Shown: positions 1-64,000, counted from the stretch's first letter. The stretch: 64,000 nucleotides of DNA from Pseudomonadota bacterium (GCA_005804885.1 SYOX01000269.1:9037-73036), one strand, 5' to 3'. The notes: generated by a model from the sequence alone, not told the origin. Numbers and translations are program-made.

Positions 1-626
1 TGCAGGGGATGGCGCGCAAGCACCCGAGGACGCAGTTCATTGCGGTGCGCTTCGGCAATGTGCTCGGCTCGAACGGGTCGGTGATTCCGATCTTCAGGGA
101 GCAGATCCTCAAGGGCGGGCCGGTGACGGTGACGCACCCGGAGATGCAGCGCTACTTCATGACGATCCCGGAGGCGACGCAGCTGGTCTTGCAGGCGGCG
201 GCGCGGGGCGAGTCGGGCGAGGTCTTCGTGCTGGACATGGGCGAGCCGGTGCGGATCGTGGATCTGGCCCGGGACATGATCAGGCTGTCGGGGTTGACGC
301 CGGATCGGGACATCGAGATCGTCTTTACGGGGATGCGGCCCGGCGAGAAGCTCTTCGAGGAGCTGTCGCAGGGCGACGAGTCGATCGCGAAGACGGATCA
401 CGAGAAGATCTACATCGGCAAGGTCTCCCGGCTTGATCTGGAGCTGCTGGAGCGTGAGGTGCCGGCCTTTGTCCGGCTGATCGAGGCCGCGGACCCGATC
501 GCGATCAAGCGCCACCTCAAGCGGCTGGTGCCGGAGTTCGCCTTCGTCGCGCCGGAGGACGAGGCCGACGGGGCCGATGAGGGCGGCGACGAGGGCGGCG
601 AGAAGATCATCTCCTTCCCGGCTTGA
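1..626 (+). CDS. C-terminal part of a CapD/PglF/WbpM-type polysaccharide-biosynthesis nucleotide-sugar dehydratase/epimerase (5' end outside the window)
   Basis: The frame is open to the window edge. [50 protein letters not shown] matches the conserved CapD-like C-terminal core. Confidence 0.8.
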
Positions 627-670
627 GGCCCTGCGGCGCCCGAGGGGCGCGGCCGCGGGCGTCGGTCCGC

Positions 671-701
671 TTGACATCGAACAAGGCCTGTGGTCTATCT
701 A
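671..701 (+). promoter_or_regulatory. Candidate sigma70-type promoter upstream of rpmH
   Basis: TTGACA at 671-676 and TATCTA at 696-701, about 100 nt upstream of rpmH. The 19-nt spacer is longer than optimal. Confidence 0.3.
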
Positions 702-798
702 GCCGACTTTTCGCCTGGCCCTTGAAAAGTGGTGAGGCTGTCTATGTTGAGTGAGTTCGCCGCGACGTGGCGGGTTGGAATGTAATGGAGATGAAGTC

Positions 799-948
799 AT
801 GAAGAGAACCTACCAGCCGAGCAAGATCAAGCGCAAGCGCACCCACGGCTTCCGAGAGCGGATGAGCACCCCGGGAGGCCGCAAGGTGCTCTCGGCGCGT
901 CGCCGCAAGGGCCGCGCTCGCCTTGCTGTTGATATTCACAAGAAGTAG
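799..948 (+). CDS. rpmH: 50S ribosomal protein L34
   Basis: [42 protein letters not shown] is the near-invariant L34 sequence. The ATG at 799 lies inside ORF 751..948. Confidence 0.95.
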
Positions 949-992
949 GCGTCTGGTGCGGGATCGCCCCAGGACGGGAGGGCTCCGGGATC

Positions 993-1406
993 GTGGCGCA
1001 GGAACAAGCTTTTGCGCTCGACGAACGCCTGCGCAAGGCCGAGCGGCTGACGCGCCGGCGCCAGTTCCTGGAGACTCAGCGGCGCGGCGGGCGCCACGTG
1101 TCGCGCCACCTCGTCGTCTACGCCTGTCCGGGTCGTGAGGCGTGGAGCCGCGTCGGCCTGACGGTCAGCCGGAAGGTGGGCAACGCGGTCGTCCGCAACC
1201 TCGTCAAGCGCCGCCTGCGAGAGATCTTCCGCAGGAACAAGGGCGTCTTGCCGGAGGGCTTCGACTTTGTCTGGATCGCGCGCGTGGGCGCGGGAGACGC
1301 CTCACAGGAGGAGCTCCACCGGCAGGTCATCGAGGCCAGCCGGCAGGCCGCGCGTCGGGCCAGGCCCAGGCCTCCGTCGTCAGACGCAGGGGAGAAGGTG
1401 CCATGA
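993..1406 (+). CDS. rnpA: Ribonuclease P protein component
   Basis: Basic protein with [26 protein letters not shown] (the RnpA RNR-like motif), in the canonical position after rpmH. Confidence 0.9.
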
Positions 1407-1726
1407 GAGAGGCGCTCGCCGCGCAGACCACCCACGGACCTCTCTGTGGGTGTCGCTCCGGTCGGGCGCTTTGGATGTCGGGGGGTTCGGATCTCGCCGC
1501 CAGGCCCAGAGGCCCTGTGTCCTGGCTCTTCGTGGGGATGGTGCGCTTCTATCAGAGGTTCATCTCGCCACTGCTGCCGCCCGCCTGTCGCTTCACCCCA
1601 AGCTGCTCAGAGTACATGCGCCAGGCGCTCATCAAGCACGGGGCCCTTCGCGGCACGTGGTTGGGGACCCGGCGCCTGCTGCGCTGCCACCCGTTCACGC
1701 CGGGTGGGCATGACCCGGTGCCTTAA
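1403..1726 (+). CDS. yidD: Membrane protein insertion efficiency factor YidD (start uncertain)
   Basis: [61 protein letters not shown] is the YidD/haemolytic domain. The ATG at 1403 overlaps the rnpA stop (ATGA); a later start is possible. Confidence 0.85.
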
Positions 1727-1761
1727 GGGCCAAGGTCGCGCGCACACACCAGGACGTTTTC

Positions 1762-3480
1762 ATGGAACAACAGCGGGTCTTCCTCGCCATCGCGCTCAGC
1801 CTCGGGGTGCTCTTTGCCTGGCAATATCTGTTCACGCCGCCCCCCGAGGCTCCTGAGAAGGGCGTCGGCGCGGACGCAGGTCAGGCGCCGGGTCAGCAGG
1901 CCCCGGGCGATCAGTCCCCCGGCGGCGCCCGCCCCGACGGCGCCCAGGTGCCCGGCGACGCGGGCACGCCCGGCCAGCCCGCCGCACCTCAGCGGGTCAT
2001 CGCGCTGGCGGAGGACCTCGTCCTGACCAGCGCGAACTTCAGAGCCACCTTCACCAACAAGGGCGGCCGGCTCAAGCACTTCGAGATCCTCAAGCCCGAC
2101 CAGTACGCCCCGCGCGGCGATCTGATCAAGCCTCGCCCGGTCGACGAGGAGACCCCCGTCGGCGAGACCTGGCTCAAGTACCTGCCCTTCGGCATGGTCG
2201 GCAGCGGGGCGCTGCCGAACCTGAGCGAGGAGACGATGTACGAGGTCGCCTCGAAAACGGATCAGGGCGTCGTCTTTCGCCATGAGGTCGCCGGCGCCTA
2301 CGCGCTGGAGAAGCGCTTCGTGCTGGATAAGGCCTCCCCCAACGGCTTCCGCTTCGAAGTGTCGATCGAGAACAAATCCACCCTCCAGCTCACCGATCAC
2401 CTCAAGGTGCGCCTGTACGGCTACGAGCACCACGAGGACGGCGAGTGGTCGCTCTTTGACCCCATGCCGGACATCGTCGAGGCGCTCTGCCACGTCGACG
2501 GCGACGACGAGCGCGCGGCGCGCGCCGACGCCGAGGAGGGGGTCAAGGTCGACGGGCCGGCGATCTGGGGCGGGATCGACTCGCGCTACTTCCTGATGGC
2601 CCTGCTCGCGGACCCCAAGGGCGCCGATCAGGCCGAAGGCGCCGGGGCGCTGGCCTCTTGCCACTTCTCGCTGCACGAGGGCGAGTTCTTGCGCTCGGAG
2701 CTGGGCCTGGGGGGCTTTACGCTGGCGCCGGGCGAGCGCCGGTCGTGGCAGTTTGGCACCTACCTCGGGCCGAAGCTCGTCGAGACGCTGGAGACCTACG
2801 GGGTGCAGCTTGAGGAGTCCGTCGACTACGGGATCTTCGCCTTCCTGTGCAAGCCGATCCGCTGGCTGCTGATCCTCTTCCAGGGGTGGGTGGGCAACTG
2901 GGGGGTGGCGATCATCCTGCTGACCTTCTTCTTGCGGATGCTGACCTTCCCGATCAACCACTCGGCCTACAAGAACATGGAGGGGATGCGGCGGATCCAG
3001 GAGCCGATGACGGCGCTGCGCGAGAAGTACAAGGACGATCCGATGAAGCAGCAAGAGCTGATGATGAAGCTGTACAAGGACGAGGGCGTCAGCCCCCTCG
3101 GGTGCGTGCCTCAGCTCTTGCAGATCCCGATCTTCTTCGCGCTCTACACGACGATCTACAGCTCCGTGGAGATCTACCACGCCGGCTTCGTCGGCTGGTA
3201 CACGGATCTGTCGGCGCCCGACCCCTACTTCGTGCTGCCGGTCCTGGTCACGCTGGTGATGACCGGCCAGCAGTTCATGATGCCGCAGACGACGACCAAC
3301 CCCCAGATGAAGATCGTCATGTGGGTGATGCCGATCATGTTCGGCGTCTTCACCTTCGTGCTGCCCAGCGGCCTGGGGCTCTACATGCTGGTGAGCATCG
3401 GGCTCGGGATCACGCAGCAGTACTTCATCCGCAAGAGCTTTGAGAAGAAGCAGCAGCAGCAGCAGGCCGCGGCGGCCTGA
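1762..3480 (+). CDS. yidC: Membrane protein insertase YidC
   Basis: 572 aa with an N-terminal TM segment, a periplasmic domain and the 60-kDa insertase core (WGVAIILLTFFLRMLTFPINHSAYKNMEGMRRIQEPMTALREKYKDDPMKQQELMMKLYKDEGVSPLGC). Confidence 0.95.
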   Translation: MEQQRVFLAIALSLGVLFAWQYLFTPPPEAPEKGVGADAGQAPGQQAPGDQSPGGARPDGAQVPGDAGTPGQPAAPQRVIALAEDLVLTSANFRATFTNKGGRLKHFEILKPDQYAPRGDLIKPRPVDEETPVGETWLKYLPFGMVGSGALPNLSEETMYEVASKTDQGVVFRHEVAGAYALEKRFVLDKASPNGFRFEVSIENKSTLQLTDHLKVRLYGYEHHEDGEWSLFDPMPDIVEALCHVDGDDERAARADAEEGVKVDGPAIWGGIDSRYFLMALLADPKGADQAEGAGALASCHFSLHEGEFLRSELGLGGFTLAPGERRSWQFGTYLGPKLVETLETYGVQLEESVDYGIFAFLCKPIRWLLILFQGWVGNWGVAIILLTFFLRMLTFPINHSAYKNMEGMRRIQEPMTALREKYKDDPMKQQELMMKLYKDEGVSPLGCVPQLLQIPIFFALYTTIYSSVEIYHAGFVGWYTDLSAPDPYFVLPVLVTLVMTGQQFMMPQTTTNPQMKIVMWVMPIMFGVFTFVLPSGLGLYMLVSIGLGITQQYFIRKSFEKKQQQQQAAAA

Positions 3481-3522
3481 GACAACCAGCGCAGAAAAGC
3501 AGAAAAAGGCGAGGAGCCAATC

Positions 3523-4035
3523 ATGGGCGACCGGGATGACAGGCGCGAAGGCGCGGAGGATGTGGGGCGCAAGTCCGAGGCCGAGCTGGCCGCTTACGGC
3601 GCCGAGTGGCTCACGGGTCTGCTCAAGGCGCTCGGCCTGGACGTCAGGGCCGAGGGGAGCGTGGCGGCCGGCGGCACCCTGGAGTTCAACATCAAGGGCA
3701 AGGACTCCGCCCTGTGCGTCGAGGGGCTCGGCCTGGGGCGCGGCCAGCTCGCCGGCTACATCCAGACGGTCCTGACCCTCGCGCTTCAGCGCGAGGGCTG
3801 GGAGTCGGGGTCGATGTTCATCGACGTGGAGGGCACCCGCCGCAGGGCGACGGTCGACCTGACGGGCCTGGCGGCCTGGCTGGGCGACAAGGTCACCGCG
3901 CTGGGCAAGCCGATCACGATCCTCGGGATGAGCTCGGGAGAGCGCCGCAGCATCCACGCCGGGCTCGGCGAGGACGGCCGGGTTCACACCGAGAGCGAGG
4001 GCTACGGCGCCTTCCGCCGGCTCAAGATCCGATGA
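3523..4035 (+). CDS. jag: Jag-like KH/R3H RNA-binding protein
   Basis: Conserved position after yidC. KH-like core and a C-terminal R3H motif (GERRSIHAGL...GAFRRLKI). Confidence 0.8.
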   Translation: MGDRDDRREGAEDVGRKSEAELAAYGAEWLTGLLKALGLDVRAEGSVAAGGTLEFNIKGKDSALCVEGLGLGRGQLAGYIQTVLTLALQREGWESGSMFIDVEGTRRRATVDLTGLAAWLGDKVTALGKPITILGMSSGERRSIHAGLGEDGRVHTESEGYGAFRRLKIR

Positions 4036-5414
4036 CCGCGCGGACGATCTGCGCCGTCGCCACGCCGCCAGGGCGCGGGGGCGTCGGGATCGTCCGGGTC
4101 TCCGGGCCTGAGGCCGAGGCGATCCTGCGCGCGGTGTGTCCGGACTTCCCCCCCGGCGCCCGCTCCCACCACCTGCGCCTGTGCCGGGCCGTCGACGCCG
4201 AGGGCGAGCTGCTCGACGAGGTGCTCGCGGTGGTCATGCGCGGGCCGCACAGCTTCACGGGCGAGGACGTGGCCGAGCTTCAAGGCCACGGCGGGCCGCT
4301 GAACATGAGCCGCCTCCTCGGCGCGCTGTGCGCGGCGGGGGCCAGCCCGGCGGCGCCGGGCGAGTTCACGCAGCGGGCCTTCCTCAACGGCCGGATCGAT
4401 CTGACCCAGGCCGAGGCGGTCGCCGATCTGATCGAGGCCAGCAGCGACGCGGCCCTGAGGCTGGCGCGGCGACACCTGGCCGGTCGGCTGGGGGACGAGA
4501 TCGGGGGGCTGCGCGAGGCGCTGGCCGAGGCCGTGGCGCTGACCGAGGCCGCGATAGACTTCAGCACCGAGGAGCACGTCTACCAGCTCGACGCCGAGGC
4601 GATGCGCGAGAGGATCGTCGAGGTCGAGGCCCGCGTCGGCGCCCTGCTCGGGACCTGGGAGGCGGGGCGGCAGGCCCGCGAGGGGATCCGCGTCGTGATC
4701 CTGGGCCGGCCGAACGCCGGCAAGTCCACCCTCTTCAACCTCCTGTGCGGCCAGCAGCGCGCGATCGTGACCGAGCACCCCGGTACGACGCGCGACTTCA
4801 TCGAGGAGCCCGTCGTTGTCGGCCAGGTGGCGCTGCGGCTGGTGGACACGGCCGGCCTGCGGCGCTCCGACGACGCGGTGGAGCAGATCGGCGTCCAGCG
4901 CGCCGTCGAGCAGGCCAAGGGCGCCGACCTCGTCCTCTGGGTCGTCGACGCCGCCACGCCCTTTGACCCCGACCCGCGCGAGGTCGAGCTTCTGGAGGGC
5001 GCCTCGGACATGGACGTGCTGCCGATCCTCAACAAGGTGGACCTGCCGCTGGCGCTCGACGAGGCGGCCCTGGACAGGATCGCCGCCATCGCCGGGCGAC
5101 CCGCCGAGCGGGTCAGCCTCGCCGGCACAAGCTCGCCGACGGCGCTCCTTGAGCGCGTCGAGGCCATCGCCAGCGCGCGGCTCAGGCCCGCCGAGGAGGG
5201 CGCGGCGATCGCGCGCCATCGCCACCGCGACGCGCTCATGCGGGCCTCCGAGGCGCTCTCGCGGGCGCGAGAGGCGGTCGAGGCGCAGATGAGCCACGAG
5301 TTCGTGGCGCTGGATCTGCGCCTTGCGCTGGAGGCCGTCGGGGAGATCGTCGGCCGCGTGACGGTCGACGATCTGCTCCGGCGCATCTTCTCGGAGTTCT
5401 GCGTCGGCAAGTAG
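4032..5414 (+). CDS. mnmE: tRNA modification GTPase MnmE
   Basis: MTARTICAVATPPGRGGVGIVRVSG N-terminus, G-domain GRPNAGKSTLFN / DTAGLR, and a C-terminal FCVGK motif. The ATG at 4032 overlaps the jag stop. Confidence 0.95.
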   Translation: MTARTICAVATPPGRGGVGIVRVSGPEAEAILRAVCPDFPPGARSHHLRLCRAVDAEGELLDEVLAVVMRGPHSFTGEDVAELQGHGGPLNMSRLLGALCAAGASPAAPGEFTQRAFLNGRIDLTQAEAVADLIEASSDAALRLARRHLAGRLGDEIGGLREALAEAVALTEAAIDFSTEEHVYQLDAEAMRERIVEVEARVGALLGTWEAGRQAREGIRVVILGRPNAGKSTLFNLLCGQQRAIVTEHPGTTRDFIEEPVVVGQVALRLVDTAGLRRSDDAVEQIGVQRAVEQAKGADLVLWVVDAATPFDPDPREVELLEGASDMDVLPILNKVDLPLALDEAALDRIAAIAGRPAERVSLAGTSSPTALLERVEAIASARLRPAEEGAAIARHRHRDALMRASEALSRAREAVEAQMSHEFVALDLRLALEAVGEIVGRVTVDDLLRRIFSEFCVGK

Positions 5415-5583
5415 GTCGAGTCAACCTTAAGTTGAGTCAACACCTTGATTTTTAATTGATTTTTGCCTTGTGTCGCCTTCGGCTGCGGCGGCATCCGGGG
5501 GCAGACCGGGCGCGGGGCTGGATGGACATGAGGGCCCTTCGGGGGTAGGCTTCGAGAGATCCTGAACCCGACGGGAGGGGCGC

Positions 5584-6618
5584 GTGACCATCGTCATCAT
5601 CTTCGTCTCGGCGATGGCAGGCATCCTGCCGATGCTGGCCTACCTGTGCTTCATCTACTGGCTCGATCGCTACGAGCGCGAGCCCTGGTGGATGGTGGGG
5701 CTGGTCTTCATCTGGGGGGGCCTCGGCGGGGCGATGTTCGGGTGCGTGATCAACACGACCGTCATCAGCGTCGTGACGATGGCGCTCGGGGAAGAGACGG
5801 CGGCCTGGGTCGGCCCGGTGGTGGTGGCGCCGCTGGTCGAGGAGGTCACCAAGATCGTGCCCCTCTTCGGGTTGATCTTCTTGAGGCACTTCGACAACGC
5901 CACCGACGGGCTCATCTACGGGGCGGCCTGCGGGCTGGGCTTCGCGATGACGGAGAACTTCTATTACTTCTACAACGTGGGGACCTCGGCGGGCTTCGGG
6001 GCGATGATGGCCAACATCTTCGTGCGCACGTGCTTCACCGCCCTGGTGCATTGCTCGGCCAGCGCCTCATGGGGCTTCTTCCTCGGCGTGGGGCGCTACA
6101 GAGCGCCGGCGCTGCGCTGGTTGGTCCTGCCCGTGACAGGTTACCTCTCGGCCGTCTCGATCCACGCCTTCTGGAACGGGTCGGCGACGTGGTCGACCCA
6201 GAAGGGAGATCTGGGCATTCAGGCAGGGGCCTGCGCCGTGATCCTGACGCTGGCGGTGTTCATGTTCGCGCTCACGCAGCTCTCGCTCTACCTGGAGCAC
6301 CGCGTGATCAAGCGCGGCCTCGAAGACGAGGTGGCCTCGGGCCTGCTCCCGCAGGCGCACGCGGCGATCATCCCCTACTGGCTCAAGCGGATGCAGAGCG
6401 GCTGGCTGGCGCCGGGCGTGGATCGGGAGCGCTACGTCAAGGCGGCCACGCTGCTGGCCTTTCGCAAGCACCAGGCGAACCACGCCATCGGGGTGACGCG
6501 CGAGGGGCTGCTGGAGGACGTCGAGAAGTACCGCGTCGAGCTGCGCCTGCTCCTGGCAGGGACCCGCGCGCAGGCCCCCGATCTCTCGGCGGGCTGGGGC
6601 AGCAGCTGGGGGCGCTGA
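5584..6618 (+). CDS. PrsW-family intramembrane metalloprotease
   Basis: Polytopic membrane protein with YWLDRYEREP, VEEVTK, GAACGLGFAMTEN and HAFWN motifs typical of the PrsW family. GTG start. Confidence 0.8.
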   Translation: MTIVIIFVSAMAGILPMLAYLCFIYWLDRYEREPWWMVGLVFIWGGLGGAMFGCVINTTVISVVTMALGEETAAWVGPVVVAPLVEEVTKIVPLFGLIFLRHFDNATDGLIYGAACGLGFAMTENFYYFYNVGTSAGFGAMMANIFVRTCFTALVHCSASASWGFFLGVGRYRAPALRWLVLPVTGYLSAVSIHAFWNGSATWSTQKGDLGIQAGACAVILTLAVFMFALTQLSLYLEHRVIKRGLEDEVASGLLPQAHAAIIPYWLKRMQSGWLAPGVDRERYVKAATLLAFRKHQANHAIGVTREGLLEDVEKYRVELRLLLAGTRAQAPDLSAGWGSSWGR

Positions 6619-6656
6619 CGCTCGTCGTCCCAGACGCCGCACAGGCGCCGGGGCGC

Positions 6657-7115
6657 TCAGCTGGTCCCGCAGCCCTGCGCCAGCCCGCAGCTGGACTCGC
6701 ATGTGGCGGCGCCGCCGCAGGAGGTCGCGCAGCCGGCGCTGCAGCCCTTCGTCACGCAGGTGTTGGTGTCCGAACACTCCAAGGCGCAGCCGCCGCCCGG
6801 GCAGTTCATCTGGCACGAGGCCGCGCCGTCGCACTCCAGCGAGCAGTTGCCGCCCGGGCATGTCAGGCTGCAGTCGGCGCCCTGGCTGCACTCCATCGCG
6901 CAGCCGGCCCCATTGCCCCCACAGGTCAGCGCGCAGGCCTCGCCCTGGCAGATGCACGCCTTGCCGGCGACGCAAGGGGCCAGAGCATCCTCCTCGCTGC
7001 ACCCGCCGAGCGCCCCGAGCGCGCCGCTCAAGAGCACCCCCAGCATCACGAGCCTGTGCAGCAAGATCGATGGTGAGGCAGCGTCCAAAGAGGGGGTCAT
7101 GGCTTCCTCCATCAC
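6657..7115 (-). CDS. Cysteine-rich repeat lipoprotein (unknown function)
   Basis: Signal peptide plus lipobox (LGALGGC), followed by about 9 tandem 9-11-aa units of pattern C-x-[LM]-x-C-x(2-4)-G. Start codon uncertain among M1, M2 and M6. Confidence 0.6.
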   Translation of the reverse strand: MMEEAMTPSLDAASPSILLHRLVMLGVLLSGALGALGGCSEEDALAPCVAGKACICQGEACALTCGGNGAGCAMECSQGADCSLTCPGGNCSLECDGAASCQMNCPGGGCALECSDTNTCVTKGCSAGCATSCGGAATCESSCGLAQGCGTS

Positions 7116-7349
7116 GGTCTCCAGTATTGGCGCAGTCTAGAGCTTTCCGCGCTGAACCGCAAACGCCCCTGAAGGCTCCAGAGCCGCGGCGCCACGACGA
7201 GGGCCAGGCCGCGCCCCTCGACGCTCATGTCGATCAAAAATGTCTCGGCGTAAACTTTGCGCTGAGGCCCTCGATGGAGCGGTCCCTGACGACGGGCCTC
7301 GATGGTGAACTTGGGGATGGAGAAAGTGTATTTTTTCAAGGGCTTGCCT

Positions 7350-7379
7350 TTGACGGGAGGGCTCCGTTGATCGTATAAG
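7350..7379 (+). promoter_or_regulatory. Candidate sigma70-type promoter of the TSP3-repeat protein gene
   Basis: TTGACG (7350-7355), an 18-nt spacer, then TATAAG (7374-7379), in a locally AT-rich patch 40 nt upstream of the ATG at 7421. Confidence 0.35.
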
Positions 7380-7420
7380 GAGATAAGGATTCCTATCTTC
7401 ACATCGACGCGGAGTGCACC

Positions 7421-10400
7421 ATGAACACAAAACATCTACTGTCAGCGCTCCTTCTATTGTCCATGGCGTTATGGGCGCCCTCGGTCGCCTTCGCCGCGGA
7501 TGGCGATGGCGACGGTGTGGAGGATGGGGCGGACAACTGCCCGACCGAGGCCAACGGCGATCAGCTCGACGGCGATCAGGACGGCGTCGGGGACTCCTGT
7601 GACAGCTGCCCGGGCTTGTTCAACACCGAGCAGGACGACAACGATCAGGACGGGGTCGGCGACGGCTGCGACGGCTGCCCGGACGACCCGGGCAAGATCG
7701 AGCCGGGCGCCTGCGGCTGCGACGAGTCGGACACAGACAGCGACAGCGACGGGTCTGAGGACTGCATTGATGGTTGCCCGGACGATCCGGACAAGATCAG
7801 CGGCGGGCTGTGCGGCTGCGGCGAGGCGGACACGAACGACAGCGACAACGACGGCTCGGCGGACTGCCTGGATGCCTGCCCCAATGACCCCTCCAAGAGC
7901 ATCCCCGGGCTCTGCGGGTGCGGGGTGGCGGATACGGACAGCGACAACGACGGCAGCGCGAACTGCTTCGACCTCTGCCCGGCGGACCCTGGCAAGACGG
8001 CGCCGGGCGCGTGCGGCTGCGGGTCCTCGGATCGGAACGACGACAACGACGGCCTGCCGGCCTGCGATGACAACTGCCCCGACGAGCCGAACACGGGTCA
8101 GCTCGACGAGGACGGCGACGGCGTGGGCGACGAGTGCGACAACTGCTTCCTCACCGCGAACGCCAACCAGGCCGACACGGACGGCGACGGCACGGGCAAC
8201 GCCTGCGATGCCTGCCCGGCCGATCCCCGCAAGGTGGCCCCCGGGTCCTGCGGGTGCGGCACGCCGGACAACGATCCCGACGGCGACAGCCAGGGCGCCT
8301 GCAATGACAACTGCCCGCTGGTGAACAACCCCGATCAAGATGACTCGGACGGCGACGGCGCCGGGGACGCCTGCGACAACTGCCCGGGGCTCTTCAACTC
8401 CGATCAGGACGACTCGGACGGCGACGGCATCGGCGACGACTGCGAGGCCTGCCCGCTGGATCCCGACAAGGCCGCCCCCGGCCAGTGCGGCTGCGGCGTG
8501 GCCGAGACGGACGGCGACGGTGACGGGAGCGCGGACTGCGTGGACAACTGCGAGGCCGACGCGAACGCCGATCAGGACGACGCGGACGGCGACGGCTTCG
8601 GGGATGTCTGCGACGACTGCGCCTCGGACCCCATCAAGTCCGAGGCCGGCCAGTGCGGCTGCGGCGTGGCGGACACGGACAGCGACGGCGACGGCACCGC
8701 GGACTGCGCGGACAACTGCCCGACTGTCGTCAACACCACCCAGGCTGACAACGACGGCGACGGCGCCGGCGATCTGTGCGACGGCTGCCCCGCGGACCCC
8801 GACAAGGGCGACGAGGGCCAGTGCGGCTGCGGCGTCGAGGACAGCGACGGTGACGGCGACGGGAGCGCGGACTGCACGGACAACTGCGCCAGCGACGCGA
8901 ACTCCGATCAGTCCGACGCGGACGGCGACGGCGCGGGCGACGTCTGCGACGGCTGCCCCGATGACGTCGACAAGACCTCGGCGGGCGTGTGCGGCTGCGG
9001 CGTCTCGGACGGCGACGGCGACGGCGACGGCGTGTCCGACTGCGCCGACAACTGCCCCGCTGAGGCCAACGCCAACCAGGCCGACACGGACAACGACGGC
9101 GACGGCGACGTCTGCGACGACTTCATCTGCCCGGGGCCGGGCGAGGTGCAGGGGGCGGAGGTGTGCGACGGGTCGGACAACGACTGCGACGGGCAGGTGG
9201 ACAACGGCGCGAGCTGCCCGCCTGGGACGGAGTGTCAGGCCGGGGCCTGCCAGGCCGGCCTGCCGGACTTCTCGGTGGTGACCTCCGACATCTTCATCGA
9301 GGATCGGGACATCGACGTGGGCGAGCTCTTCACCATCCAGGCCGAGATCCGCAACAACGGCGCCGTCGACGGCGTCAACGTCGGCGTGAACCTGCTCGAC
9401 ATGGGCTTCGTGGTGCGCTCGACCACCATCGACTTCCTGCCGGCCGGCGCCAGCGCCTCGGTGGAGTTCGAATTGTCCTTTGATGAGGCCAGCTTGCGCA
9501 TCGCCCAGGTGCGCGTCGATCCCGACGACTTCTTCGACGAGCTCGACGAGGAGAACAACAACGCCACCCAGATCGTCCGCGTCGGCCAGCCCCCTGCGGG
9601 CTTCAACGGCCGCCTCGTCGTCGAGTCCGGCGACGTGGCCACCTGCTTCGACCAGGAGGACCTGCACATCGGCGGCAAGGCCTACTACGAGTTCGAGGAT
9701 GAGGGCGTCGTGTTCACCTTCCCCGTCCAGGGCGGGCTGGTGACGCTCACCCTCGACGGCCGCGTCTTTACGACCCACACCAACGTCCACGGGAACTTCC
9801 TGTTCCACGAGGTCCCCGTGCCGTCCGGGTCAGGCAACTACCCGGCCGACATCGAGGTCAGCGACTCCGACATCGTCGGCTCGACCCAGATCATCGTCCA
9901 GGTGACCGATCAGAGCTGCAGCGGCGGCGGCCACGACGGCGGCGCTGGCAGCGAGGACATCTGGGTTTACAGCCACGACATCGTCTTTGAGCCCACCAAC
10001 CGGCCTCGGCTCGGCGAGACGCTCGAGATCACCTCGACGATCCACCACAACCTCGGCACGCCGCGGGCCGACATCCCCGTGACGGTCTTCGCCCACCACC
10101 CGGACGGCGGCCAGCTCGTGCGCCAGACGCTCGGCGTCGGCAAGGTCGACTTCGTCAGCGGCGGCCCCGAGCAGCAGGACTTCAAGGTGAGCTGGACCAA
10201 CGACGACGAGGGCGTCTACATCATCCAGACCGTCGTGGCCCCGAACTTCGCCCAGCACACCGGCAATGACGCGGCCACGCGCCTCGTCGTCGTCGGCGAT
10301 TACAAGCACTACCCGGCCGACATCACCCTGAGCCCCGATCCCTTCAACCGCCTCTGCGACTCGACCCTGACCGGCATCATCCAGCTCCCGGCCGATGTCG

Positions 10401-10999
10401 ACGTCGAGACGATCGACTTCACCGGCGCGGGCGTCTACATCGCCGAGCCCCCCGAGCTTGCGGACGTCGACGGCGACGGCACCCAGCTCATCCGCGCGAT
10501 CGCCGACACGGCCGTCTTCGGCGACCACGACGGCGACGGGACCGCCGACGTGATGGTCTCCTTCAGCGCGCCCGCCTTCGCCGCGGCCACCCCCGAGATC
10601 GGGCCGAAGCTGATCCAGGTCGTCGGCTTCATGACCAACGGCGACGCCTTCAGCGGCGTCTACACCATCGATCTGATCACCCAGGACGCGGACGAGGACG
10701 GCGTCGGCGACGCCTGCGACGTCTGCCCCGATGACTTCAACCCCTCGCAGTCCCCCGACGCCTGCGACGATGGCGGCGACGACACCATCGGCCCCGATGA
10801 CGACGACGACGAGGACGATGACGACACCATGGGTCCTGGCGACGACGACGACGACGACGAGGACGAGGACGGCAGGGGCTCCCCCAACCCGAACTGCGCC
10901 TCGGTTGGCCCCGTGGTCCCCTCCGGCAGCGCGCTCTTTGGCCTCTTCGGGTTGATGATCGCGATGCTCCTGATCGCGCGGCGCCGCTCCGACGGCTGA
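7421..10999 (+). CDS. Giant secreted/cell-surface protein: many thrombospondin type-3-like Ca-binding repeats, CARDB-like beta-sandwich region, acidic tail, MYXO-CTERM-like sorting signal
   Basis: Signal peptide (LLLSMALWAPSVAFA). Iterated DxDxDGxxDxCDxCP and CGCGxxDTDSDxDG modules through about aa 560. PDFSVVTSDIFIEDRDIDVGELFTIQAEIRNNG looks CARDB-like. The protein ends with a DDDDEDDDD tract and C-ASVGPVVPSGSALFGLFGLMIAMLLIARRRS. Confidence 0.85.
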   Translation: MNTKHLLSALLLLSMALWAPSVAFAADGDGDGVEDGADNCPTEANGDQLDGDQDGVGDSCDSCPGLFNTEQDDNDQDGVGDGCDGCPDDPGKIEPGACGCDESDTDSDSDGSEDCIDGCPDDPDKISGGLCGCGEADTNDSDNDGSADCLDACPNDPSKSIPGLCGCGVADTDSDNDGSANCFDLCPADPGKTAPGACGCGSSDRNDDNDGLPACDDNCPDEPNTGQLDEDGDGVGDECDNCFLTANANQADTDGDGTGNACDACPADPRKVAPGSCGCGTPDNDPDGDSQGACNDNCPLVNNPDQDDSDGDGAGDACDNCPGLFNSDQDDSDGDGIGDDCEACPLDPDKAAPGQCGCGVAETDGDGDGSADCVDNCEADANADQDDADGDGFGDVCDDCASDPIKSEAGQCGCGVADTDSDGDGTADCADNCPTVVNTTQADNDGDGAGDLCDGCPADPDKGDEGQCGCGVEDSDGDGDGSADCTDNCASDANSDQSDADGDGAGDVCDGCPDDVDKTSAGVCGCGVSDGDGDGDGVSDCADNCPAEANANQADTDNDGDGDVCDDFICPGPGEVQGAEVCDGSDNDCDGQVDNGASCPPGTECQAGACQAGLPDFSVVTSDIFIEDRDIDVGELFTIQAEIRNNGAVDGVNVGVNLLDMGFVVRSTTIDFLPAGASASVEFELSFDEASLRIAQVRVDPDDFFDELDEENNNATQIVRVGQPPAGFNGRLVVESGDVATCFDQEDLHIGGKAYYEFEDEGVVFTFPVQGGLVTLTLDGRVFTTHTNVHGNFLFHEVPVPSGSGNYPADIEVSDSDIVGSTQIIVQVTDQSCSGGGHDGGAGSEDIWVYSHDIVFEPTNRPRLGETLEITSTIHHNLGTPRADIPVTVFAHHPDGGQLVRQTLGVGKVDFVSGGPEQQDFKVSWTNDDEGVYIIQTVVAPNFAQHTGNDAATRLVVVGDYKHYPADITLSPDPFNRLCDSTLTGIIQLPADVDVETIDFTGAGVYIAEPPELADVDGDGTQLIRAIADTAVFGDHDGDGTADVMVSFSAPAFAAATPEIGPKLIQVVGFMTNGDAFSGVYTIDLITQDADEDGVGDACDVCPDDFNPSQSPDACDDGGDDTIGPDDDDDEDDDDTMGPGDDDDDDEDEDGRGSPNPNCASVGPVVPSGSALFGLFGLMIAMLLIARRRSDG

Positions 11000-11002
11000 T
11001 CT

Positions 11003-11482
11003 CCTGCCCCGCCCGCCCGTCGAGCGCCCCATGCTCGACGGGCTCCCCACGCTCCTCGCACCGCCCCACACTCGACGATCGCCCGACGAACGCCCCACGC
11101 TCCTCGCACCGCCCCTCAAGGGGGCGGGCTCGTCGGGTGGGGCTAGAAGCGCAGGGTGGGCTGCGCCCTGTCGGTCGCAGGCCCGCGCACGACCGAAGTC
11201 GACACCAGGGGGAGCAAAAAATCCAATCCACAGGCCCACTTCGACGCGCCGATCCGCCCCTGCGATCCGCTCTCAGCCGCCCGCCGGCCTGCGCCCATCG
11301 GGCGCAGCCCACCCCGCGCTTCTAGCCCCACCCGACGAGCCCGTCCCCGGAGGGGGCGGTGCGAGGAGCGTGGGGCGCTCGTCGAGCGTGGGCGTTCGTC
11401 GAGCGTGGGCGTCCGTCGTGCGTGGGCGTTCGTCGTGCGTGGGCGTCCGTCGTGCGTGGGGCGCTCGTCGTGCGTGGGGGCG
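11003..11482. repeat. Large imperfect palindromic repeat element, copy 1 (core 11093-11375; arms extended by 17-18-nt tandem units)
   Basis: Left arm CCCCACGCTCCTCGCACCGCCCC...GGGCTCGTCGGGTGGGGCTAGAAGCGC and right arm GCGCTTCTAGCCCCACCCGACGAGCCC...GGGGCGGTGCGAGGAGCGTGGGG are reverse complements. About 6 tandem units (CGTYCGTCGWGCGTGGG) lie at 11375-11480 and are mirrored on the left flank. The core is roughly 85% identical by eye to the reverse complement of 42791-43071. Confidence 0.75.
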
Positions 11483-11568
11483 CGGGGCGCAGGGCGTGGG
11501 GAAGGCGGGGGTTGTCTTTTTTGAGCGCGCGCTCTAGCGTCCGGGTCCACCCTCTGTGAAGGCGAGCG

Positions 11569-13128
11569 ATGGCCACACCCTCCGCGACGATCGATCCTCC
11601 TCCTGGCCGCTGGCGCCAGATCTTCCAGATCCCCCTGCCCGACGCGGCCGTGCATCGCTGGCACATCTCGCCCGCCATCGATCTGTCGGCCTACGCCTTC
11701 AGCTGGCTGTGGGTGCTGCTGCCCTTGCTCTTCTTTGGCCCCGACCGCCACGAGGACTACCTCTTCATCTTCATGGCCTCCGTGGTCCTGATCGACATCC
11801 ACCGCCACTACGGCCTGCCCTACGTCTACCTCGATCGACAGGTCGCCTCCCGCTTCCCCCTGCGCTTCACCCTCTTCCCCCTCGTCATGTTCGTCGGCTT
11901 CTGCGCCTCGCCCTATCTCAAGCTGATGAGGACGCGCCTGGGCTTTGAGACGCTGGCGGCCGCCGCGGCCGGGGTGCTGCTCCTGGTCCAGATCCTGCGC
12001 GAAGATCAGGCCGGTGAGCCGGTGCCCTGGCGACGGCTCGCGCTGGCGGTCGTGCCGGCGGCGGCGGTCGCCGGCCTGTTGACGGCGCTCGGGCTCGGCC
12101 AGCCCGCGCTGATCTGGCTCCTGGCGGCGCTGGTGGCCTCCTTCGTGCTGGACTGGCGCAAGATGGTCGAGCTCTCCCCCCCCGAGGGGGCCGAGGGCGC
12201 CGCAGGGCAGGGAGAGGGCGCCGCGGGGCAGGGAGAGGCGAGCAGGGCGCCGCGCTTCGTCTTCCCGCTGCTGATCCTGGCGGCGGTGATCGCGGCGGTG
12301 ATCTTCGGCCCTTCGATCACGACGGCGCTCCGGGGCGGCGTGCCGGTCAGAGGCGTCCTCTCGGCCGTGGTCGTCTTCTCGGTCGCGTGGAACATCTGGC
12401 ATGTATTCATGCAGAAGTACGGCATCTTGCGGCTCTACAACGCCAAGAATGGCGTCGAGGGGAAGGTGCCCGGGTGGGTCGATCGGCTGCTCATCTTCTG
12501 CTGGCTGCCCCTCTACATGGCCTGGCTCGGCCCGGAGTACAAGGCGCTGATCCTGGAGAACTTCAAGACGGGCAAGAAGACCATCCTGCCGGCGCTGGAG
12601 CTCTTCGAGGCCATCCAGCCCGTGCTCCTGCCCTTGAGCGCGGGGCTCGTGGTGGCGGCGCTGGTGGCCTTCGTCGTCCACGAGCGGCGCGTCAACGGCC
12701 TGACCAACGCCCCCCGGATCTGGATGGCCGTCGGGACGACGCTGCTCTCGTCGATGTTCCTCTTCGTCGATCCGATCAAGGCCTACATCGCCTACGGCTT
12801 CAGCCACGCGGTCGAGTACATGGTCTTCGTCTGGGCCTTCCAGCGGCGTCGCTACCAGCGCCCGCTGGCCCACAAGCCGCTGCTCGGCCGGGTCCTCAAG
12901 CACCCGCTGGCGGCCTACCTGGGCTTCGTGCTGGTGCTGGCGGTGGCCTTCTTCTATTTGAAATACTTCGGGAAGTTCATCTTCACGGACCACGAGCGGC
13001 CGAAGTTCCTCGATTACAAGACGACGACCTGGTTCTTCTACTGGACCGTCTACCAGTCGATGGTCCACTTCTACTTCGACGGGTTCTTGTGGAAGATGCG
13101 GCTGCCGGCGACCCGCGCGCACATCTGA
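11569..13128 (+). CDS. Polytopic integral membrane protein, unknown function
   Basis: 519 aa with more than 10 hydrophobic segments and a short EGAAGQGEGAAGQGE tandem in a loop. No family recognised. Confidence 0.6.
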   Translation: MATPSATIDPPPGRWRQIFQIPLPDAAVHRWHISPAIDLSAYAFSWLWVLLPLLFFGPDRHEDYLFIFMASVVLIDIHRHYGLPYVYLDRQVASRFPLRFTLFPLVMFVGFCASPYLKLMRTRLGFETLAAAAAGVLLLVQILREDQAGEPVPWRRLALAVVPAAAVAGLLTALGLGQPALIWLLAALVASFVLDWRKMVELSPPEGAEGAAGQGEGAAGQGEASRAPRFVFPLLILAAVIAAVIFGPSITTALRGGVPVRGVLSAVVVFSVAWNIWHVFMQKYGILRLYNAKNGVEGKVPGWVDRLLIFCWLPLYMAWLGPEYKALILENFKTGKKTILPALELFEAIQPVLLPLSAGLVVAALVAFVVHERRVNGLTNAPRIWMAVGTTLLSSMFLFVDPIKAYIAYGFSHAVEYMVFVWAFQRRRYQRPLAHKPLLGRVLKHPLAAYLGFVLVLAVAFFYLKYFGKFIFTDHERPKFLDYKTTTWFFYWTVYQSMVHFYFDGFLWKMRLPATRAHI

Positions 13129-13271
13129 GGGCGGGCGCGCTCGGGCGCCCGCGGGCGCGGCGCGCATTGTGTAATGGATCCTGAGGGGTTAGGATCCGTC
13201 CGGCGCCGATCTCGGCGGCTGCGGGGCGCGCTCTGGTCTGGGGCGGCCCGAAGGGCAGGCAGGATCCGGGG

Positions 13272-14984
13272 ATGTTGACCTACCTGATCATCCGAAACTT
13301 CGCGATCATCGACAGCCTGGAGCTGGAGTTCTCGGGTGGCTTTACGGTCATCACGGGGGAGACCGGCGCGGGCAAGTCGATCATCGTCGACGCGCTCAAC
13401 CTCGTGCTCGGCGGGCGAGCCAGCGTCGACGTGGTGCGCGCTGACGCGGAGAGGGCGGTGGTGGAGGCGACCTTCGCGCTGGACGACGAGCGCCGCGCCG
13501 CGATCAACGCCGTCCTTGAGGCGCAGGGGATCGAGGCGCGGGACGAGCTCCTGATCCGGCGCGTGGTCCAGCGTCAGGGGCGCAGCCGCGCCTTCATCAA
13601 CGGCAGCGTGGTGGGCCTGAGCACCCTGAAGGACGTGACCGAGGGGCTGGTGGACATCAGCGGCCAGCACGAGCACTACTCCTTGATGATGCCGGAGAAC
13701 CACATCGACATCCTGGATCGCTTCGGAGAGGCGCGCAGGCTCTCCGAGCGGGTGGCGTCGATGATCGCGCGCTTTCACGAGCTCAAGCGCGAGGCCAAGG
13801 CGCTGCGGCGCTCCGAGCGCGAGCGGCTCTCCAGGGTGGACTTCCTGCGCTTTCAGCTCGCGGAGATCGACAGGGCGTTGATCGACCCGGAGTCGCGCGA
13901 GGAGATGGAGCGCGAGCAGGGGCTCCTGCGGCACGCCGGACAGCTCCGGGAGGAGGCCGTCCAGCTCTCCTATGCGCTCTATGAGGGCGATCAATCGGCC
14001 AAGGACGTCGTGAGCGACGCGTGTCGGACGCTGGGGCGGATCGCGGGCATCGACCCGAGGCTGGAGGATCTCTCGTCGATGCTGGAGCAGGCGCAGATTC
14101 TCTTGAGCGAGGTGGGGGTGTCGCTGCGGCGCTACGCGCGCGACGTGGAGGTCAACCCGCGCAGGTTGGAGCAGATCGAGGAGCTGCTGCACGACTACAA
14201 GCAGCTTGAGCGCAAGTACGGGGACGACTTCGGGGCGATCATCGAGCAGCAGTCCGCGATGCGCGCGGAGCTCAAGACGCTCGACGGGGCGTCGAGCCGG
14301 ATCAAGGAGGCCGAGGCCGAGCGCGACATGCTCCAGAGGGAGGTCATGGCGCAGGCTCGGGAGCTGAGCGCGCGGCGCAAGGAGGCGGCCGGCGTCCTCA
14401 AGGCGATGATCGAGGCGGAGCTGACGCACCTGGGCATGGAGCGCTGCCGCTTCGACACGACCTTCACGCACAGCGACGGCGCGGGCGGGGAGCTGGCGGA
14501 CATCGACATGGCCGGCCCCGCCTCGCTCAACGACAAGGGGCTCGATCAGCTGGAGTTCCTGATCTGCCCCAACCCGGGCGAGGGCTTCAAGCCGCTGGCG
14601 CGCATTGCCAGCGGCGGGGAGCTGAGCCGGATCATGCTGGCGATCAAGAACGCGCTGATGGCCACCGATCCGGTGCCGACCTACGTCTTCGATGAGGTCG
14701 ACAGCGGGATAGGCGGGGCGGTGGCCGACGCGGTGGGGGAGAAGATCAAGAAGGTGGCCCAGGAGAAGCAGGTCATCTCCATCACGCACCTGCCCCAGAT
14801 CGCGGCCTACGGCGACAGCCACCTCAAGGTGACCAAGGTGCAGGGCGTCGAGCGGACGACGAGCTCGCTGGACTTCCTGGACGAGGACGCGCGGATCATG
14901 GAGGTGGCGCGGATGCTCGGCGGGCGGGAGTGCACGCCGACGACGGTCGCCCACGCCCGGGAGCTGATCCGCGCCCGCGTCTGA
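13272..14984 (+). CDS. recN: DNA repair protein RecN
   Basis: MLTYLIIRNFAIIDSLELEFSGGFTVITGETGAGKSIIVDALNLVLGGRAS (Walker A), coiled-coil middle, and C-terminal SGGELSRIMLAIK / YVFDEVDSGIGG signature. Confidence 0.95.
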   Translation: MLTYLIIRNFAIIDSLELEFSGGFTVITGETGAGKSIIVDALNLVLGGRASVDVVRADAERAVVEATFALDDERRAAINAVLEAQGIEARDELLIRRVVQRQGRSRAFINGSVVGLSTLKDVTEGLVDISGQHEHYSLMMPENHIDILDRFGEARRLSERVASMIARFHELKREAKALRRSERERLSRVDFLRFQLAEIDRALIDPESREEMEREQGLLRHAGQLREEAVQLSYALYEGDQSAKDVVSDACRTLGRIAGIDPRLEDLSSMLEQAQILLSEVGVSLRRYARDVEVNPRRLEQIEELLHDYKQLERKYGDDFGAIIEQQSAMRAELKTLDGASSRIKEAEAERDMLQREVMAQARELSARRKEAAGVLKAMIEAELTHLGMERCRFDTTFTHSDGAGGELADIDMAGPASLNDKGLDQLEFLICPNPGEGFKPLARIASGGELSRIMLAIKNALMATDPVPTYVFDEVDSGIGGAVADAVGEKIKKVAQEKQVISITHLPQIAAYGDSHLKVTKVQGVERTTSSLDFLDEDARIMEVARMLGGRECTPTTVAHARELIRARV

Positions 14985-15026
14985 GGCCGGATACGGGGTG
15001 CCACCGTGTCGCGCATCACCTTGAAC

Positions 15027-15986
15027 TTATTCGATATTCCATGATTTTCGGGTGTCGCTGGCGAAGCCCTCGCGGGCCAGCGGCAGGCGGAGCCTCTGGA
15101 CGAGCAGGTCCATGACGCGGAGCGCCCAGAAGCGGTCTCGCTGCGGGCTGAGGTGGTAGTTGCCGCTGTCGCAGACGAAGGAGGGGTCCTTGATCCCCTG
15201 CTTGCAGGTCAGCGGCCGGCTGTCGATGGCGACGCAGGTGCCTCCGACCGCCGCCGTGATGTCGTCGTGGAGGCGCTGGAGCGACTGCTGGGTGCCCTTG
15301 GAGCGGCTGTAGGGGGGCAGGATCCACGCGCAGGAGAGGGCGCGCGTGGGCTTGAGGGTGCTCAGGTCGAGTTCGCGGCAGGTGTCCTCGACGGTCACGC
15401 CGCGCTTGTAGCACTCAAGGCGCTTGACGAGGCCCTGGACGCCCGTGATGGTGCGCTCGCTGCTCATGCCCTTGAGGTTCTCGCCCATCGAGATGACGAC
15501 GGTGTCGGGCGTGTGCTGCTTGAGCAGGTCGATGAGCCTCGGGGCGCGCTGGGTGCCTCCCTTGAGGCCGCCGCCCAGCAAGCCCGGCTGAGCCGGGTCC
15601 GACTTGAAGTCCTCGCCGCGCGTCAGGCTGCCGCAGAAGTGCTTGAAGCCCTTGATCCAGGAGAGCGGGCTGGAGGCGCATACGGCGTAGCTGGCCACGG
15701 TGGAGTTCTTGATGCCCTCGCGCAGCAGGTAGTCGAGCGCCCACCCGAAGGGCCCCTGGGCGTGAGAGTCGCCCACGAACAGGATGCGCCGCCCTTCGGA
15801 GGGCTCCTGCGGCTTGACCTCCTGGGCGGCCGCGTCAGCGGGGACCATCGCGGCGGCGAAGGCGATCGAGGCCAGCGCGATCGCGGTGGCGAAGCTGAGC
15901 GGGCGGCGGAGGGCGTCGAGGGGGGTCTTCTGGATCTGGGGCATAGGCTCGTGGGGGGCTGGACCGGGGGAGCGGGCGTCGGTCAT
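15027..15986 (-). CDS. Secreted SGNH/GDSL-like hydrolase (putative)
   Basis: Signal peptide, then RRILFVGDSHAQGPFG (GDS block I). The start overlaps the stop of the upstream dsbD-like gene (ATGA). Confidence 0.55.
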   Translation of the reverse strand: MTDARSPGPAPHEPMPQIQKTPLDALRRPLSFATAIALASIAFAAAMVPADAAAQEVKPQEPSEGRRILFVGDSHAQGPFGWALDYLLREGIKNSTVASYAVCASSPLSWIKGFKHFCGSLTRGEDFKSDPAQPGLLGGGLKGGTQRAPRLIDLLKQHTPDTVVISMGENLKGMSSERTITGVQGLVKRLECYKRGVTVEDTCRELDLSTLKPTRALSCAWILPPYSRSKGTQQSLQRLHDDITAAVGGTCVAIDSRPLTCKQGIKDPSFVCDSGNYHLSPQRDRFWALRVMDLLVQRLRLPLAREGFASDTRKSWNIE

Positions 15987-17254
15987 CGGAATTGATCGGG
16001 CGGGAAGCGGCGCGAGGCGGCCTCAAGGCGCTCGACGACCATCTCGGTGGTGATGGCCTCGGGCATCAGGTCGAAGGTGCCGTCGGGCATGTAGATGACG
16101 TAGGCGGGCACGGCGGTGCGGCCGAGCTTCTTGAGTCCGGCGGCGATCTCGTCGTCCTCGTTGGTGAAGTCGGCCATCATCGGGAGGATGCCGGTGGTCT
16201 GGAGGGTGCTGCGGACGGCGTCGGTCTCCAGGAAGATCTTCTCGTTGGCCTTGCAGTTGGCGCACCAGTCGGCGGTGAAGTCGGCGAAGACGGGGCGGCT
16301 GCGCAGGGCCATGTCGGCCAGCCCCTTCTCGCTGTAGGGGATCCAGTTGATGTGGCCGTCGACGACGACGGGCTGGTCGAGGGCGACGACGGCGCTCGTC
16401 CTTGGGGGCGGTGACAGGTCGATCATCCCGAAGCCGGCGCCGACGACGAGCGCCAGGGCGCTCAGGCGAACGAGGGCGGCGCGCTGCCGTGTCTCGCCCA
16501 GGCCGCCGAAGCGCTCGACGGCCCAGAGGGCCACGGCGAGCACGAGGAGGAAGCCGAGGAACCAGTTGGCGCCGGAGGTGGTCAGCTGGTTCTGGAGCAC
16601 GCCGTAGAGCCAGATGGCGGCGCCGATGAGGGTGAAGCCCATCAGGTGCTTGAAGGTCTCCATCCAGGCGCCAGGGCGGGGCATGGCGCGGGCGAGGACG
16701 GGGATGAAGCTGATCAGGAGGAAGGGGCTGGCCAGCCCCATGCCGATGCAGAAGAAGAGCAGCTGGGTCTGCCACCAGGCGGCCTCGCTGGCCAGCGCGA
16801 CGGCGGCGGCGGTGCCGAGGAAGGGGGCCGAGCAGGGGGTGGACATGATGGCGGCGACGACGCCGTTGATGAAGGAGCCGAGGTAGCCGTCCTTCTGGGC
16901 GCCGCCGCCGAAGGAGAGGGTGATTTCGAAGACGCCCAGGCTGTTGAGGCCGAAGACGAAGATCAGGGCCGTCAGCGCCGCGACGAAGGAGGGGTTCTGG
17001 AACTGCATCCCCCAGCCGACCACCTCTCCGGAGGCGCGCAGGCCGATGACGATCACGGCCAGGAGCATCAAGGTGGCCACGATGCCGGCGGAGTAGGCCA
17101 GGCCGTGGAGGCGGTGGGAGGAGGGTGACTGCTGGCCGTGCTTGACCATGTGGAAGATCTTCATGGTCAGCACGGGCAGCACGCAGGGCATCACGTTGAG
17201 GATGACGCCCCCGAGGAAGGCCAGGCCCATGGTGGTCAGAAGTTCGGTCCCCAT
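15983..17254 (-). CDS. DsbD-family thiol:disulfide interchange / cytochrome c biogenesis membrane protein with C-terminal thioredoxin domain
   Basis: LAFLGGVILNVMPCVLPVLTMK (DsbD TM motif), a second Cys in MSTPCSAPFLG, and a C-terminal FADFTADWCANCKANE (CxxC thioredoxin). The ATG at 17254 is preferred; the ORF extends to 17344. Confidence 0.85.
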   Translation of the reverse strand: MGTELLTTMGLAFLGGVILNVMPCVLPVLTMKIFHMVKHGQQSPSSHRLHGLAYSAGIVATLMLLAVIVIGLRASGEVVGWGMQFQNPSFVAALTALIFVFGLNSLGVFEITLSFGGGAQKDGYLGSFINGVVAAIMSTPCSAPFLGTAAAVALASEAAWWQTQLLFFCIGMGLASPFLLISFIPVLARAMPRPGAWMETFKHLMGFTLIGAAIWLYGVLQNQLTTSGANWFLGFLLVLAVALWAVERFGGLGETRQRAALVRLSALALVVGAGFGMIDLSPPPRTSAVVALDQPVVVDGHINWIPYSEKGLADMALRSRPVFADFTADWCANCKANEKIFLETDAVRSTLQTTGILPMMADFTNEDDEIAAGLKKLGRTAVPAYVIYMPDGTFDLMPEAITTEMVVERLEAASRRFPPDQFR

Positions 17255-17355
17255 CGCGTCGAATCCCTTTGAAGGTGGCGGTGGCGCGCGCAGGGCGCCT
17301 GTCGAAGATATAGCACGCCGGGGGCGACGTCGGCCAATCGTCACGAGAGGTCGCT

Positions 17356-18414
17356 TTGGTGAGCAGGCGCCCCTTTGCGCCGGTTAGAATGCACGCCAAA
17401 GCGGGCTTGTTCCCGCTCGGGGCGAAGGGGGAGGGCGAGGCGATCGAACTCATCAGGCGTCTGTGGCAGTTCACGGGTCGAGTGTGGGGGAGCTTCAGGC
17501 GCCACAAGGTGCTGCTGCTGGCGTCGGCGGTGGCCTACAACACGCTCCTGTCGGTCATCCCGCTCTTCGCGGTGTTGCTGGTCGGGCTCTCGCACGTCTT
17601 CGAGGAGGCGCAGCTGCTGTCGATCGTCGAGGGGCTGGTCTCGCAGATGGCGCCGGGGCAGGGGAGCGTGTTGACCGGCGAGATCGCGAGCTTTCTGGAC
17701 AGCCGGGAGCTGCTCGGGTGGGGCGGCGCGGTGGTGTCCCTCTTCTTCAGCTCGATGGCCTTCCGGATGCTGGAGGACTCCATGGCGGTGATCTTCGGCC
17801 GCAACCGCGCCGAGGCGCGCCGGTTCTGGGTCTCGGCGATCATCCCCTACGTGTACATCCTGGTGGTGGGCTTCGGGGTGGTGTGCCTGACGCTGTTGAC
17901 GACGGTGCTCGATCGTATGGAGGGGCGCGACGTGGTGGTGCTGGGGATGCACTGGGCGGTGTCCACGACGCCCTCGGTGCTCCTGGGGGTGTTCGGCTTC
18001 GTGGGGATGGTGGCGATGTTCACCTCGGTCTACGTGGTGATGCCCACGGCGCGCGTGGGGTTCAAGAGGGCGCTCATCGGGGGGGTGACGGCGGCGATCC
18101 TGTGGGAGATCGTGCGTCGGGTGCTGGTGTGGTACTTCGAGAACCTCTCGCTGGTCAGCGTGGTGTACGGCTCGCTGGCGTCGGTGGTGATCGTCCTGCT
18201 GTGTCTGGAGATCGCCTCGATCATCACGCTGCTTGGCGCGCAGGTGATCGCGGAGCTTGAGCGCAGCCAGGACGCCGGGGTGGCGTGGTACGAGGAGCCA
18301 GAGGAGCTGTCCAGCGGCGCTTCAAGCGCTCCGGGCGCAGGGAGTGGGGCGGGGCTGCCGGAGGGCAGCCCGGGTGTCGATGAGGGGGGCGGTCAGCGGG
18401 CAGGAGGGGGGTGA
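17356..18414 (+). CDS. YihY/BrkB (virulence factor BrkB / RNase BN-like) family membrane protein
   Basis: FRRHKVLLLASAVAYNTLLSVIPLFAVLLV and a six-TM layout typical of the YihY family. Start uncertain; Gly/Ala-rich tail. Confidence 0.8.
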   Translation: MVSRRPFAPVRMHAKAGLFPLGAKGEGEAIELIRRLWQFTGRVWGSFRRHKVLLLASAVAYNTLLSVIPLFAVLLVGLSHVFEEAQLLSIVEGLVSQMAPGQGSVLTGEIASFLDSRELLGWGGAVVSLFFSSMAFRMLEDSMAVIFGRNRAEARRFWVSAIIPYVYILVVGFGVVCLTLLTTVLDRMEGRDVVVLGMHWAVSTTPSVLLGVFGFVGMVAMFTSVYVVMPTARVGFKRALIGGVTAAILWEIVRRVLVWYFENLSLVSVVYGSLASVVIVLLCLEIASIITLLGAQVIAELERSQDAGVAWYEEPEELSSGASSAPGAGSGAGLPEGSPGVDEGGGQRAGGG

Positions 18415-18461
18415 GGCGAGGCGCGACAGCGCGCCCTTGAGGTCGCGGAGGCCGCCGAGGC

Positions 18462-19643
18462 TCAGGCGGCTGCGGGGGCGGCGGCCTTCTTCTTCCGGGT
18501 GGCGGCGATGCCGAGGAAGACGAGGCCGATGATGCTGCCGAGGCTGCAGATGCACAGCGGGATGCCGATGAGCGGCCGGACGATGAGCCAGCTGATGGCG
18601 ATGGTGGTCAAGCCCAGGCCCAGGGTCAGCGCGGCGGAGAAGACGAAGGTGCCGGCGTTGAGCATGCTGCCGATGAAGGGGATGACGTCGGCGACGACGA
18701 CCAGCGGCTTGAAGATGAGCATGAAGCCGGAGAACATCAAGAAGAGGCCCAGGAAGCGCAGGATCCAGGTCAGCATGGCGACGCCGGCCTCGGCGGTGGC
18801 GAACATCTCGTCGGCGGTCTTCTTGCCGGCTTCGAGCAGCTCGACGGTGCGGCCATTGCTGGTCTTGAAGGGGACGAGCTCCGCGCTGTCCTGCTTCGCG
18901 ATGATGCTGACGGTGCCGGCCTTGATGACCTTGAACTTGATGCGGACGTCGCCGTTGTCGGGCTTGCCGGGGTCATTGCCGATGTAGAAGCCGCCGTTGC
19001 CGATCTCGAGGTCCTTGTAGTCGCCCTCGATCTTCTCGGCGTCCTCCTTGCCGACCTTGAGGTCCTCGCCGCCGCTGAACTTGTCGATGAGGCTGGGGCC
19101 GAGCTTGAAGGCGCCGAAGCTGACGTCCTTGGCCGTGAAGGTCTTGCTCTCGACGAAGTTGCCGTCGCTGTTGCCGTGCTTCTTCTTGACCTTGAAGTTG
19201 GAGGAGTCGACGGGGGCGCTGACCCACTTCTCCTTGTAGTTGTACTCGGTCGTGGTCTCCGATGACCCGCCGGTCTTCTTCTCGGTTTTTTCAGTCTTCT
19301 CTTCAACCCACTGGTAGATCTCGGTCTCTCGGACGAGCTTGACGGCGCCCTCGGCCGAGATCTTGAACTGGGGGTCTTCGACGGTGTCGTTGACCTTGGC
19401 CTCGGCGGTGGAGTGGATGAGCTTGTTGTCGTTGTTCTTGTCGAACTTGTCGGCGGAGACGGAGATGACGCTGCTGGCGCCCTCTTCGAGGGCCTTGTAC
19501 TCCTCGACCGCGTTGCACTCGTTGAGGAAGAGCATCGGGAAGGCGATGAGGACCAGGACGATGCCGGTCAGGACGCCCTTGATGGATTCTTTGAGTTGAG
19601 AGAAAAAGCCGACGGTCTTGGTCTCTGAATACGAATCGCTCAT
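18462..19643 (-). CDS. TMEM43 (DUF1625)-family membrane protein
   Basis: N-terminal TM with LFLNECNAVEE (wNEgr-like motif), a long Lys-rich extracytoplasmic domain (TEIYQWVEEK...) and C-terminal TM bundle. This is the same architecture as TMEM43/LUMA homologues. Confidence 0.7.
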   Translation of the reverse strand: MSDSYSETKTVGFFSQLKESIKGVLTGIVLVLIAFPMLFLNECNAVEEYKALEEGASSVISVSADKFDKNNDNKLIHSTAEAKVNDTVEDPQFKISAEGAVKLVRETEIYQWVEEKTEKTEKKTGGSSETTTEYNYKEKWVSAPVDSSNFKVKKKHGNSDGNFVESKTFTAKDVSFGAFKLGPSLIDKFSGGEDLKVGKEDAEKIEGDYKDLEIGNGGFYIGNDPGKPDNGDVRIKFKVIKAGTVSIIAKQDSAELVPFKTSNGRTVELLEAGKKTADEMFATAEAGVAMLTWILRFLGLFLMFSGFMLIFKPLVVVADVIPFIGSMLNAGTFVFSAALTLGLGLTTIAISWLIVRPLIGIPLCICSLGSIIGLVFLGIAATRKKKAAAPAAA

Positions 19644-19814
19644 GGTGGACCTTCGATGTGTTTGGAACCCTGCGGGGTCTGGGATTCAAGGTTTCAAGCG
19701 GATCGCGTCTGGAGCGTCCATGGGCGCTCCCCCGCACACGGCGCTTCCTGGTGGTCGTCCTTGGATACCCTCCAATGATTGTCGCGTCAATGATTGGTGC
19801 GTCTGTGGGGGGAG

Positions 19815-20225
19815 CTAGAGGCAGATCGACTTGCCGAGGGCGGCGTCGCAGTCGCGATCGGGGTCGGAGGCGCAGAAGTGGGCGCGGCACTCCTGGGAGT
19901 TGCCGGAGGTGGCCGGGGTGCCGGTCGAGGGGACCGCGCTGATCTCCAGCAGGCAGTTGTCGCGGGCCTCGATGTCGTCGCCGCCGTACTCGTCGTGGAA
20001 GGGATCGTGGCAGCTTCGCAGCATGCAGGTGCAGAAGTCGAGCTCCTGCTGGCTGAACTCTCCTTCGGGATCGGGGAGGTTGTCGTGGGGCTCGCCCTCG
20101 GGCTCGGGGCAGTCCTCGAGCCCGTGGTTGTTGGCCTCGGGGCAGACCTCCTGGCAGGCCTGGGCGGTCGTGATCGCCAGCGCGCTCGCGCCAGCGATCA
20201 GCGCCAAGAGGCTGTTTTTGTTCAT
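19815..20225 (-). CDS. Small secreted Cys-rich acidic protein, unknown function
   Basis: MNKNSLLALIAGASALAITTAQA signal peptide and 10 Cys in about 115 mature residues. Sits 18 nt downstream of the cytochrome gene on the same strand. Confidence 0.5.
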   Translation of the reverse strand: MNKNSLLALIAGASALAITTAQACQEVCPEANNHGLEDCPEPEGEPHDNLPDPEGEFSQQELDFCTCMLRSCHDPFHDEYGGDDIEARDNCLLEISAVPSTGTPATSGNSQECRAHFCASDPDRDCDAALGKSICL

Positions 20226-20242
20226 TTTTATCCTTGTTGCCG

Positions 20243-21199
20243 TCATTGTATGAGCGTGGGGTCCTGGGCCAGCGGCATGCAAGGGGCGACCATGACGGCC
20301 CAGACGAGGAAGTCGCGGTAGCTCTTGTCGTTGGGGCCTTGGAACTTGTCGCCGCCCTCGTGGTAGACGCCGCCCTGGGATTCCCAGAGGGGCTTGAGCA
20401 GCAGGAGGCTCTGTCCGGGCCGATCGGGGTTGATGAGGCCCCGGTTGAGGACATTGCGCATGGTGCGCAGCGAGCCGTCCATGTCGGCCTCGAAGAGCAG
20501 GCTGTGATCCATCCAGTGGGGAGGGGGAGGCTCGCCGATGTCGGCCAGCGCGCCGCCGGGGCTGTGGCAGTGGGCGCAGCGGTTGCGCCAGGGTGTGACG
20601 AGCAGGTGGAAGGCCAGGGCCATGTCTCGCTCGGTGCAGGTGAGCTGTCTGGAGCGTAGCAGATCCCGACCGCGGGCCATCTCATCGGGGTCGAGGCCGC
20701 ACTCCAGCAGGTCGTCGGTGCTGCAGGCGATCTCTTGCCTGGGGAGGCCGCAGGGGTCCTTGATGGTGCCGCAGTTCTGAAGGTGGCACTGCTGGCTGTA
20801 GGTGATCCATTCGGAGAAGGCCTCCAGCTCGCGGTGGGCCGGCGAGATGGCCTCGGGGTCGTCGGGCAGGCCGCGCCGGATCCAGTCCAGGACGAGGCTG
20901 CGCTCGGGCCGCTCCAGGTCCACGACGCCCTGGGCCTCCATGCAGGCGATGGCCTCGCAGGGGGTCTTGCCCTCGACGAAGGCGCTCAGGCGGGTGCCGG
21001 CCAGGTGGCAGGCCTGACAGCTGGCCTCGTGGCCTTTGATCAGCGGGGCGATCTGCTGCTCAAAGAGGAGCAGGCCGTCGTCGGGGTCGCAGGCCGAGGG
21101 CTCGGCGAGCTGCTCGACGGTCGCCTCGGGCAGCTGGGGATCGCAGGCGCCGACGGTCAGGGTGGTGAGGGTGATCAGGATGGTCAGTGCGGCTCTCAT
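20243..21199 (-). CDS. Di-heme c-type cytochrome-domain lipoprotein
   Basis: Signal plus lipobox (LTTLTVGAC). Two CxxCH haem-binding motifs (CQACH, CAHCH), each preceded by a planctomycete-type cytochrome-like context (FEQQIAPLIKG...C; CHSPGG). The ATG at 21199 lies inside the longer ORF. Confidence 0.65.
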   Translation of the reverse strand: MRAALTILITLTTLTVGACDPQLPEATVEQLAEPSACDPDDGLLLFEQQIAPLIKGHEASCQACHLAGTRLSAFVEGKTPCEAIACMEAQGVVDLERPERSLVLDWIRRGLPDDPEAISPAHRELEAFSEWITYSQQCHLQNCGTIKDPCGLPRQEIACSTDDLLECGLDPDEMARGRDLLRSRQLTCTERDMALAFHLLVTPWRNRCAHCHSPGGALADIGEPPPPHWMDHSLLFEADMDGSLRTMRNVLNRGLINPDRPGQSLLLLKPLWESQGGVYHEGGDKFQGPNDKSYRDFLVWAVMVAPCMPLAQDPTLIQ

Positions 21200-21879
21200 C
21201 GGCTCTGGTTTATAGGGATTTGTCGGGGGGAGGGCAAGGAGGCCGTAGCGTCGGGCGTCGCGGTCGGTGGCGGCGATGGGCGTCGCGCGAGGCGGATCGT
21301 GGCTCGGGGACAGGGGGAGGGTCGGCAGTGCGCTCTTCGCCACCCTCTGTCGTGCTGGACAGTACAGCGGGAGGGTTGTGCAGATGATTGGACTGTCCAG
21401 CGTCGTGAGTGGAGAGCGTGAGCGATTCGGGAGGCCGTCGTGGCGGGCCGCGCTTCAATTTGTCCGGGTCTGGTATGGTCGTTGCTTTTGTCGGCACGGG
21501 TCGAGGGCGCAGGCGAGGAGGGCCGGAAGGGGCTGTCCTTGTGCTTCACGTCATCGCAGGCTCTGTCTTGGCGCTTGCCTCCGCAGGCATGAGGGACCAC
21601 GCCGCAAAAACATTACCGATGCTTCTGGCATTGGTTTGCAACCCGAGAAGAGCCCGCAATGCCTTGAAGCCCGCCGCCTCCCCGGCGGCGGGCCCGCCCC
21701 TTGACCCTCCTCACCTTCCTCTGCTGAATCGCCGCCTGTCGTTCCTCGTGGGTCCTGCCGTGCCCGGCGCGGGCGCCCCTCGTCGGGGTCGCTGATCGCC
21801 TTGGGGCGGTTGCGGCCTGTGGCCGGGCCATGTAGATTCGCCTCGAACGCACACGAGACGCGAGGGCATCGAGGGGAGC

Positions 21880-24800
21880 ATGAGCGGCATCAAGAAGATC
21901 CGGTTCGGGAGCGCGCCCGACAACGACGTGGTCATCGACAAGCCCGGCGTGGCGCCCCACCACGCGGAGGTGAGCTGGGACGGTCGGGCGTTGATGCTCC
22001 GGGATCTGGCCTCGGGGGCCGGCACGACCCTCAACGGCCAGCCCGTCCAGACCCTCCAGGTGCGCGTCGGCGACATCGTCGGCCTCGGCGGCCACGCCTT
22101 CAAGCTGTCGACGGCGCACCTGCCCGGGATCGAGACCTCGCCGGGGGTGTCGCTGCCGATGGCGCCGGGCACGGCGGCGCTGCCCCAGATCGGGAGGGCG
22201 GTCGAGCCGCCGGGTGCCCCGGCCAGAAAGACGATGTTCGAGAGCGCCGAGCAGATCAGCCAGTCCCTGCCCTCGCAGGGATCCGGGGAGGCCGCCAGGG
22301 CCTCGGCCAGGAAGACGATGCTCCAGCCCTTCGACGTGGAAGCGACGGGCGCCCCCGGCAAGCGGACGATGCCCCTGGAGCCCGGGGGCGACGAGGCGAG
22401 CAAGCGGACGATGCCCCTGGAGTCCGGCAGGGGCGACACGGCGGGCAAGCGGACGATGCTCCAGCCGGTCGACGCCGCAGACCTGGGGCTGGGCGGCGGG
22501 GCCGGGGAGGCTCGCCGGACGGTGATGCAGTCGGTCGAGGATCTGGACCTGAGCGCGCTGGGGGCGAGCAAGGCGGCCGCGGGGGGCTTCTCGGTGGTGG
22601 TGATCCCGCCGGGGTCGGTGTCGATCAGCGTCGGCTACGACGGCGGCAACGACGTGGTGATCCCGGTGGCGCAGGTGGCCGCGACGCACTGCCGGCTGTG
22701 GAGGGGCGCGGGGATCCTGGTCATCGACGATCTGGGCTCGTCGGCGGGGACCTTCGTCAACGGCGAGCGGGTGGACAGGGCGGTGGTCACGCCGGAGGAT
22801 CGGATCGAGCTGGGGACCTACCGGCTGGTGCTCTCCGAGGCGGTCCTGGCGCACTTCGAGGGCAAGCGGCCGGGGGAGGATCGCCACGGCCAGTCGATGG
22901 CGCCCTCCGGCGCCAAGCGCCGCTTCAAGATCGGCCGCGACCCCGAGCCGGGCGTCAACGACATCGTCATCGACGCGCCGATGGTCTCCAACGAGCATTG
23001 CGAGCTGAACTTTGACGGCCACAACTGGCACGTGCGCGACCTGGGGTCGACCAACGGGACCTTCGTCAACACGACCCAGCGGCGGGTGAGCGCCTCGATC
23101 GTGACGCCCTCGGACGTGCTCTTCTTCGGCACCTACCGCTTCCCGGCCGCGCGGCTGCGGGACTACCTCGAGGACGCCTCGGGCCACAAGGCCAACGAGC
23201 TGTCCATGCCCGAGGGCAAGGCGGTGATGATCGTGGGCCGCGACGAGGGCTGCGACATCACGATCGACGCCCCGCAGGTCTCTCGCCGCCACGCGCGCCT
23301 GCGTCGGGGCGCCGGGGGCCTGACGATCGAGGATCTGGGCTCGGCCAACGGCACCTTCGTCAACGGCCACAAGGTCACGAGGCCGACGCCCATCGGCCCG
23401 AACGACGAGGTGGGGCTGGGCAGCTACCAGCTCAGGTTCGATCTGGCCACGGGCACCGTCGCCAGCACCTACAAGGGCGACATCATGCTGCAGGCCAGCG
23501 AGGTGACCATCAAGGTCGACCGCGGCCGCAAGACCATCCTGCACGGGGTCTCGTTCACGGTCTACCCGACCGAGTTCGTCGGCCTGATGGGGCCCTCGGG
23601 GGCGGGCAAGACCACCTTGATGATGGCGCTCAACGGCTACCTGCCGCCGAGCAGCGGGCAGTCCCTGATCAACGGCCAGGAGCTCTACGCCAACTACGAC
23701 GCCTTCCGGGGCAACATCGGCTATGTGCCCCAGGATGACATCATCCACTCGGAGCTGACCGTCTGGGAGGCGCTCTTCTACACGGCCTTGCTGCGGCTGC
23801 CGCCGGACACGACGCGCAAGGAGATCGGGCAGATCATCGAGGGGGTGCTGGAGCAGCTGGAGATCACGCAGACGAAGGACGTCCTGATCGGCTCGCCGGC
23901 CAAGAAGGGGATCTCGGGTGGCCAGCGCAAGCGGGTCAACCTCGCCCAGGAGCTCATCACGCGCCCGAGCCTGCTCTTTCTGGACGAGCCGACCTCGGGG
24001 CTGGCCAGCGAAGACACGATCAACGTCATGAAGCTGCTGCGGCGGCTGGCCGACGACGGCCGGACGATCCTGCTGACCATCCACCAGCCCTCGCTGGAGG
24101 CCTACCGGACGATGGACAACATCGTCTACCTGGCCGACGGCCACCTGGTCTATTACGGCCCGAGCTTCCCGGACTCGATCACCTTCTTCAACCCGGGCGT
24201 CGAGCAGGGCACGCCGGAGGGCGATCTGATCCTGTCCGACCCCGGCAATGCGCTCAAGCCGCTGGCCGAGGACAAGCGCAAGCGGCGCGACATGTCCGAG
24301 CGGGCCAGGGCCTACGCGCAGTCGACCTACCACAGCGAGTACGTGGTGCGCCGTCGGGAGTCGGGGGCCTCGGCCGTGGCGCTCTCGGCGGGGTCCAAGA
24401 AGAAGACCTCGCGGCGCTTCGGTCTGGGGCAGTGGTGGGTGCTGACGCGGCGCTACTTCACGATCAAGCGCAAGGACGTGGCCAACACGCTCATCCTCTT
24501 CATCCAGGCGCCGGTCATCGCGGGGATCATCGCCGGGGTCTTCTCGGGCAAGACCGACGACGTCTTTGACAAGATCGCCTACACGCCCATGGCGCTCTTC
24601 TTGATGGCCATCTCGGCGATCTGGTTCGGGTGCTCGAACTCGGCGCGCGAGATCGTCGGGGAGCTGGCCATCTACCGCCGCGAGCGCATGGTCAACCTCA
24701 AGATCCCGAGCTACATCATGAGCAAGTTCACGGTGTTGGGCTTCATCTGCGCGCTCCAGTGCGCGATGCTGCTGGGGATCGTGGACCTCTTTCTGGGCTT

Positions 24801-25308
24801 CGGGGCGGTCTGGGGGTGGCTGTACTTCTTCCTGGTGCTGTGCTCGCTGGCGGGGGTGGGCATGGGGCTTTTGCTCTCGGCGCTGGTGGCCACGCCCGAG
24901 GCGGCCATTGCGCTGGTGCCGCTGCTCTTGATCCCCCAGGTCATCCTCGGCGGGCTGATCATGCCGATCGGGGACATGAAGTCCTCGGTGATGAAGGGGC
25001 TGACGGTGCCGATGGTGGCCCGCTGGGGATTCGAGGGGATGCTGCACGCCGAGACCTACCCGGGGACCTTCCGGATCTCGGACATCAAGAAGGAGCTCAA
25101 GGAGCAGGAGATCTTCGATGAGCTTGAGGACAAGCGGTGCATCGGGGAGTTCAAGTACGAGGAGCCGGACAAGCCGGTCGAGAAGTACTTCCCGGATCAC
25201 AAGGCGACGAAGAGCGAGGTTGGCGACATCGGGGTGTTGCTGGGCTTCAACCTGATGCTCTTGCTGGGGATCGTGGTGGTGATGAAGGTGCGCGATCCGG
25301 AGTCTTGA
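21880..25308 (+). CDS. Fused FHA(x4) - ABC ATPase - ABC-2 permease transporter (Rv1747/ABCG-like architecture)
   Basis: Four FHA cores (for example IGRDPEPGVNDIVIDAPMVSNEHCEL...LGSTNGTFVN). Walker A GPSGAGKTTL, signature ISGGQRKRV, Walker B LLFLDEPTSGL, and six C-terminal TM segments. Confidence 0.9.
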   Translation: MSGIKKIRFGSAPDNDVVIDKPGVAPHHAEVSWDGRALMLRDLASGAGTTLNGQPVQTLQVRVGDIVGLGGHAFKLSTAHLPGIETSPGVSLPMAPGTAALPQIGRAVEPPGAPARKTMFESAEQISQSLPSQGSGEAARASARKTMLQPFDVEATGAPGKRTMPLEPGGDEASKRTMPLESGRGDTAGKRTMLQPVDAADLGLGGGAGEARRTVMQSVEDLDLSALGASKAAAGGFSVVVIPPGSVSISVGYDGGNDVVIPVAQVAATHCRLWRGAGILVIDDLGSSAGTFVNGERVDRAVVTPEDRIELGTYRLVLSEAVLAHFEGKRPGEDRHGQSMAPSGAKRRFKIGRDPEPGVNDIVIDAPMVSNEHCELNFDGHNWHVRDLGSTNGTFVNTTQRRVSASIVTPSDVLFFGTYRFPAARLRDYLEDASGHKANELSMPEGKAVMIVGRDEGCDITIDAPQVSRRHARLRRGAGGLTIEDLGSANGTFVNGHKVTRPTPIGPNDEVGLGSYQLRFDLATGTVASTYKGDIMLQASEVTIKVDRGRKTILHGVSFTVYPTEFVGLMGPSGAGKTTLMMALNGYLPPSSGQSLINGQELYANYDAFRGNIGYVPQDDIIHSELTVWEALFYTALLRLPPDTTRKEIGQIIEGVLEQLEITQTKDVLIGSPAKKGISGGQRKRVNLAQELITRPSLLFLDEPTSGLASEDTINVMKLLRRLADDGRTILLTIHQPSLEAYRTMDNIVYLADGHLVYYGPSFPDSITFFNPGVEQGTPEGDLILSDPGNALKPLAEDKRKRRDMSERARAYAQSTYHSEYVVRRRESGASAVALSAGSKKKTSRRFGLGQWWVLTRRYFTIKRKDVANTLILFIQAPVIAGIIAGVFSGKTDDVFDKIAYTPMALFLMAISAIWFGCSNSAREIVGELAIYRRERMVNLKIPSYIMSKFTVLGFICALQCAMLLGIVDLFLGFGAVWGWLYFFLVLCSLAGVGMGLLLSALVATPEAAIALVPLLLIPQVILGGLIMPIGDMKSSVMKGLTVPMVARWGFEGMLHAETYPGTFRISDIKKELKEQEIFDELEDKRCIGEFKYEEPDKPVEKYFPDHKATKSEVGDIGVLLGFNLMLLLGIVVVMKVRDPES

Positions 25309-25317
25309 GCGGGGGGA

Positions 25318-25818
25318 TCAGGAGCGCACGCCGATGGTGAAGAAGATGTGCGCGCCGTCGAAGGTGGCGTTGCTCAGGTGGACGCGGACGACGTGGACGC
25401 CGCTGCGCGCGGGCCGAAAGACGATGGACTGGAAGGGCTTGGCGTTGTCGAAGGTGTTGACGTACTCGAAGCCGCCGCCGACCCTGGGGGCGAAGAGGGA
25501 GATGTCGACGTCGAAGGCGTCGAAGCAGCCGCTGGCGAAGATGTCGTGGGTGACGCCGGGCGAGAGGAAGACGAAGAAGTCTCGGAAGCCGCCGTACTCG
25601 GAGATGGAGAAGTTCTGGGTGTAGAAGTTCGAGCCCTGGCGGGCGAGGCGCTCGACGACGGCGTCGGCCTTGCGGCGCGCCTGGATCTCGGTGGCCTGGG
25701 CCTGCCAGGTGGGGGCCAGGGTCATGGCGAGCAGGGCGGTGGCGGCCAGGGCGTGCTGGCCGGCGGTCTTCAGTCGCCGAGGTCGAGTGTCGGTGATCAT
25801 CGCTTCGTCCTTCATCAA
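25318..25818 (-). CDS. Secreted hypothetical protein (possible Tat signal)
   Basis: RPRRLKTAGQHALAATALLAMTLAPTWQAQA leader followed by a beta-rich roughly 120-aa domain. No family recognised. Confidence 0.5.
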   Translation of the reverse strand: MMKDEAMITDTRPRRLKTAGQHALAATALLAMTLAPTWQAQATEIQARRKADAVVERLARQGSNFYTQNFSISEYGGFRDFFVFLSPGVTHDIFASGCFDAFDVDISLFAPRVGGGFEYVNTFDNAKPFQSIVFRPARSGVHVVRVHLSNATFDGAHIFFTIGVRS

Positions 25819-25875
25819 GCGCGCCGCTGAGCGGCGCGGGGCCGGCGGCCTGGCGTTTCGGGTTGAGGCGGGGCC

Positions 25876-26757
25876 TCAGTCTTCGAGGAGCTTCTCGCGG
25901 GTCTTTTGAGCCAGCTCGTGGATCTCCTTGGCCATCTCCTCGGTGACGGGCTTGTCGGCCTCGACGTCCATGATCTTCTGCATCTTGCCCAGGTTCTTGA
26001 GGATGATCTCGACGTGCTTGTCGTTGCCGTCGAGGGTCTTCTCGGTGGAGCGCTTGATCTCCTTGATGAGGTCGCCCTGTCGCAGCAGCTCGGCGCGCTC
26101 CTTGGAGTAGTCGTCGACGATGAGGCGCGCGCCGAGGTTTGCGCCTTCGAGGTAGGCGCCGAGGCTGATGAGGATGGCCAGATCGGGCTTCTTCTGGGTC
26201 CTGATGAGGTCGTTCTGCAGCTCGGTGTTCATGTCCAGGAAGTCCTGACGCAGCTCGGCCCACTCCCCCTTCTTGAGGCGCTTCTTGACCTGCTTGACCT
26301 CCTTGTCGGGGGTCTTGATCTTGAGCGCCTCGGCCATCTTGAGCATGTCGTCGAGGGCTTTTTCGGCCTTGTCGGCGTCCTTGGCGTGGACGTGGACGAA
26401 GAAGTGGGCCAGGACCAGGCCGGAGACGATGGCGGTCTGGGTCTTGGAGTCGAAGGTGATCTTCTCCAGCGGGACGACGAGGTCATCCCACTTCGGCTTG
26501 CCGAGGATGGCCATGACGGTCAGGAACTGATCCGGGGAGGGCATCACGACGGTGGCCTTGTCGCGGATGTCCTTGATGTCGAGCTCCTTGGGGACGTTCT
26601 CGGGGCTCCTGGCGCCCTCGTCGGCTTGCTTGCCCTCGGGCTTCTTGTCGCCCTCGGCGCTGCCTTTGGAGCTGGAGTCGCCGCTGGGGCAGCCGGCGGT
26701 CAGGGCCACCGCGAGGATGGTCAGCGCGGCGATGAGCCATCGGGTTGTCGTGTTCAT
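25876..26757 (-). CDS. Lipoprotein, helical and Lys/Glu-rich, unknown function
   Basis: MNTTTRWLIAALTILAVALTAGC lipobox. The ATG at 26757 lies inside ORF 25876..26826. Confidence 0.6.
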   Translation of the reverse strand: MNTTTRWLIAALTILAVALTAGCPSGDSSSKGSAEGDKKPEGKQADEGARSPENVPKELDIKDIRDKATVVMPSPDQFLTVMAILGKPKWDDLVVPLEKITFDSKTQTAIVSGLVLAHFFVHVHAKDADKAEKALDDMLKMAEALKIKTPDKEVKQVKKRLKKGEWAELRQDFLDMNTELQNDLIRTQKKPDLAILISLGAYLEGANLGARLIVDDYSKERAELLRQGDLIKEIKRSTEKTLDGNDKHVEIILKNLGKMQKIMDVEADKPVTEEMAKEIHELAQKTREKLLED

Positions 26758-26921
26758 GTGGATTCCTGTTGCGGTTGCGCAAGGGTCGGAGGTCAGCATC
26801 TCGGGCGTCGCGCAGGTGGGGGCCACTGTACAAGGGTGAGGCCGGGAGCGTCAACAGTGCGGGTTGAGACCGCGCCTTGAGGCGGCGAGATCGGCGCCCC
26901 CGTGATCGGCGGTCGCCTTTG

Positions 26922-27437
26922 ATGAAGGCGCGCGCGCGTGTTAGGGTCGTGCCGCAGAAGACAGCGACGCCGAGGCGTCAGGGCGGGAGCGGGATCTTGT
27001 CCACCAGGATCGAACATCTCAAGGGACGTATTCGCGAATCGGGGCTGCGGAGCACCTCGCCGCGCGTGGCCGTCCTGGGTCACCTTGAGGAGCGCGACTC
27101 GCCCGGCTCGCACGCCGAGGTGGCCGAGGCGCTCAGCGCCCTTGGCTTTGATCGGGCGACGATCTACCGCAACTTGATGGACCTGACCCAGGCGGGCCTG
27201 CTGGCCCGGATCAGCCTGGGCGAGAACGTCTGGCGCTTCGAGGTTCGCAATGCCATCAAGATGGGCGAGGGGGCCGAGCACCCGCACTTCGTGTGCGTGG
27301 ACTGCGGGCTGGTCTCCTGCCTGGAGGGCTACTCGGTCGATCTCAAGCCCAGCGCGCTTGAGACCGGCCACCCGTCCGTGTCGAGCATCCACGAGATCCT
27401 GATCAGGGGGGTCTGCATAGCGTGCGAGGCCCCCTGA
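26922..27437 (+). CDS. Fur-family transcriptional regulator (start uncertain; TTG at 26997 also possible)
   Basis: LRSTSPRVAVLGHLEERDSPGSHAEVAEAL...ATIYRNLMDLTQAGLL (winged helix), then HPHFVCVDCG...C and a C-terminal CIAC metal sites. Confidence 0.8.
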   Translation: MKARARVRVVPQKTATPRRQGGSGILSTRIEHLKGRIRESGLRSTSPRVAVLGHLEERDSPGSHAEVAEALSALGFDRATIYRNLMDLTQAGLLARISLGENVWRFEVRNAIKMGEGAEHPHFVCVDCGLVSCLEGYSVDLKPSALETGHPSVSSIHEILIRGVCIACEAP

Positions 27438-27469
27438 GGCACCACCCCAACCGCGAGTGAAGACAAGCC

Positions 27470-28927
27470 ATGTCTGAAAGGTACTATCTCGAGCTCTCCG
27501 AGGCCGGAGGAGGCTCCCACAAGTTCTACGAGGTCCTGGTCGATGGCCGCACGATGACGATCCGGTACGGCCGGATCGGAGACTCAGGGCAGACGTCAAG
27601 CAAGGAGTTCGCCACGCCCGAGGCGGCCAAGGCCGAGGCGCTCAAGAAGGCCAACGAGAAGCGCCGCAAGGGTTATGAGGACGCGGTGGTCGGGGTGCGC
27701 AAGAAGCGCTCCGTGACGCGCCGCGCCATCCCGAGCACGCCCTCTGGCGGCGGCGGGAGCCGCAGCTCGCGCAGCTCGACGCCGGTCGCGCTGGCCCCGG
27801 TGCTGTGGAAGTTCGCCACGGGCAGCAGCGCCTTCGGCATCTTCATCGACGACGATTGCTGCTGGGTGGGCAACCAGGACGGCATGGTCTACTGCCTCAA
27901 CCACAACGGCGAGGTCGTCCGCCAGTACCGGCTGCCCGAGGGCGTCAAGTGCATCGTCTCGGACGGCGACTGGCTCTACGCCGGCTGCGACGACGGCAAT
28001 GTCTACGACCTGAGCGGCAAGGTGCCCACCGTCGCCTACGAGATCGACGACAGCGTCGACATCTACTGGCTCGACATCCACGACGGCGTCCTGGCGGTGT
28101 CCGACAACGCCGGCAATGTCACGGCGATCAACCACGAGGACGAGTCCCAGTGGACCCGCAAGAGCGCCGGCGGCGGCGGCTGGATGGTGCGCTGCGATGA
28201 GATCGGCGTCTACCACGGCCACGGCCAGGGCGTGACGATGTACGACTGGGAGGACGGCACGATGCTGTGGCATCGCCCCACCAACGGCTCGGTCCTCTTC
28301 GGCTGGCAGGAGACCTCGCACGTCTTCGCCGGCACCTCGGGCGGCACCGTGGCGGCCTTCTCCAAGGGCGGCGACCCCGGCGTGGTGGCCAACTGCGACG
28401 GCGGCGTCTTCTCGTGCGCGGCGGCCGAGGACGGCAAGTACATCTTCGCCGGCGACTCCTCCTCGACCGTCTACTGCTTTGACGCCACCGGCAAGCGGCT
28501 GTGGCGCCTCGGCAGCGGTTGCGGCTCGGCCTTCTCGATGCAGTTCCACAAGGACCGCGTCTACATCGTGACCACGGACGGCTCGCTGGCCTGCATCGAC
28601 GCCTCTGAGGAGGCCATCAAGGCCGCCAAGGGCGGCGTCGTGCCCACCCGGCGCGACATCAAGGCCGAGGCGGCCGCCGCCTCGCTCTCCGTCACCGACA
28701 GCATCGGCACCACCGGCGAGGTCGGCGCTGGCGTCATCGTCGAGTGCGTCAAGGTCGCCGGCAAGCTGCGCGTGCGGGCCGCCTCCGAGGGCTACAACAG
28801 CTCCTGGAACGTCCAGTTCCCCAAGAACCTCCGCGAGGAGGGCGCCCGCTTCGTCGTCGACGAGCTGCGCGAGGCCGGCCGCGGCGGCTTCTACCGCGCC
28901 CACGGCGAGATCAAGCGCCTCCTTTAA
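27470..28927 (+). CDS. WGR domain + PQQ-like beta-propeller protein with an unassigned C-terminal domain
   Basis: N-terminus YYLELSEAGGGSHKFYEVLVDGRTMTIRYGRIGDSGQTSSKEFATPEAAKAEALKKANEKRRKGYEDA is a textbook WGR domain. It is followed by repeated DGxVYCL/ DGNVYDL / TVYCFD propeller blades. Confidence 0.8.
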   Translation: MSERYYLELSEAGGGSHKFYEVLVDGRTMTIRYGRIGDSGQTSSKEFATPEAAKAEALKKANEKRRKGYEDAVVGVRKKRSVTRRAIPSTPSGGGGSRSSRSSTPVALAPVLWKFATGSSAFGIFIDDDCCWVGNQDGMVYCLNHNGEVVRQYRLPEGVKCIVSDGDWLYAGCDDGNVYDLSGKVPTVAYEIDDSVDIYWLDIHDGVLAVSDNAGNVTAINHEDESQWTRKSAGGGGWMVRCDEIGVYHGHGQGVTMYDWEDGTMLWHRPTNGSVLFGWQETSHVFAGTSGGTVAAFSKGGDPGVVANCDGGVFSCAAAEDGKYIFAGDSSSTVYCFDATGKRLWRLGSGCGSAFSMQFHKDRVYIVTTDGSLACIDASEEAIKAAKGGVVPTRRDIKAEAAAASLSVTDSIGTTGEVGAGVIVECVKVAGKLRVRAASEGYNSSWNVQFPKNLREEGARFVVDELREAGRGGFYRAHGEIKRLL

Positions 28928-29035
28928 GCGGCTGACGCCGGAGCGCAGAGCCACCCCGATGGCCGCGCGCTCCGGCGCCCCCTTCAACCCGAAGCCGACC
29001 TGCAACCCTTTGATATCAAAGATTTTTTCAGATCT

Positions 29036-29671
29036 TCAGAAGGGCAGGGAGACGAGGTAGGACCAGCCCTCGTCGGCGAAATCCGACCAGGAGAAGCCGT
29101 CCTCGGGGCTGCCCGGCACCAGGTAGGTGGCGTCGGCCATGACCCGCGTGAAGTTGAGCCGGTTGATGCTGTCGAGCAGCTTGCCCATGCCCGCGCGGGT
29201 GTAGATCTCGCTCTGCGCCATCTCCTGGCCGTGGAAGGGGTGGGCGCCTTCGATCAAGAAGAGCGCCGAGACGACGATGTAGCGCTGGCTGTTGGAGATG
29301 CGCCGGTAGCCGTCGATCTCCTCGCCGATCTCCTCCTCCTCGGCGGCGAAGGCGGCCTCGATGTCCAGAACCCACTGGTCAAAGGCCTCCTGGGCGGCCT
29401 CGACGCCGGTGACGTACTCAAAGTACCCGTACTCGAAGAAGGGCTCGGCCTCGACCAGCGTGGCCACAAGCCGCTTGTACATGCTGCGCTTCTCCTCCAC
29501 GCTCTCGTCGCCGGGCGCGTCGATCACGCGCTGGATCTGGGATCGGATCTCCTCCTGGCCCGCCGCGTCAAAGACGACCTGGATGGCAAAGAAAGACCGC
29601 GAGACGGTCGAGCCGCCGAAGATCTTCTTGAAGAAGCCGCGTCGGTCGACAAAGGGCTGATCGCTCATCAA
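29036..29671 (-). CDS. Hypothetical acidic cytoplasmic protein
   Basis: 211-aa ORF with genome-typical codon usage, convergent with the WGR-propeller gene. No motif recognised with confidence. Confidence 0.5.
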   Translation of the reverse strand: MMSDQPFVDRRGFFKKIFGGSTVSRSFFAIQVVFDAAGQEEIRSQIQRVIDAPGDESVEEKRSMYKRLVATLVEAEPFFEYGYFEYVTGVEAAQEAFDQWVLDIEAAFAAEEEEIGEEIDGYRRISNSQRYIVVSALFLIEGAHPFHGQEMAQSEIYTRAGMGKLLDSINRLNFTRVMADATYLVPGSPEDGFSWSDFADEGWSYLVSLPF

Positions 29672-29832
29672 TGGCCTCCTGGCTCTCGGGGGGGAAAACC
29701 CCGCCGTGGGGCTCCATCAAAAGGCGCAGGGCCGCTCCGAGTCAAGCCCGTCGTCGGTCCATTGCGGCGCGCGGCGACAACAACTATATAGAGCGCCCGC
29801 GGCGCCGCGGACACACCTGGAGCGCAAAGCGC

Positions 29833-31023
29833 ATGCGACGCACCTTCGAGTTCTTCGCCGTTGTCACACCCGGCCTTGAGGCCCTCTCCGAACAAGAACT
29901 GGAGCGCTCAGGCGCCAAAGTCTCGGAGATCAGCCACGGCGGCGTCGCCTTCTCCGCCGACCTCCTGGGGGCCTGCGCGCTCCACCTCAACGCCCGCACC
30001 CTCGGGCGGATCTGGCTCCGCCTGGGCGACTTCCGCGCCCGCTCCTTCCCCGATCTCTACAACGGCGTCGCGGCGATAGACTGGCCCAGGCACCTCGCCG
30101 TCGGCACGCCGGTCCGGATCAAGGCCAGCGCCACCGCCTCTCGCCTCAACCACGTCGGCCGTATCCAGGACACCGCAATGGCCGGCATCCGCCATCACCT
30201 CGCGCTCGCCTCGGAGGGCCCCTCCGAGGGCTCTCAGGCGATCCTGGTGCGGATGGAGCAGGATCGCTGCACGGTGAGCCTGGACATGAGCGGCGACCAC
30301 CTCCACAAGCGCGGCTACCGGGAGGCCACGGGCAAGGCGCCGCTGCGAGAGACGATGGCCGCCGCCTTGCTCCAGTGGGCCGGCTGGGACGGGACGACCC
30401 CGCTGCTCGACCCCATGTGCGGGGTCGGCACCCTGCTGATCGAGGGCGCCTGGATGGCCAGCGGCCGCGCCCCGGGCCTCGGCCGCAGCTTCGCCTTCGA
30501 GCGCTGGCCCCGCTACGACCAGTACGGCTGGCGCCGCCTCAAGGCCGAGGCCGAGGCCGCCGCCAGCCCCGCCGCCGAGGCCGCCCCCGCCATCAGCCCC
30601 TCCGCCGAGGCCACCCCCGCAGGCGAGGCTGCCTCGCCCCGCCCCCTGATCCTCGGCGCCGATCGCGATCCGGAGGCGATCAGCGCGGCCATCGCCAACG
30701 TCGCCCGCGCCGGGCTCGCCGACGCCATCTCCCTGACCGTCGCCGATGTCAGCGACCTGACCCCCCCCGAGGGCGTCCCCCCAGGGCTGATCGTCTGCAA
30801 CGCCCCCTACGGCGAGCGCCTCGGCAGCCCCAAGGCGCTCGCCAGCGTCTACAAGCGCCTCGGCAAGGCCGCGCGCCAATTCGAGGGCTGGCGGCTGCTC
30901 CTTCTGCACACGCGCCCTGAACTCCGCCAGCAATTCGAAGGAGCCTGCGCCCGTAAGCCCTCGGATAAACTCATCTTTCATCACGGCGGCCTCAAGGTCA
31001 CCGCGGCCCTCTACCGCATCTGA
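29833..31023 (+). CDS. THUMP-domain class I SAM-dependent RNA methyltransferase (RlmL/UPF0020-like)
   Basis: N-terminal FFAVVTPGLEALSEQEL (THUMP-type), HKRGYREATGKAPLRETMAAALL, LLDPMCGVGTLLIEG (SAM motif I) and VCNAPYGERLG (motif IV). The ATG at 29833 lies inside the longer ORF. Confidence 0.85.
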   Translation: MRRTFEFFAVVTPGLEALSEQELERSGAKVSEISHGGVAFSADLLGACALHLNARTLGRIWLRLGDFRARSFPDLYNGVAAIDWPRHLAVGTPVRIKASATASRLNHVGRIQDTAMAGIRHHLALASEGPSEGSQAILVRMEQDRCTVSLDMSGDHLHKRGYREATGKAPLRETMAAALLQWAGWDGTTPLLDPMCGVGTLLIEGAWMASGRAPGLGRSFAFERWPRYDQYGWRRLKAEAEAAASPAAEAAPAISPSAEATPAGEAASPRPLILGADRDPEAISAAIANVARAGLADAISLTVADVSDLTPPEGVPPGLIVCNAPYGERLGSPKALASVYKRLGKAARQFEGWRLLLLHTRPELRQQFEGACARKPSDKLIFHHGGLKVTAALYRI

Positions 31024-31212
31024 GGGCCCGCCCGGTGCTGTAAACTGAACAAGGCGCGCGGCCGCTGATGTCGGGTGCCCTGCGCCTACTCCGCAAGACG
31101 CAAGGGCTACCCGCGGGCGACCGCGCGCAGAAGGGGGCGAGGGATCGAACCTCCGGTGGCCCGCCAACCCGGGCCGCCCCCCTGGGGGCTGAGAAAGGGT
31201 CCTGAAAACGAC

Positions 31213-31247
31213 AAAAGCCCGACCACCTTCGAGGTGGCCGGGCTTTT
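31213..31247. terminator. Bidirectional intrinsic-terminator-like hairpin
   Basis: AAAA-GCCCGACCACC-ttcga-GGTGGCCGGGC-TTTT. An 11-bp GC-rich stem with one A-C mismatch, flanked by an A-run and a T-run, so both strands read stem plus U-tract. Confidence 0.55.
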
Positions 31248-31772
31248 CGCCTTCTGGACTTGATCCGCCTTCTAAGGGCGCGATCGATCCGGCCACCTCC
31301 ACACGTCCTTCCTCGGAGGGATCACGACGGAGCCTTGATCCTTCACGGGGATCATGACATCGCGGCGATCGCCTTCGATGGGCAGGATGTGGCGGTGTTG
31401 TTTCCGGGCTGGCTTCCGGGTGGCCTCTGGCGCGTCCAGGCCCAGAGCACACAAAGCCCACGAGCCGGAGGTTATCCGGGCGAGGGCTTGTGGCGAGGCC
31501 AGGAGGGCTGTGGTTGAGGCAGACATGGAAGGCAGATTCCTTGCGGTCGAGGCACGGCGGCGTGTCAAAGAGGGAGGCCGTGCGGTCACGTTGGAGACTT
31601 TTGTGGTCGCGCCAGTGGCCTGTCAAGCGCAATTTCTGGCCCCTGGGCGGGCCTGCGCGGCCAACCCCCTAAGGGGGGTTGAAAAATTCGGGGCTGTCGA
31701 TCGCCGCCGGGCGTGGTTGAACTTTTGTTCATGAGGCGCCAGAATGCCGTGGGATCAGCAGGAGCGCCAGGG

Positions 31773-33203
31773 ATGGTTGAGACTTTCGAGTGGCCTCTGG
31801 AGCCCTCGCCGGAGGCGATGCGGCGGATGGTCGAGGTGGTCATGGAGCGCCTCGCGGCGCACGTCGGCTCTCTGGGTGAGCAGCCGGCCTCGTACGACCA
31901 GTCGCAGGGGCTGGCGCTGTCGGAGCGGCTGATCGAGCCGCTGCCGCAGCGCGGGGAGCCGCTGGAGTCGCTGCTGGCGGCGCTCTTCGACGAGGCGATC
32001 CCGATGAGCTTCAACGCGGCGGGGCCGGGCTACCTGGGCTACATCCCCGGCGGCGGGCTCTTCGAGGCGGCGCTGGGGGAGTTCATCGCGGCCTCGATCA
32101 ACCGCTACGTCGGGGTCTGGGTTGCGGCGCCGGGGCTGGTCCAGATGGAGGCCAACGTGGTGCGCTGGCTCTGCCAGATCATCGGCTACCCTGCGTCATC
32201 GCTCGGCTTTTTGACCTCGGGCGGGTCGATCGCCAACCTCTCGGCCACCATCACGGCGAGGCGAGATCGGCTGGGCGAGGACTTCCTCGACGGGGTGGCC
32301 TACGGCTCGGATCAGGCCCATTACTCGGTGCTCAAGGCCGGCGCCATGGCCGGCCTGCGGCGGCGCAACCTGCGGAAGATCCCCAGCGGGCCGCGCCAGC
32401 AGCTCCGCCTGGATCTCCTGGAGCAGGCCATCGAGGACGACCGGCGCGCCGGGCTCTCGCCCTTCTTGCTCGTCGGCAATGCCGGCACGACCAACACCGG
32501 CGCGGTCGACGACCTGGAGGCCCTGGCCGACATTGCCCGTCGCCACGGCCTCTGGTTCCACGTCGACGCGGCCTACGGCGGCTTCTTCATGCTCACCGAG
32601 CGCGGCCAGCGCATCCTGAAGGGCCTGTCCCTGGCCGACTCCGTCACCCTCGACCCCCACAAGGGGCTCTTCTTGCCCTTTGGCACCGGGGCGCTCCTCG
32701 TCCGGGATCGCCGCGCCCTCCAGGTGGCCTTCGACGAGACCGGCGACTACATGCCGGGCTTCCAGGAGGCCGACAGCAGCGTCGACTTCTGCCGCCTGTC
32801 GCCCGAGCTCTCGCGCGCCTTCAGGGGCCTGCGGATCTGGCTGCCCCTCAAGCGCCACGGCGTCGCCCCCTTCCAGCAAGCCCTCGACGAAAAACTCGAT
32901 CTGGCGCAGCGGGCCGCCGAGGCGCTGGCGGCCACCGAGCACGTCGAGGTCGTCGCCCCGCCCCAGCTCAGCGCCTTCGCCTTCCGGGCCACCTTCCCGG
33001 ATCTGAGCCCCGAGGCCCTGGACGACCTCAATCGCCGCTGGCTTGAGAGGATCAACGCCCGCCAGCGCGTCATGCTCACCAGCACCCTGCTCGACGGCCG
33101 CTTCACCCTCCGGCTCTGCGTCCTGTCCTTCCGCACCCACCTCGATCGCCTCGACGCCGCCATCGAGGACGCCCGCGCGGCGCTGGCCGAGGTGACCCCG
33201 TGA
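31773..33203 (+). CDS. Group II pyridoxal-phosphate-dependent (aromatic amino acid-type) decarboxylase
   Basis: GPGYLGYIPGGGL, LTSGGSIANLSA, HVDAAYGG and the PLP-lysine context SVTLDPHKGLFLPFGTG. Confidence 0.85.
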   Translation: MVETFEWPLEPSPEAMRRMVEVVMERLAAHVGSLGEQPASYDQSQGLALSERLIEPLPQRGEPLESLLAALFDEAIPMSFNAAGPGYLGYIPGGGLFEAALGEFIAASINRYVGVWVAAPGLVQMEANVVRWLCQIIGYPASSLGFLTSGGSIANLSATITARRDRLGEDFLDGVAYGSDQAHYSVLKAGAMAGLRRRNLRKIPSGPRQQLRLDLLEQAIEDDRRAGLSPFLLVGNAGTTNTGAVDDLEALADIARRHGLWFHVDAAYGGFFMLTERGQRILKGLSLADSVTLDPHKGLFLPFGTGALLVRDRRALQVAFDETGDYMPGFQEADSSVDFCRLSPELSRAFRGLRIWLPLKRHGVAPFQQALDEKLDLAQRAAEALAATEHVEVVAPPQLSAFAFRATFPDLSPEALDDLNRRWLERINARQRVMLTSTLLDGRFTLRLCVLSFRTHLDRLDAAIEDARAALAEVTP

Positions 33204-34903
33204 GCACCCTGGCCCGACGGTCCGTGCTCCTGCTCGACGCCCAGACCACCGGCGCCAACCCCCGACACGGCCACCTCCTTGAGCTGGGCTGGGCCCGCGC
33301 CTGCGCGGCGACCCCCGCCGACATCACCCCCTGCGCAGCCCTCGTCCAGACCCCCGACCCTATCCCGCGCCGCATCCAGGAGTTGACCGGCATCACCCCC
33401 CCGGACATGGCCCAGGCCCACCCCCCCGAGGTCGTCTACCGCGCCCTCATCGACGCGCTGGCCGGCCTCGACGCTCCGGCCCTCGTCGTCATCCACTACG
33501 CCCGCTTCGAAACCCCCTTCCTGCTCGACCTCCACGCCCGCTTTGGCCCCCCCGACCCCTTCCCCGCCCAGCTCCTGTGCACCCACGAGATCGCCCGGCG
33601 CCTCTTCCCCGATCTCCCGCGGCGCGGGATCCGCGCCCTCTCCGGCTACCTCGGCCACCCCATCCTCGACCTCAAGCGCGCCGGCGAGCACGCCCTGGCC
33701 ACGGCCACCATCTGGTCCGAGCTCGTCGCCCGGCTCGCCGTTGACGGCGTCGACACCCCCGACGCCCTCTCCAAATGGCTCGCCGCGACCCACCCGGCCC
33801 GACGCGCCCGCTTCCAGTTCTCCGTCGACCGCGATCAACGCCTCTCGCTGCCCGACGCCCCAGGCGTCTACCGGATGCTCAGCCGCACAGGCGAGGTCCT
33901 CTACGTCGGCAAGGCCACCTCCCTCAAGGCCCGCGTCAACAGCTACTTCCAGAAGCGCCGCGGCCACTCCGAAAAGACCCTGGAGCTGCTCACCTGCGCC
34001 CACGACATCGCCGTCACCCCCACCGGCTCGGCCCTGGAGGCCGCGCTCCTGGAGTCCGACGAGATCAAGCGCTGCGAACCCCCCTACAACATCGCCCTGC
34101 GGCTGCGCGACCGCCAGCTCGGCTTCGCCCGCCCCGACCTGACCCCGCTCGACCCCGACGAGCCCGCCGCGATTTTCCTCGGCCCCCTCCCCTCGCCCTC
34201 CAGCCTCGAAGCCCTCACCCTCCTGCGCGACGCCCTCACCCACCCGCGCCACATCACCGAGCCCGCCGTCGCCCGAATCCTCTGCGTCGCCCCGCCCTTC
34301 GTCCCTGACCTCGACTGCTTCTCCCTCGGCCTCGACCTCTTCAGCCGCACCCACGGCATCCCCTCCGCCTCGCCTTCCCCCGAAGACTTCTGGCGGCTTG
34401 GCGCAAGGATCTGGTCTTCAATCATCAAATCAAAAGAAATTGAGAATACGAAAAACAGTGATGGCGAATTTGATCTTGAGGAGCCTGAAGAGCGCCTGCC
34501 CTTCGTCTGGAGCCCCGAGGCAGTCTCGGCCTCGCTGGAGGCCGTCGTGTCCTCTCGCGCGGCGATGGTCCGGCGCGGTCAGTGGCTCTGTCGGCTGGCC
34601 GAGTCCTCGCTGGTCTGGTCCCCGAAGCGCAGCTCGACGCGTCGCGCCCTCATCATCTCCCAGGGACAGATCGTCAAGCGCGGTGATCTGGAGCCTGGTC
34701 AACTGGCCCCTCCTCCCTTGTTCCCCTCGCGAACGGCCGCCCAGCGTCGAGCCCACTTCACCCCGGCGGTCTACGACAGGCTCAGGGTGATGAGCACGGA
34801 GCTGCGAAGGCTCGCCCTCGAAGGGGCCAGGATCGAGCTGCGCACAGGCCCGGCTGGCGAGGTCAACCGCGAGGCGCTGATCAAGCTGCTCACATGGATA
34901 TGA
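33200..34903 (+). CDS. DEDD 3'-5' exonuclease (DnaQ-like) fused to a GIY-YIG (UvrC/Cho-like) nuclease domain
   Basis: N-terminal LLLDAQTTGANPRHGHLLELGW (Exo I). Central LPDAPGVYRMLSRTGEVLYVGKATSLKARVNSYF...EAALLESDEIKRCEPPYN (GIY-YIG). The GTG start overlaps the decarboxylase stop (GTGA). Confidence 0.8.
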   Translation: MSTLARRSVLLLDAQTTGANPRHGHLLELGWARACAATPADITPCAALVQTPDPIPRRIQELTGITPPDMAQAHPPEVVYRALIDALAGLDAPALVVIHYARFETPFLLDLHARFGPPDPFPAQLLCTHEIARRLFPDLPRRGIRALSGYLGHPILDLKRAGEHALATATIWSELVARLAVDGVDTPDALSKWLAATHPARRARFQFSVDRDQRLSLPDAPGVYRMLSRTGEVLYVGKATSLKARVNSYFQKRRGHSEKTLELLTCAHDIAVTPTGSALEAALLESDEIKRCEPPYNIALRLRDRQLGFARPDLTPLDPDEPAAIFLGPLPSPSSLEALTLLRDALTHPRHITEPAVARILCVAPPFVPDLDCFSLGLDLFSRTHGIPSASPSPEDFWRLGARIWSSIIKSKEIENTKNSDGEFDLEEPEERLPFVWSPEAVSASLEAVVSSRAAMVRRGQWLCRLAESSLVWSPKRSSTRRALIISQGQIVKRGDLEPGQLAPPPLFPSRTAAQRRAHFTPAVYDRLRVMSTELRRLALEGARIELRTGPAGEVNREALIKLLTWI

Positions 34904-35046
34904 TCGCGCGAAAGAGGCCGTTTGATCCATGCGGAACGATTCAGTTCCAAGGTGTGAGGCAAAGAGTACGGCGCCTGTCTTCTTGCCCCGCCTCAGCGGT
35001 TAGGTGCCGATCCTATCGGTTTGGAACAAAATGCTTCCGGTGATTT

Positions 35047-35988
35047 ATGAAGATCGGAGTGGTCGGCGGCGGGTGGGGGCGAGCGCATTGCTGGGCCTTT
35101 CGGGAGGCGGGGTGCTCCGTCGAGGTCATCGTCACCCGGGACGCTGAACGTGCGTCCGAGATCGCGCGGCTGGAGGGGGTCTTGCTGGGGACCGCGTCGC
35201 TGTCCGCTCTGGACTCGATGGACGTGGTCGTGATCGCGACCCCGGCGTCGACCCACCTTGAGTTGATCCGGCGCTTCAACGACAAGGCGGTCCTGTGCGA
35301 GAAGCCGCTGGCCGGGACATCCTGGGTGGAGGGTGGCCTCGATGGGATCGCTCGCCGACACAAGGCCGTCAACTACGCCTTCTCCTTCCTCGACACCTCC
35401 CGCGCTTTGAGGGCCTGGGTGGAGTCCGGGCGAGCGGGGCACATCTCGCGGGTCGCCGTCCATGTCGGCGCGCGCTTCGCGGGTCAGCGCACTCCGGTGG
35501 AGTGGTTCATGGATATTGCCGTCCATCCGCTCTCGTTTTTACAAACCATGTTTGGTTGTTTTTCATTGAATCAGTTTTGCGTGGATGAGAGAGGGGTCCA
35601 TCTGTCGATGTCGCAGCCGGGGAGGTCGTTGGAGGTGCGCTACCGGGAGCTGTTGGAGGAGGGGATTGACGTGGAGGTGGCGCTGGAGGGTGAGCGTGGC
35701 TGGGCGCGGATGGCGGGGCGTTACAGGTCGGGGAGGCCGTGGGTTTTTGAGCCCCTTTGGATCGACGGGGCGGCGCAGGGGTGCGGTGAGGGCGGGGCGG
35801 AAGACGTGTGGGCGAGGGCGAACGCGAGGTCCGTGCGCGGCTTCGTGGAGCTTGTTCACGGACGCGTGAACAAGGATCAGGCGGCGGGATCGGGGCTCTT
35901 TGATCTGGACGCGGCGGCGCAGATCGAGCGTAGCCTGGCGCCGATTTTTGCGAGCCTGGGGGTTGAGGGTGAGGGTGTCGAGGGGTGA
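35047..35988 (+). CDS. Gfo/Idh/MocA-family oxidoreductase
   Basis: MKIGVVGGGWGRAH Rossmann N-terminus and the LCEKPLA motif. Confidence 0.85.
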   Translation: MKIGVVGGGWGRAHCWAFREAGCSVEVIVTRDAERASEIARLEGVLLGTASLSALDSMDVVVIATPASTHLELIRRFNDKAVLCEKPLAGTSWVEGGLDGIARRHKAVNYAFSFLDTSRALRAWVESGRAGHISRVAVHVGARFAGQRTPVEWFMDIAVHPLSFLQTMFGCFSLNQFCVDERGVHLSMSQPGRSLEVRYRELLEEGIDVEVALEGERGWARMAGRYRSGRPWVFEPLWIDGAAQGCGEGGAEDVWARANARSVRGFVELVHGRVNKDQAAGSGLFDLDAAAQIERSLAPIFASLGVEGEGVEG

Positions 35989-36018
35989 GGCGCGGGGGGA
36001 GGAGGGTCGGCGCGTTGA

Positions 36019-38781
36019 TCAGCGGCGGTCTTTCCAGTCGATGCGCTTGTCGTGGCCCTTGGGGGGTCTGGGGGTCTTGGTGGGGGTGGGCTTTACGTTG
36101 GCCTTTGGGTTTGTGGTGCCTTTCTTGTCGCGCTTTCTGGAGGTGGGCCTGGGGGCGGGTGGAGGAGGGTCCGGGCTGGCGTCGAAGTCGTCGTGGTGGT
36201 TGAAGCGGTCGTAGTGGTCGTAGTGGTCGTAGTGGTCGACGATGGCGATGGTGAGGCGGGGAGGGCAGGCTTCAAGGATGGCTGTGCCGATGGGGAGGCC
36301 GATGAAGACGAGGCGGGTGAGCCGATGGGCCATGGGGGTGCGGAGGAAGGTGAGGATGCCCTGGTCGGTGATGGGGTTGTGGGAGAGGTCGAGGCGGGTG
36401 AGGGCGGGGAGCCGGGTGGAGTGGCCGAAGGTCTGGAGGTTGGCGTCGGTGATGAGGTTGTCGGAGATGTCGAGGTGGGTCAGGAGGGTGGCGCCGTGAT
36501 TTGAGAGGTGAGCGAGGCCGGCGTCGGTGACGCAGCTTCGGGCGATCCGCAGGCGGGTGATGGTGTTGAGGGCGGGCGAGGTCAAGATCGCGGCGAGACC
36601 GTCGTCGCCGGTGTTGTTGTGGCTGAGGTTGAGACGGTCGAGGTTGTGGAGGTGGGCGGATCGGGCCAGCGCCTCTGCGGCAGCGGCGGTGAGCGCGTTG
36701 TGGGAGAGGTCGAGCTCGGTGAGAGTAGCGGCGGCGGGGTTCAGGGCCAGGGCGGCGGCGGCGTCGTCGGTGAGCCGTCGGCCGCTGAAGAAGGTGCAGC
36801 GGGGGCACAGGGGGCCGGGCGCGGCGGCGAGGGCGGCGAGGGCGTCTGGGGTCAGGGCGTCGAGGTCGAGCCGGAGGTTGATCCGATCGGGGCTGTGGGC
36901 GTCGGCGACGAAGCGGGGTGAGGCGAGCAGGGTCACGAGGCCGTCGAGGCCGATGGGGTTGCCCTTGAGCGAGAGGGTGTTGAGGGGCAGCAGGTCCGCC
37001 GTGAGCAGGGCCGCGGCCTCCGCAGGGCCGAGGTCGCAGCCGGACAGGTCGAGGTGGCTGAGGTGAGAGAGGTTCGGGGAGGTGGTCAGGGCCAGGAGGC
37101 CGTCGAGGCCGATGGGGTTGTGGGAGAGGTCGAGGGCGTGGAGATCCTGGGCGAGGTGACCCTTGGAGATCGCGGCGGCGCCGTCTGCGCCGATGTCGCA
37201 GCTGGACAGATGGAGGTAGGTGAGGGGCCAGGGGGCGCGGCTGGCCAGGGCCGCGGCGCCCTGGTCGCCGATGGGGTTGTGGGAGAGGTCGAGGGAGCGC
37301 AGCCCGGTGATGGTGGCCGAGCCCGTCAGGGTGGCGGCGCCCTGGGGTCCGATGTGGTTGTGGGCCAGGGTCAGGTGGATGACCGAGGCCATGCCGGGGG
37401 AGCGGGCCAGGAGGCCGAGGGCGGTGTCGTCGATGTTCTTGTCGCGGAGGTCGGCGTGGGGTGAGCGAGGGTCGAAGGCGAGCCAGGCGAGCGCCGCCGG
37501 GTTGAGGATGCAGGAGCCGGCGATGTCGCGCCAGCCTTCGGGGGTCAGGGTGTGGCCGTCGACGATGAGGGCTTCGAGGCTGGCGGGGGCGGCCAGCGCC
37601 AGGGCTCGGGCGCCGGACTCGGTCAGGGTGTTGCCGCGCAGGTCGAGGCGCTTGAGGCGCTTGAGGCGGTCGTTCTGGACCAGGGTCATGGCGCCGCGAT
37701 CGGTCAGCCGGACGTCGCGCAGATCAAGAATCTCGAGGTCCTGGGCGCTGATGGCGTGCGCCAGGGCGGCGGCGCCGGCGTCCTGAAGGCTGTTGTAGCT
37801 CAGGTCGAGGTGGCGCACGCCGTCGAGCAGCTCGGAGCGGGCCAGGAGCTCGGCGCCCTTGGCGGTGAGCTGGTTGTGGGAGAGGTCGAGGTGGTCGAGG
37901 TGGTCGAGGCGGACGCGGGCCAGGGCGGCGACGCCCTCGTCGCCAAAGCGGTTGCCGCACAGGATCAAGGCGCGGGTGCTGGCGCCTTCGAGGGACTCGG
38001 CCAGCGCGCGGGCGAAGGGCGGCTTGAAGGATCGGTTCCTGAAGAGGTCGAGGCGCTCGGCGCTCTGGACGAGGCGAGTGCGGGTCAAGAGGATCCAGCC
38101 GGCCTGGGTGAGGTTGTTGTGGCTCAGGTCGACGCGGGGGATGTGGGCGAGGCGCTCGGACTGGAGCAGGAGTCGGACGCCCTCGTCCTGGAGGTTGTTG
38201 TGGCTCAGGTCGAGGTGCTGGAGTTTGGGGAGGCGGTTGGTGGCGGCGAGCACACGGGCCTCGGCGACGCTCATGCGGTTGTGGGAGAGGTCGAGGGTGT
38301 GGAGGCGGGGGCAGGCGGGGCTGTCCAGGAGCATCAGGAGGCCGTGGGCGTCGAGGGGCTGGTGGGTCAGCCGGAGGGTGTGGAGGTTGTCGAGGTGGGT
38401 GGCGTCGTGCAGGGCTCTGGCGCCCTGCTGGTGGAGCTGGTGCTGGCCCTTGACGGTGAGCCAGCGCAGGGAGGCGACGGGCGGCCTCTGGAGGTCGGTG
38501 TGTTCGAGGCCGGGGCCTGTCTCGACGCCCGCGATCAGCGGCCAGGCCGGGACGGGCTTGCTGCGGCAGGTGTCGAGCCACCAGGGCTCTGGGGCGACGC
38601 GCAGGGCCTCGGGCCAGGCGCGGGCGTGCTCCAGGGCGTAGCTCAGGACAAGGTCGAAGGTGTCGAGATCGTCGATCTGGCTCAAGCGGTCGAAGGTGGC
38701 GCAGATCTTCAGCCAGGTCTTGACCGAGGGGGCCTCGTAGAAGAGATCGCGCAGTTCGGCGAGGGTGTTTTTGAGGTCCAT
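36019..38781 (-). CDS. Leucine-rich-repeat (RNI-like, about 28-aa units) protein with an unassigned N-terminal domain and a His/Asp/Tyr-repeat basic tail
   Basis: Starts at MDLKNTLAELRDLF (ATG at 38781). More than 20 repeats of the type L..LDLS.N.L.D.GA..LA. Tail VDHYDHYDHYDRFNHHDDFD, then a Pro/Lys-rich end. The upstream 230 codons of ORF 36019..39471 overlap the methyltransferase gene in another frame and are rejected. Confidence 0.8.
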   Translation of the reverse strand: MDLKNTLAELRDLFYEAPSVKTWLKICATFDRLSQIDDLDTFDLVLSYALEHARAWPEALRVAPEPWWLDTCRSKPVPAWPLIAGVETGPGLEHTDLQRPPVASLRWLTVKGQHQLHQQGARALHDATHLDNLHTLRLTHQPLDAHGLLMLLDSPACPRLHTLDLSHNRMSVAEARVLAATNRLPKLQHLDLSHNNLQDEGVRLLLQSERLAHIPRVDLSHNNLTQAGWILLTRTRLVQSAERLDLFRNRSFKPPFARALAESLEGASTRALILCGNRFGDEGVAALARVRLDHLDHLDLSHNQLTAKGAELLARSELLDGVRHLDLSYNSLQDAGAAALAHAISAQDLEILDLRDVRLTDRGAMTLVQNDRLKRLKRLDLRGNTLTESGARALALAAPASLEALIVDGHTLTPEGWRDIAGSCILNPAALAWLAFDPRSPHADLRDKNIDDTALGLLARSPGMASVIHLTLAHNHIGPQGAATLTGSATITGLRSLDLSHNPIGDQGAAALASRAPWPLTYLHLSSCDIGADGAAAISKGHLAQDLHALDLSHNPIGLDGLLALTTSPNLSHLSHLDLSGCDLGPAEAAALLTADLLPLNTLSLKGNPIGLDGLVTLLASPRFVADAHSPDRINLRLDLDALTPDALAALAAAPGPLCPRCTFFSGRRLTDDAAAALALNPAAATLTELDLSHNALTAAAAEALARSAHLHNLDRLNLSHNNTGDDGLAAILTSPALNTITRLRIARSCVTDAGLAHLSNHGATLLTHLDISDNLITDANLQTFGHSTRLPALTRLDLSHNPITDQGILTFLRTPMAHRLTRLVFIGLPIGTAILEACPPRLTIAIVDHYDHYDHYDRFNHHDDFDASPDPPPPAPRPTSRKRDKKGTTNPKANVKPTPTKTPRPPKGHDKRIDWKDRR

Positions 38782-38792
38782 GGCGTGGCCTG

Positions 38793-39650
38793 TCAGGGGC
38801 GAGAGGCGGCGAGCCCGAACATGACCGGCAGGGTGGGGATGCGCTCGGGGGGCCAGCAGCGGTTGTCGGCGTCGCGGCGCATGTCGTCGAAGATCGCGGT
38901 GCCGTTGGAGTAGGGGTACTCGACGAGGGCCTCCAGGGTCAGGCCGGCGCCGAGGATGGCGCCGACGATGTCGCCCAGCCCCCAGGCGAAGCCGTGGGCT
39001 CTGTGGGGGTTCTGGAAGCCCTCGACGCCGGCCTCGTAACCCCAGGGGACGAGGCCCTGCCCGGAGCGGGCGACGTAATCGCCGACGCCCTCCTCCTCGG
39101 TCAGCGGCTCGCCGCCCGTGGTGTAGGGCCAGGTCAGCGCCCATTGCTCGTTGAAGAGCCACAGGGTCGGGTGGAACTCGACGATGACGAGCTTGCCGCC
39201 GTAGGGCGACAGGACGCGGGCGACCCTGTCGGCCCAGCCCTTGATGTCCGAGAGCCAATAGATGGCGCCGTAGGAGCAGAAGGCCAGGTCGAAGGGGCCG
39301 TGGGGGGGGTTGTCGAGCCAGTCGTAGACGTCGCTGCGGAAGAACTGCCCGGGCAGGCCGCTGTCGCGCGACAGGGCGCGGGCGGCGTCGATGGCCTCGT
39401 CGCTGATGTCGACGCCGGTGACGCTGGCGCCGAGGCTGGCCAGCGAGAGCGTGTCCTGGCCGCTGTTGCACATCATGTGGAGCAGCGTGCGGCCCTTGAG
39501 GTCGCCCAGCAGGCCGAGCTCCTCGGGGAAGAGCGTCGAGCCGCCGCCGCGCAGGAAGGCGGCCTGATCGCCCTTGTGGCTGTTGTGGGCGCGGGTGGCG
39601 GCGTTCCAGGACAGGCGGTTGTCCTCGTGGAGCTTCTTCTTGATCGTCAT
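38793..39650 (-). CDS. Class I SAM-dependent methyltransferase
   Basis: LLHMMCNSGQDTLSLASLGASVTGVDISDEAIDAAR (motif I / post-I). Lies 11 nt upstream of the LRR gene on the same strand. Confidence 0.8.
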   Translation of the reverse strand: MTIKKKLHEDNRLSWNAATRAHNSHKGDQAAFLRGGGSTLFPEELGLLGDLKGRTLLHMMCNSGQDTLSLASLGASVTGVDISDEAIDAARALSRDSGLPGQFFRSDVYDWLDNPPHGPFDLAFCSYGAIYWLSDIKGWADRVARVLSPYGGKLVIVEFHPTLWLFNEQWALTWPYTTGGEPLTEEEGVGDYVARSGQGLVPWGYEAGVEGFQNPHRAHGFAWGLGDIVGAILGAGLTLEALVEYPYSNGTAIFDDMRRDADNRCWPPERIPTLPVMFGLAASRP

Positions 39651-39684
39651 GGCGCGGTGTCCTCGCGGGCCGCCTGTGGGGTGC

Positions 39685-42645
39685 TCAGGGCGTCAAGAGG
39701 GTGTGCTGCTCGACGGCCCCGGCGACCTCGGACGGTTGGAAGTGATTGATCTTCCTCTTGTTTTCAAGCCACAGGGCGAGCTGGTCGCGGAAGTGGGGGC
39801 TGCGCTTGTCCCAGAACTGGCCGCCGGGCATGGCGTTGAAGGAGCGGGCGCCCTCGGGGGTCATCTCGATGATGAGGCGCAGGATGGCGCCGCTGCCGCA
39901 GTTGTAGCGGAAGTCGGTCACGCCGGCATTGCAGACGTTGACGTTGTAGTTGTCGCCGGGGGTCGGGAAGCCCTCGCCGAAGCCCTCGTCGGCCTGCGGC
40001 CAGGTGAAGGCGTGGGGGACGCCGGGGAGCAGCGAGGGGATGATGCTCTTGAAGGTGCGCTGGTGGAGTCGCCCCCAGAGCCACTGGTCGGGGTCGTCGC
40101 TTTCGAAGGTGGCCTCAAGCTCGACCAGGGCGTCGAAGAGGCCGTGGAGGATGATGGCGTCGCGTCCCTCGGCGATCTCGGGGGTGCGCAGGTCATCCCA
40201 GAGGACGCTCTGGCCGGTGCGACGGTCGAGGGTGGCGGCCTGATCGGGGTGCTCGAGGATGAAGAGCAGGCCCTTGGAGATCTGCTGACTGGTGGGCTGG
40301 AAGCGGCCCTCGGCGGCGCCGAGCTCGTCGTCGAAGGCGCGCTTGATCACGCCCGTCTGCCAGAAGTTGAACAGGCTGGTGGCCGAGGCGCCGCGCCGCT
40401 GGTCCTCGCCAGGGTTGCCGAAGAGGCCGTCGGTGGCGACGAAGTCCCAGCCCTCCAGCATCGCGATGAGGCGCTCCAGGCGCGCGGGCTCGCCCGGGCC
40501 GGCGCGCTCGGCCAGGGTGTCGGCCAGGTCGGGGTGCGCGCCGGGGGTCGCCAGCTCCTCGACCGCGCGGCGCGCGGCGGCCAGCAGGAAGGGCGTCAGG
40601 CGCGCGTCGTTGTCGCTCAAGGTGTCGCCCTGATAGGTGGCCATGTCTTCGAGGGTGATCTTGCGGTCGCCCGGGCGGTTGCCGTCGGCGTTGGTGAGCA
40701 GGCGCTCGATGCGGCCGGCCCTGAAGCCCAGATCGTAGTCGTAGCCCAGGTAGGGGTGGGGGTCGTTGAAGGGGTCGTTGTCGTCGGTCATGCCGGTCTG
40801 GTCGTTGTTGGCCGTCACGATGAAGCCCGCCTCGGGGTTGAGCGCGTGGGGGACCTGATCGAAGTCGAGCTGGCCGAGCCAGTCGTGCTCGCCGGTGCCG
40901 GACAGGATGAAGAAGGGGGCCTGCCCCTGCGGGTTGTCGGTCGGATGCCACGTCATCGCCTCGGGCGGCCGCCGGGGGACGTAGCTCTTGCCGGTGGTGA
41001 AGATGTTGCCGGAGGTGTCGATGAAGAGCAGGTTCTGCGAGCCGATCACCCAGTTGTCCAGAGCGGCCTCGGCCTCCTGGACGTCGGTGGCCGTCATCAT
41101 GCCGAAGATCGCCGAGAGCTCGTCGCTGGCCTCGAAGCCCCTCCAGGCGTAGCTGATCGCCTCGTCGCCCTCGGGCTTGATCACGCGCCCGCCGCGCACC
41201 TCCAGGGCCAGCGGGCCGCGACGGTGGGGGACGATGGCGTACTCGAAGGTGACGGTCTCGACGCGGCCGTCGAGGCCGCCGCCGATCTCGACCTCGTCGG
41301 TCACGATCTCAAGCTCGACCTCCCGGCCCTGGTGGAGCACGCGCGGCCACTGCTCGCCCTCCTTCCAGACGAGCTGCTCGCGGAAGGCGTCGGTGTAGTC
41401 GTAGCTGGCCGTCGTCAGCGCCCAGCCGACGTTCTTGTTGTGCCCGATCAGGATGCCCGGCAGGCCCGGGAACTGCGCCCCGAAGACGTCGATGGCCGGA
41501 CCGTCGACGTCTGCCTCGCGGGGCTCGACCACGAGGTGGACCTCGTGGAAGAGCGCCGGGCTGTCCAGCGACAGGTGCGGGTCGTTGGCCAGCATCGGGT
41601 TGCCGCTCTCGGTCATCGCCCCCGACACCGCCCAGCTGTTGCTCATGCCCTTGTCCGGCCAGACCTGCCGGTAGAGCGCGCTGCGCTTGTGCCGCACGAA
41701 GCGCTCGGCGATCTCCATCGATCGCGCCGAGGTCGCCGCCATGCTCGCCTCAGCCCGCCGCCCGACGCCCTCGCCCGACTTGCGCCGCTCCACGGGCGCC
41801 TCGAAGCCCGGGATCTGGTAGGCCGGGTCGGCAGGCGCAAAGCGGTGTAGATCCTGAAAAATCCCGGCGCGGGCCGCCAGCGCGGGATCCTCGGCCTCCG
41901 CCGAGAAGGTCGCCTCGGCCGCCTGCTTGCTGCGCGTGATCCCGATCTCCCGGTCGGCATCAAAGGACAACGAGAACTGCTGGAAGCGCACGATCGACAG
42001 GCTGTCCACCGGCGACCAGTCCTCGATGCTCCCCGCCTTGACCAGCAGGGTCACCTCGTTCGGGATCCGCACCTCGCCGGCCCTCAGCCGCGCGATGAAC
42101 AAGTTGACCCCGGCGGTGTAGGCGTCCACGGCCCGCCTCGACGGGCTGCCCTCCGGCAAGCTGTCGTAGATCTCCTGGCCGACGCGGGCGAATCCAAAAA
42201 TCCGCTGCTCGATGTCGTCGTCCACCAGCCCGTCGTCCAGCGCCCCGGCCACCCGCGCCAGCTTCCCCGTCGTCACCCCCCGGATCAGCTGCATCTGCGC
42301 CAGCCTCGCCTCGGCGTGCAAGTAGCCCTGGACGTAGACCGCGTCCTCCATCGATTCGGCCAGGACGTGCGGGACGCCGAAGTCGTCGAAGGTGACGTGA
42401 ACGGGGTACTTGAGCGCCTCGAAGGTGTCGGTGTCGTCGACCTCCGTGGCCTTGGCGTCCGCGAAGGCGCCCGTGAACTCGGGCTCAGGCTCCGCCTCGG
42501 GCTCGGGCTCCTGCTCAGGGGCGGCTTCGGGCTGGGCCTCAGGCTCCGGGTTGGCCTCGGCGGGGGTCGGCTTGTCCTCGTCGCCGCAGGCGCCCAGCGT
42601 GCCCGCCAGCCCCAGCGCCACCATCACCTTGATCAGTTGCTTCAT
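39685..42645 (-). CDS. Penicillin acylase / peptidase S45 (Ntn-hydrolase) family lipoprotein
   Basis: Lipobox LAGTLGAC. The autoprocessing/nucleophile context GMSNSWAVSG...PMLANDPHL is typical of penicillin and AHL acylases. The ATG at 42645 lies inside the longer ORF. Confidence 0.9.
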   Translation of the reverse strand: MKQLIKVMVALGLAGTLGACGDEDKPTPAEANPEPEAQPEAAPEQEPEPEAEPEPEFTGAFADAKATEVDDTDTFEALKYPVHVTFDDFGVPHVLAESMEDAVYVQGYLHAEARLAQMQLIRGVTTGKLARVAGALDDGLVDDDIEQRIFGFARVGQEIYDSLPEGSPSRRAVDAYTAGVNLFIARLRAGEVRIPNEVTLLVKAGSIEDWSPVDSLSIVRFQQFSLSFDADREIGITRSKQAAEATFSAEAEDPALAARAGIFQDLHRFAPADPAYQIPGFEAPVERRKSGEGVGRRAEASMAATSARSMEIAERFVRHKRSALYRQVWPDKGMSNSWAVSGAMTESGNPMLANDPHLSLDSPALFHEVHLVVEPREADVDGPAIDVFGAQFPGLPGILIGHNKNVGWALTTASYDYTDAFREQLVWKEGEQWPRVLHQGREVELEIVTDEVEIGGGLDGRVETVTFEYAIVPHRRGPLALEVRGGRVIKPEGDEAISYAWRGFEASDELSAIFGMMTATDVQEAEAALDNWVIGSQNLLFIDTSGNIFTTGKSYVPRRPPEAMTWHPTDNPQGQAPFFILSGTGEHDWLGQLDFDQVPHALNPEAGFIVTANNDQTGMTDDNDPFNDPHPYLGYDYDLGFRAGRIERLLTNADGNRPGDRKITLEDMATYQGDTLSDNDARLTPFLLAAARRAVEELATPGAHPDLADTLAERAGPGEPARLERLIAMLEGWDFVATDGLFGNPGEDQRRGASATSLFNFWQTGVIKRAFDDELGAAEGRFQPTSQQISKGLLFILEHPDQAATLDRRTGQSVLWDDLRTPEIAEGRDAIILHGLFDALVELEATFESDDPDQWLWGRLHQRTFKSIIPSLLPGVPHAFTWPQADEGFGEGFPTPGDNYNVNVCNAGVTDFRYNCGSGAILRLIIEMTPEGARSFNAMPGGQFWDKRSPHFRDQLALWLENKRKINHFQPSEVAGAVEQHTLLTP

Positions 42646-42742
42646 GGTTGTCTCCTCGTCGCTCATCCCTGGTCTCAAGCCCGGCCATCGTAAGGGATGG
42701 CGACCCCAGGGCCAAGGGGCGCGATCACGAGGGGGTCCATTG

Positions 42743-43118
42743 CACAGGTTTGCTCAGTGAAGCCTGAAGTCCTGCCGCGCTCGCCGATCGCCCCACGCTC
42801 CTCGCACCGCCCCCGTTGGGGACGGGCTCGTCGGGTGGGGCTTGGATGCCCGGGGGGGCTGCGCCCCTTGGGCGCAGGCCGGCGCGCGGGCCAGGGCGGA
42901 TCGCAGGGGCGGATCAGCGCGTCGAAGTGGGCCTGTGGATTGTGGTTTTCACGCCCCCTGGTGTCGACTTGGATCGTGCGCTGGCCTGCGACCGACAGGG
43001 CGCAGCCCCCCGGGCTTCTAGCCCCACCCGACGAGCCCGTCCCCGGAGGGGGCGGTGCGAGGAGCGTGGGGCGATCGTCGAGCGCGGCAGGACTTCAGGC
43101 TTCACTGAGCAAACCTGT
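42743..43118. repeat. Palindromic repeat element, copy 2 (MITE-like: about 120-bp imperfect terminal inverted repeats, no ORF)
   Basis: The 5' end CACAGGTTTGCTCAGTGAAGCCTGAAGTCCTGCCGCGCTCG...CCCCACGCTCCTCGCACCGCCCC is mirrored by ...GGGGCGGTGCGAGGAGCGTGGGG...CGAGCGCGGCAGGACTTCAGGCTTCACTGAGCAAACCTGT at the 3' end. The core 42791-43071 is the reverse complement of 11093-11375 at roughly 85% identity by eye. Confidence 0.8.
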
Positions 43119-43196
43119 CTTGCCCTTCAACCGTCGGTCGCCGCAAGGACCGTGTGCCCACCCGTCGAAGCCTGTGATCAACGGCGGGTCCAGAGC

Positions 43197-43392
43197 CCCT
43201 CGGGAGGGCGTTCCCTGACGAGGTTTGCACGATCAGGCCCCTCAAGGGGCAGGATTGTGTCGAAAACTTCAACAGGCTGGACCTTGATAGGTAGAGGTTT
43301 TCTACAGTTCAGGGTGAGGGTGACCTCTGGAGGGCGATTCCTGGCGAAGTTTGCGCGAGCGGGCCCCCTCGAGAGGCAAGGTTGTGTCGACG
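43197..43392. repeat. Two diverged ~65-70-bp direct repeats about 125 bp apart
   Basis: CCTCGGGAGGGCGTTCCCTGACGAGGTTTGCACGATCAGGCCCCTCAAGGGGCAGGATTGTGTCGA (43197-) versus CCTCTGGAGGGCGATTCCTGGCGAAGTTTGCGCGAGCGGGCCCCCTCGAGAGGCAAGGTTGTGTCGA (43324-), about 80% identical. Confidence 0.6.
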
Positions 43393-43451
43393 GCCCGGTC
43401 AAATTGACGCTCAAGAAGGGCCGGAGAGCTCAAGCCTCGGCGGTGATGAGG

Positions 43452-43637
43452 CTCTGGAGGGTGTCGTCGGGTGAAGGGTGGTCAAGGGGCGACCTCTGGA
43501 GGGTGTGGTTGGGTGAAGGTTGGTCGAGGGTGTGCCTCTGGAGGGTGTCATTGGGTGAAGGTTGGTCGAGGGCGACCTCTGGAGGGTGTGGTTGGGTGAA
43601 GGTTGGTCGAGGGTGTGCCTCTGGAGGGTGGTGGAGG
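43452..43637. repeat. 4.5 head-to-tail copies of a 41-42-bp tandem repeat
   Basis: Units start at 43452, 43494, 43536, 43577 and 43619, with consensus CTCTGGAGGGTGTNNTYGGGTGAAGGKTGGTCGAGGGYGNNC. Unit lengths are 42/42/41/42, so no single frame is preserved. Confidence 0.85.
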
Positions 43638-43786
43638 CCGCCCCGATCGCCTGTCGACCCGCCCTCGGCGGGAGTCCCACCGTCGGGGCTGGTCGCGGCC
43701 CACCCCGGACCCCCCGGAACCGTTTCCAGTGAGTCCGTGAAGCCCTCGCTTTGCACAACCTGTCGAGCCTGCCCGGCGGGGGTCGG

Positions 43787-44323
43787 TCAGCGCAGGTGGA
43801 TTTGGTCGTCGAGATCGCGGGGGCTGGTGCGGAGGCGGGCGAGGGCGGGTTCGAGGGCGCCCATGAGGACGGCGGCGGCGGTGGCGAAGAGGATGATCTC
43901 GGCGCGCGGGGCGGCCATGGCGGCCCAGAGGGCGCCGGCGAGGATGACGAGGGGTCGCAGGAGGGTGAAGGGTCCGAGGATGAGGACGGTGACGAGGCTG
44001 CTGATCTCGGGTCGGGGGATGGCGTAGACGAAGAGGGCCAGGATGGCGATGGTGCCGTAGGCGCCGTAGACGGCGATCATGCGTCGTCCGGCGGCGAGGT
44101 AGTCGATCCAGAGGGCGTCGAGGTCGTCGGTGAGCCAGAGGCCGAGGCCGACGGTGGCGGCGATGAGGGCGACGGCCAGGGAGCCGACGAGGGCGCCCTT
44201 GAGCATGGCGAGCATGTAGTAGTGGGTCTTGTGGAGCAGGGGGTTGCGGCCGGCGGCGTCGCGGAAGCCGGCGAAGGCGGCGTCGAGGAGGGCGAGCGTG
44301 ACGAGGGTCAGCGCGGTGATCAT
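43787..44323 (-). CDS. Small integral membrane protein (about 5 TM), unknown function
   Basis: 178 aa, hydrophobic throughout. The start overlaps the stop of the upstream methyltransferase (ATGA). Confidence 0.55.
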   Translation of the reverse strand: MITALTLVTLALLDAAFAGFRDAAGRNPLLHKTHYYMLAMLKGALVGSLAVALIAATVGLGLWLTDDLDALWIDYLAAGRRMIAVYGAYGTIAILALFVYAIPRPEISSLVTVLILGPFTLLRPLVILAGALWAAMAAPRAEIILFATAAAVLMGALEPALARLRTSPRDLDDQIHLR

Positions 44324-45276
44324 GACAGGGGCTCCAGCCGGTGTCTGTCGGGGCCGAGGGCGTCGACGAGGGCGTCGGCGAGGGCGGGTCGGACGCCGAC
44401 GAGGGCGTGCATGACCTTGAGGATGGGCAGGGGGGCGCGGTCCTCGTCGAAGAGGGCGGCCTTGAAGCCTGGGGCGTGCTGTCGGGCGGCGTTGACGAGG
44501 GCCTCGCTGGGGTGTGCGCGTGCGGCGGACAGGACGCCGTCATGGCGAGAGAGGGGTTCGCGCATGCGGGCGACGTGGAAGATCCAGGCGCCGATGGGGG
44601 CGAGCCAGGAGGACTTGATGTCGAAGTGCATGAAGGCCATGGCCTCGGGGCGGTCCTGCTGGGCGAGGAAGGCGCCGAGGGAGGGTCCGCGGAAGTGGTG
44701 GATGACGCCGATGGACATGAAGATGGAGGCGGGCTGGGTGAGGTGGAAGGCGTTGGCGACCTCGAAGCGGCAGCGCAGGCCCTCGGCCTGGGCGAGCCGG
44801 CGCGCGCGCTCGATGAGGGCGAGGTGGTAGTCGGCGCCGACGAGCTCGACGTCGTCGCCGAGGTCGCCGAAGGCGGCCAGCCATCGGATCATGAAGCCTG
44901 GGCCGCAGCCGACGTCGACGACGCGGTAGGGGGGAGGCAGGCCGCAGTCGCGCATGGCCTGGAGGGTGGGGGCGAGGATGGCCTTGACGCGGGCGCCCTG
45001 GAGGAACTCCTCGCTGAGGCGCTGGATCTCGGAGTGGACGGCGAGCAGGAGCCGGTCGACGGCGTCGGGGTCGAGGTCGCCGCGATCGTCGACGGGCAGG
45101 CGCGCGACGATGTTGGCGGCGCGGCGGTTGTTGCGGCGCCGGAAGGCCTCGACGACCTGGGCGCGGGCGACGGGCCGCCGGGCGAGGGTGATGGGGTCAA
45201 AGTCGAGGATGAGATCGGAGATCTCGGGGTCGAAGGGGTCCAGATCGTCGCCCATCGGCAAGGGGCTCCTGGTCAC
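44320..45276 (-). CDS. Class I SAM-dependent methyltransferase
   Basis: YRVVDVGCGPGFMIRWLA (motif I) and VELVGADYHLALIERAR. The GTG at 45276 overlaps the DUF362 gene stop; the ATG at 45255 is an alternative start. Confidence 0.75.
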   Translation of the reverse strand: MTRSPLPMGDDLDPFDPEISDLILDFDPITLARRPVARAQVVEAFRRRNNRRAANIVARLPVDDRGDLDPDAVDRLLLAVHSEIQRLSEEFLQGARVKAILAPTLQAMRDCGLPPPYRVVDVGCGPGFMIRWLAAFGDLGDDVELVGADYHLALIERARRLAQAEGLRCRFEVANAFHLTQPASIFMSIGVIHHFRGPSLGAFLAQQDRPEAMAFMHFDIKSSWLAPIGAWIFHVARMREPLSRHDGVLSAARAHPSEALVNAARQHAPGFKAALFDEDRAPLPILKVMHALVGVRPALADALVDALGPDRHRLEPLS

Positions 45277-46799
45277 CGGGCTTCAAGAGGGGTCGAGGCG
45301 CCCGCGGGGGGCAGGTTCTGGTCGGGGCGAGCGGCGCCGCGGGCGGAGGGTCCGGGGATCTGATAGGGGGTGCCGCCGAGGCGCGCGATGGCCTGTCGGG
45401 AGCGCCAGGAGAGGTAGCTGCTGGTGAAGAGGACCATGTTCTTGGGGTCGAAGTAGGGGTTCTTGAGGTGGCCGAGCTCGACGAGGGCGAGCGCCTGTTC
45501 GGCGACGCTGACGGGGCAGCCGTGGATCTTGATGACGTCCTCGCTGCGCCGCATCTGGCGCGTGGTCTTGATCATCTTGGCGAAGATGTCGTCGTGGGTG
45601 GCGGTGTGCGGGTCCTTGTGGGATCGGTCGACGTAGGTGGACTGGATGTCGACCTGCTGTCCGGCGATCTCGCCCTTGAAGCGGGAGCAGTCGCCGATGA
45701 AGACGACTTTTTCGCCGGGTTTGGCGTCGATGGGGCCGTCGTAGTTGCCAAAGACGATGTGGATGGGGGGCATCTGGGTGTCGGTTCTGGGGTCAAAGAG
45801 GCGCAGGATCTCGATGGCCTCCTCCATGGCGCCGGGGCAGCCGCCCCAGCAGTAGTCGTCGCCGTGGCCGCCGGGGGGTGGGCCGGCGTAGGCGCGGATG
45901 TTGGTGTCCTTGAAGTAGTCCTCGACGCGGATCAGGCCGGTCTTGAAGCCGCGGGCCTTGTCGCAGGCCTGCTCGAAGCTGACGTCGCCGGCGAGGTCGA
46001 TCTGGTCCATGTCGACGGGGCCGAAGCCGCGCTCGTGGGCGAGCCGGATGTGGTCGACGGACAGGGGGTCGAGGCCGATGATGCGGCAGCAGACGGCGTC
46101 GAAGGCGACCTGGTTGTCGCCCATGATGATGAGGCCCATGTCGAAGGGCAGGGGGGTGAGCATGCGGCCTTCGCCGGCGGTGATGGCGTCGATGGCGATG
46201 AACTGGGGCTGGATGGCGTACTGGAGGTCGGCGATCTTCTCGTTGAGCTTGTGGTCGTGGTCGATGAGGCGGTGTCGGTCGTCCTGGATCCCGATGTAGT
46301 TCTTCATCGAGAAGGTCACGGTGGTCCAGGGGTGGGCCTTGAACTTGGGGCAGTTGACGAAGAAGTCGGCCTTGACCACCGGCTCGGGGAAGAACATGGC
46401 GTCGCGCAGGCGCTCGGGGTGGTACAGGGGCACCTCGATCTGGGGGACCTCGTCGAAGTGGTGGATCTTGACGCCGCCGACGCGCTTGACCATGGGGTAG
46501 TAGCCGGCGCCCTTGAAGGCGTAGCGCGTGGGCATGGTGATGCCGCAGCGCTCGCCGATGGCCAGTTCTTCGACCTTGTCATTGTCGCGGTCCTTGAGGG
46601 CCATCAGGACGCCCTCGATGAACTCGGGGCGGGTGTAGGCGTTGGGGAACTGGTCGCCGGAGGCCACGACGTTGGGCTTGACGAGGGTGCGGCCAAAGGG
46701 GCGCAGGTCGAGGTGTTCGAGGCCCTCGGTGACGATGCGCCGGATGCGGCCGCTGTCGTAGTTCGGGCAGGCTCGGAGGATCACGGTGGGGCGCTTCAT
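45273..46799 (-). CDS. DUF362-domain protein (extended, 508 aa)
   Basis: The N-terminus TVILRACPNYDSGRIRRIVTEGLEHLDLRPFGRTLVKPNVV...TRPEFIEGVLMAL matches the DUF362 pattern. Confidence 0.7.
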   Translation of the reverse strand: MKRPTVILRACPNYDSGRIRRIVTEGLEHLDLRPFGRTLVKPNVVASGDQFPNAYTRPEFIEGVLMALKDRDNDKVEELAIGERCGITMPTRYAFKGAGYYPMVKRVGGVKIHHFDEVPQIEVPLYHPERLRDAMFFPEPVVKADFFVNCPKFKAHPWTTVTFSMKNYIGIQDDRHRLIDHDHKLNEKIADLQYAIQPQFIAIDAITAGEGRMLTPLPFDMGLIIMGDNQVAFDAVCCRIIGLDPLSVDHIRLAHERGFGPVDMDQIDLAGDVSFEQACDKARGFKTGLIRVEDYFKDTNIRAYAGPPPGGHGDDYCWGGCPGAMEEAIEILRLFDPRTDTQMPPIHIVFGNYDGPIDAKPGEKVVFIGDCSRFKGEIAGQQVDIQSTYVDRSHKDPHTATHDDIFAKMIKTTRQMRRSEDVIKIHGCPVSVAEQALALVELGHLKNPYFDPKNMVLFTSSYLSWRSRQAIARLGGTPYQIPGPSARGAARPDQNLPPAGASTPLEAR

Positions 46800-46896
46800 G
46801 GCTACCTCGGCTCCGTCGGTGTGGGCGCGCCGTCTTGCGGGCCTCGTCCTGTAAGGTAGAGGCTCTGCTGGGCTTTGTCACCACACCCTGCCTGAG

Positions 46897-48276
46897 TTGG
46901 GAGAACTGGACAGGGCCGCGGCCGCTTGTAGGGTCGAGGGTCGAGGGCGCAGGGCGGAGGGGCGTGTGTCGGGTCGATGGACGAGGCGAGAGCTGCTGGC
47001 GGCGGGGGCGTGGGCGGGCGCCGGGCTGGCGGCGGGCCGCGCGATGGCGTGGGACGCGCCCTTGACGGGGGACTGGTCCGAGCCGCTGGGGCTGGGGTTG
47101 GAGGTGTCAGGGCGCGCGGGGCTGGAGCTGCCCGCGTGGGGGTCTGGCGAGGAGAGCGCGTCGTCGCAGACGGTGTTGATGTTCCGGGGCAACCCCTCGC
47201 ACACCTTCTATGGGACGGGGCCGGTGCCGGATCGGCCGGAGCTGTTGTGGTCCAGCAGGCTGGCCTCCTTCCCGACGACGCTGCGCGGCAAGCCGGTGAC
47301 GTGGGCGGGGACGGGCTGGACGGGCCAGGCCTCGAAGCTGGGGCGCTGGGTCTTCGTCGGGGGGCAGGGCTGCGTGCTCTACGCCTTTGACGCCGACAGC
47401 GGCGAGGTGGGCTGGCGCTTCCGGGCCGAGAGGATGTTCAAGAGCTCGCTGTGCGTCTACGAGAACCGGATCTACATCGGCAATGTGGACGACCACCTCT
47501 ATTGCGTGGACGCGCGAACGGGGAAGCTGGTGTGGCGCTACAACACGGGGGACGACTGCGACTCGTCGCCGTGCGTGTACCAGGACAAGGTCTACGTGTG
47601 CGGGGAGGCGGGGTTCGCGCACTGCCTGGAGCCGAGGACAGGGGCGGTGCACTGGAAGGCCTTCGTCGGCGGCATCGGGCCAGGGACGAAGCCAGGATCG
47701 AACGGCTCGGAGACCTCGCCGGCGGTCGACGACGGGGAGATGTACCTGGCCAACTACCACGGGGAGGTCAAGTGCCTGGACGCGCGCACGGGGCAGCAGC
47801 GGTGGGTGACGCAGACGGGGGACGACACGGACGCGTCGGTGGTGGTGCTGGGCGACAGGATCTACGCGGCGGCGGAGGCGGGCTCGCCGAAGGTCTTCTG
47901 CTTTGATCGGGCGGGCGGCCGGGAGGTGTGGTCGCGGTCCAACGGAGCGGGCTGGTGGTCGACGCCGGCGGTGGTGGGCGAGCGGCTCTACATCGGGGGT
48001 CACGACGGGGTGTTCTACTGCCTGGACGCGCGGGACGGGGCGGAGGTGTGGCGCTTCGAGGTGGGCGCGTCGGTGTGGAGCTCTCCGGTGGTGGTCGAGG
48101 ACAAGGTGATCTTTGGGAGCCTGGGGTCGAAGGTGCTGATGCTGGAGGCCGAGAGCGGGCGGCTCATCTGGGAGGTCGGGGTGCAGGGGGGGTGCTTCTC
48201 GACGCCCTGCGTGGTGGACGGGCGCATCTACGTGGGCTCGTCGGGGGGCGTGTTCTACTGCTTCGGGAGGGGCTGA
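46897..48276 (+). CDS. Exported PQQ-like beta-propeller repeat protein (Tat-type leader; start uncertain)
   Basis: RRELLAAGAWAGAGLAAGRAMA twin-arginine leader. Repeated blades LYAFDADSGEVGWRF / LYCVDARTGKLVWRY / VKCLDARTGQQRWV / FYCLDARDGAEVWRF. Confidence 0.75.
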   Translation: MGELDRAAAACRVEGRGRRAEGRVSGRWTRRELLAAGAWAGAGLAAGRAMAWDAPLTGDWSEPLGLGLEVSGRAGLELPAWGSGEESASSQTVLMFRGNPSHTFYGTGPVPDRPELLWSSRLASFPTTLRGKPVTWAGTGWTGQASKLGRWVFVGGQGCVLYAFDADSGEVGWRFRAERMFKSSLCVYENRIYIGNVDDHLYCVDARTGKLVWRYNTGDDCDSSPCVYQDKVYVCGEAGFAHCLEPRTGAVHWKAFVGGIGPGTKPGSNGSETSPAVDDGEMYLANYHGEVKCLDARTGQQRWVTQTGDDTDASVVVLGDRIYAAAEAGSPKVFCFDRAGGREVWSRSNGAGWWSTPAVVGERLYIGGHDGVFYCLDARDGAEVWRFEVGASVWSSPVVVEDKVIFGSLGSKVLMLEAESGRLIWEVGVQGGCFSTPCVVDGRIYVGSSGGVFYCFGRG

Positions 48277-48340
48277 TGGCCTGTTCAGGGCCGTAGCCAT
48301 CGGGATCGTGTGGGCGGGCGTCGGCTTCTTGTTTTTTTGT

Positions 48341-48370
48341 TTGACAGCGGCGTGAACTCTTGTCTAGTAT
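48341..48370 (+). promoter_or_regulatory. Candidate sigma70-type promoter of the WGR-SWIM-retron transcription unit
   Basis: TTGACA (48341-46), an 18-nt spacer, then TAGTAT (48365-70), in the only AT-rich patch of this region. A GAGAGGGGG Shine-Dalgarno sequence lies about 11 nt before the GTG at 48411. Confidence 0.4.
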
Positions 48371-48410
48371 GTCGATGGTCAACGCATTTTAGAGAGGGGG
48401 TTTCCTCACC

Positions 48411-51400
48411 GTGAAGCTTATCGAACAAACTGTCCTGGTTTTTACAGCCGGCCTCACCGAGAAGGTCTACGAGATCGATCTTTGTGAGGTGGGGGTGGGG
48501 CAGTATGTGGTGAACTTCCGGTATGGTCGGCGGGGTCACCCGCTCAAGGACGGCTCAAGGACGGTGCTGCCGGTGGGTCGGGTCGAGGCGGAGCGGGAGT
48601 ACGCCAAGCTCCGGGACGACAAGCTCAAGGCGGGATACCGAGAGGGCGGCGCGCCGACGCCGACGTCCAGCGCGCCGTCGATCGTGTCGACGACGCCAGC
48701 GCGGCCCGCGTCGAGCGGGCCGGTGAGGCCGACGATGTCGACGCCCTCGCCGCCGCCAGCGCGGCCCTCGCCGCCGCCGGTGACGGGGGTGATGCCGGGG
48801 GGGGCAGGGCGGTCGGCGCGGTCGGGGGTGTCGGCGGCCCAGGAGAGGGCGGTGCTCGATCGCTTGCGGCAGGGCGAGGTCGGCGTGGATCGGGGGGAGC
48901 CGCGCGGCGGGCGCTTCGCGGGCCGCGCGCGGCGGGTGATCGATCGGTTCAGCGGTCGAGCGACGCCGATGGAGACGCGCTGGAGGTTGAACCGGGCGAT
49001 ATGGCGCGCGGGGGAGATGAGGCTGCGCGACGCCGAGGGGCTGCTGCTGGGGATGCTGGGCAGCGGCCGGCCGATGCGGGATTACTGCGTGGCCTGGGCG
49101 CTGGGTTTTTGCGGCTCGTCGGCGTCGATCCCGACCTTGAACTGGATGTTCTCGGACGCGTCGAGGCCGGAGTTCGAGCGGCGGATCGCGGCCGAGGCGC
49201 TCTTGAAGGTCTACGACGAGCGCGGGAAGGGGGCGTTCAGGGAGTCGCTGCTGGCGTCGCTGCCGGGGTCCTTGCAGGGGCCGGCCCGTGGGGGATCTGC
49301 GGAGGTCTTCGCGGAGGCGCTGCGCGGGTATTTGAGCCCCGAGGCTCGGCATACGAACTTTGAGGTGCTGGACACGATCTACTTGATCGACAGCCCGACG
49401 GTGAGGCCGGCGCTGCTGGATGTGTTGAGGTCGGCGCCCTTGAGGCCGCCGTGGTTCAGGTCCATCCGCCACATCTTCAAGTCGTCGGAGTACCGCCGCG
49501 ACGGGGAGGTCTTCGGGATCATCGCGCACCGCTTCGAGAAGTCCCAGGCCTTCTTCCGGCAAGGGCGCTATGGCTCCTATGTGCGGGATAACTCTGGGAG
49601 ATCCCGGTGGCAGAACAGGGCGCAGGTGAAGGAGGAGCTCAAGCGAAGCTCGTCGACGATCGCCTACGGGGACACGACGCGCTGGTATTTGAGGCAGAGG
49701 GTGTGGTGGACGCTCGATCGGCTGGGGGAGCTTGACGACCCCGATTACGTCAAGATGTGCGTCGGCGTGTTGCTGCCCTACGCAGACAGTGACGCGCGGG
49801 CGACGAAGACGATCAGCCGCTATTCGTGGCGGCAACGGCGGTCGATCAACAAGCAGTGGGACGCGTGGGCGTCCTACCTCTCCTTCAACCACATCTTGTA
49901 CGGCAAGAGCCCTCGGTACGGCTTCAAGCGGGGGAGCAAGGCCTGGTTCTGCAAGGAGGGTTACAGCCTGGGGGGTCCGGAGCCGAGGGTGCGCGAGGAG
50001 TCCTTCGGGCACCTGTGGGACAGGGTGCCGCAGGGGCTCTTCCACCTGATGGCCGAGAGCAAGTGCGAGCCGGTGCACCGCTTCGCGGTCAAGGCGGCGC
50101 GGGGCAACAGGGCGGTGCTGAGTTCGCTGGGCGTCGACGCGATCGCGATGATGCTCGGCGCGGCCTACGAGGTGACGGCGGATCTGGGCTTTGAGCTGGC
50201 CGAGGCGCGCTACAACCCCTCGGCGCCGAGCCGGGAGCTCTTGCTGGCGGCGGCGACCTCGGTGTCCAGGGCGGCCAGGGAGCGCTCGCAGGTGTGGCTC
50301 AGGGATGGCCGAGGGCACTTCCTGTCGGATGGGGTGTTGCTGGCGCAGCTGATGACGTGCGCCTTCGAGGATACGCGGTGGTTCGTCAGAGAGGTGATCG
50401 ACGCCTCGTCGATCCCGGATCACGCGGCGCGGGGGCTGATCGGCCGGCTGGTGTCGCACCTGATGGGGCTCAAGGCGGGGGAGGAGGCGGTCGCGCGGGA
50501 CGTGGCCGACTTGCTCGTGCGGCGCTTCGGGTCGCTGCTGGCGGGGATCTCGCTGGAGGTGGTCCGGGATCTGCTGGGTCACGGGCTGTCGGAGGTGCAG
50601 TCCTTCGGCGCGGATGTGCTGCTGGCGCGTGAGGGCGAGCCGATGGTGGACTCTGGCACCGTCGAGGCGATGCTGGGGTCGAAGTTCGCGGGGGTGCGCG
50701 GTCGCGGCGTGCGGCTCCTCGGGCGCTTCTCGGATCGTGTCCTGCTGGGTCGCCAGGAGCTGTTGTTGACCTTGCTCCTGCACGAGCTGGGGGACGTGCG
50801 CGACGCGGCGCGGCCGATCGTGGCGCGGCTGGCCGGGGTGCACCCGATCTTCGCGGCGGAGGTCGTGCGCGTGTTGATCGACGTGCTGCTGGCCAACCGG
50901 ATCTCCGAGGAGGTGTCGCCCTTCGTGTCTCGGGTCTTGCGCGAGGATCTGAGCGGCGCGATGGCGGGCGTGTCGCGCGATCAGGTGTGGAGGCTGCTCA
51001 AGGGTTCGACGGGCGCGGCCCAGGAGGTCGGCGGGGTGTTGATGGGGACGCACCTGTCGCCGGAGTCGCTCAGCGTCGGTGAGCTCGTGGAGCTGTCCAG
51101 CCACGAGATCCTGTCGGTCAGGGTCGCGTCGCGCGGGATGCTGGAGCGCAGCGTCGGTCGGGTCAAGAAAGAGCTGGGGTTGGCGCTGGGGGTGCTGGAC
51201 TCGCGGTGGGATGACACGCGGGCCTGGGCCTTTGCCTACTTCCGGGATCGCTTCGAGGGTGATGACTGGACGCCGGGCTTGCTGGTGGGCATCTGCGACA
51301 GCGTCAAGGAGGACGTCCAGCGCTTCGGTCGTGAGATGATCACGCGCCACTTCCAGGACGAGTCAGGGCAGGAGATCATGCTCAAGCTCAGCGAGCACCC

Positions 51401-51752
51401 CTCGGGCAACCTGCAGCTCTTCGTGACCCATTATCTGGAGCGATACGCGGCCGGGGACGCGGCGCGGCTGCGGGAGCTGGCGCCCTACTTCAAGCGCGTG
51501 CTGTGCGGGATCAACCGGGGGAGGGTGGCCAAGAAGCGCATCTTTGACTTCCTGGGGCGCGAGGCGGCGGGCGGCCTGGAGGCCGCCGAGGTCGTCGCCG
51601 ACGTGCTCGACGGGGTGTCCGCCTCGATCTCGGTGGAGTCCAGGGCCGAGGCCATCGGGGTGTTGTTGAGCGTGCACGCAGCCCACCCGGGGATCGCGGT
51701 GCCGATCCGGGTCGTTGAGGTCGAAGAGCGCTCGGCGCGGGGAGGGCTGTGA
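48411..51752 (+). CDS. WGR-domain protein with Pro/Ser-rich linker and about 950 aa of HEAT/ARM-like helical repeats
   Basis: The N-terminus KVYEIDLCEVGVGQYVVNFRYGRRGHPLKDGSRTVLPVGRVEAEREYAKLRDDKLKAGYREGG is a WGR domain. The rest is helical-repeat-like (for example RDYCVAWALGFCGSSASIPTLNWMFSDASRPEFERRIAAEALLKV). Confidence 0.8.
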   Translation: MKLIEQTVLVFTAGLTEKVYEIDLCEVGVGQYVVNFRYGRRGHPLKDGSRTVLPVGRVEAEREYAKLRDDKLKAGYREGGAPTPTSSAPSIVSTTPARPASSGPVRPTMSTPSPPPARPSPPPVTGVMPGGAGRSARSGVSAAQERAVLDRLRQGEVGVDRGEPRGGRFAGRARRVIDRFSGRATPMETRWRLNRAIWRAGEMRLRDAEGLLLGMLGSGRPMRDYCVAWALGFCGSSASIPTLNWMFSDASRPEFERRIAAEALLKVYDERGKGAFRESLLASLPGSLQGPARGGSAEVFAEALRGYLSPEARHTNFEVLDTIYLIDSPTVRPALLDVLRSAPLRPPWFRSIRHIFKSSEYRRDGEVFGIIAHRFEKSQAFFRQGRYGSYVRDNSGRSRWQNRAQVKEELKRSSSTIAYGDTTRWYLRQRVWWTLDRLGELDDPDYVKMCVGVLLPYADSDARATKTISRYSWRQRRSINKQWDAWASYLSFNHILYGKSPRYGFKRGSKAWFCKEGYSLGGPEPRVREESFGHLWDRVPQGLFHLMAESKCEPVHRFAVKAARGNRAVLSSLGVDAIAMMLGAAYEVTADLGFELAEARYNPSAPSRELLLAAATSVSRAARERSQVWLRDGRGHFLSDGVLLAQLMTCAFEDTRWFVREVIDASSIPDHAARGLIGRLVSHLMGLKAGEEAVARDVADLLVRRFGSLLAGISLEVVRDLLGHGLSEVQSFGADVLLAREGEPMVDSGTVEAMLGSKFAGVRGRGVRLLGRFSDRVLLGRQELLLTLLLHELGDVRDAARPIVARLAGVHPIFAAEVVRVLIDVLLANRISEEVSPFVSRVLREDLSGAMAGVSRDQVWRLLKGSTGAAQEVGGVLMGTHLSPESLSVGELVELSSHEILSVRVASRGMLERSVGRVKKELGLALGVLDSRWDDTRAWAFAYFRDRFEGDDWTPGLLVGICDSVKEDVQRFGREMITRHFQDESGQEIMLKLSEHPSGNLQLFVTHYLERYAAGDAARLRELAPYFKRVLCGINRGRVAKKRIFDFLGREAAGGLEAAEVVADVLDGVSASISVESRAEAIGVLLSVHAAHPGIAVPIRVVEVEERSARGGL

Positions 51753-53404
51753 TGGAGTTCACCTACTCCTACCTGGGCAGCAGCGGGGTGCGCAACCGAG
51801 GGGAAGGGACGGCGATGTCCTTCGTGCCGGACGCGCGCCGGGAGCCGACCTTCTTCAGGGGGCGGCTGCGCAAGAATATCGCCTTCCGAGAGGCGATCAG
51901 CGCGCTGCACGACGTGGTCATCTCGGACTTGCGCTACCAGCCCAAGGACAAGACGCATTACAAGGAGTGGCTTGAGCGCCAGGAGATGGTCGACTGGGCG
52001 GCGGTGTCGGGGCAGCGGGCCGAGGTCGAGCGCCTCGTGGCGCCCTTGCAGCGCGAGCTCAACGAGGTCAACCAGCGGATCAGCGAGCAGATGTCCGCCT
52101 ACTGGCGGGCGCAGTCGAGCCTCTACACCTACATGTACGAGCGGGATCGCAACGTCTGGTTCGTGCTCGATCCGGTGATCACGGTCCCCCCCGCCGAGGT
52201 CTTCTTCGAGTGCTTCAGCCAGGATGAGTCGAGCTACGGTCGCCTTGGGGCCAGCTACGAGGTCTTCAAGGACATCGGCGAGTTCGCCTGCGGGACGACG
52301 AACGTGGACTACTCGTCCGAGCTCTACGACGAGTTCCAGAAGATCCGCTCGTACAAGGAGACGGACTTCGAGGTTGATCCGTCGGGCTTCGAGGTCAGGA
52401 CGGAGGGCGAGGAGGCGCACAAGGAGGTCAAGATCGACCTTCCGGACACATGGGTCCGGGGTTTCTTGCAGGTCAACTCGGCCATGGCGATGCCCTCGGT
52501 GCGCTTTGATCTGCACCCGATGGACGTGCACAACTTCTGCTTCGTGCTGCGGCGGAACAAGGAGAAGAAGGGCCCTCGCTCGATGCGCTATGTGTTGAGG
52601 CCCGGCGAGCCGGTGCGGGTGATCTTCGAGCCCTGGGGTCTGGAGGTGGTCTGCCCGCGTTCGATCTTCAAGGGGGAGGAGGCCCACGAGATCCGGGTCT
52701 GGGGTCGCCGTCGGATTCAGATCCTCGAGCGGCTCATCCCGGCGGCGAGGCGCTTTACGGTGCACCTGCTCGGCCAGGGGATGCCCTCGTTCTATGTGGC
52801 GGATCTGGGGGACATGTCCTTCACGCTGGGGTTGTCGGGCTGGACGAAGAACGACTGGTCGACGGCGGGCAACTTCGATCTGATGGCGCCGCGAGCGGCG
52901 GTCGACAACATGACGATGCGGCGGGTCTTCCACGGCCTCAAGGAGACCTGGTTCGAGGCGCCGGACAGGCTGGCCAGCCGCCTGGGGCTGGATCGGTCGG
53001 TGGTGCTCGGTGCGCTCGGGGCCTACACGCAGGCGGGCCGGGCGATCTACGACATCAACAAGAATGTCTATAGAGTTCGGGAGCTTAGCCGCGAGCCCCT
53101 GCCCATGGACAGGCTGCGCTTCGCCAACGAGCGCGAGCAGGAGGCGACGGCCCTGGTCGATCAGGGCAAGGTCACCGTGTTGCGGGCCGATCGGACGCCG
53201 GAGGCGGCGCTTCGGCTGTCGGGCCGCGTGCGGGAGGGGCGCGAGGAGCTTCTCCCGAGTTTGCTTATTGATCCGGATGAGCGTATTATCGAGGCAGAGT
53301 GCTCTTGTTACTGGCATCGTCAGAACAAGCTCTACAAGGGCCCCTGCTCACACATCCTGGCGCTGCGGATGGGACATTCGCGGCGCTCGGGTCGAAGGCC
53401 GTAG
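51749..53404 (+). CDS. SWIM zinc-finger protein (551 aa)
   Basis: C-terminal CSCYWHRQNKLYKGPCSHILAL matches the SWIM signature CxC-x(n)-CxH. The start (GTG 51749 / ATG 51752) overlaps the stop of the WGR gene. Confidence 0.8.
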   Translation: MMEFTYSYLGSSGVRNRGEGTAMSFVPDARREPTFFRGRLRKNIAFREAISALHDVVISDLRYQPKDKTHYKEWLERQEMVDWAAVSGQRAEVERLVAPLQRELNEVNQRISEQMSAYWRAQSSLYTYMYERDRNVWFVLDPVITVPPAEVFFECFSQDESSYGRLGASYEVFKDIGEFACGTTNVDYSSELYDEFQKIRSYKETDFEVDPSGFEVRTEGEEAHKEVKIDLPDTWVRGFLQVNSAMAMPSVRFDLHPMDVHNFCFVLRRNKEKKGPRSMRYVLRPGEPVRVIFEPWGLEVVCPRSIFKGEEAHEIRVWGRRRIQILERLIPAARRFTVHLLGQGMPSFYVADLGDMSFTLGLSGWTKNDWSTAGNFDLMAPRAAVDNMTMRRVFHGLKETWFEAPDRLASRLGLDRSVVLGALGAYTQAGRAIYDINKNVYRVRELSREPLPMDRLRFANEREQEATALVDQGKVTVLRADRTPEAALRLSGRVREGREELLPSLLIDPDERIIEAECSCYWHRQNKLYKGPCSHILALRMGHSRRSGRRP

Positions 53405-53454
53405 CTGGACGGCGAGGGGGGTATTGTGAGATTTTTCCAGCAGAGTGCTGAGAG

Positions 53455-53701
53455 CCCACAGACGCAACGGGCAGAGGTGACAGGGCCTTGCAACCCGGGC
53501 GGCGGATCGCCGTCCATGTCGAATGACCTGCCATGCGTCACTGGCTCGCTCCTTACTTGGGCGTGGGCAGGGTCCCCGTCGGCTTTGCGGACCCGTTTCC
53601 GTGAAAGCCAAATGCCGACGGGGACCCCGCCCACGCTTGAGTTGAGCGATCCAGTCAACGGACCTTTCGAAGGTGTCACTTCTGACCGTTGCGCCTGTGG
53701 G
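53455..53701 (+). ncRNA. Retron non-coding RNA (msr-msd): flanking inverted repeats, msr about 53483-53540, msd template about 53541-53673
   Basis: 53455-53482 (CCCACAGACGCAACGGGCAGAGGTGACA) pairs with 53674-53701 (TGTCACTTCTGACCGTTGCGCCTGTGGG): 25 Watson-Crick pairs, 1 G-U and 2 mismatches. A GGG follows the 5' arm directly. 53541-53654 forms a 114-nt imperfect hairpin, including GCGTGGGCAGGGTCCCCGTCGGC / GCCGACGGGGACCCCGCCCACGC. The RT ATG lies 9 nt after the 3' arm. Confidence 0.75.
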
Positions 53702-53709
53702 TTCCCATC

Positions 53710-55341
53710 ATGACCAGCCAGCCCAGCTCCCGCCAGGAGCTCTACGATCGCATCCGCGAGGTCGGCCGGACGCAGTTCATCTATGAGCAGATGGTCCGGC
53801 TCGGCTTCTGGGCAGGCCCCCACCCGAACAGCATCGCCTCGGCCGAACACGCGCGCAAGCAGGAGCTCATCGCCCAGCTCAACGTCCTGCGCACCGAGCA
53901 GTCCAGGCTCCGCAACACCGCCGAGCTGCTCAAGGAGGCCCGCAAGCGCCGGATGGCCGACAGCCGCCTGCGCCAGCAGGAGACCAAGGCGCGCCGCGAG
54001 CGCGAGCGCGAGCGCCGCGCCCAGGCCTGGGCCGAGCGCAAGCAGCTCGACCTCCTCCACCTCGGCCCTGGCCGCTCAGGGGGCCTCAACGACGCCGCCC
54101 TTGAGGTCGACCTGCTGGCCCGCTTTGGCCTGCCGCCCCTGGGCTCCCCCCACGAGATCGCCTCGGCGATGGGGATCACCCTGGGCGAGCTGCGCTTTCT
54201 GGCTTACGGCCGCCCCGTCAGCCAGGTCTCCCACTACGTCCGCTTCAAGCTCCCCAAGAAGACCGGCGGCCACCGCCTCATCTCCGCGCCCATGCCGCGC
54301 CTCAAGCGCGCCCAGCGCTGGATCTACGACAACATCCTGAGCCGCTTGCAGGTCCACGACGCCGCCCACGGCTTCCTCCCCGGCCGCTCCATCGTCAGCA
54401 ATGCGCGCCCTCACGTCGGCGCCGAGGTCGTCGTCAACCTCGACCTCAAGGACTTCTTCCCCACGATGACCTACCCGAGGGTCTGGGGCGTCTTCCGCTC
54501 GCTGGGCTACTCCAAGGCCGCCACGACCGTCTTCGCCATGCTCTGCACCGAGCCCGAGAGCGTCCAGATCGATCTCGACGGCCGCCGCTACTTCGTGGCC
54601 ACCTCCGAGCGCTTCCTGCCCCAGGGCGCCCCGACCAGCCCCGCCATCACCAACTGGGCCTGTCGTCGGCTCGACCAGCGCCTCTGCGACATCGCCGCGC
54701 TCAACGGCTTCTCCGCCTACACCCGCTACGCCGACGACCTGACCTTCTCCGGCGACAAGGCCGCCCTCCCCAAGGTCGGCCGCCTGCTCTCCCAGGCCCG
54801 CAATGTCATCGCCGACGAGCGCTTCGTCGTCCACCCCGACAAGACCCGCGTCCTCCACCGTGGGCGCCGCCAGGAGGTCACCGGCCTCGTCGTCAACGAC
54901 CTCCCCAACATCCCCCGCGACACCCTGCGCCGCTTCCGCGCCCTCCTCTTCCAGATCGAGAAGGACGGCCCCGAGGGCAAGCAATGGGGCGCCGGCGGCG
55001 ACGTCATCAACTCCATCGAGGGCTTCGCCAACTACGTCCTGATGGTCAACCCCGCCAAGGGCGCAGCCTTCAAGGCCCAGATCGCGCGCATCGTCGCCCG
55101 CCACGGCCGACCCGCCCCGCGCTACGCCCCCTCGGCGCCCGCGCTCGGCGCAGCCCCGGCCCTCTCCCCCTCTCCCACCCCGACCCACGGCGGGCCTCCG
55201 AGCAACCCTTCTCCATCCTTGCCTGAAATTCCTGTCTCTCCGCCCTCCTCGCCTGTCGCCCCCATCGAGGTCGACGTCCCCGAGGGCGGCCCTGAGGGCA
55301 CCCAGGGTGAGGACTCGAAGAAGTGGTGGAAGATGTGGTAG
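53710..55341 (+). CDS. Retron-type reverse transcriptase with about 150-aa N-terminal coiled-coil/basic extension and Pro-rich C-terminal tail
   Basis: RT motifs VVNLDLKDFFPT, LPQGAPTSPAITN, YTRYADDLTFSG (YADD box) and the retron-typical RQEVTGLVVN (VTG) motif. LGELRFLAY...HYVRFKLPKKTGGHRLISAP is the usual retron-RT entry. A TTG at 53689 is an alternative start. Confidence 0.9.
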   Translation: MTSQPSSRQELYDRIREVGRTQFIYEQMVRLGFWAGPHPNSIASAEHARKQELIAQLNVLRTEQSRLRNTAELLKEARKRRMADSRLRQQETKARRERERERRAQAWAERKQLDLLHLGPGRSGGLNDAALEVDLLARFGLPPLGSPHEIASAMGITLGELRFLAYGRPVSQVSHYVRFKLPKKTGGHRLISAPMPRLKRAQRWIYDNILSRLQVHDAAHGFLPGRSIVSNARPHVGAEVVVNLDLKDFFPTMTYPRVWGVFRSLGYSKAATTVFAMLCTEPESVQIDLDGRRYFVATSERFLPQGAPTSPAITNWACRRLDQRLCDIAALNGFSAYTRYADDLTFSGDKAALPKVGRLLSQARNVIADERFVVHPDKTRVLHRGRRQEVTGLVVNDLPNIPRDTLRRFRALLFQIEKDGPEGKQWGAGGDVINSIEGFANYVLMVNPAKGAAFKAQIARIVARHGRPAPRYAPSAPALGAAPALSPSPTPTHGGPPSNPSPSLPEIPVSPPSSPVAPIEVDVPEGGPEGTQGEDSKKWWKMW

Positions 55342-55456
55342 GTCCCCGGCTCCTCTCCCCCTGATGGGTGGTTGACGGCGCCCGGCAGGTCTGCTTCCCT
55401 CTGAGAACGACGCCGCCCGCAGGGGCTGGCCCATCGCCAACCCTCTCAGGAGCAGC

Positions 55457-55807
55457 ATGTCAGAGCCCCCCCCCAAGCGCATCATCCGCCACATCCAGCC
55501 CATGGGCCCCCGCGTGCTCGTGCGCGTCCTCAAGGACGACGATCGCCACGAGTCCGGCCTCTACCTCCCCCCCGGCGCCCGCGAGAGCTTCGCCGAAGCC
55601 CTCTACGGCGAGGTCGTCGAGGTCGCCCGCGCCTCCTCGGACGAGGCCGACATCGGCGCGAACGTCTCCGGCGTGCCCTGCGGCGCGCGCATCCTCTTCC
55701 CCAAGGAGGCCGGCACGCGCGTCCCCTGGGACGACGCGCTGCGCGTCCTGGAGGTCTCCAAGGTGCTCGCCCTCGTCGAAGAGATCCCGCTGGAGGAGAC
55801 CCACTGA
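55457..55807 (+). CDS. Stand-alone divergent GroES/Cpn10-like protein
   Basis: IQPMGPRVLVRVLKDDDRHESGLYLPPGARESFAEALYGEVVEVA...GARILFPKEAGTRVPWDDALRVLEVSKVLALVEE follows the Cpn10 pattern (I-P-L-x-D-R-V-L-V ... G-x-V-v-A-V-G ... G-D-x-V-l-f). Good AGGAG RBS. No groEL nearby. Confidence 0.65.
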   Translation: MSEPPPKRIIRHIQPMGPRVLVRVLKDDDRHESGLYLPPGARESFAEALYGEVVEVARASSDEADIGANVSGVPCGARILFPKEAGTRVPWDDALRVLEVSKVLALVEEIPLEETH

Positions 55808-55824
55808 ACACCCTCATCCAACCC

Positions 55825-56460
55825 ATGATCCTGGTCGGGGGCCACTCCAGCCGCTTCGGCGCCAACAAGGCCCTGCACGTCTGGAGGGGCCGGGCGCTCG
55901 TCGATCACATCATCGCGGCCGTGCGCGTCGCGCTCGACCCCCCCGACATCTGGATCAACGTCCGCCGCGTCGGCCAGGACCCCAGGCTCCTCGAACACCT
56001 CCAGCGCCACGAGGGCCTGACCTTCCTGGAGGACGATCCGGCGCTCTCTGGCCCCGCCGCCGGGCTCTCGGCGGGCTTCAGCTGGGCGGCGAGGCGGCAG
56101 ATCCCGTGGGTCCTGGCCCTGAGCTGCGACCTGCCGGCGGTGCGGATACAGCTCCTGGCTCGGATGGCCGAGCTCGCCCTGGACCCCGCGCACGCCCACG
56201 ACGCCCTGGTGCCCGTCACCCGCGATGAGTTCGGCCAGCCCCGCTTCGAGGCCCTCCACGCCCTCTTTCGCCCCGAGCCCGCGCTCGACGCCTTGGAGCG
56301 GGCCACCGCCGACGGGCGCATGAGCCTCCAGCGCGTCATCGGCGCGCTGGCGTCCCCCATGCTCCTCGGCCCCGCAGAGCTTGAGGCGCTGGACCCGGCG
56401 TGGCGGCGATCGCTGACGAACGTTAACACGGTCGATGATCTTGATCTTATTGAGGAATAG
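55825..56460 (+). CDS. MobA-like NTP transferase (molybdenum cofactor guanylyltransferase family)
   Basis: MILVGGHSSRFGANKALHVWRGRALVDHI (LAGGxSxRMGxDK-type N-terminus), GPAAGLSAG and LSCDLP motifs. Confidence 0.7.
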   Translation: MILVGGHSSRFGANKALHVWRGRALVDHIIAAVRVALDPPDIWINVRRVGQDPRLLEHLQRHEGLTFLEDDPALSGPAAGLSAGFSWAARRQIPWVLALSCDLPAVRIQLLARMAELALDPAHAHDALVPVTRDEFGQPRFEALHALFRPEPALDALERATADGRMSLQRVIGALASPMLLGPAELEALDPAWRRSLTNVNTVDDLDLIEE

Positions 56461-56463
56461 CGA

Positions 56464-59064
56464 TCAGTAGCGGGGCTCGACCCGCGCCTCCTCGTTGAGG
56501 CGCTGGCCCAGGTAGAGGTTCTCGGCGCCCTCATAGAGGTTCAAGAAGAGCCCCAGGTAGAGGGTGACGCGCTTGGTGTAGCGCCTGGCCTGGCTGAAGG
56601 GGATCTCCTCGACGAACTCGTCCAGGGGGACGTGGCTCTTGTGCTTGAGCCAGCGCTGGACGTTGTGCGGGCCGCCGTTGTACGAGGCGATCGCCAGCGG
56701 CTCCTGGCCGTGGAACTTGTCGAGGAGCTGTCGGAAGTACCAGGCGCCGTGGCGGATGCTCGTGTCCGGCCGCATCAGGTCATAGGGGCCAAAGTCGTTC
56801 TCGCCGAGCGCGGCGGCGACCTTGTTGCCCGTCTTGGGGATGACCTGCAGCAGCCCTCGCGCGTCGGCGTAGGAGATCGTGTCGGGGTTGTAGCCCGACT
56901 CGACGGTCATGATCGCCCACAAGAGGTAGGGGTTGACGTTGTTCTTGCGGGCGTGGTGCGTCACCAGGCGCGCGTAGGCCCTCGGGTAGGCCTCGCTCCA
57001 CAGCTCCGGCGCCTCGCCGGGCTCCTCGCCTCGCCAGCCGCCCTGGCCGAAGCGCATGATGCGCACGAGGTGGTAATCGCCGATATCCATCATCGCCACG
57101 CGCAGATCGTCGCGCAGCGCTGCGCGCCGGGCCTTGATCTGGTTCTGGCGGTGGGCCAGCGCGGCCTTGCCAGCGGCGGCGCGCGGCACGGGGTAGCTCA
57201 GCGCGCTGGGCTTGAGGCCCCAGAAGCCCAGGCGCTCGGTGCGGCGGTTGTCGACGAAGTGGCCCCAGCGCTTCGTCCGGGTCAGGGCGATGGGGCGCGC
57301 GGCGGTGGGGGAGGCCCCCTTGGCGAAGGCCGCGTCCAGCTCTCGAAACTCCATCGCCGCCTTGCGCATCTCAAACTGCGCGTCCCACTCCAGGCCGATG
57401 TCGGCCAGGAAGGACGCGGCCTTGAGCGCGGGCCACAGGTCGCCGTGGAGCGCCGAGGCGCGCCGCGCGCCGCCCTGGAGGGCCAGCGGGGTGGTGTAGG
57501 GCGTCATGGCCTCGGGTCGGCCGAAGAGGGCCTCGTTGGGGGCCTCGGGGGGCTTGTCCGGGCCGCTCCAGTGGATGCAGGCGCTGCGCGCGTCCAGAGG
57601 GGCCTTGGAGTCGCGTTGCGCCTTGATCTCCTTGAGGCGGCTGCTGGCCAGGTGCGCGTACCAGGTCCTGGGGTGCGCGTCGACGACGCCCTGGTAGGCC
57701 TTGAGGGCGTCGTCGGCGCGGCCTTGCTTCTGTCGAGCCCGCGCGATCCAGTAGTCGAGCTGATCGACGGGGATGTTGTCGCGCTTGCGAGGGTCGCCGC
57801 GCATGGCGACGAGGAGCCGCTCGGCGCCTCGCGCATCGCCGGTCTTGAGCAGCAAGAAGGCGTAGTCCCAGCCCTGCCTGGCGCGGCCGCGCAGCGTGCG
57901 CTCCTGGTGGCGCCGCGAGTCCTCATATCGGCCGTCCTCCCAGTAGAAGCGAGCCAGGGCGCGATCGCGCTCGGAGGCCGGGCGCCCCTTGAGGCGGCCG
58001 TTGAGGATCGCCTCGGCCCGCTCGGAGTCGCCCATGCGGTGGTGGCAGTCCTGCAATGTGTCAAGGACAGCGTCGCGCGAGAGGCCAGCGTTGAGGGCGG
58101 GGTCGGCGCTGCGGGCGTCGAGCTCCTGGAGCCTGGGCAGGGCCTCGTCGTAGTCCTGCATGTCGAGCGCGGTCAGGGCCAGCTCCATCAGGATCCGGTT
58201 CTCCAGGGTCGCGTCCGGCTTCCCTCGTCGGAGCTGGGCGAGCAGGTCGTTGAGGGCGTCGGTGGCCTCGCGCCAGTGCTTGAGCTTGCGCAGCTGGTGG
58301 GCGCGCTCGAAGAGCCTGGCCGGGGAATCGACGGGGATCTTGATGCCGACGAGGCGACCCGCGTCGAGGATGAGGCGGGCCTTGTCGCCCTCCTCCTTGA
58401 AGGGGAAGCGCCACCAGACCTCGCGCATCAAGGCGGCGCCGCGGGCCTCGTCGCCCTGGCGCAGCAGGATCTGGGCGCGGCGGTACATGGCGACGTGCTG
58501 GCGAGGGAACTCGGGGTAGAGGTCGAGGAGGTCGGCGTAGGCGCGCCCGGCCTCGTCGTACTGGCCGGCGTCGTAGAGGACGTCGGCGAGCTCGGCGCGG
58601 GCGTAATGGAGGATGATGGACTCGGGCTCGGCCAGGACGATGGCGCGCAGCAGCTCCAGGGCCGGCGCGTACTTCCCGGCGATGGTGTGGGCGCGGGCCT
58701 TGAGCCAGAAGAGGTAGGCCGGCGCCGGCACCAGGGCCTCGTCGACCTTGTCGAGGTGGCCGAGCGCCCTCTGGCCCAGGCCGCGCTCGATGAAGATCCT
58801 CCCCATCAGGATGTCGACCCGGGCGCGGGCCTCGGGCGGCAGATCGGCGCCGAGCAGCGCCTCGAGCTGGCGCTGGGAAGCCTGGAGATCCTCATCAAGG
58901 AAGAGGTCGCGGGCCGCGTCGATCTCCCGGTGTCGCGCCTCAAGCGGGTCGACCGCGTCGAGGGGCTTTCGCGCGCCTTCGGCGTGGGAGAGGGCGGAGG
59001 GCAAGAGGCAGAGGGTCATCGCGAGCGCGGCGATCATCTCCTTTCTGGCGTACATGTCCCTCAT
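56464..59064 (-). CDS. Slt70-like soluble lytic murein transglycosylase with long TPR/superhelical N-terminal domain
   Basis: C-terminal SLT domain LLWAIMTVESGYNP...ARGLLQVIP...ASYNGGPHNV. TPR-like helical repeats sit upstream, after a signal peptide (the ATG at 59064 lies inside the longer ORF). Confidence 0.85.
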   Translation of the reverse strand: MRDMYARKEMIAALAMTLCLLPSALSHAEGARKPLDAVDPLEARHREIDAARDLFLDEDLQASQRQLEALLGADLPPEARARVDILMGRIFIERGLGQRALGHLDKVDEALVPAPAYLFWLKARAHTIAGKYAPALELLRAIVLAEPESIILHYARAELADVLYDAGQYDEAGRAYADLLDLYPEFPRQHVAMYRRAQILLRQGDEARGAALMREVWWRFPFKEEGDKARLILDAGRLVGIKIPVDSPARLFERAHQLRKLKHWREATDALNDLLAQLRRGKPDATLENRILMELALTALDMQDYDEALPRLQELDARSADPALNAGLSRDAVLDTLQDCHHRMGDSERAEAILNGRLKGRPASERDRALARFYWEDGRYEDSRRHQERTLRGRARQGWDYAFLLLKTGDARGAERLLVAMRGDPRKRDNIPVDQLDYWIARARQKQGRADDALKAYQGVVDAHPRTWYAHLASSRLKEIKAQRDSKAPLDARSACIHWSGPDKPPEAPNEALFGRPEAMTPYTTPLALQGGARRASALHGDLWPALKAASFLADIGLEWDAQFEMRKAAMEFRELDAAFAKGASPTAARPIALTRTKRWGHFVDNRRTERLGFWGLKPSALSYPVPRAAAGKAALAHRQNQIKARRAALRDDLRVAMMDIGDYHLVRIMRFGQGGWRGEEPGEAPELWSEAYPRAYARLVTHHARKNNVNPYLLWAIMTVESGYNPDTISYADARGLLQVIPKTGNKVAAALGENDFGPYDLMRPDTSIRHGAWYFRQLLDKFHGQEPLAIASYNGGPHNVQRWLKHKSHVPLDEFVEEIPFSQARRYTKRVTLYLGLFLNLYEGAENLYLGQRLNEEARVEPRY

Positions 59065-59382
59065 CCCCTCGTTGTCGCGGCGTTCTCCTGCGCGGTCGAT
59101 CGAAGGGCAGGTGCAGTCTGCCGACGAGATCGCGTCAGGAGATTCAACGCCGCGGGGTGCCCGCACCTTCCGGTGGGGCGGTCGCGATGGCGGGAGCGGG
59201 CCTGGTCAACGGGGATCGCTCCATCCTTGGATCTCCACGCCGTCGACGTCCTGGACACCTTTGAACGATAGCATGTCGATCGCTGCGCGCAATTTTATAG
59301 GGCGGCGAGGCGACGCGGCGAGCTGGGCCCGGGCTTGAGGCCCGTGAAGATCGAGGTTGGCGGGCGCCGTCTTGAACTCGAG

Positions 59383-59991
59383 CTAGAACTCGACAGGCCC
59401 CTGATCCCAGAACTCGAAGGTGTCCTTGTCGCCCAGGTCGGGCTTCTTGTCCGGCGCGTCTGGGAGGGCGTCGTCGGGCCTTGCGGGCGCCTCGGCGGCC
59501 TTGGGCGGGGCCTTGCGGCGCTGCCGGGGGCGGCGTTCGGGCGGCTCGGCTTTCTGGTCGACCTTCTTGGGCTGGGCCTCGATGATGTAGTCTCCGATCA
59601 GGACGCCCGGCGTCTTGAGGTGGGGTTGCGCGGCCGGATCGGGCCCACCGACGACCCTGGCGACGGCCAGCGAGGGCTGGACGCTGACGATGAGCAGCTC
59701 GCCGACGCGGATGACGAGGGAGATCTCGGGCGGGGCCTGGACGCGGCGATAGACGTCGAAGCGCTGGCCGGGGTGAAGCGCCGCGCCTGGAGCGGCCGAC
59801 AAGTAGAGGTCGAGCCCCGACTGGGCCAGCGGCCCAGCGGCGGCGTCGCGCTGCGCGTCCACGGGCCTCCAGGCGCCCACGACGGCCACCTCGCGCGGCG
59901 CGGCGACGTCCGGCGCGGGCTCCTGGGCCGCCGCGTTGGACGAGGCGGCCATCAGGCAGAGCGCGCAAAGGATGGCGGCTGTAGCCCTCAT
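59383..59991 (-). CDS. Secreted hypothetical protein with Pro/Lys-rich tail, 4 nt downstream of fliW
   Basis: Signal peptide MRATAAILCALCLMAASSNAAAQ. No family recognised. Confidence 0.5.
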   Translation of the reverse strand: MRATAAILCALCLMAASSNAAAQEPAPDVAAPREVAVVGAWRPVDAQRDAAAGPLAQSGLDLYLSAAPGAALHPGQRFDVYRRVQAPPEISLVIRVGELLIVSVQPSLAVARVVGGPDPAAQPHLKTPGVLIGDYIIEAQPKKVDQKAEPPERRPRQRRKAPPKAAEAPARPDDALPDAPDKKPDLGDKDTFEFWDQGPVEF

Positions 59992-59995
59992 GGCC

Positions 59996-60448
59996 TCAGG
60001 CCACCCGCCGCTCGCCGCGCTGGCGAGCGCGCAGCGGGTGCCGCGTCGACAGGCTGCGGTTGTGCTGGACGGCCTGGATCCCTCGCCGCGTCTCGACGGC
60101 CACGCAGATCGGCGCCATCAGGTTGATGGTCGGCGAGGTGGGGGTCGAGACGTTGACGATGGCCAGCACGCTGACGTCGCCGGCGCCAGCGTCGGCGCCC
60201 AGGCCCAGCGTCTCAATCTCGGACTCTTCGAGCCGGATCTCGTAGTTGCTGCAGACCCACGCCGGGTTGAGGGTCGGGAAGGCGACCTCGGGGGCGTCGA
60301 CGGCCTGCAGCCACTTGAAGGGGCCGCCAGGGTGCTCAATGAGGAGGAAGCGGGTCAGGTGGGTGAAGCCGAGGATCCCCTCAGGGAAGTGAATGCACTG
60401 CTGGTCATCGATCTCGACGGTTCCAAAACGGGTGGTGTGGACCTGCAC
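59996..60448 (-). CDS. fliW: Flagellar assembly factor FliW (CsrA antagonist)
   Basis: VQVHTTRFGTVEIDDQQCIHFPEGILGFTHLTRFLLIEHPGGPFKWLQAVDAPEVAFPTLNP matches the FliW pattern. GTG at 60448 follows a GGAGGGA RBS. Confidence 0.85.
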   Translation of the reverse strand: MQVHTTRFGTVEIDDQQCIHFPEGILGFTHLTRFLLIEHPGGPFKWLQAVDAPEVAFPTLNPAWVCSNYEIRLEESEIETLGLGADAGAGDVSVLAIVNVSTPTSPTINLMAPICVAVETRRGIQAVQHNRSLSTRHPLRARQRGERRVA

Positions 60449-60515
60449 GTCGCGTCCCTCCTGCCGGTCAACGCGCCGCTCTGGCCGCTGACCTCTTCGG
60501 CGGGGGACGCCTCTT

Positions 60516-60827
60516 CTAATCGTCCTCCGTGCCGGTGTTTTCGTTACCCCCGCTCTTCTTCCGTGCGAGCAGGGGATCTGGATCATTCGCTTCGACGGCC
60601 TCGCCGTCGAACTCCAGGACCAGCTCATCGATCTCGTCGGGCCCTGCCTGCGTAGAGGCCTGGTTCTCGTCGACGATGTTCTGGTAGACCTCTTCCCGGA
60701 ATATCTTCACATCCCGAGGGGCCACGATCCCGATCCGGACCTGGTTCTTCCGGATCTCCTTGACGACGATCTGGATGTCGTCGCCAATTCTGATCGTCTC
60801 CCCGATCTTGCGTGTTAGGGTCAGCAT
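60516..60827 (-). CDS. csrA: Carbon storage regulator CsrA with about 45-aa acidic C-terminal extension
   Basis: [48 protein letters not shown] is the CsrA core. Confidence 0.9.
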
Positions 60828-61010
60828 GTCCTCTCCAGTAACGAGAGTCGACGGTCAGACCCAAGAGTACCCGCTCGGGGCGCCTGGTCAAAAACTAGGC
60901 CTTGATTTTTCCAGTTATTAAAGGGTGTTACACACCTCCTGTTGTCGCCATGTCGCCGCACACCGCCGCGGCTGTAATCCGCACACCTACACCTGCCGCG
61001 GTCCGCCTCA

Positions 61011-61889
61011 TCACCTCAAGATGTCCAGCAAGCTCGTCTGCATCGATCTCCCCGCGATCTGGACGGCCGCCTGCAGCGCCTGCTCCTGGCCGACGAGCTG
61101 GCTGATGACGGAGGCCATGTCCGCATCGGCCTCCCCCGCGCGCTGCCGCGTCAATTCGAAGGTGACCTCCTCGGCCAGCGCCTCGCTCATCCTCACTCGC
61201 CCGATCCGGGCGCCGAGGTCCGTGCGGGCGTCGATGATCTGATCCTCCAGGCCCGTCAGCGCGTCGAGCTCCTGGCCCAGCGCCGCGGGGTCATTGCCTT
61301 CGAGCGCCGCCACGATCCGATCGAGCGTCTGGAGCACGCTGGCCCCGCCGGCCAGAAACCGCTGCCCGTCGATGGCGGCGTCGATGGGCGAGCCGACGCC
61401 GATCTTGACCGGGCTGCCCGCGCCTCCGCCCTGGTAGGTGCCGTCGTCGGCCAGCGGCGGCCGATCCGTCCGCGTACCGGAGAAGATGAACTGGCCGTCG
61501 ACCTTCGTGTTGGCAAGCCCCAGCATGTGCTCGCGGAGCGCCCGCACCTCGTGCGCCGTCGACTGGCGCGTCGCGGCGCTCTGGGCGCCGTTGAGCCCCC
61601 CGATCGTCAGCTCCCTGGCCCGCTCCAACACCGACTCCATGTCCCCGAGCGCGCCCTCGGCCACCTCAAAGCGGGACAGCACCCGCGCCGCGCTCTGGCG
61701 TGTCCCCTCCAGCGCCGCCAGCCGGTGATCCAGCCCCGCGATCCGCCCGAAGGAGCCCGGATCGTCCGAGGGCCTGATCACCCGCTGCCCCGAGGCCGCC
61801 TGCGCCTGGAGCCGGGATGTCTCGACCCGCGCGCGCGCGATGCGCTGCGTCTGCGCGCCAAAGATCTGCTTGTCGGAGATCCTCACCAT
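61011..61889 (-). CDS. flgL: Flagellar hook-associated protein 3 (FlgL)
   Basis: MVRISDKQIF... flagellin-family N-terminus and a C-terminal ...AAVQIAGRSMQTSLLDILR helix. Lies directly after flgK. Confidence 0.8.
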   Translation of the reverse strand: MVRISDKQIFGAQTQRIARARVETSRLQAQAASGQRVIRPSDDPGSFGRIAGLDHRLAALEGTRQSAARVLSRFEVAEGALGDMESVLERARELTIGGLNGAQSAATRQSTAHEVRALREHMLGLANTKVDGQFIFSGTRTDRPPLADDGTYQGGGAGSPVKIGVGSPIDAAIDGQRFLAGGASVLQTLDRIVAALEGNDPAALGQELDALTGLEDQIIDARTDLGARIGRVRMSEALAEEVTFELTRQRAGEADADMASVISQLVGQEQALQAAVQIAGRSMQTSLLDILR

Positions 61890-61907
61890 CGCCTCGACTC
61901 CCTCACC

Positions 61908-63296
61908 TCAGATCATCCCGAGGACGGTCTGCATCAGCTCATCGGCCACGCGGACCAGCCGGCTGGCCGCCTCGAAGCCCTGTTGAAACTTCACGAGGTC
62001 TGCCATCTCCTCGTCGAGGCTCACCCCGCGGGTCGACTCGCGCAGGCTCTCGAAGGTCTGAGCCCTGGCCTCGGCGGACTCCAGCCCGTCGAAGGTCTGA
62101 TCGACCGCCTGCCCCGCCGAGATCTGGAGCGCCGTCAGCGCCTCCTCGACGCTCCTCCCCGCCAGCCCCCCGATCGCGCGCTCGCGGACCTCGGCGAGCT
62201 CAATCGACAGCTCCGAGCCCCCCGGCAGGCGCCCGGCCTGTCGGGTGGCCGCGATCGCGCCAGGGTCCGCCGTGATCGCCGCCGAGACGTCGATCCGCCC
62301 TGCGGCGCCCTCCTGCTCATCCACGCCCTCGAAGAAGGCGCGCCCCGTGGCGCCGTCGAGGCCGACGCCCTGGCGGTGCAGCTCGTCCACGGCCCCGGCC
62401 AGCCCGAAGGCCAGCGCGTCGAGCGCCTCGATGGCGCCTCGGATGTCCTCGTCGTGGGCCTTGATCAGCCCGCCCACCTCGCCGCGGGCGTCCTGGGCGC
62501 GCAGCGCCACGGGCGGCCCGCCGGGTCCGGCCAGGCGCAGGTCAAGGCGATCGTCGACGACCTGGAGCTGGAGCTTGCTGGAGCGCGCGCCGCTGACCAG
62601 CGAGGCCCCCGAGGCCAGCGACACCGACACCGCCCCGTCGCCGTGCTCGATGACCCGCGCCCCGATCAACCCCGACAGCTCGTCCAGCGCCTTGTCGCGC
62701 TCGTCGCGCAGCTCGGCCGCCTCGACATCGCCAACCTCGGCCACGGCGAGGTCGCCGTTGATCCGGGCGACCCGCTCGGACAGCGCGTTGACCCGCTGGA
62801 GGCCGTCCCTCAAGGTCTGCTCGACCGGCCCGCGCATCGCGTCGAGCTCGGCGCGGGTCTGACGAAAGGACTCCGAGAGCACCTGCCCGCGATGAACCAC
62901 CTCGGCGCGCTCAACGTCGCCATCCGGGCGGCTCGACAGCTGCCCGAAGGCGTCAAAGAAGCCGTCGAGCGCCGCCGCCAGCCCCGCGCCCTCCGGGGCC
63001 ACCACGGCCTCGATGGTCTCCAGCGTCGCGCGGCGCCCCTGATGAAAGGAGACCTCCTCGCGCGCCTGCCGCACCGTCCTGTTCGAGAGCAGATCGACCA
63101 CCCGCCGAGGCTGCTCAAGGTTCACCCCCGACGCCGTCATGCGCCCCGCGCCGAGGCCCAGGCTCGACAGGGTCCCTCGCCGTCGGCTGTAACCGACCGT
63201 GGCGGCGTTGGTGGCGTTCTGCCCAGACAGCTCCATCGCCGCCCGGTGCGCCCCCATGGCGTGTCGACCTGTATTGAGGATGTTGCTGATGGGCAT
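61908..63296 (-). CDS. flgK: Flagellar hook-associated protein 1 (FlgK)
   Basis: MPISNILNTGRHAMGAHRAAMELSGQNATNAATVGYSRR N-terminus and a C-terminal VSLDEEMADLVKFQQGFEAASRLV helix. Confidence 0.85.
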   Translation of the reverse strand: MPISNILNTGRHAMGAHRAAMELSGQNATNAATVGYSRRRGTLSSLGLGAGRMTASGVNLEQPRRVVDLLSNRTVRQAREEVSFHQGRRATLETIEAVVAPEGAGLAAALDGFFDAFGQLSSRPDGDVERAEVVHRGQVLSESFRQTRAELDAMRGPVEQTLRDGLQRVNALSERVARINGDLAVAEVGDVEAAELRDERDKALDELSGLIGARVIEHGDGAVSVSLASGASLVSGARSSKLQLQVVDDRLDLRLAGPGGPPVALRAQDARGEVGGLIKAHDEDIRGAIEALDALAFGLAGAVDELHRQGVGLDGATGRAFFEGVDEQEGAAGRIDVSAAITADPGAIAATRQAGRLPGGSELSIELAEVRERAIGGLAGRSVEEALTALQISAGQAVDQTFDGLESAEARAQTFESLRESTRGVSLDEEMADLVKFQQGFEAASRLVRVADELMQTVLGMI

Positions 63297-63359
63297 CTCT
63301 CTCTCCCTGCTTGCGATCTCCACATCGGCAGCGCGAGCCCGTGGCTTGAGCCAAAGCCC

Positions 63360-63755
63360 TCAACCCCTCCAGATCAGCGAGCCGCTCGGCGCTCCAGAGG
63401 GCCTCGACAGCCCTGAGGCCGCGTAGACCGACACGAGGGGGCGCTCCAGGCCCTCGATCATCTGTCGGACCGCCGCCTGCGCCCCCTTGAGCAGCTCCAC
63501 ATTGCCCGCCGCGATCGCCCAGGCCCGCTTGTAGAGCCGCCCCTCGTCCTCCTCCACCGGCTCGCGCGCGGACCAGTCGAGCGCGCGCTGGGCCAGCGCC
63601 TCCCGGCGGCGGCTCCACTGCGCCATCCCGTCCAGGTCGAGCGCGGTGATGTGCTCGCGCTCTCGCTGGGCGCACTCAAGGAGCAGCTCGGCCAGCGCCG
63701 CGTGATCAAGCGGCTCGTCGTCGGAGGGGAGCGCGGGGGGAGGTGTCAGGTTCAT
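63360..63755 (-). CDS. FlgN-like export chaperone (assigned mainly by position between flgM and flgK)
   Basis: 131-aa helical acidic protein in the flgM-flgN-flgK slot. Only weak sequence recognition. Confidence 0.45.
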   Translation of the reverse strand: MNLTPPPALPSDDEPLDHAALAELLLECAQREREHITALDLDGMAQWSRRREALAQRALDWSAREPVEEDEGRLYKRAWAIAAGNVELLKGAQAAVRQMIEGLERPLVSVYAASGLSRPSGAPSGSLIWRG

Positions 63756-63891
63756 GGTGCCTTCTCTGGTGCTCGGCCCTGCGAGGGCGCGCCTGATCCA
63801 GAGGTCGGCATGATCGGGCGGGGGCTGTAATTACAAACGCCCGAGCGGGGTTGCGCTCGGGCGTTCAGGGCGGGCGATCTCCCAGGAGGCG

Positions 63892-64000
63892 TCAGCCATT
63901 CAGGTCGCCGCTGAGCATCAGCATGGCCGCCACGGCCTTGGCGTCGACCTTGTACTGGCCCTTCTGGATCATGCGGCGCAGGCGAGCGACCTTCTCCATG
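63892..64000 (-). CDS. flgM: Anti-sigma-28 factor FlgM, C-terminal part (5' end outside the window)
   Basis: The minus strand reads ...EKVARLRRMIQKGQYKVDAKAVAAMLMLSGDLNG*, matching the FlgM C-terminal pattern KV..lk..I..G.Y.VD...iA..Ml. Confidence 0.65.
   Translation of the reverse strand, partial: MEKVARLRRMIQKGQYKVDAKAVAAMLMLSGDLNG

Follow-up and report, generated by a model that had tools for sequence, protein, structure and literature searches.

The locus described here, part of a 64,000-nt stretch of DNA (the window) from a Pseudomonadota bacterium, is almost certainly a complete type XIII retron operon, in which a candidate promoter is followed by the genes for a WGR-HEAT protein and a SWIM zinc-finger protein, the msr-msd ncRNA and the reverse transcriptase (RT). 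The two large proteins are a dedicated accessory pair of the retron, most likely acting in an msDNA-bound complex, and as a whole we consider this explanation probable. The assignment to type XIII is based on three PADLOC models that match end to end: WGR_XIII (1026 bits, E = 0, residues 1-1107), SWIM_XIII (776 bits, 2.9e-234, residues 1-543) and RT_XIII (595 bits, 2.3e-179, residues 2-469, the best of 45 RT models). Type XIII was catalogued in 2020 by Mestre et al. in NAR (PMC7736814), and its known members are Retron-Mxa1 (Mx162), Mxa2 (Mx65), Sau1 (Sa163) and Nex2 (Ne144); Mx162 was the first retron to be discovered. The first-pass annotation of this DNA had pointed to a published class carrying a HEAT/ARM-like repeat protein and a winged-helix/SWIM protein. 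It was correct in this (PMC7736814), so the gene architecture is already known and the locus is a new sequence, its nearest homologues found being 70% (SWIM), 52% (WGR) and 59% (RT) identical. That the class is mechanistically uncharacterized also fits, as a literature search found no mechanistic, functional or structural study of type XIII accessory proteins and PDB sequence searches gave no solved structure related to either protein.

The likeness to other type XIII retrons extends to a clade-10 RT with an N-terminal extension and YADD motif, an ncRNA of the same shape with a1/a2 inverted repeats that aligns with covariation to related loci, a Cluster-114-type protein with the DEDE motif, winged helix and C-terminal CxCx12CxH, and a Cluster-216-type WGR-like and HEAT/ARM protein encoded just upstream of the SWIM gene. 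The locus differs from them in Pro-rich insertions, specific to its lineage, in the linker of the WGR protein and in the tail of the RT, and A148 of its SWIM protein stands where the published D-x7-[D]-x4-E motif has its optional second aspartate. Its host carries flagellar genes and is therefore unlikely to be a classical myxobacterium. Its features are the following.

up to 48276, PQQ beta-propeller gene, the upstream neighbour, 134 nt before the WGR-HEAT gene
48327-48340, T-rich tract past the upstream gene, just 5′ of the promoter candidate
48341-48370, plus strand, sigma-70-like promoter candidate for the operon from a consensus scan (TTGACA-18 nt-TAGTAT)
48411-51752, plus strand, WGR and HEAT/ARM-repeat gene, GTG start, 1113 aa
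51752-53404 (alternative start 51749), plus strand, SWIM gene, 550 aa from the ATG
53405-53451, plus strand, spacer from the SWIM stop to the ncRNA, without terminator or promoter consensus
53452-53708, plus strand, retron ncRNA (msr-msd), from folding, alignment and nhmmer
53710-55341, plus strand, retron RT gene, 543 aa, from PADLOC RT_XIII and RVT_1

The two large genes overlap stop and start, as had been noted earlier, in a geometry typical of translational coupling. The junction reads GGGGAGGGCTGTGATGGAG, with the WGR stop TGA at 51750-51752. From the ATG at 51752, the SWIM gene shares one nucleotide with the WGR gene; were translation to begin at the GTG at 51749 instead, four nucleotides would be shared and the protein would have 551 aa. 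We assign the start to the ATG because the homologues begin MEF..., and a GGAGG-like Shine–Dalgarno sequence is found 6-12 nt 5′ of the SWIM start. The promoter proposed by the first-pass annotation at 48341-48370 was recovered as a promoter-like site, the scan over 8.8 kb returning two such sites against 0.2 expected from shuffled sequences, and it is retained as a candidate. The 5′ inverted repeat of the ncRNA starts at about 53452-53455, which places it ~50 nt after the SWIM stop, in agreement with the distance given before. The earlier view that no terminator stands between the SWIM gene and the retron also holds: a terminator scan of 53405-53454 was empty, and the spacer folds no better than shuffled sequence (z = +1.05). 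Two terminator-like matches within the SWIM coding sequence are at chance level (3 found, 3.4 expected). An internal promoter may be present within the 3′ end of the SWIM gene. The WGR and SWIM ORFs are genuine genes rather than shadows of the kind that arise in high-GC DNA, with a GC3 of 0.91 and 0.89, a GC2 of 0.50 and 0.43, and hundreds to thousands of homologues each. The long antisense ORFs at 48555-51350 and 51485-53317 (minus strand) were rejected as shadows.

The first-pass annotation had suggested counting how often homologues of the two genes are linked to retron components, and this we did in 80 related loci from GTDB species genomes. A WGR-HEAT gene was found in 61 of the 67 loci with enough upstream DNA, lying upstream on the same strand in 60 of these 61, and an RT in 43 of the 63 loci with enough downstream DNA. 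In 69-70 of 79 loci (~88%) the ncRNA started no more than 450 nt past the SWIM stop, at a median distance of 20 nt, and this included loci with the RT 2-8 kb off or with none in the 10-kb flank. Of its two neighbours, the SWIM and RT genes, the ncRNA is the more tightly linked to the former. The order WGR-SWIM-ncRNA-RT on the same strand recurs across at least five phyla, and the pairwise-identity matrices of the three proteins correlate with r = 0.93-0.95 (33 loci). Together with the full-length PADLOC matches, the recurrent order and co-divergence bear out the view of the two genes as dedicated retron partners. The SWIM protein is the slowest-evolving component (~66-70% identical across phyla), and beyond these three proteins no conserved gene family came to light in the 80 loci. 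Some related loci carry tandem ncRNA arrays with diversified msd tips, and in some HEPN, NYN and RNase III genes are inserted.

The ncRNA has its arms at ~53452-53481 (a1) and ~53678-53708 (a2), conserved msr hairpins (e.g. 53497-53515) and a long msd hairpin at ~53536-53660. The priming G likely lies in a conserved CAG at ~53471-53473, a placement made by analogy with the CAGC of Mx162 and Sa163 (PMC6868368). The minimum free energy is −166.6 kcal/mol with a folding z of −10.3, RNAalifold detected compensatory changes in 46 of 68 pairs (12 sequences, several phyla), and an nhmmer profile matched 53456-53703 at E = 4.6e-51. A search of Rfam gave no family, only chance miRNA-like matches to the hairpin. 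Across phyla, the msd stem keeps its sequence at the base and covaries freely in its distal part, a pattern that fits a protein recognition site. The RT has a YADD motif, a Pfam RVT_1 match at 2e-20 and sequence matches to PDB retron RTs down to E = 6e-40. Its conserved N-terminal extension of ~135 aa, at residue 1 of which the tblastn alignments of homologues begin, recalls the extended N-terminus recorded for myxococcal RTs (PMC6868368); its C-terminal tail is Pro-rich and non-conserved. In nine cyanobacterial loci, RNase III genes separate the ncRNA from the RT, consistent with a polycistronic precursor that has to be processed.

The profile searches and structure prediction suggested with the first-pass annotation gave the following for the WGR-HEAT protein. 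A WGR domain (residues 1-78, motif Y38-G39-R40) is matched by Pfam WGR at residues 17-78 with 16.4 bits, below the Pfam cut-off in the protein of this locus; PF05406 is carried by most homologues. A Pro-rich, disordered, non-conserved linker (~81-190) leads to a solenoid (~190-1095) with a Pfam HEAT_2 match at residues 195-264 and a small, highly conserved beta insert at ~380-485. The AF2 model (pLDDT 86.5) displays a WGR fold and a HEAT solenoid and recovered HEAT solenoids and nothing else in Foldseek; as modelled, the protein is a plain HEAT solenoid.

In the SWIM protein, residues 1-135 form a conserved module that includes a long helix and is followed by a predicted clamp-like (PCNA-protomer-like) beta/alpha region (~138-365), a putative winged helix (~386-445) with weak DprA_WH and HTH matches, a beta domain and the SWIM finger C517-x-C519-x12-C532-x-H534 (Pfam SWIM match at 507-538). 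When the AF2 model (pLDDT 73.9) was compared with the PDB by Foldseek, more than 400 matches at E ≤ 1e-3 were returned, of which the best 50 were all PCNA or beta clamp; against BFVD, PCNA or sliding clamps made up most of the top 50. About 230-250 central residues superpose on a whole PCNA protomer (E ~2e-8, target TM ~0.6, probability 1.0, from one AF2 model of moderate confidence). The centre of the protein is accordingly predicted to adopt a PCNA/sliding-clamp-like rather than a transposase fold. The assignment of the first sub-domain is uncertain since the model is weakest, with a pLDDT below 50 at residues 128-147, where the invariant acidic residues considered below begin. Like PCNA, the beta clamp and viral processivity factors in its predicted fold, the protein has no sequence similarity to them by Pfam or PDB sequence searches, and is therefore treated as clamp-like in fold only and not as a clamp. 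Unlike them, it is fused to a winged helix and a SWIM finger and bears an invariant acidic set.

How might such a pair act? Both accessory genes, the ncRNA and the RT would be carried on a single transcript, from which the ncRNA would be cut out, plausibly by an RNase III-type activity acting on the a1/a2 duplex, and the RT would then make a long-hairpin msDNA. The accessory pair would assemble on the msDNA-RT particle: the clamp-like, winged-helix and SWIM modules of the SWIM protein would grip the msd stem at its sequence-conserved base, a DNA end or the 2′-5′ branch would be read by the WGR domain, and the HEAT solenoid would serve as a scaffold. By analogy with Ec86, Ec78, Eco8 and Ec83, the particle could act as a guard, switching state once its msDNA is altered by phage activity. 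The output, at a guess, might be non-enzymatic DNA binding by a released clamp/HEAT module or a cryptic metal-dependent nuclease (D140/E153/D186/E225). This step is the weakest part of the explanation, and any specific output mechanism has to be considered improbable. The presence of several predicted nucleic-acid-binding modules in the pair (WGR, the clamp-like fold, a weakly matched winged helix, the SWIM finger) speaks for binding of msDNA by the accessory proteins, which we think likely. Myxococcus xanthus mutants lacking msDNA are reportedly viable, and this would argue against a model in which msDNA simply neutralizes a toxin.

The solved retrons (Ec86/Eco1 of type II-A, Ec78 of type I-A, Eco8 of type I-B2, Ec83 and Ec67/Eco2) have in common with the locus a retron RT, a1/a2 arms, an msd hairpin and accessory genes in one operon; in the solved systems the accessory proteins assemble on msDNA. 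Their effectors are recognizable enzymes or ATPases (NDT, an SMC-like ATPase with HNH, OLD/Toprim), in contrast to the HEAT scaffold and the clamp-like/winged-helix/SWIM protein which are all that the locus offers. Here, moreover, the accessory genes precede the ncRNA, whose position follows the SWIM gene and not the RT.

The absence of any recognizable catalytic domain, as claimed by the first-pass annotation, stands as far as profile libraries go: no enzymatic domain was detected in either protein with Pfam profiles, nor with Foldseek for the WGR-HEAT protein. It does not stand for the residues themselves, because D140, E153, D186 and E225 are invariant in an alignment of 49 SWIM orthologues, and Mestre et al. 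read this acidic set as a DEDE nuclease/transposase-like motif and put forward a transposase-derived origin of the protein (PMC7736814). The SWIM protein could then be the effector itself, a metal-dependent nuclease descended from an IS256/Mutator-like DEDE transposase, held by the msDNA-RT particle and unleashed by infection, with the WGR-HEAT protein as regulator. The segment containing these residues (138-245) is the most conserved stretch of the protein, more so than a passive scaffold would seem to require; the same residues and D232 are kept in an RT-less Streptomyces homologue of 28% identity; SWIM fingers accompany MULE transposases (PMC7736814); and the low AF2 confidence at ~128-147 leaves room for a different local fold. 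However, no Pfam nuclease or transposase match at E ≤ 1 was obtained in any of the 49 members, PDB sequence searches yielded none, and the top Foldseek matches in PDB and BFVD, dominated by clamps, included no RNase H-like, DDE or transposase structure, though the acidic region is of low pLDDT. In the model, E153 belongs to the second strand and E225 also to a strand instead of a helix, which is unusual for a DDE layout. We regard a nuclease effector as unlikely.

A different question is whether the locus serves in anti-phage defence at all, for which we see about even chances. To our knowledge, all retron classes examined to date, which do not include type XIII, serve in defence. A literature search found no experimental report of type XIII anti-phage protection, and several features unlike a typical mobile defence gene count against such a role. 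The GC3 of the locus is host-like and its neighbours are housekeeping genes; searches of 2.9 million viral contigs and of 50,697 phage records gave no homologue; plasmid occurrence was restricted to megaplasmids or chromids, with none found on small mobilisable plasmids; and the SWIM protein is unusually conserved across Cyanobacteria, Myxococcota, Acidobacteriota, Planctomycetota and Chromatiales. A correlation of type XIII with host 16S has been published (PMC7736814), as have evidence for vertical inheritance and the suggestion that the system was domesticated (PMC7736814; PMC6868368, citing Rice and Lampson 1995), and msDNA was present in 27 of 28 myxobacterial strains (PMC6868368). The operon might on these grounds be a domesticated, vertically inherited RNP with a cellular role, for example in DNA repair, replication surveillance or regulation, in large-genome bacteria of complex lifestyle, the msDNA being a cofactor of the clamp-like SWIM protein and the HEAT scaffold. 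This is doubtful in view of the defensive nature of the tested classes, and the patchy presence among species, the tandem ncRNA arrays with diversified tips and the inserted HEPN, NYN and RNase III genes have the flavour of a conflict system, as does an RT-less relative beside an integrase and a toxin-antitoxin pair. The suggestion, raised by the first-pass annotation as a caveat, that the module is of the yeh type, with its MoxR AAA+ and VWA parts swapped for the RT, did not survive and is very improbable. The E. coli yehF-yehQ region (WGR YehF, DUF4132 YehI, MoxR YehL, VWA YehP, SWIM YehQ) shares just the WGR and SWIM domain types with the locus. Hhalign of SWIM_XIII with YehQ aligned only 33 finger residues (probability 0.7%), and the WGR-HEAT profile reached a probability of at most 0.4% with YehI and YehM, the targets being single E. 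coli sequences and sensitivity limited accordingly; no MoxR or VWA gene occurs within ~10 kb in the window or recurs in the 80 loci, and the RT-less SWIM relatives found pair with DUF6493 proteins. At the level of sequence profiles the yeh-type reading is largely refuted. That the two genes are mere neighbours of the retron with an unrelated function is less credible still; it is contradicted by the linkage counts, from gene order and the abutting ncRNA to co-divergence, and PADLOC and Mestre et al. define the class by these very genes.

The RT-less SWIM relatives are encoded, in pairs with DUF6493 genes, on Streptomyces linear plasmids and on plasmids of Diaphorobacter, Asticcacaulis and Chondrinema, and DUF6493 is absent from PADLOC. 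Homology extends over residues 138-544 (hhalign probability 99.4%, E = 2e-21) and, beyond the acidic residues, the relatives keep the winged helix, the finger and an LPDxWxRGF motif; they have no counterpart of the first 135 residues of the retron-type protein. The gene is translationally coupled to a large partner (~800-980 aa, DUF6493/DUF7824) in which no relation to the WGR-HEAT protein was detected, the gene order is reversed with SWIM first, and no RT is annotated nearby. On a more speculative reading, which we consider rather unlikely, the module would be older than its retron, since such pairs exist, and the retron would therefore have been grafted onto an existing DNA-surveillance machine, as is also supported by the ncRNA keeping to the SWIM gene and not to the RT. 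Type XIII would then represent a new kind of retron output that does without a conventional toxin domain, in which a PCNA-like clamp/winged-helix/SWIM protein and a WGR-capped HEAT solenoid take a long-hairpin msDNA as their ligand.

The locus belongs to retron type XIII. Against PADLOC-DB the WGR protein matches WGR_XIII (1026 bits, residues 1–1107), the SWIM protein SWIM_XIII (776 bits, residues 1–543) and the reverse transcriptase (RT) RT_XIII (595 bits, top of 45 RT models). Pfam finds HEAT_2, WGR (weak), SWIM and RVT_1 domains at the locus, and PF05406 is present in most homologues of the WGR-HEAT protein. Type XIII, defined by Mestre et al. 2020 to include a clade-10 RT and a class-specific ncRNA, has Mx162, Mx65, Sa163 and Ne144 among its members (PMC7736814); according to a 2026 SPIRE survey preprint it ranks third in abundance among retron groups and has the broadest phylogenetic distribution of them. 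The first-pass annotation had named, as a caveat, a published retron class accompanied by helical-repeat and SWIM proteins, and since the locus matches type XIII this caveat was correct. The WGR-SWIM-RT architecture is already published and built into defence-annotation tools, so that the locus is a further member of a published class and by itself adds nothing to the retron catalogue. Its value lies in a few side observations and in the class itself, that of the founding retrons Mx162 and Sa163, which appears mechanistically unexplored: a literature search found no study of the type XIII mechanism.

Features of the window
48341–48370, + strand: promoter-like site TTGACA-18-TAGTAT, from a consensus scan
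48411–51752, + strand: WGR gene, GTG start; homologues begin MKLI...
51752–53404, + strand: SWIM gene, ATG start at 51752, stop at 53404
53456–53703: match of the ncRNA profile
59996–63323, − strand: flagellar genes (FliW, flagellin-like, FlgK) near the retron

The WGR and SWIM ORFs are genuine genes, as judged from codon-position GC (GC3 versus GC2 of 0.91 versus 0.50 and 0.89 versus 0.43, respectively, resembling the other genes of the window) and from the large homologue family of each protein. Long ORFs occur on both strands because the G+C content of the window is ~70%, and the antisense ORFs of 931 aa and 610 aa are shadows rather than genes. The WGR stop codon TGA and the SWIM start codon ATG overlap by one base (GGGGAGGGCTGTGATGG), with a Shine–Dalgarno-like GGAGG 5′ of the ATG; position 51752 is the most likely SWIM start because homologues begin MEF.... 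The promoter-like site occupies the intergenic gap 3′ of a same-strand PQQ β-propeller gene (end 48276), and the scan of 8.8 kb yielded 2 such sites versus 0.2 expected. About 50 nt separate the SWIM stop from the 5′ arm of the retron inverted repeat, which begins at ~53452–53455; no terminator-like site was found in this spacer by scan and it has no stable fold (z = +1.05). The ORFs, the junction and the scans thus agree with the earlier description of two coupled large genes that share a candidate promoter and run into the retron across ~50 nt with no intervening terminator. As a separate observation, the GC skew passes from ~+0.15 across the WGR and SWIM genes to ~−0.2 across the RT gene with the strand unchanged (window 53500–56000).

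The retron ncRNA is real: its minimum free energy is −166.6 kcal/mol (z = −10.3), and in a 12-sequence alignment of myxobacterial, acidobacterial and cyanobacterial loci 46 of the 68 pairs of the consensus structure carry compensatory changes. Its msr hairpins and the msd stem base hardly vary in sequence, whereas further out along the msd stem covariation is free. A search of Rfam with 48–56 kb of the window returned no retron family; its only matches were chance miRNA-like ones to the msd hairpin, and all scored far below the gathering cut-offs.

Scanning a single genome for each GTDB species gave at least 549 loci with a close SWIM relative, and the best 80 were analysed with up to 10 kb of flank; these belong to Cyanobacteria, Myxococcota, Acidobacteriota, Planctomycetota, Chromatiales and other groups. 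A WGR-HEAT gene is present in 61 of the 67 loci having at least 3.5 kb upstream, in 60 of these 61 upstream on the same strand, with a WGR-SWIM gap of −4 to ~40 nt in many non-cyanobacterial loci. An RT_XIII-like gene is found in 43 of the 63 loci having at least 3.5 kb downstream, in all but one downstream on the same strand. All-against-all ORF clustering of 81 loci revealed no fourth conserved gene family; clusters that seemed recurrent were antisense shadow ORFs. The ncRNA profile match begins no more than 450 nt past the SWIM stop in 69–70 of 79 loci (median gap 20 nt), including a dozen in which the RT lies 1–8 kb further on. The 20 loci with no RT within the fetched flank are all cyanobacterial, and most of them keep the ncRNA behind the SWIM gene. 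Chlorogloeopsis fritschii PCC 6912 and Calothrix parasitica NIES-267 are examples of complete cyanobacterial genomes with WGR, SWIM and ncRNA together and no RT close by.

Loci with a distant RT or none in the flank
L002: ncRNA 6854–7079 versus RT at 9574
L008, L016, L017, L043, L049: ncRNA behind the SWIM gene, no RT in 10 kb

Since this adjacency persists where the RT is distant or absent from the flank, the type XIII ncRNA is linked to the SWIM gene more closely than to that of the RT. Spacers so short imply either co-transcription or an ncRNA promoter within the SWIM coding sequence. The linkage of the pair to the retron, by which the first-pass annotation proposed to judge its partner module, is therefore present, and the view that the pair feeds directly into the retron comes out strengthened. 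Pairwise-identity matrices of WGR-HEAT, SWIM and RT, computed for the 33 loci whose genes are clean and full-length, correlate at r = 0.93–0.95. Shared descent alone can give such values, so they show that the three proteins are inherited together but need not imply physical contact. Mean pairwise identity is 0.71 for SWIM, 0.63 for RT and 0.47 for WGR-HEAT, making the SWIM protein the most constrained component of the system. Altogether, the partnership of the WGR/SWIM pair with the retron is well supported.

Some related loci depart from this simple arrangement. Tandem arrays of 2–4 ncRNA copies follow the SWIM gene in L020 (11725–12701), L027 (11728–12701), L013, L018, L050, L060 and L073. 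The L027 copies keep the msr and the msd stem base but have diverged, through compensatory changes, in the inverted-repeat arms a1/a2 and the distal msd stem; because of this divergence, one RT may make several msDNAs in such loci. In nine Oscillatoriales-type cyanobacterial loci, RNase III + dsRBD proteins are encoded between ncRNA and RT; a number of these carry a fused Swt1-like HEPN domain, and a NYN RNase is also encoded in some of the nine loci. These proteins are candidate ncRNA-processing enzymes or extra effectors.

RNase genes between ncRNA and RT
L002: 8322–9536
L004: 12183–12815 and 13130–13843
also L006, L007, L012, L030, L050, L072

The SWIM family extends beyond type XIII, with 1511 clusters (50% identity) at E ≤1e-3 and 407 at ≤1e-30. 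In a shorter branch the first 135 residues are missing and homology spans 138–544 (hhalign probability 99.4%); this branch is found on plasmids of Streptomyces, Diaphorobacter, Asticcacaulis and Chondrinema. At the Streptomyces, Diaphorobacter and Chondrinema loci (3/3) the shorter SWIM gene is followed by one or two DUF6493 genes in overlapping or near-abutting frames, and no RT is annotated nearby. The plasmids with this translationally coupled, RT-less sister module belong to Actinomycetota, Betaproteobacteria and Bacteroidota; in Diaphorobacter the module adjoins an integrase and a VapC/Phd pair. No homology was detected between DUF6493 and WGR-HEAT, and PADLOC has no DUF6493 entry. On megaplasmids of Clostridium butyricum there is a divergent HEAT-SWIM-RT operon (31% identity) whose overlapping SWIM and RT genes leave no room between them for an ncRNA. 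The suggested kinship with E. coli yeh-type clusters was not borne out: profile alignments to the yeh proteins, single-sequence targets of limited sensitivity, match nothing beyond the SWIM finger.

Loci of the RT-less module and the Clostridium operon
L082: 8767–12842, RT-less SWIM + DUF6493 module
L084: 6752–13085, RT-less SWIM + DUF6493 module
L085: 6770–11053, RT-less SWIM + DUF6493 module
L083: 4065–10314, Clostridium butyricum megaplasmid; HEAT-like 978 aa, SWIM 602 aa and RT 502 aa, all overlapping

The AF2 model of the SWIM protein (pLDDT 73.9, pTM 0.70) opens with a conserved module (residues 1–135) that contains a 50-residue helix; a β/α region (~138–365) comes next, then a winged helix, a small β domain and, last, the SWIM finger. 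For the β/α region, Foldseek returned 435 PDB matches at E ≤1e-3, and all 50 of those listed are PCNA or β clamps (E about 2e-8, target TM about 0.6 across about 250 columns); independently, the top BFVD matches of the model are mostly PCNA and sliding clamps. The centre of the protein is thus predicted to adopt a PCNA/sliding-clamp-like fold, whereas Mestre et al. proposed a transposase-derived nuclease (PMC7736814); a clamp-like prediction was not found in the literature searched. No relation to clamps appears at the sequence level in a PDB profile search or in Pfam searches of 49 orthologues, all of which gave only SWIM and weak winged-helix matches at E ≤1, and PDB searches with the single protein and the SWIM profile gave no informative match. 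The absence of a recognisable catalytic domain, noted in the first-pass annotation, stands as far as Pfam and Foldseek are concerned, but D140, E153, D186 and E225 (DEDE) are invariant, and since some of this set lies where the model is least confident, the protein may have a cryptic active site.

The WGR-HEAT model (pLDDT 86.5) begins with a WGR domain of five strands and a helix (residues 1–78, motif Y38-G39-R40), in which N35, R37, G39, R40 and G42 are invariant. A Pro/Ser/Ala-rich, low-complexity linker (residues 81–190, window 48651–48980), predicted to be disordered and not conserved in homologues, leads to a HEAT solenoid that is unbroken to ~residue 1095 in the model and bears a small, very conserved β insert. 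Foldseek matched generic solenoids only (SF3B1, CAND1, PP2A-A, karyopherins), no single one of which is taken as a functional analogue, and no enzyme, and a PDB sequence search gave no informative match. The RT likewise ends in a Pro/Ser/Ala-rich, low-complexity tail (residues ~470–543, window 55120–55338), predicted to be disordered and unconserved.

The neighbourhood of the retron is not a defence island: it encodes a penicillin amidase, methyltransferases, DUF362, a PQQ propeller, Cpn10-like, MobA-like and SLT/TPR proteins, and flagellar genes. Searches of 2.9 million viral contigs and 50,697 phage genomes gave no homologue, and among plasmids type XIII occurs only on megaplasmids or chromids. 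These observations agree with the published vertical inheritance and host-like codon use of myxobacterial retrons (PMC6868368; PMC7736814). Myxococcota MAGs are among the closest relatives of the locus; because of the flagellar genes, the host is probably not a classical, non-flagellated myxobacterium.

Class membership, operon geometry, ncRNA-SWIM adjacency and co-inheritance are established for the locus, and the pair combines several nucleic-acid-binding modules with no enzyme domain. We suggest a model in which the operon would be transcribed as one RNA from which the ncRNA is then cut out, the RT producing a long-hairpin msDNA. In the resulting particle the SWIM protein might grip the conserved msd stem base and the WGR domain sense an end or the branch, with the HEAT solenoid as a scaffold for the RT; by analogy with solved retrons, the particle could switch state once infection alters the msDNA. 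Two candidates may be considered for its output, non-enzymatic DNA binding by the clamp/HEAT module or a cryptic DEDE nuclease. Because of the conservation of the system and its genomic context, a domesticated, non-defence role is a serious rival to this anti-phage model. If they hold, the comparative results would provide concrete handles for a first mechanistic study of type XIII, namely a clamp-like rather than a transposase fold, an ncRNA linked to the SWIM gene, tandem ncRNA arrays, embedded cyanobacterial RNase genes and an RT-less sister module, and they would also touch the long-standing question of why msDNA is kept in myxobacteria.
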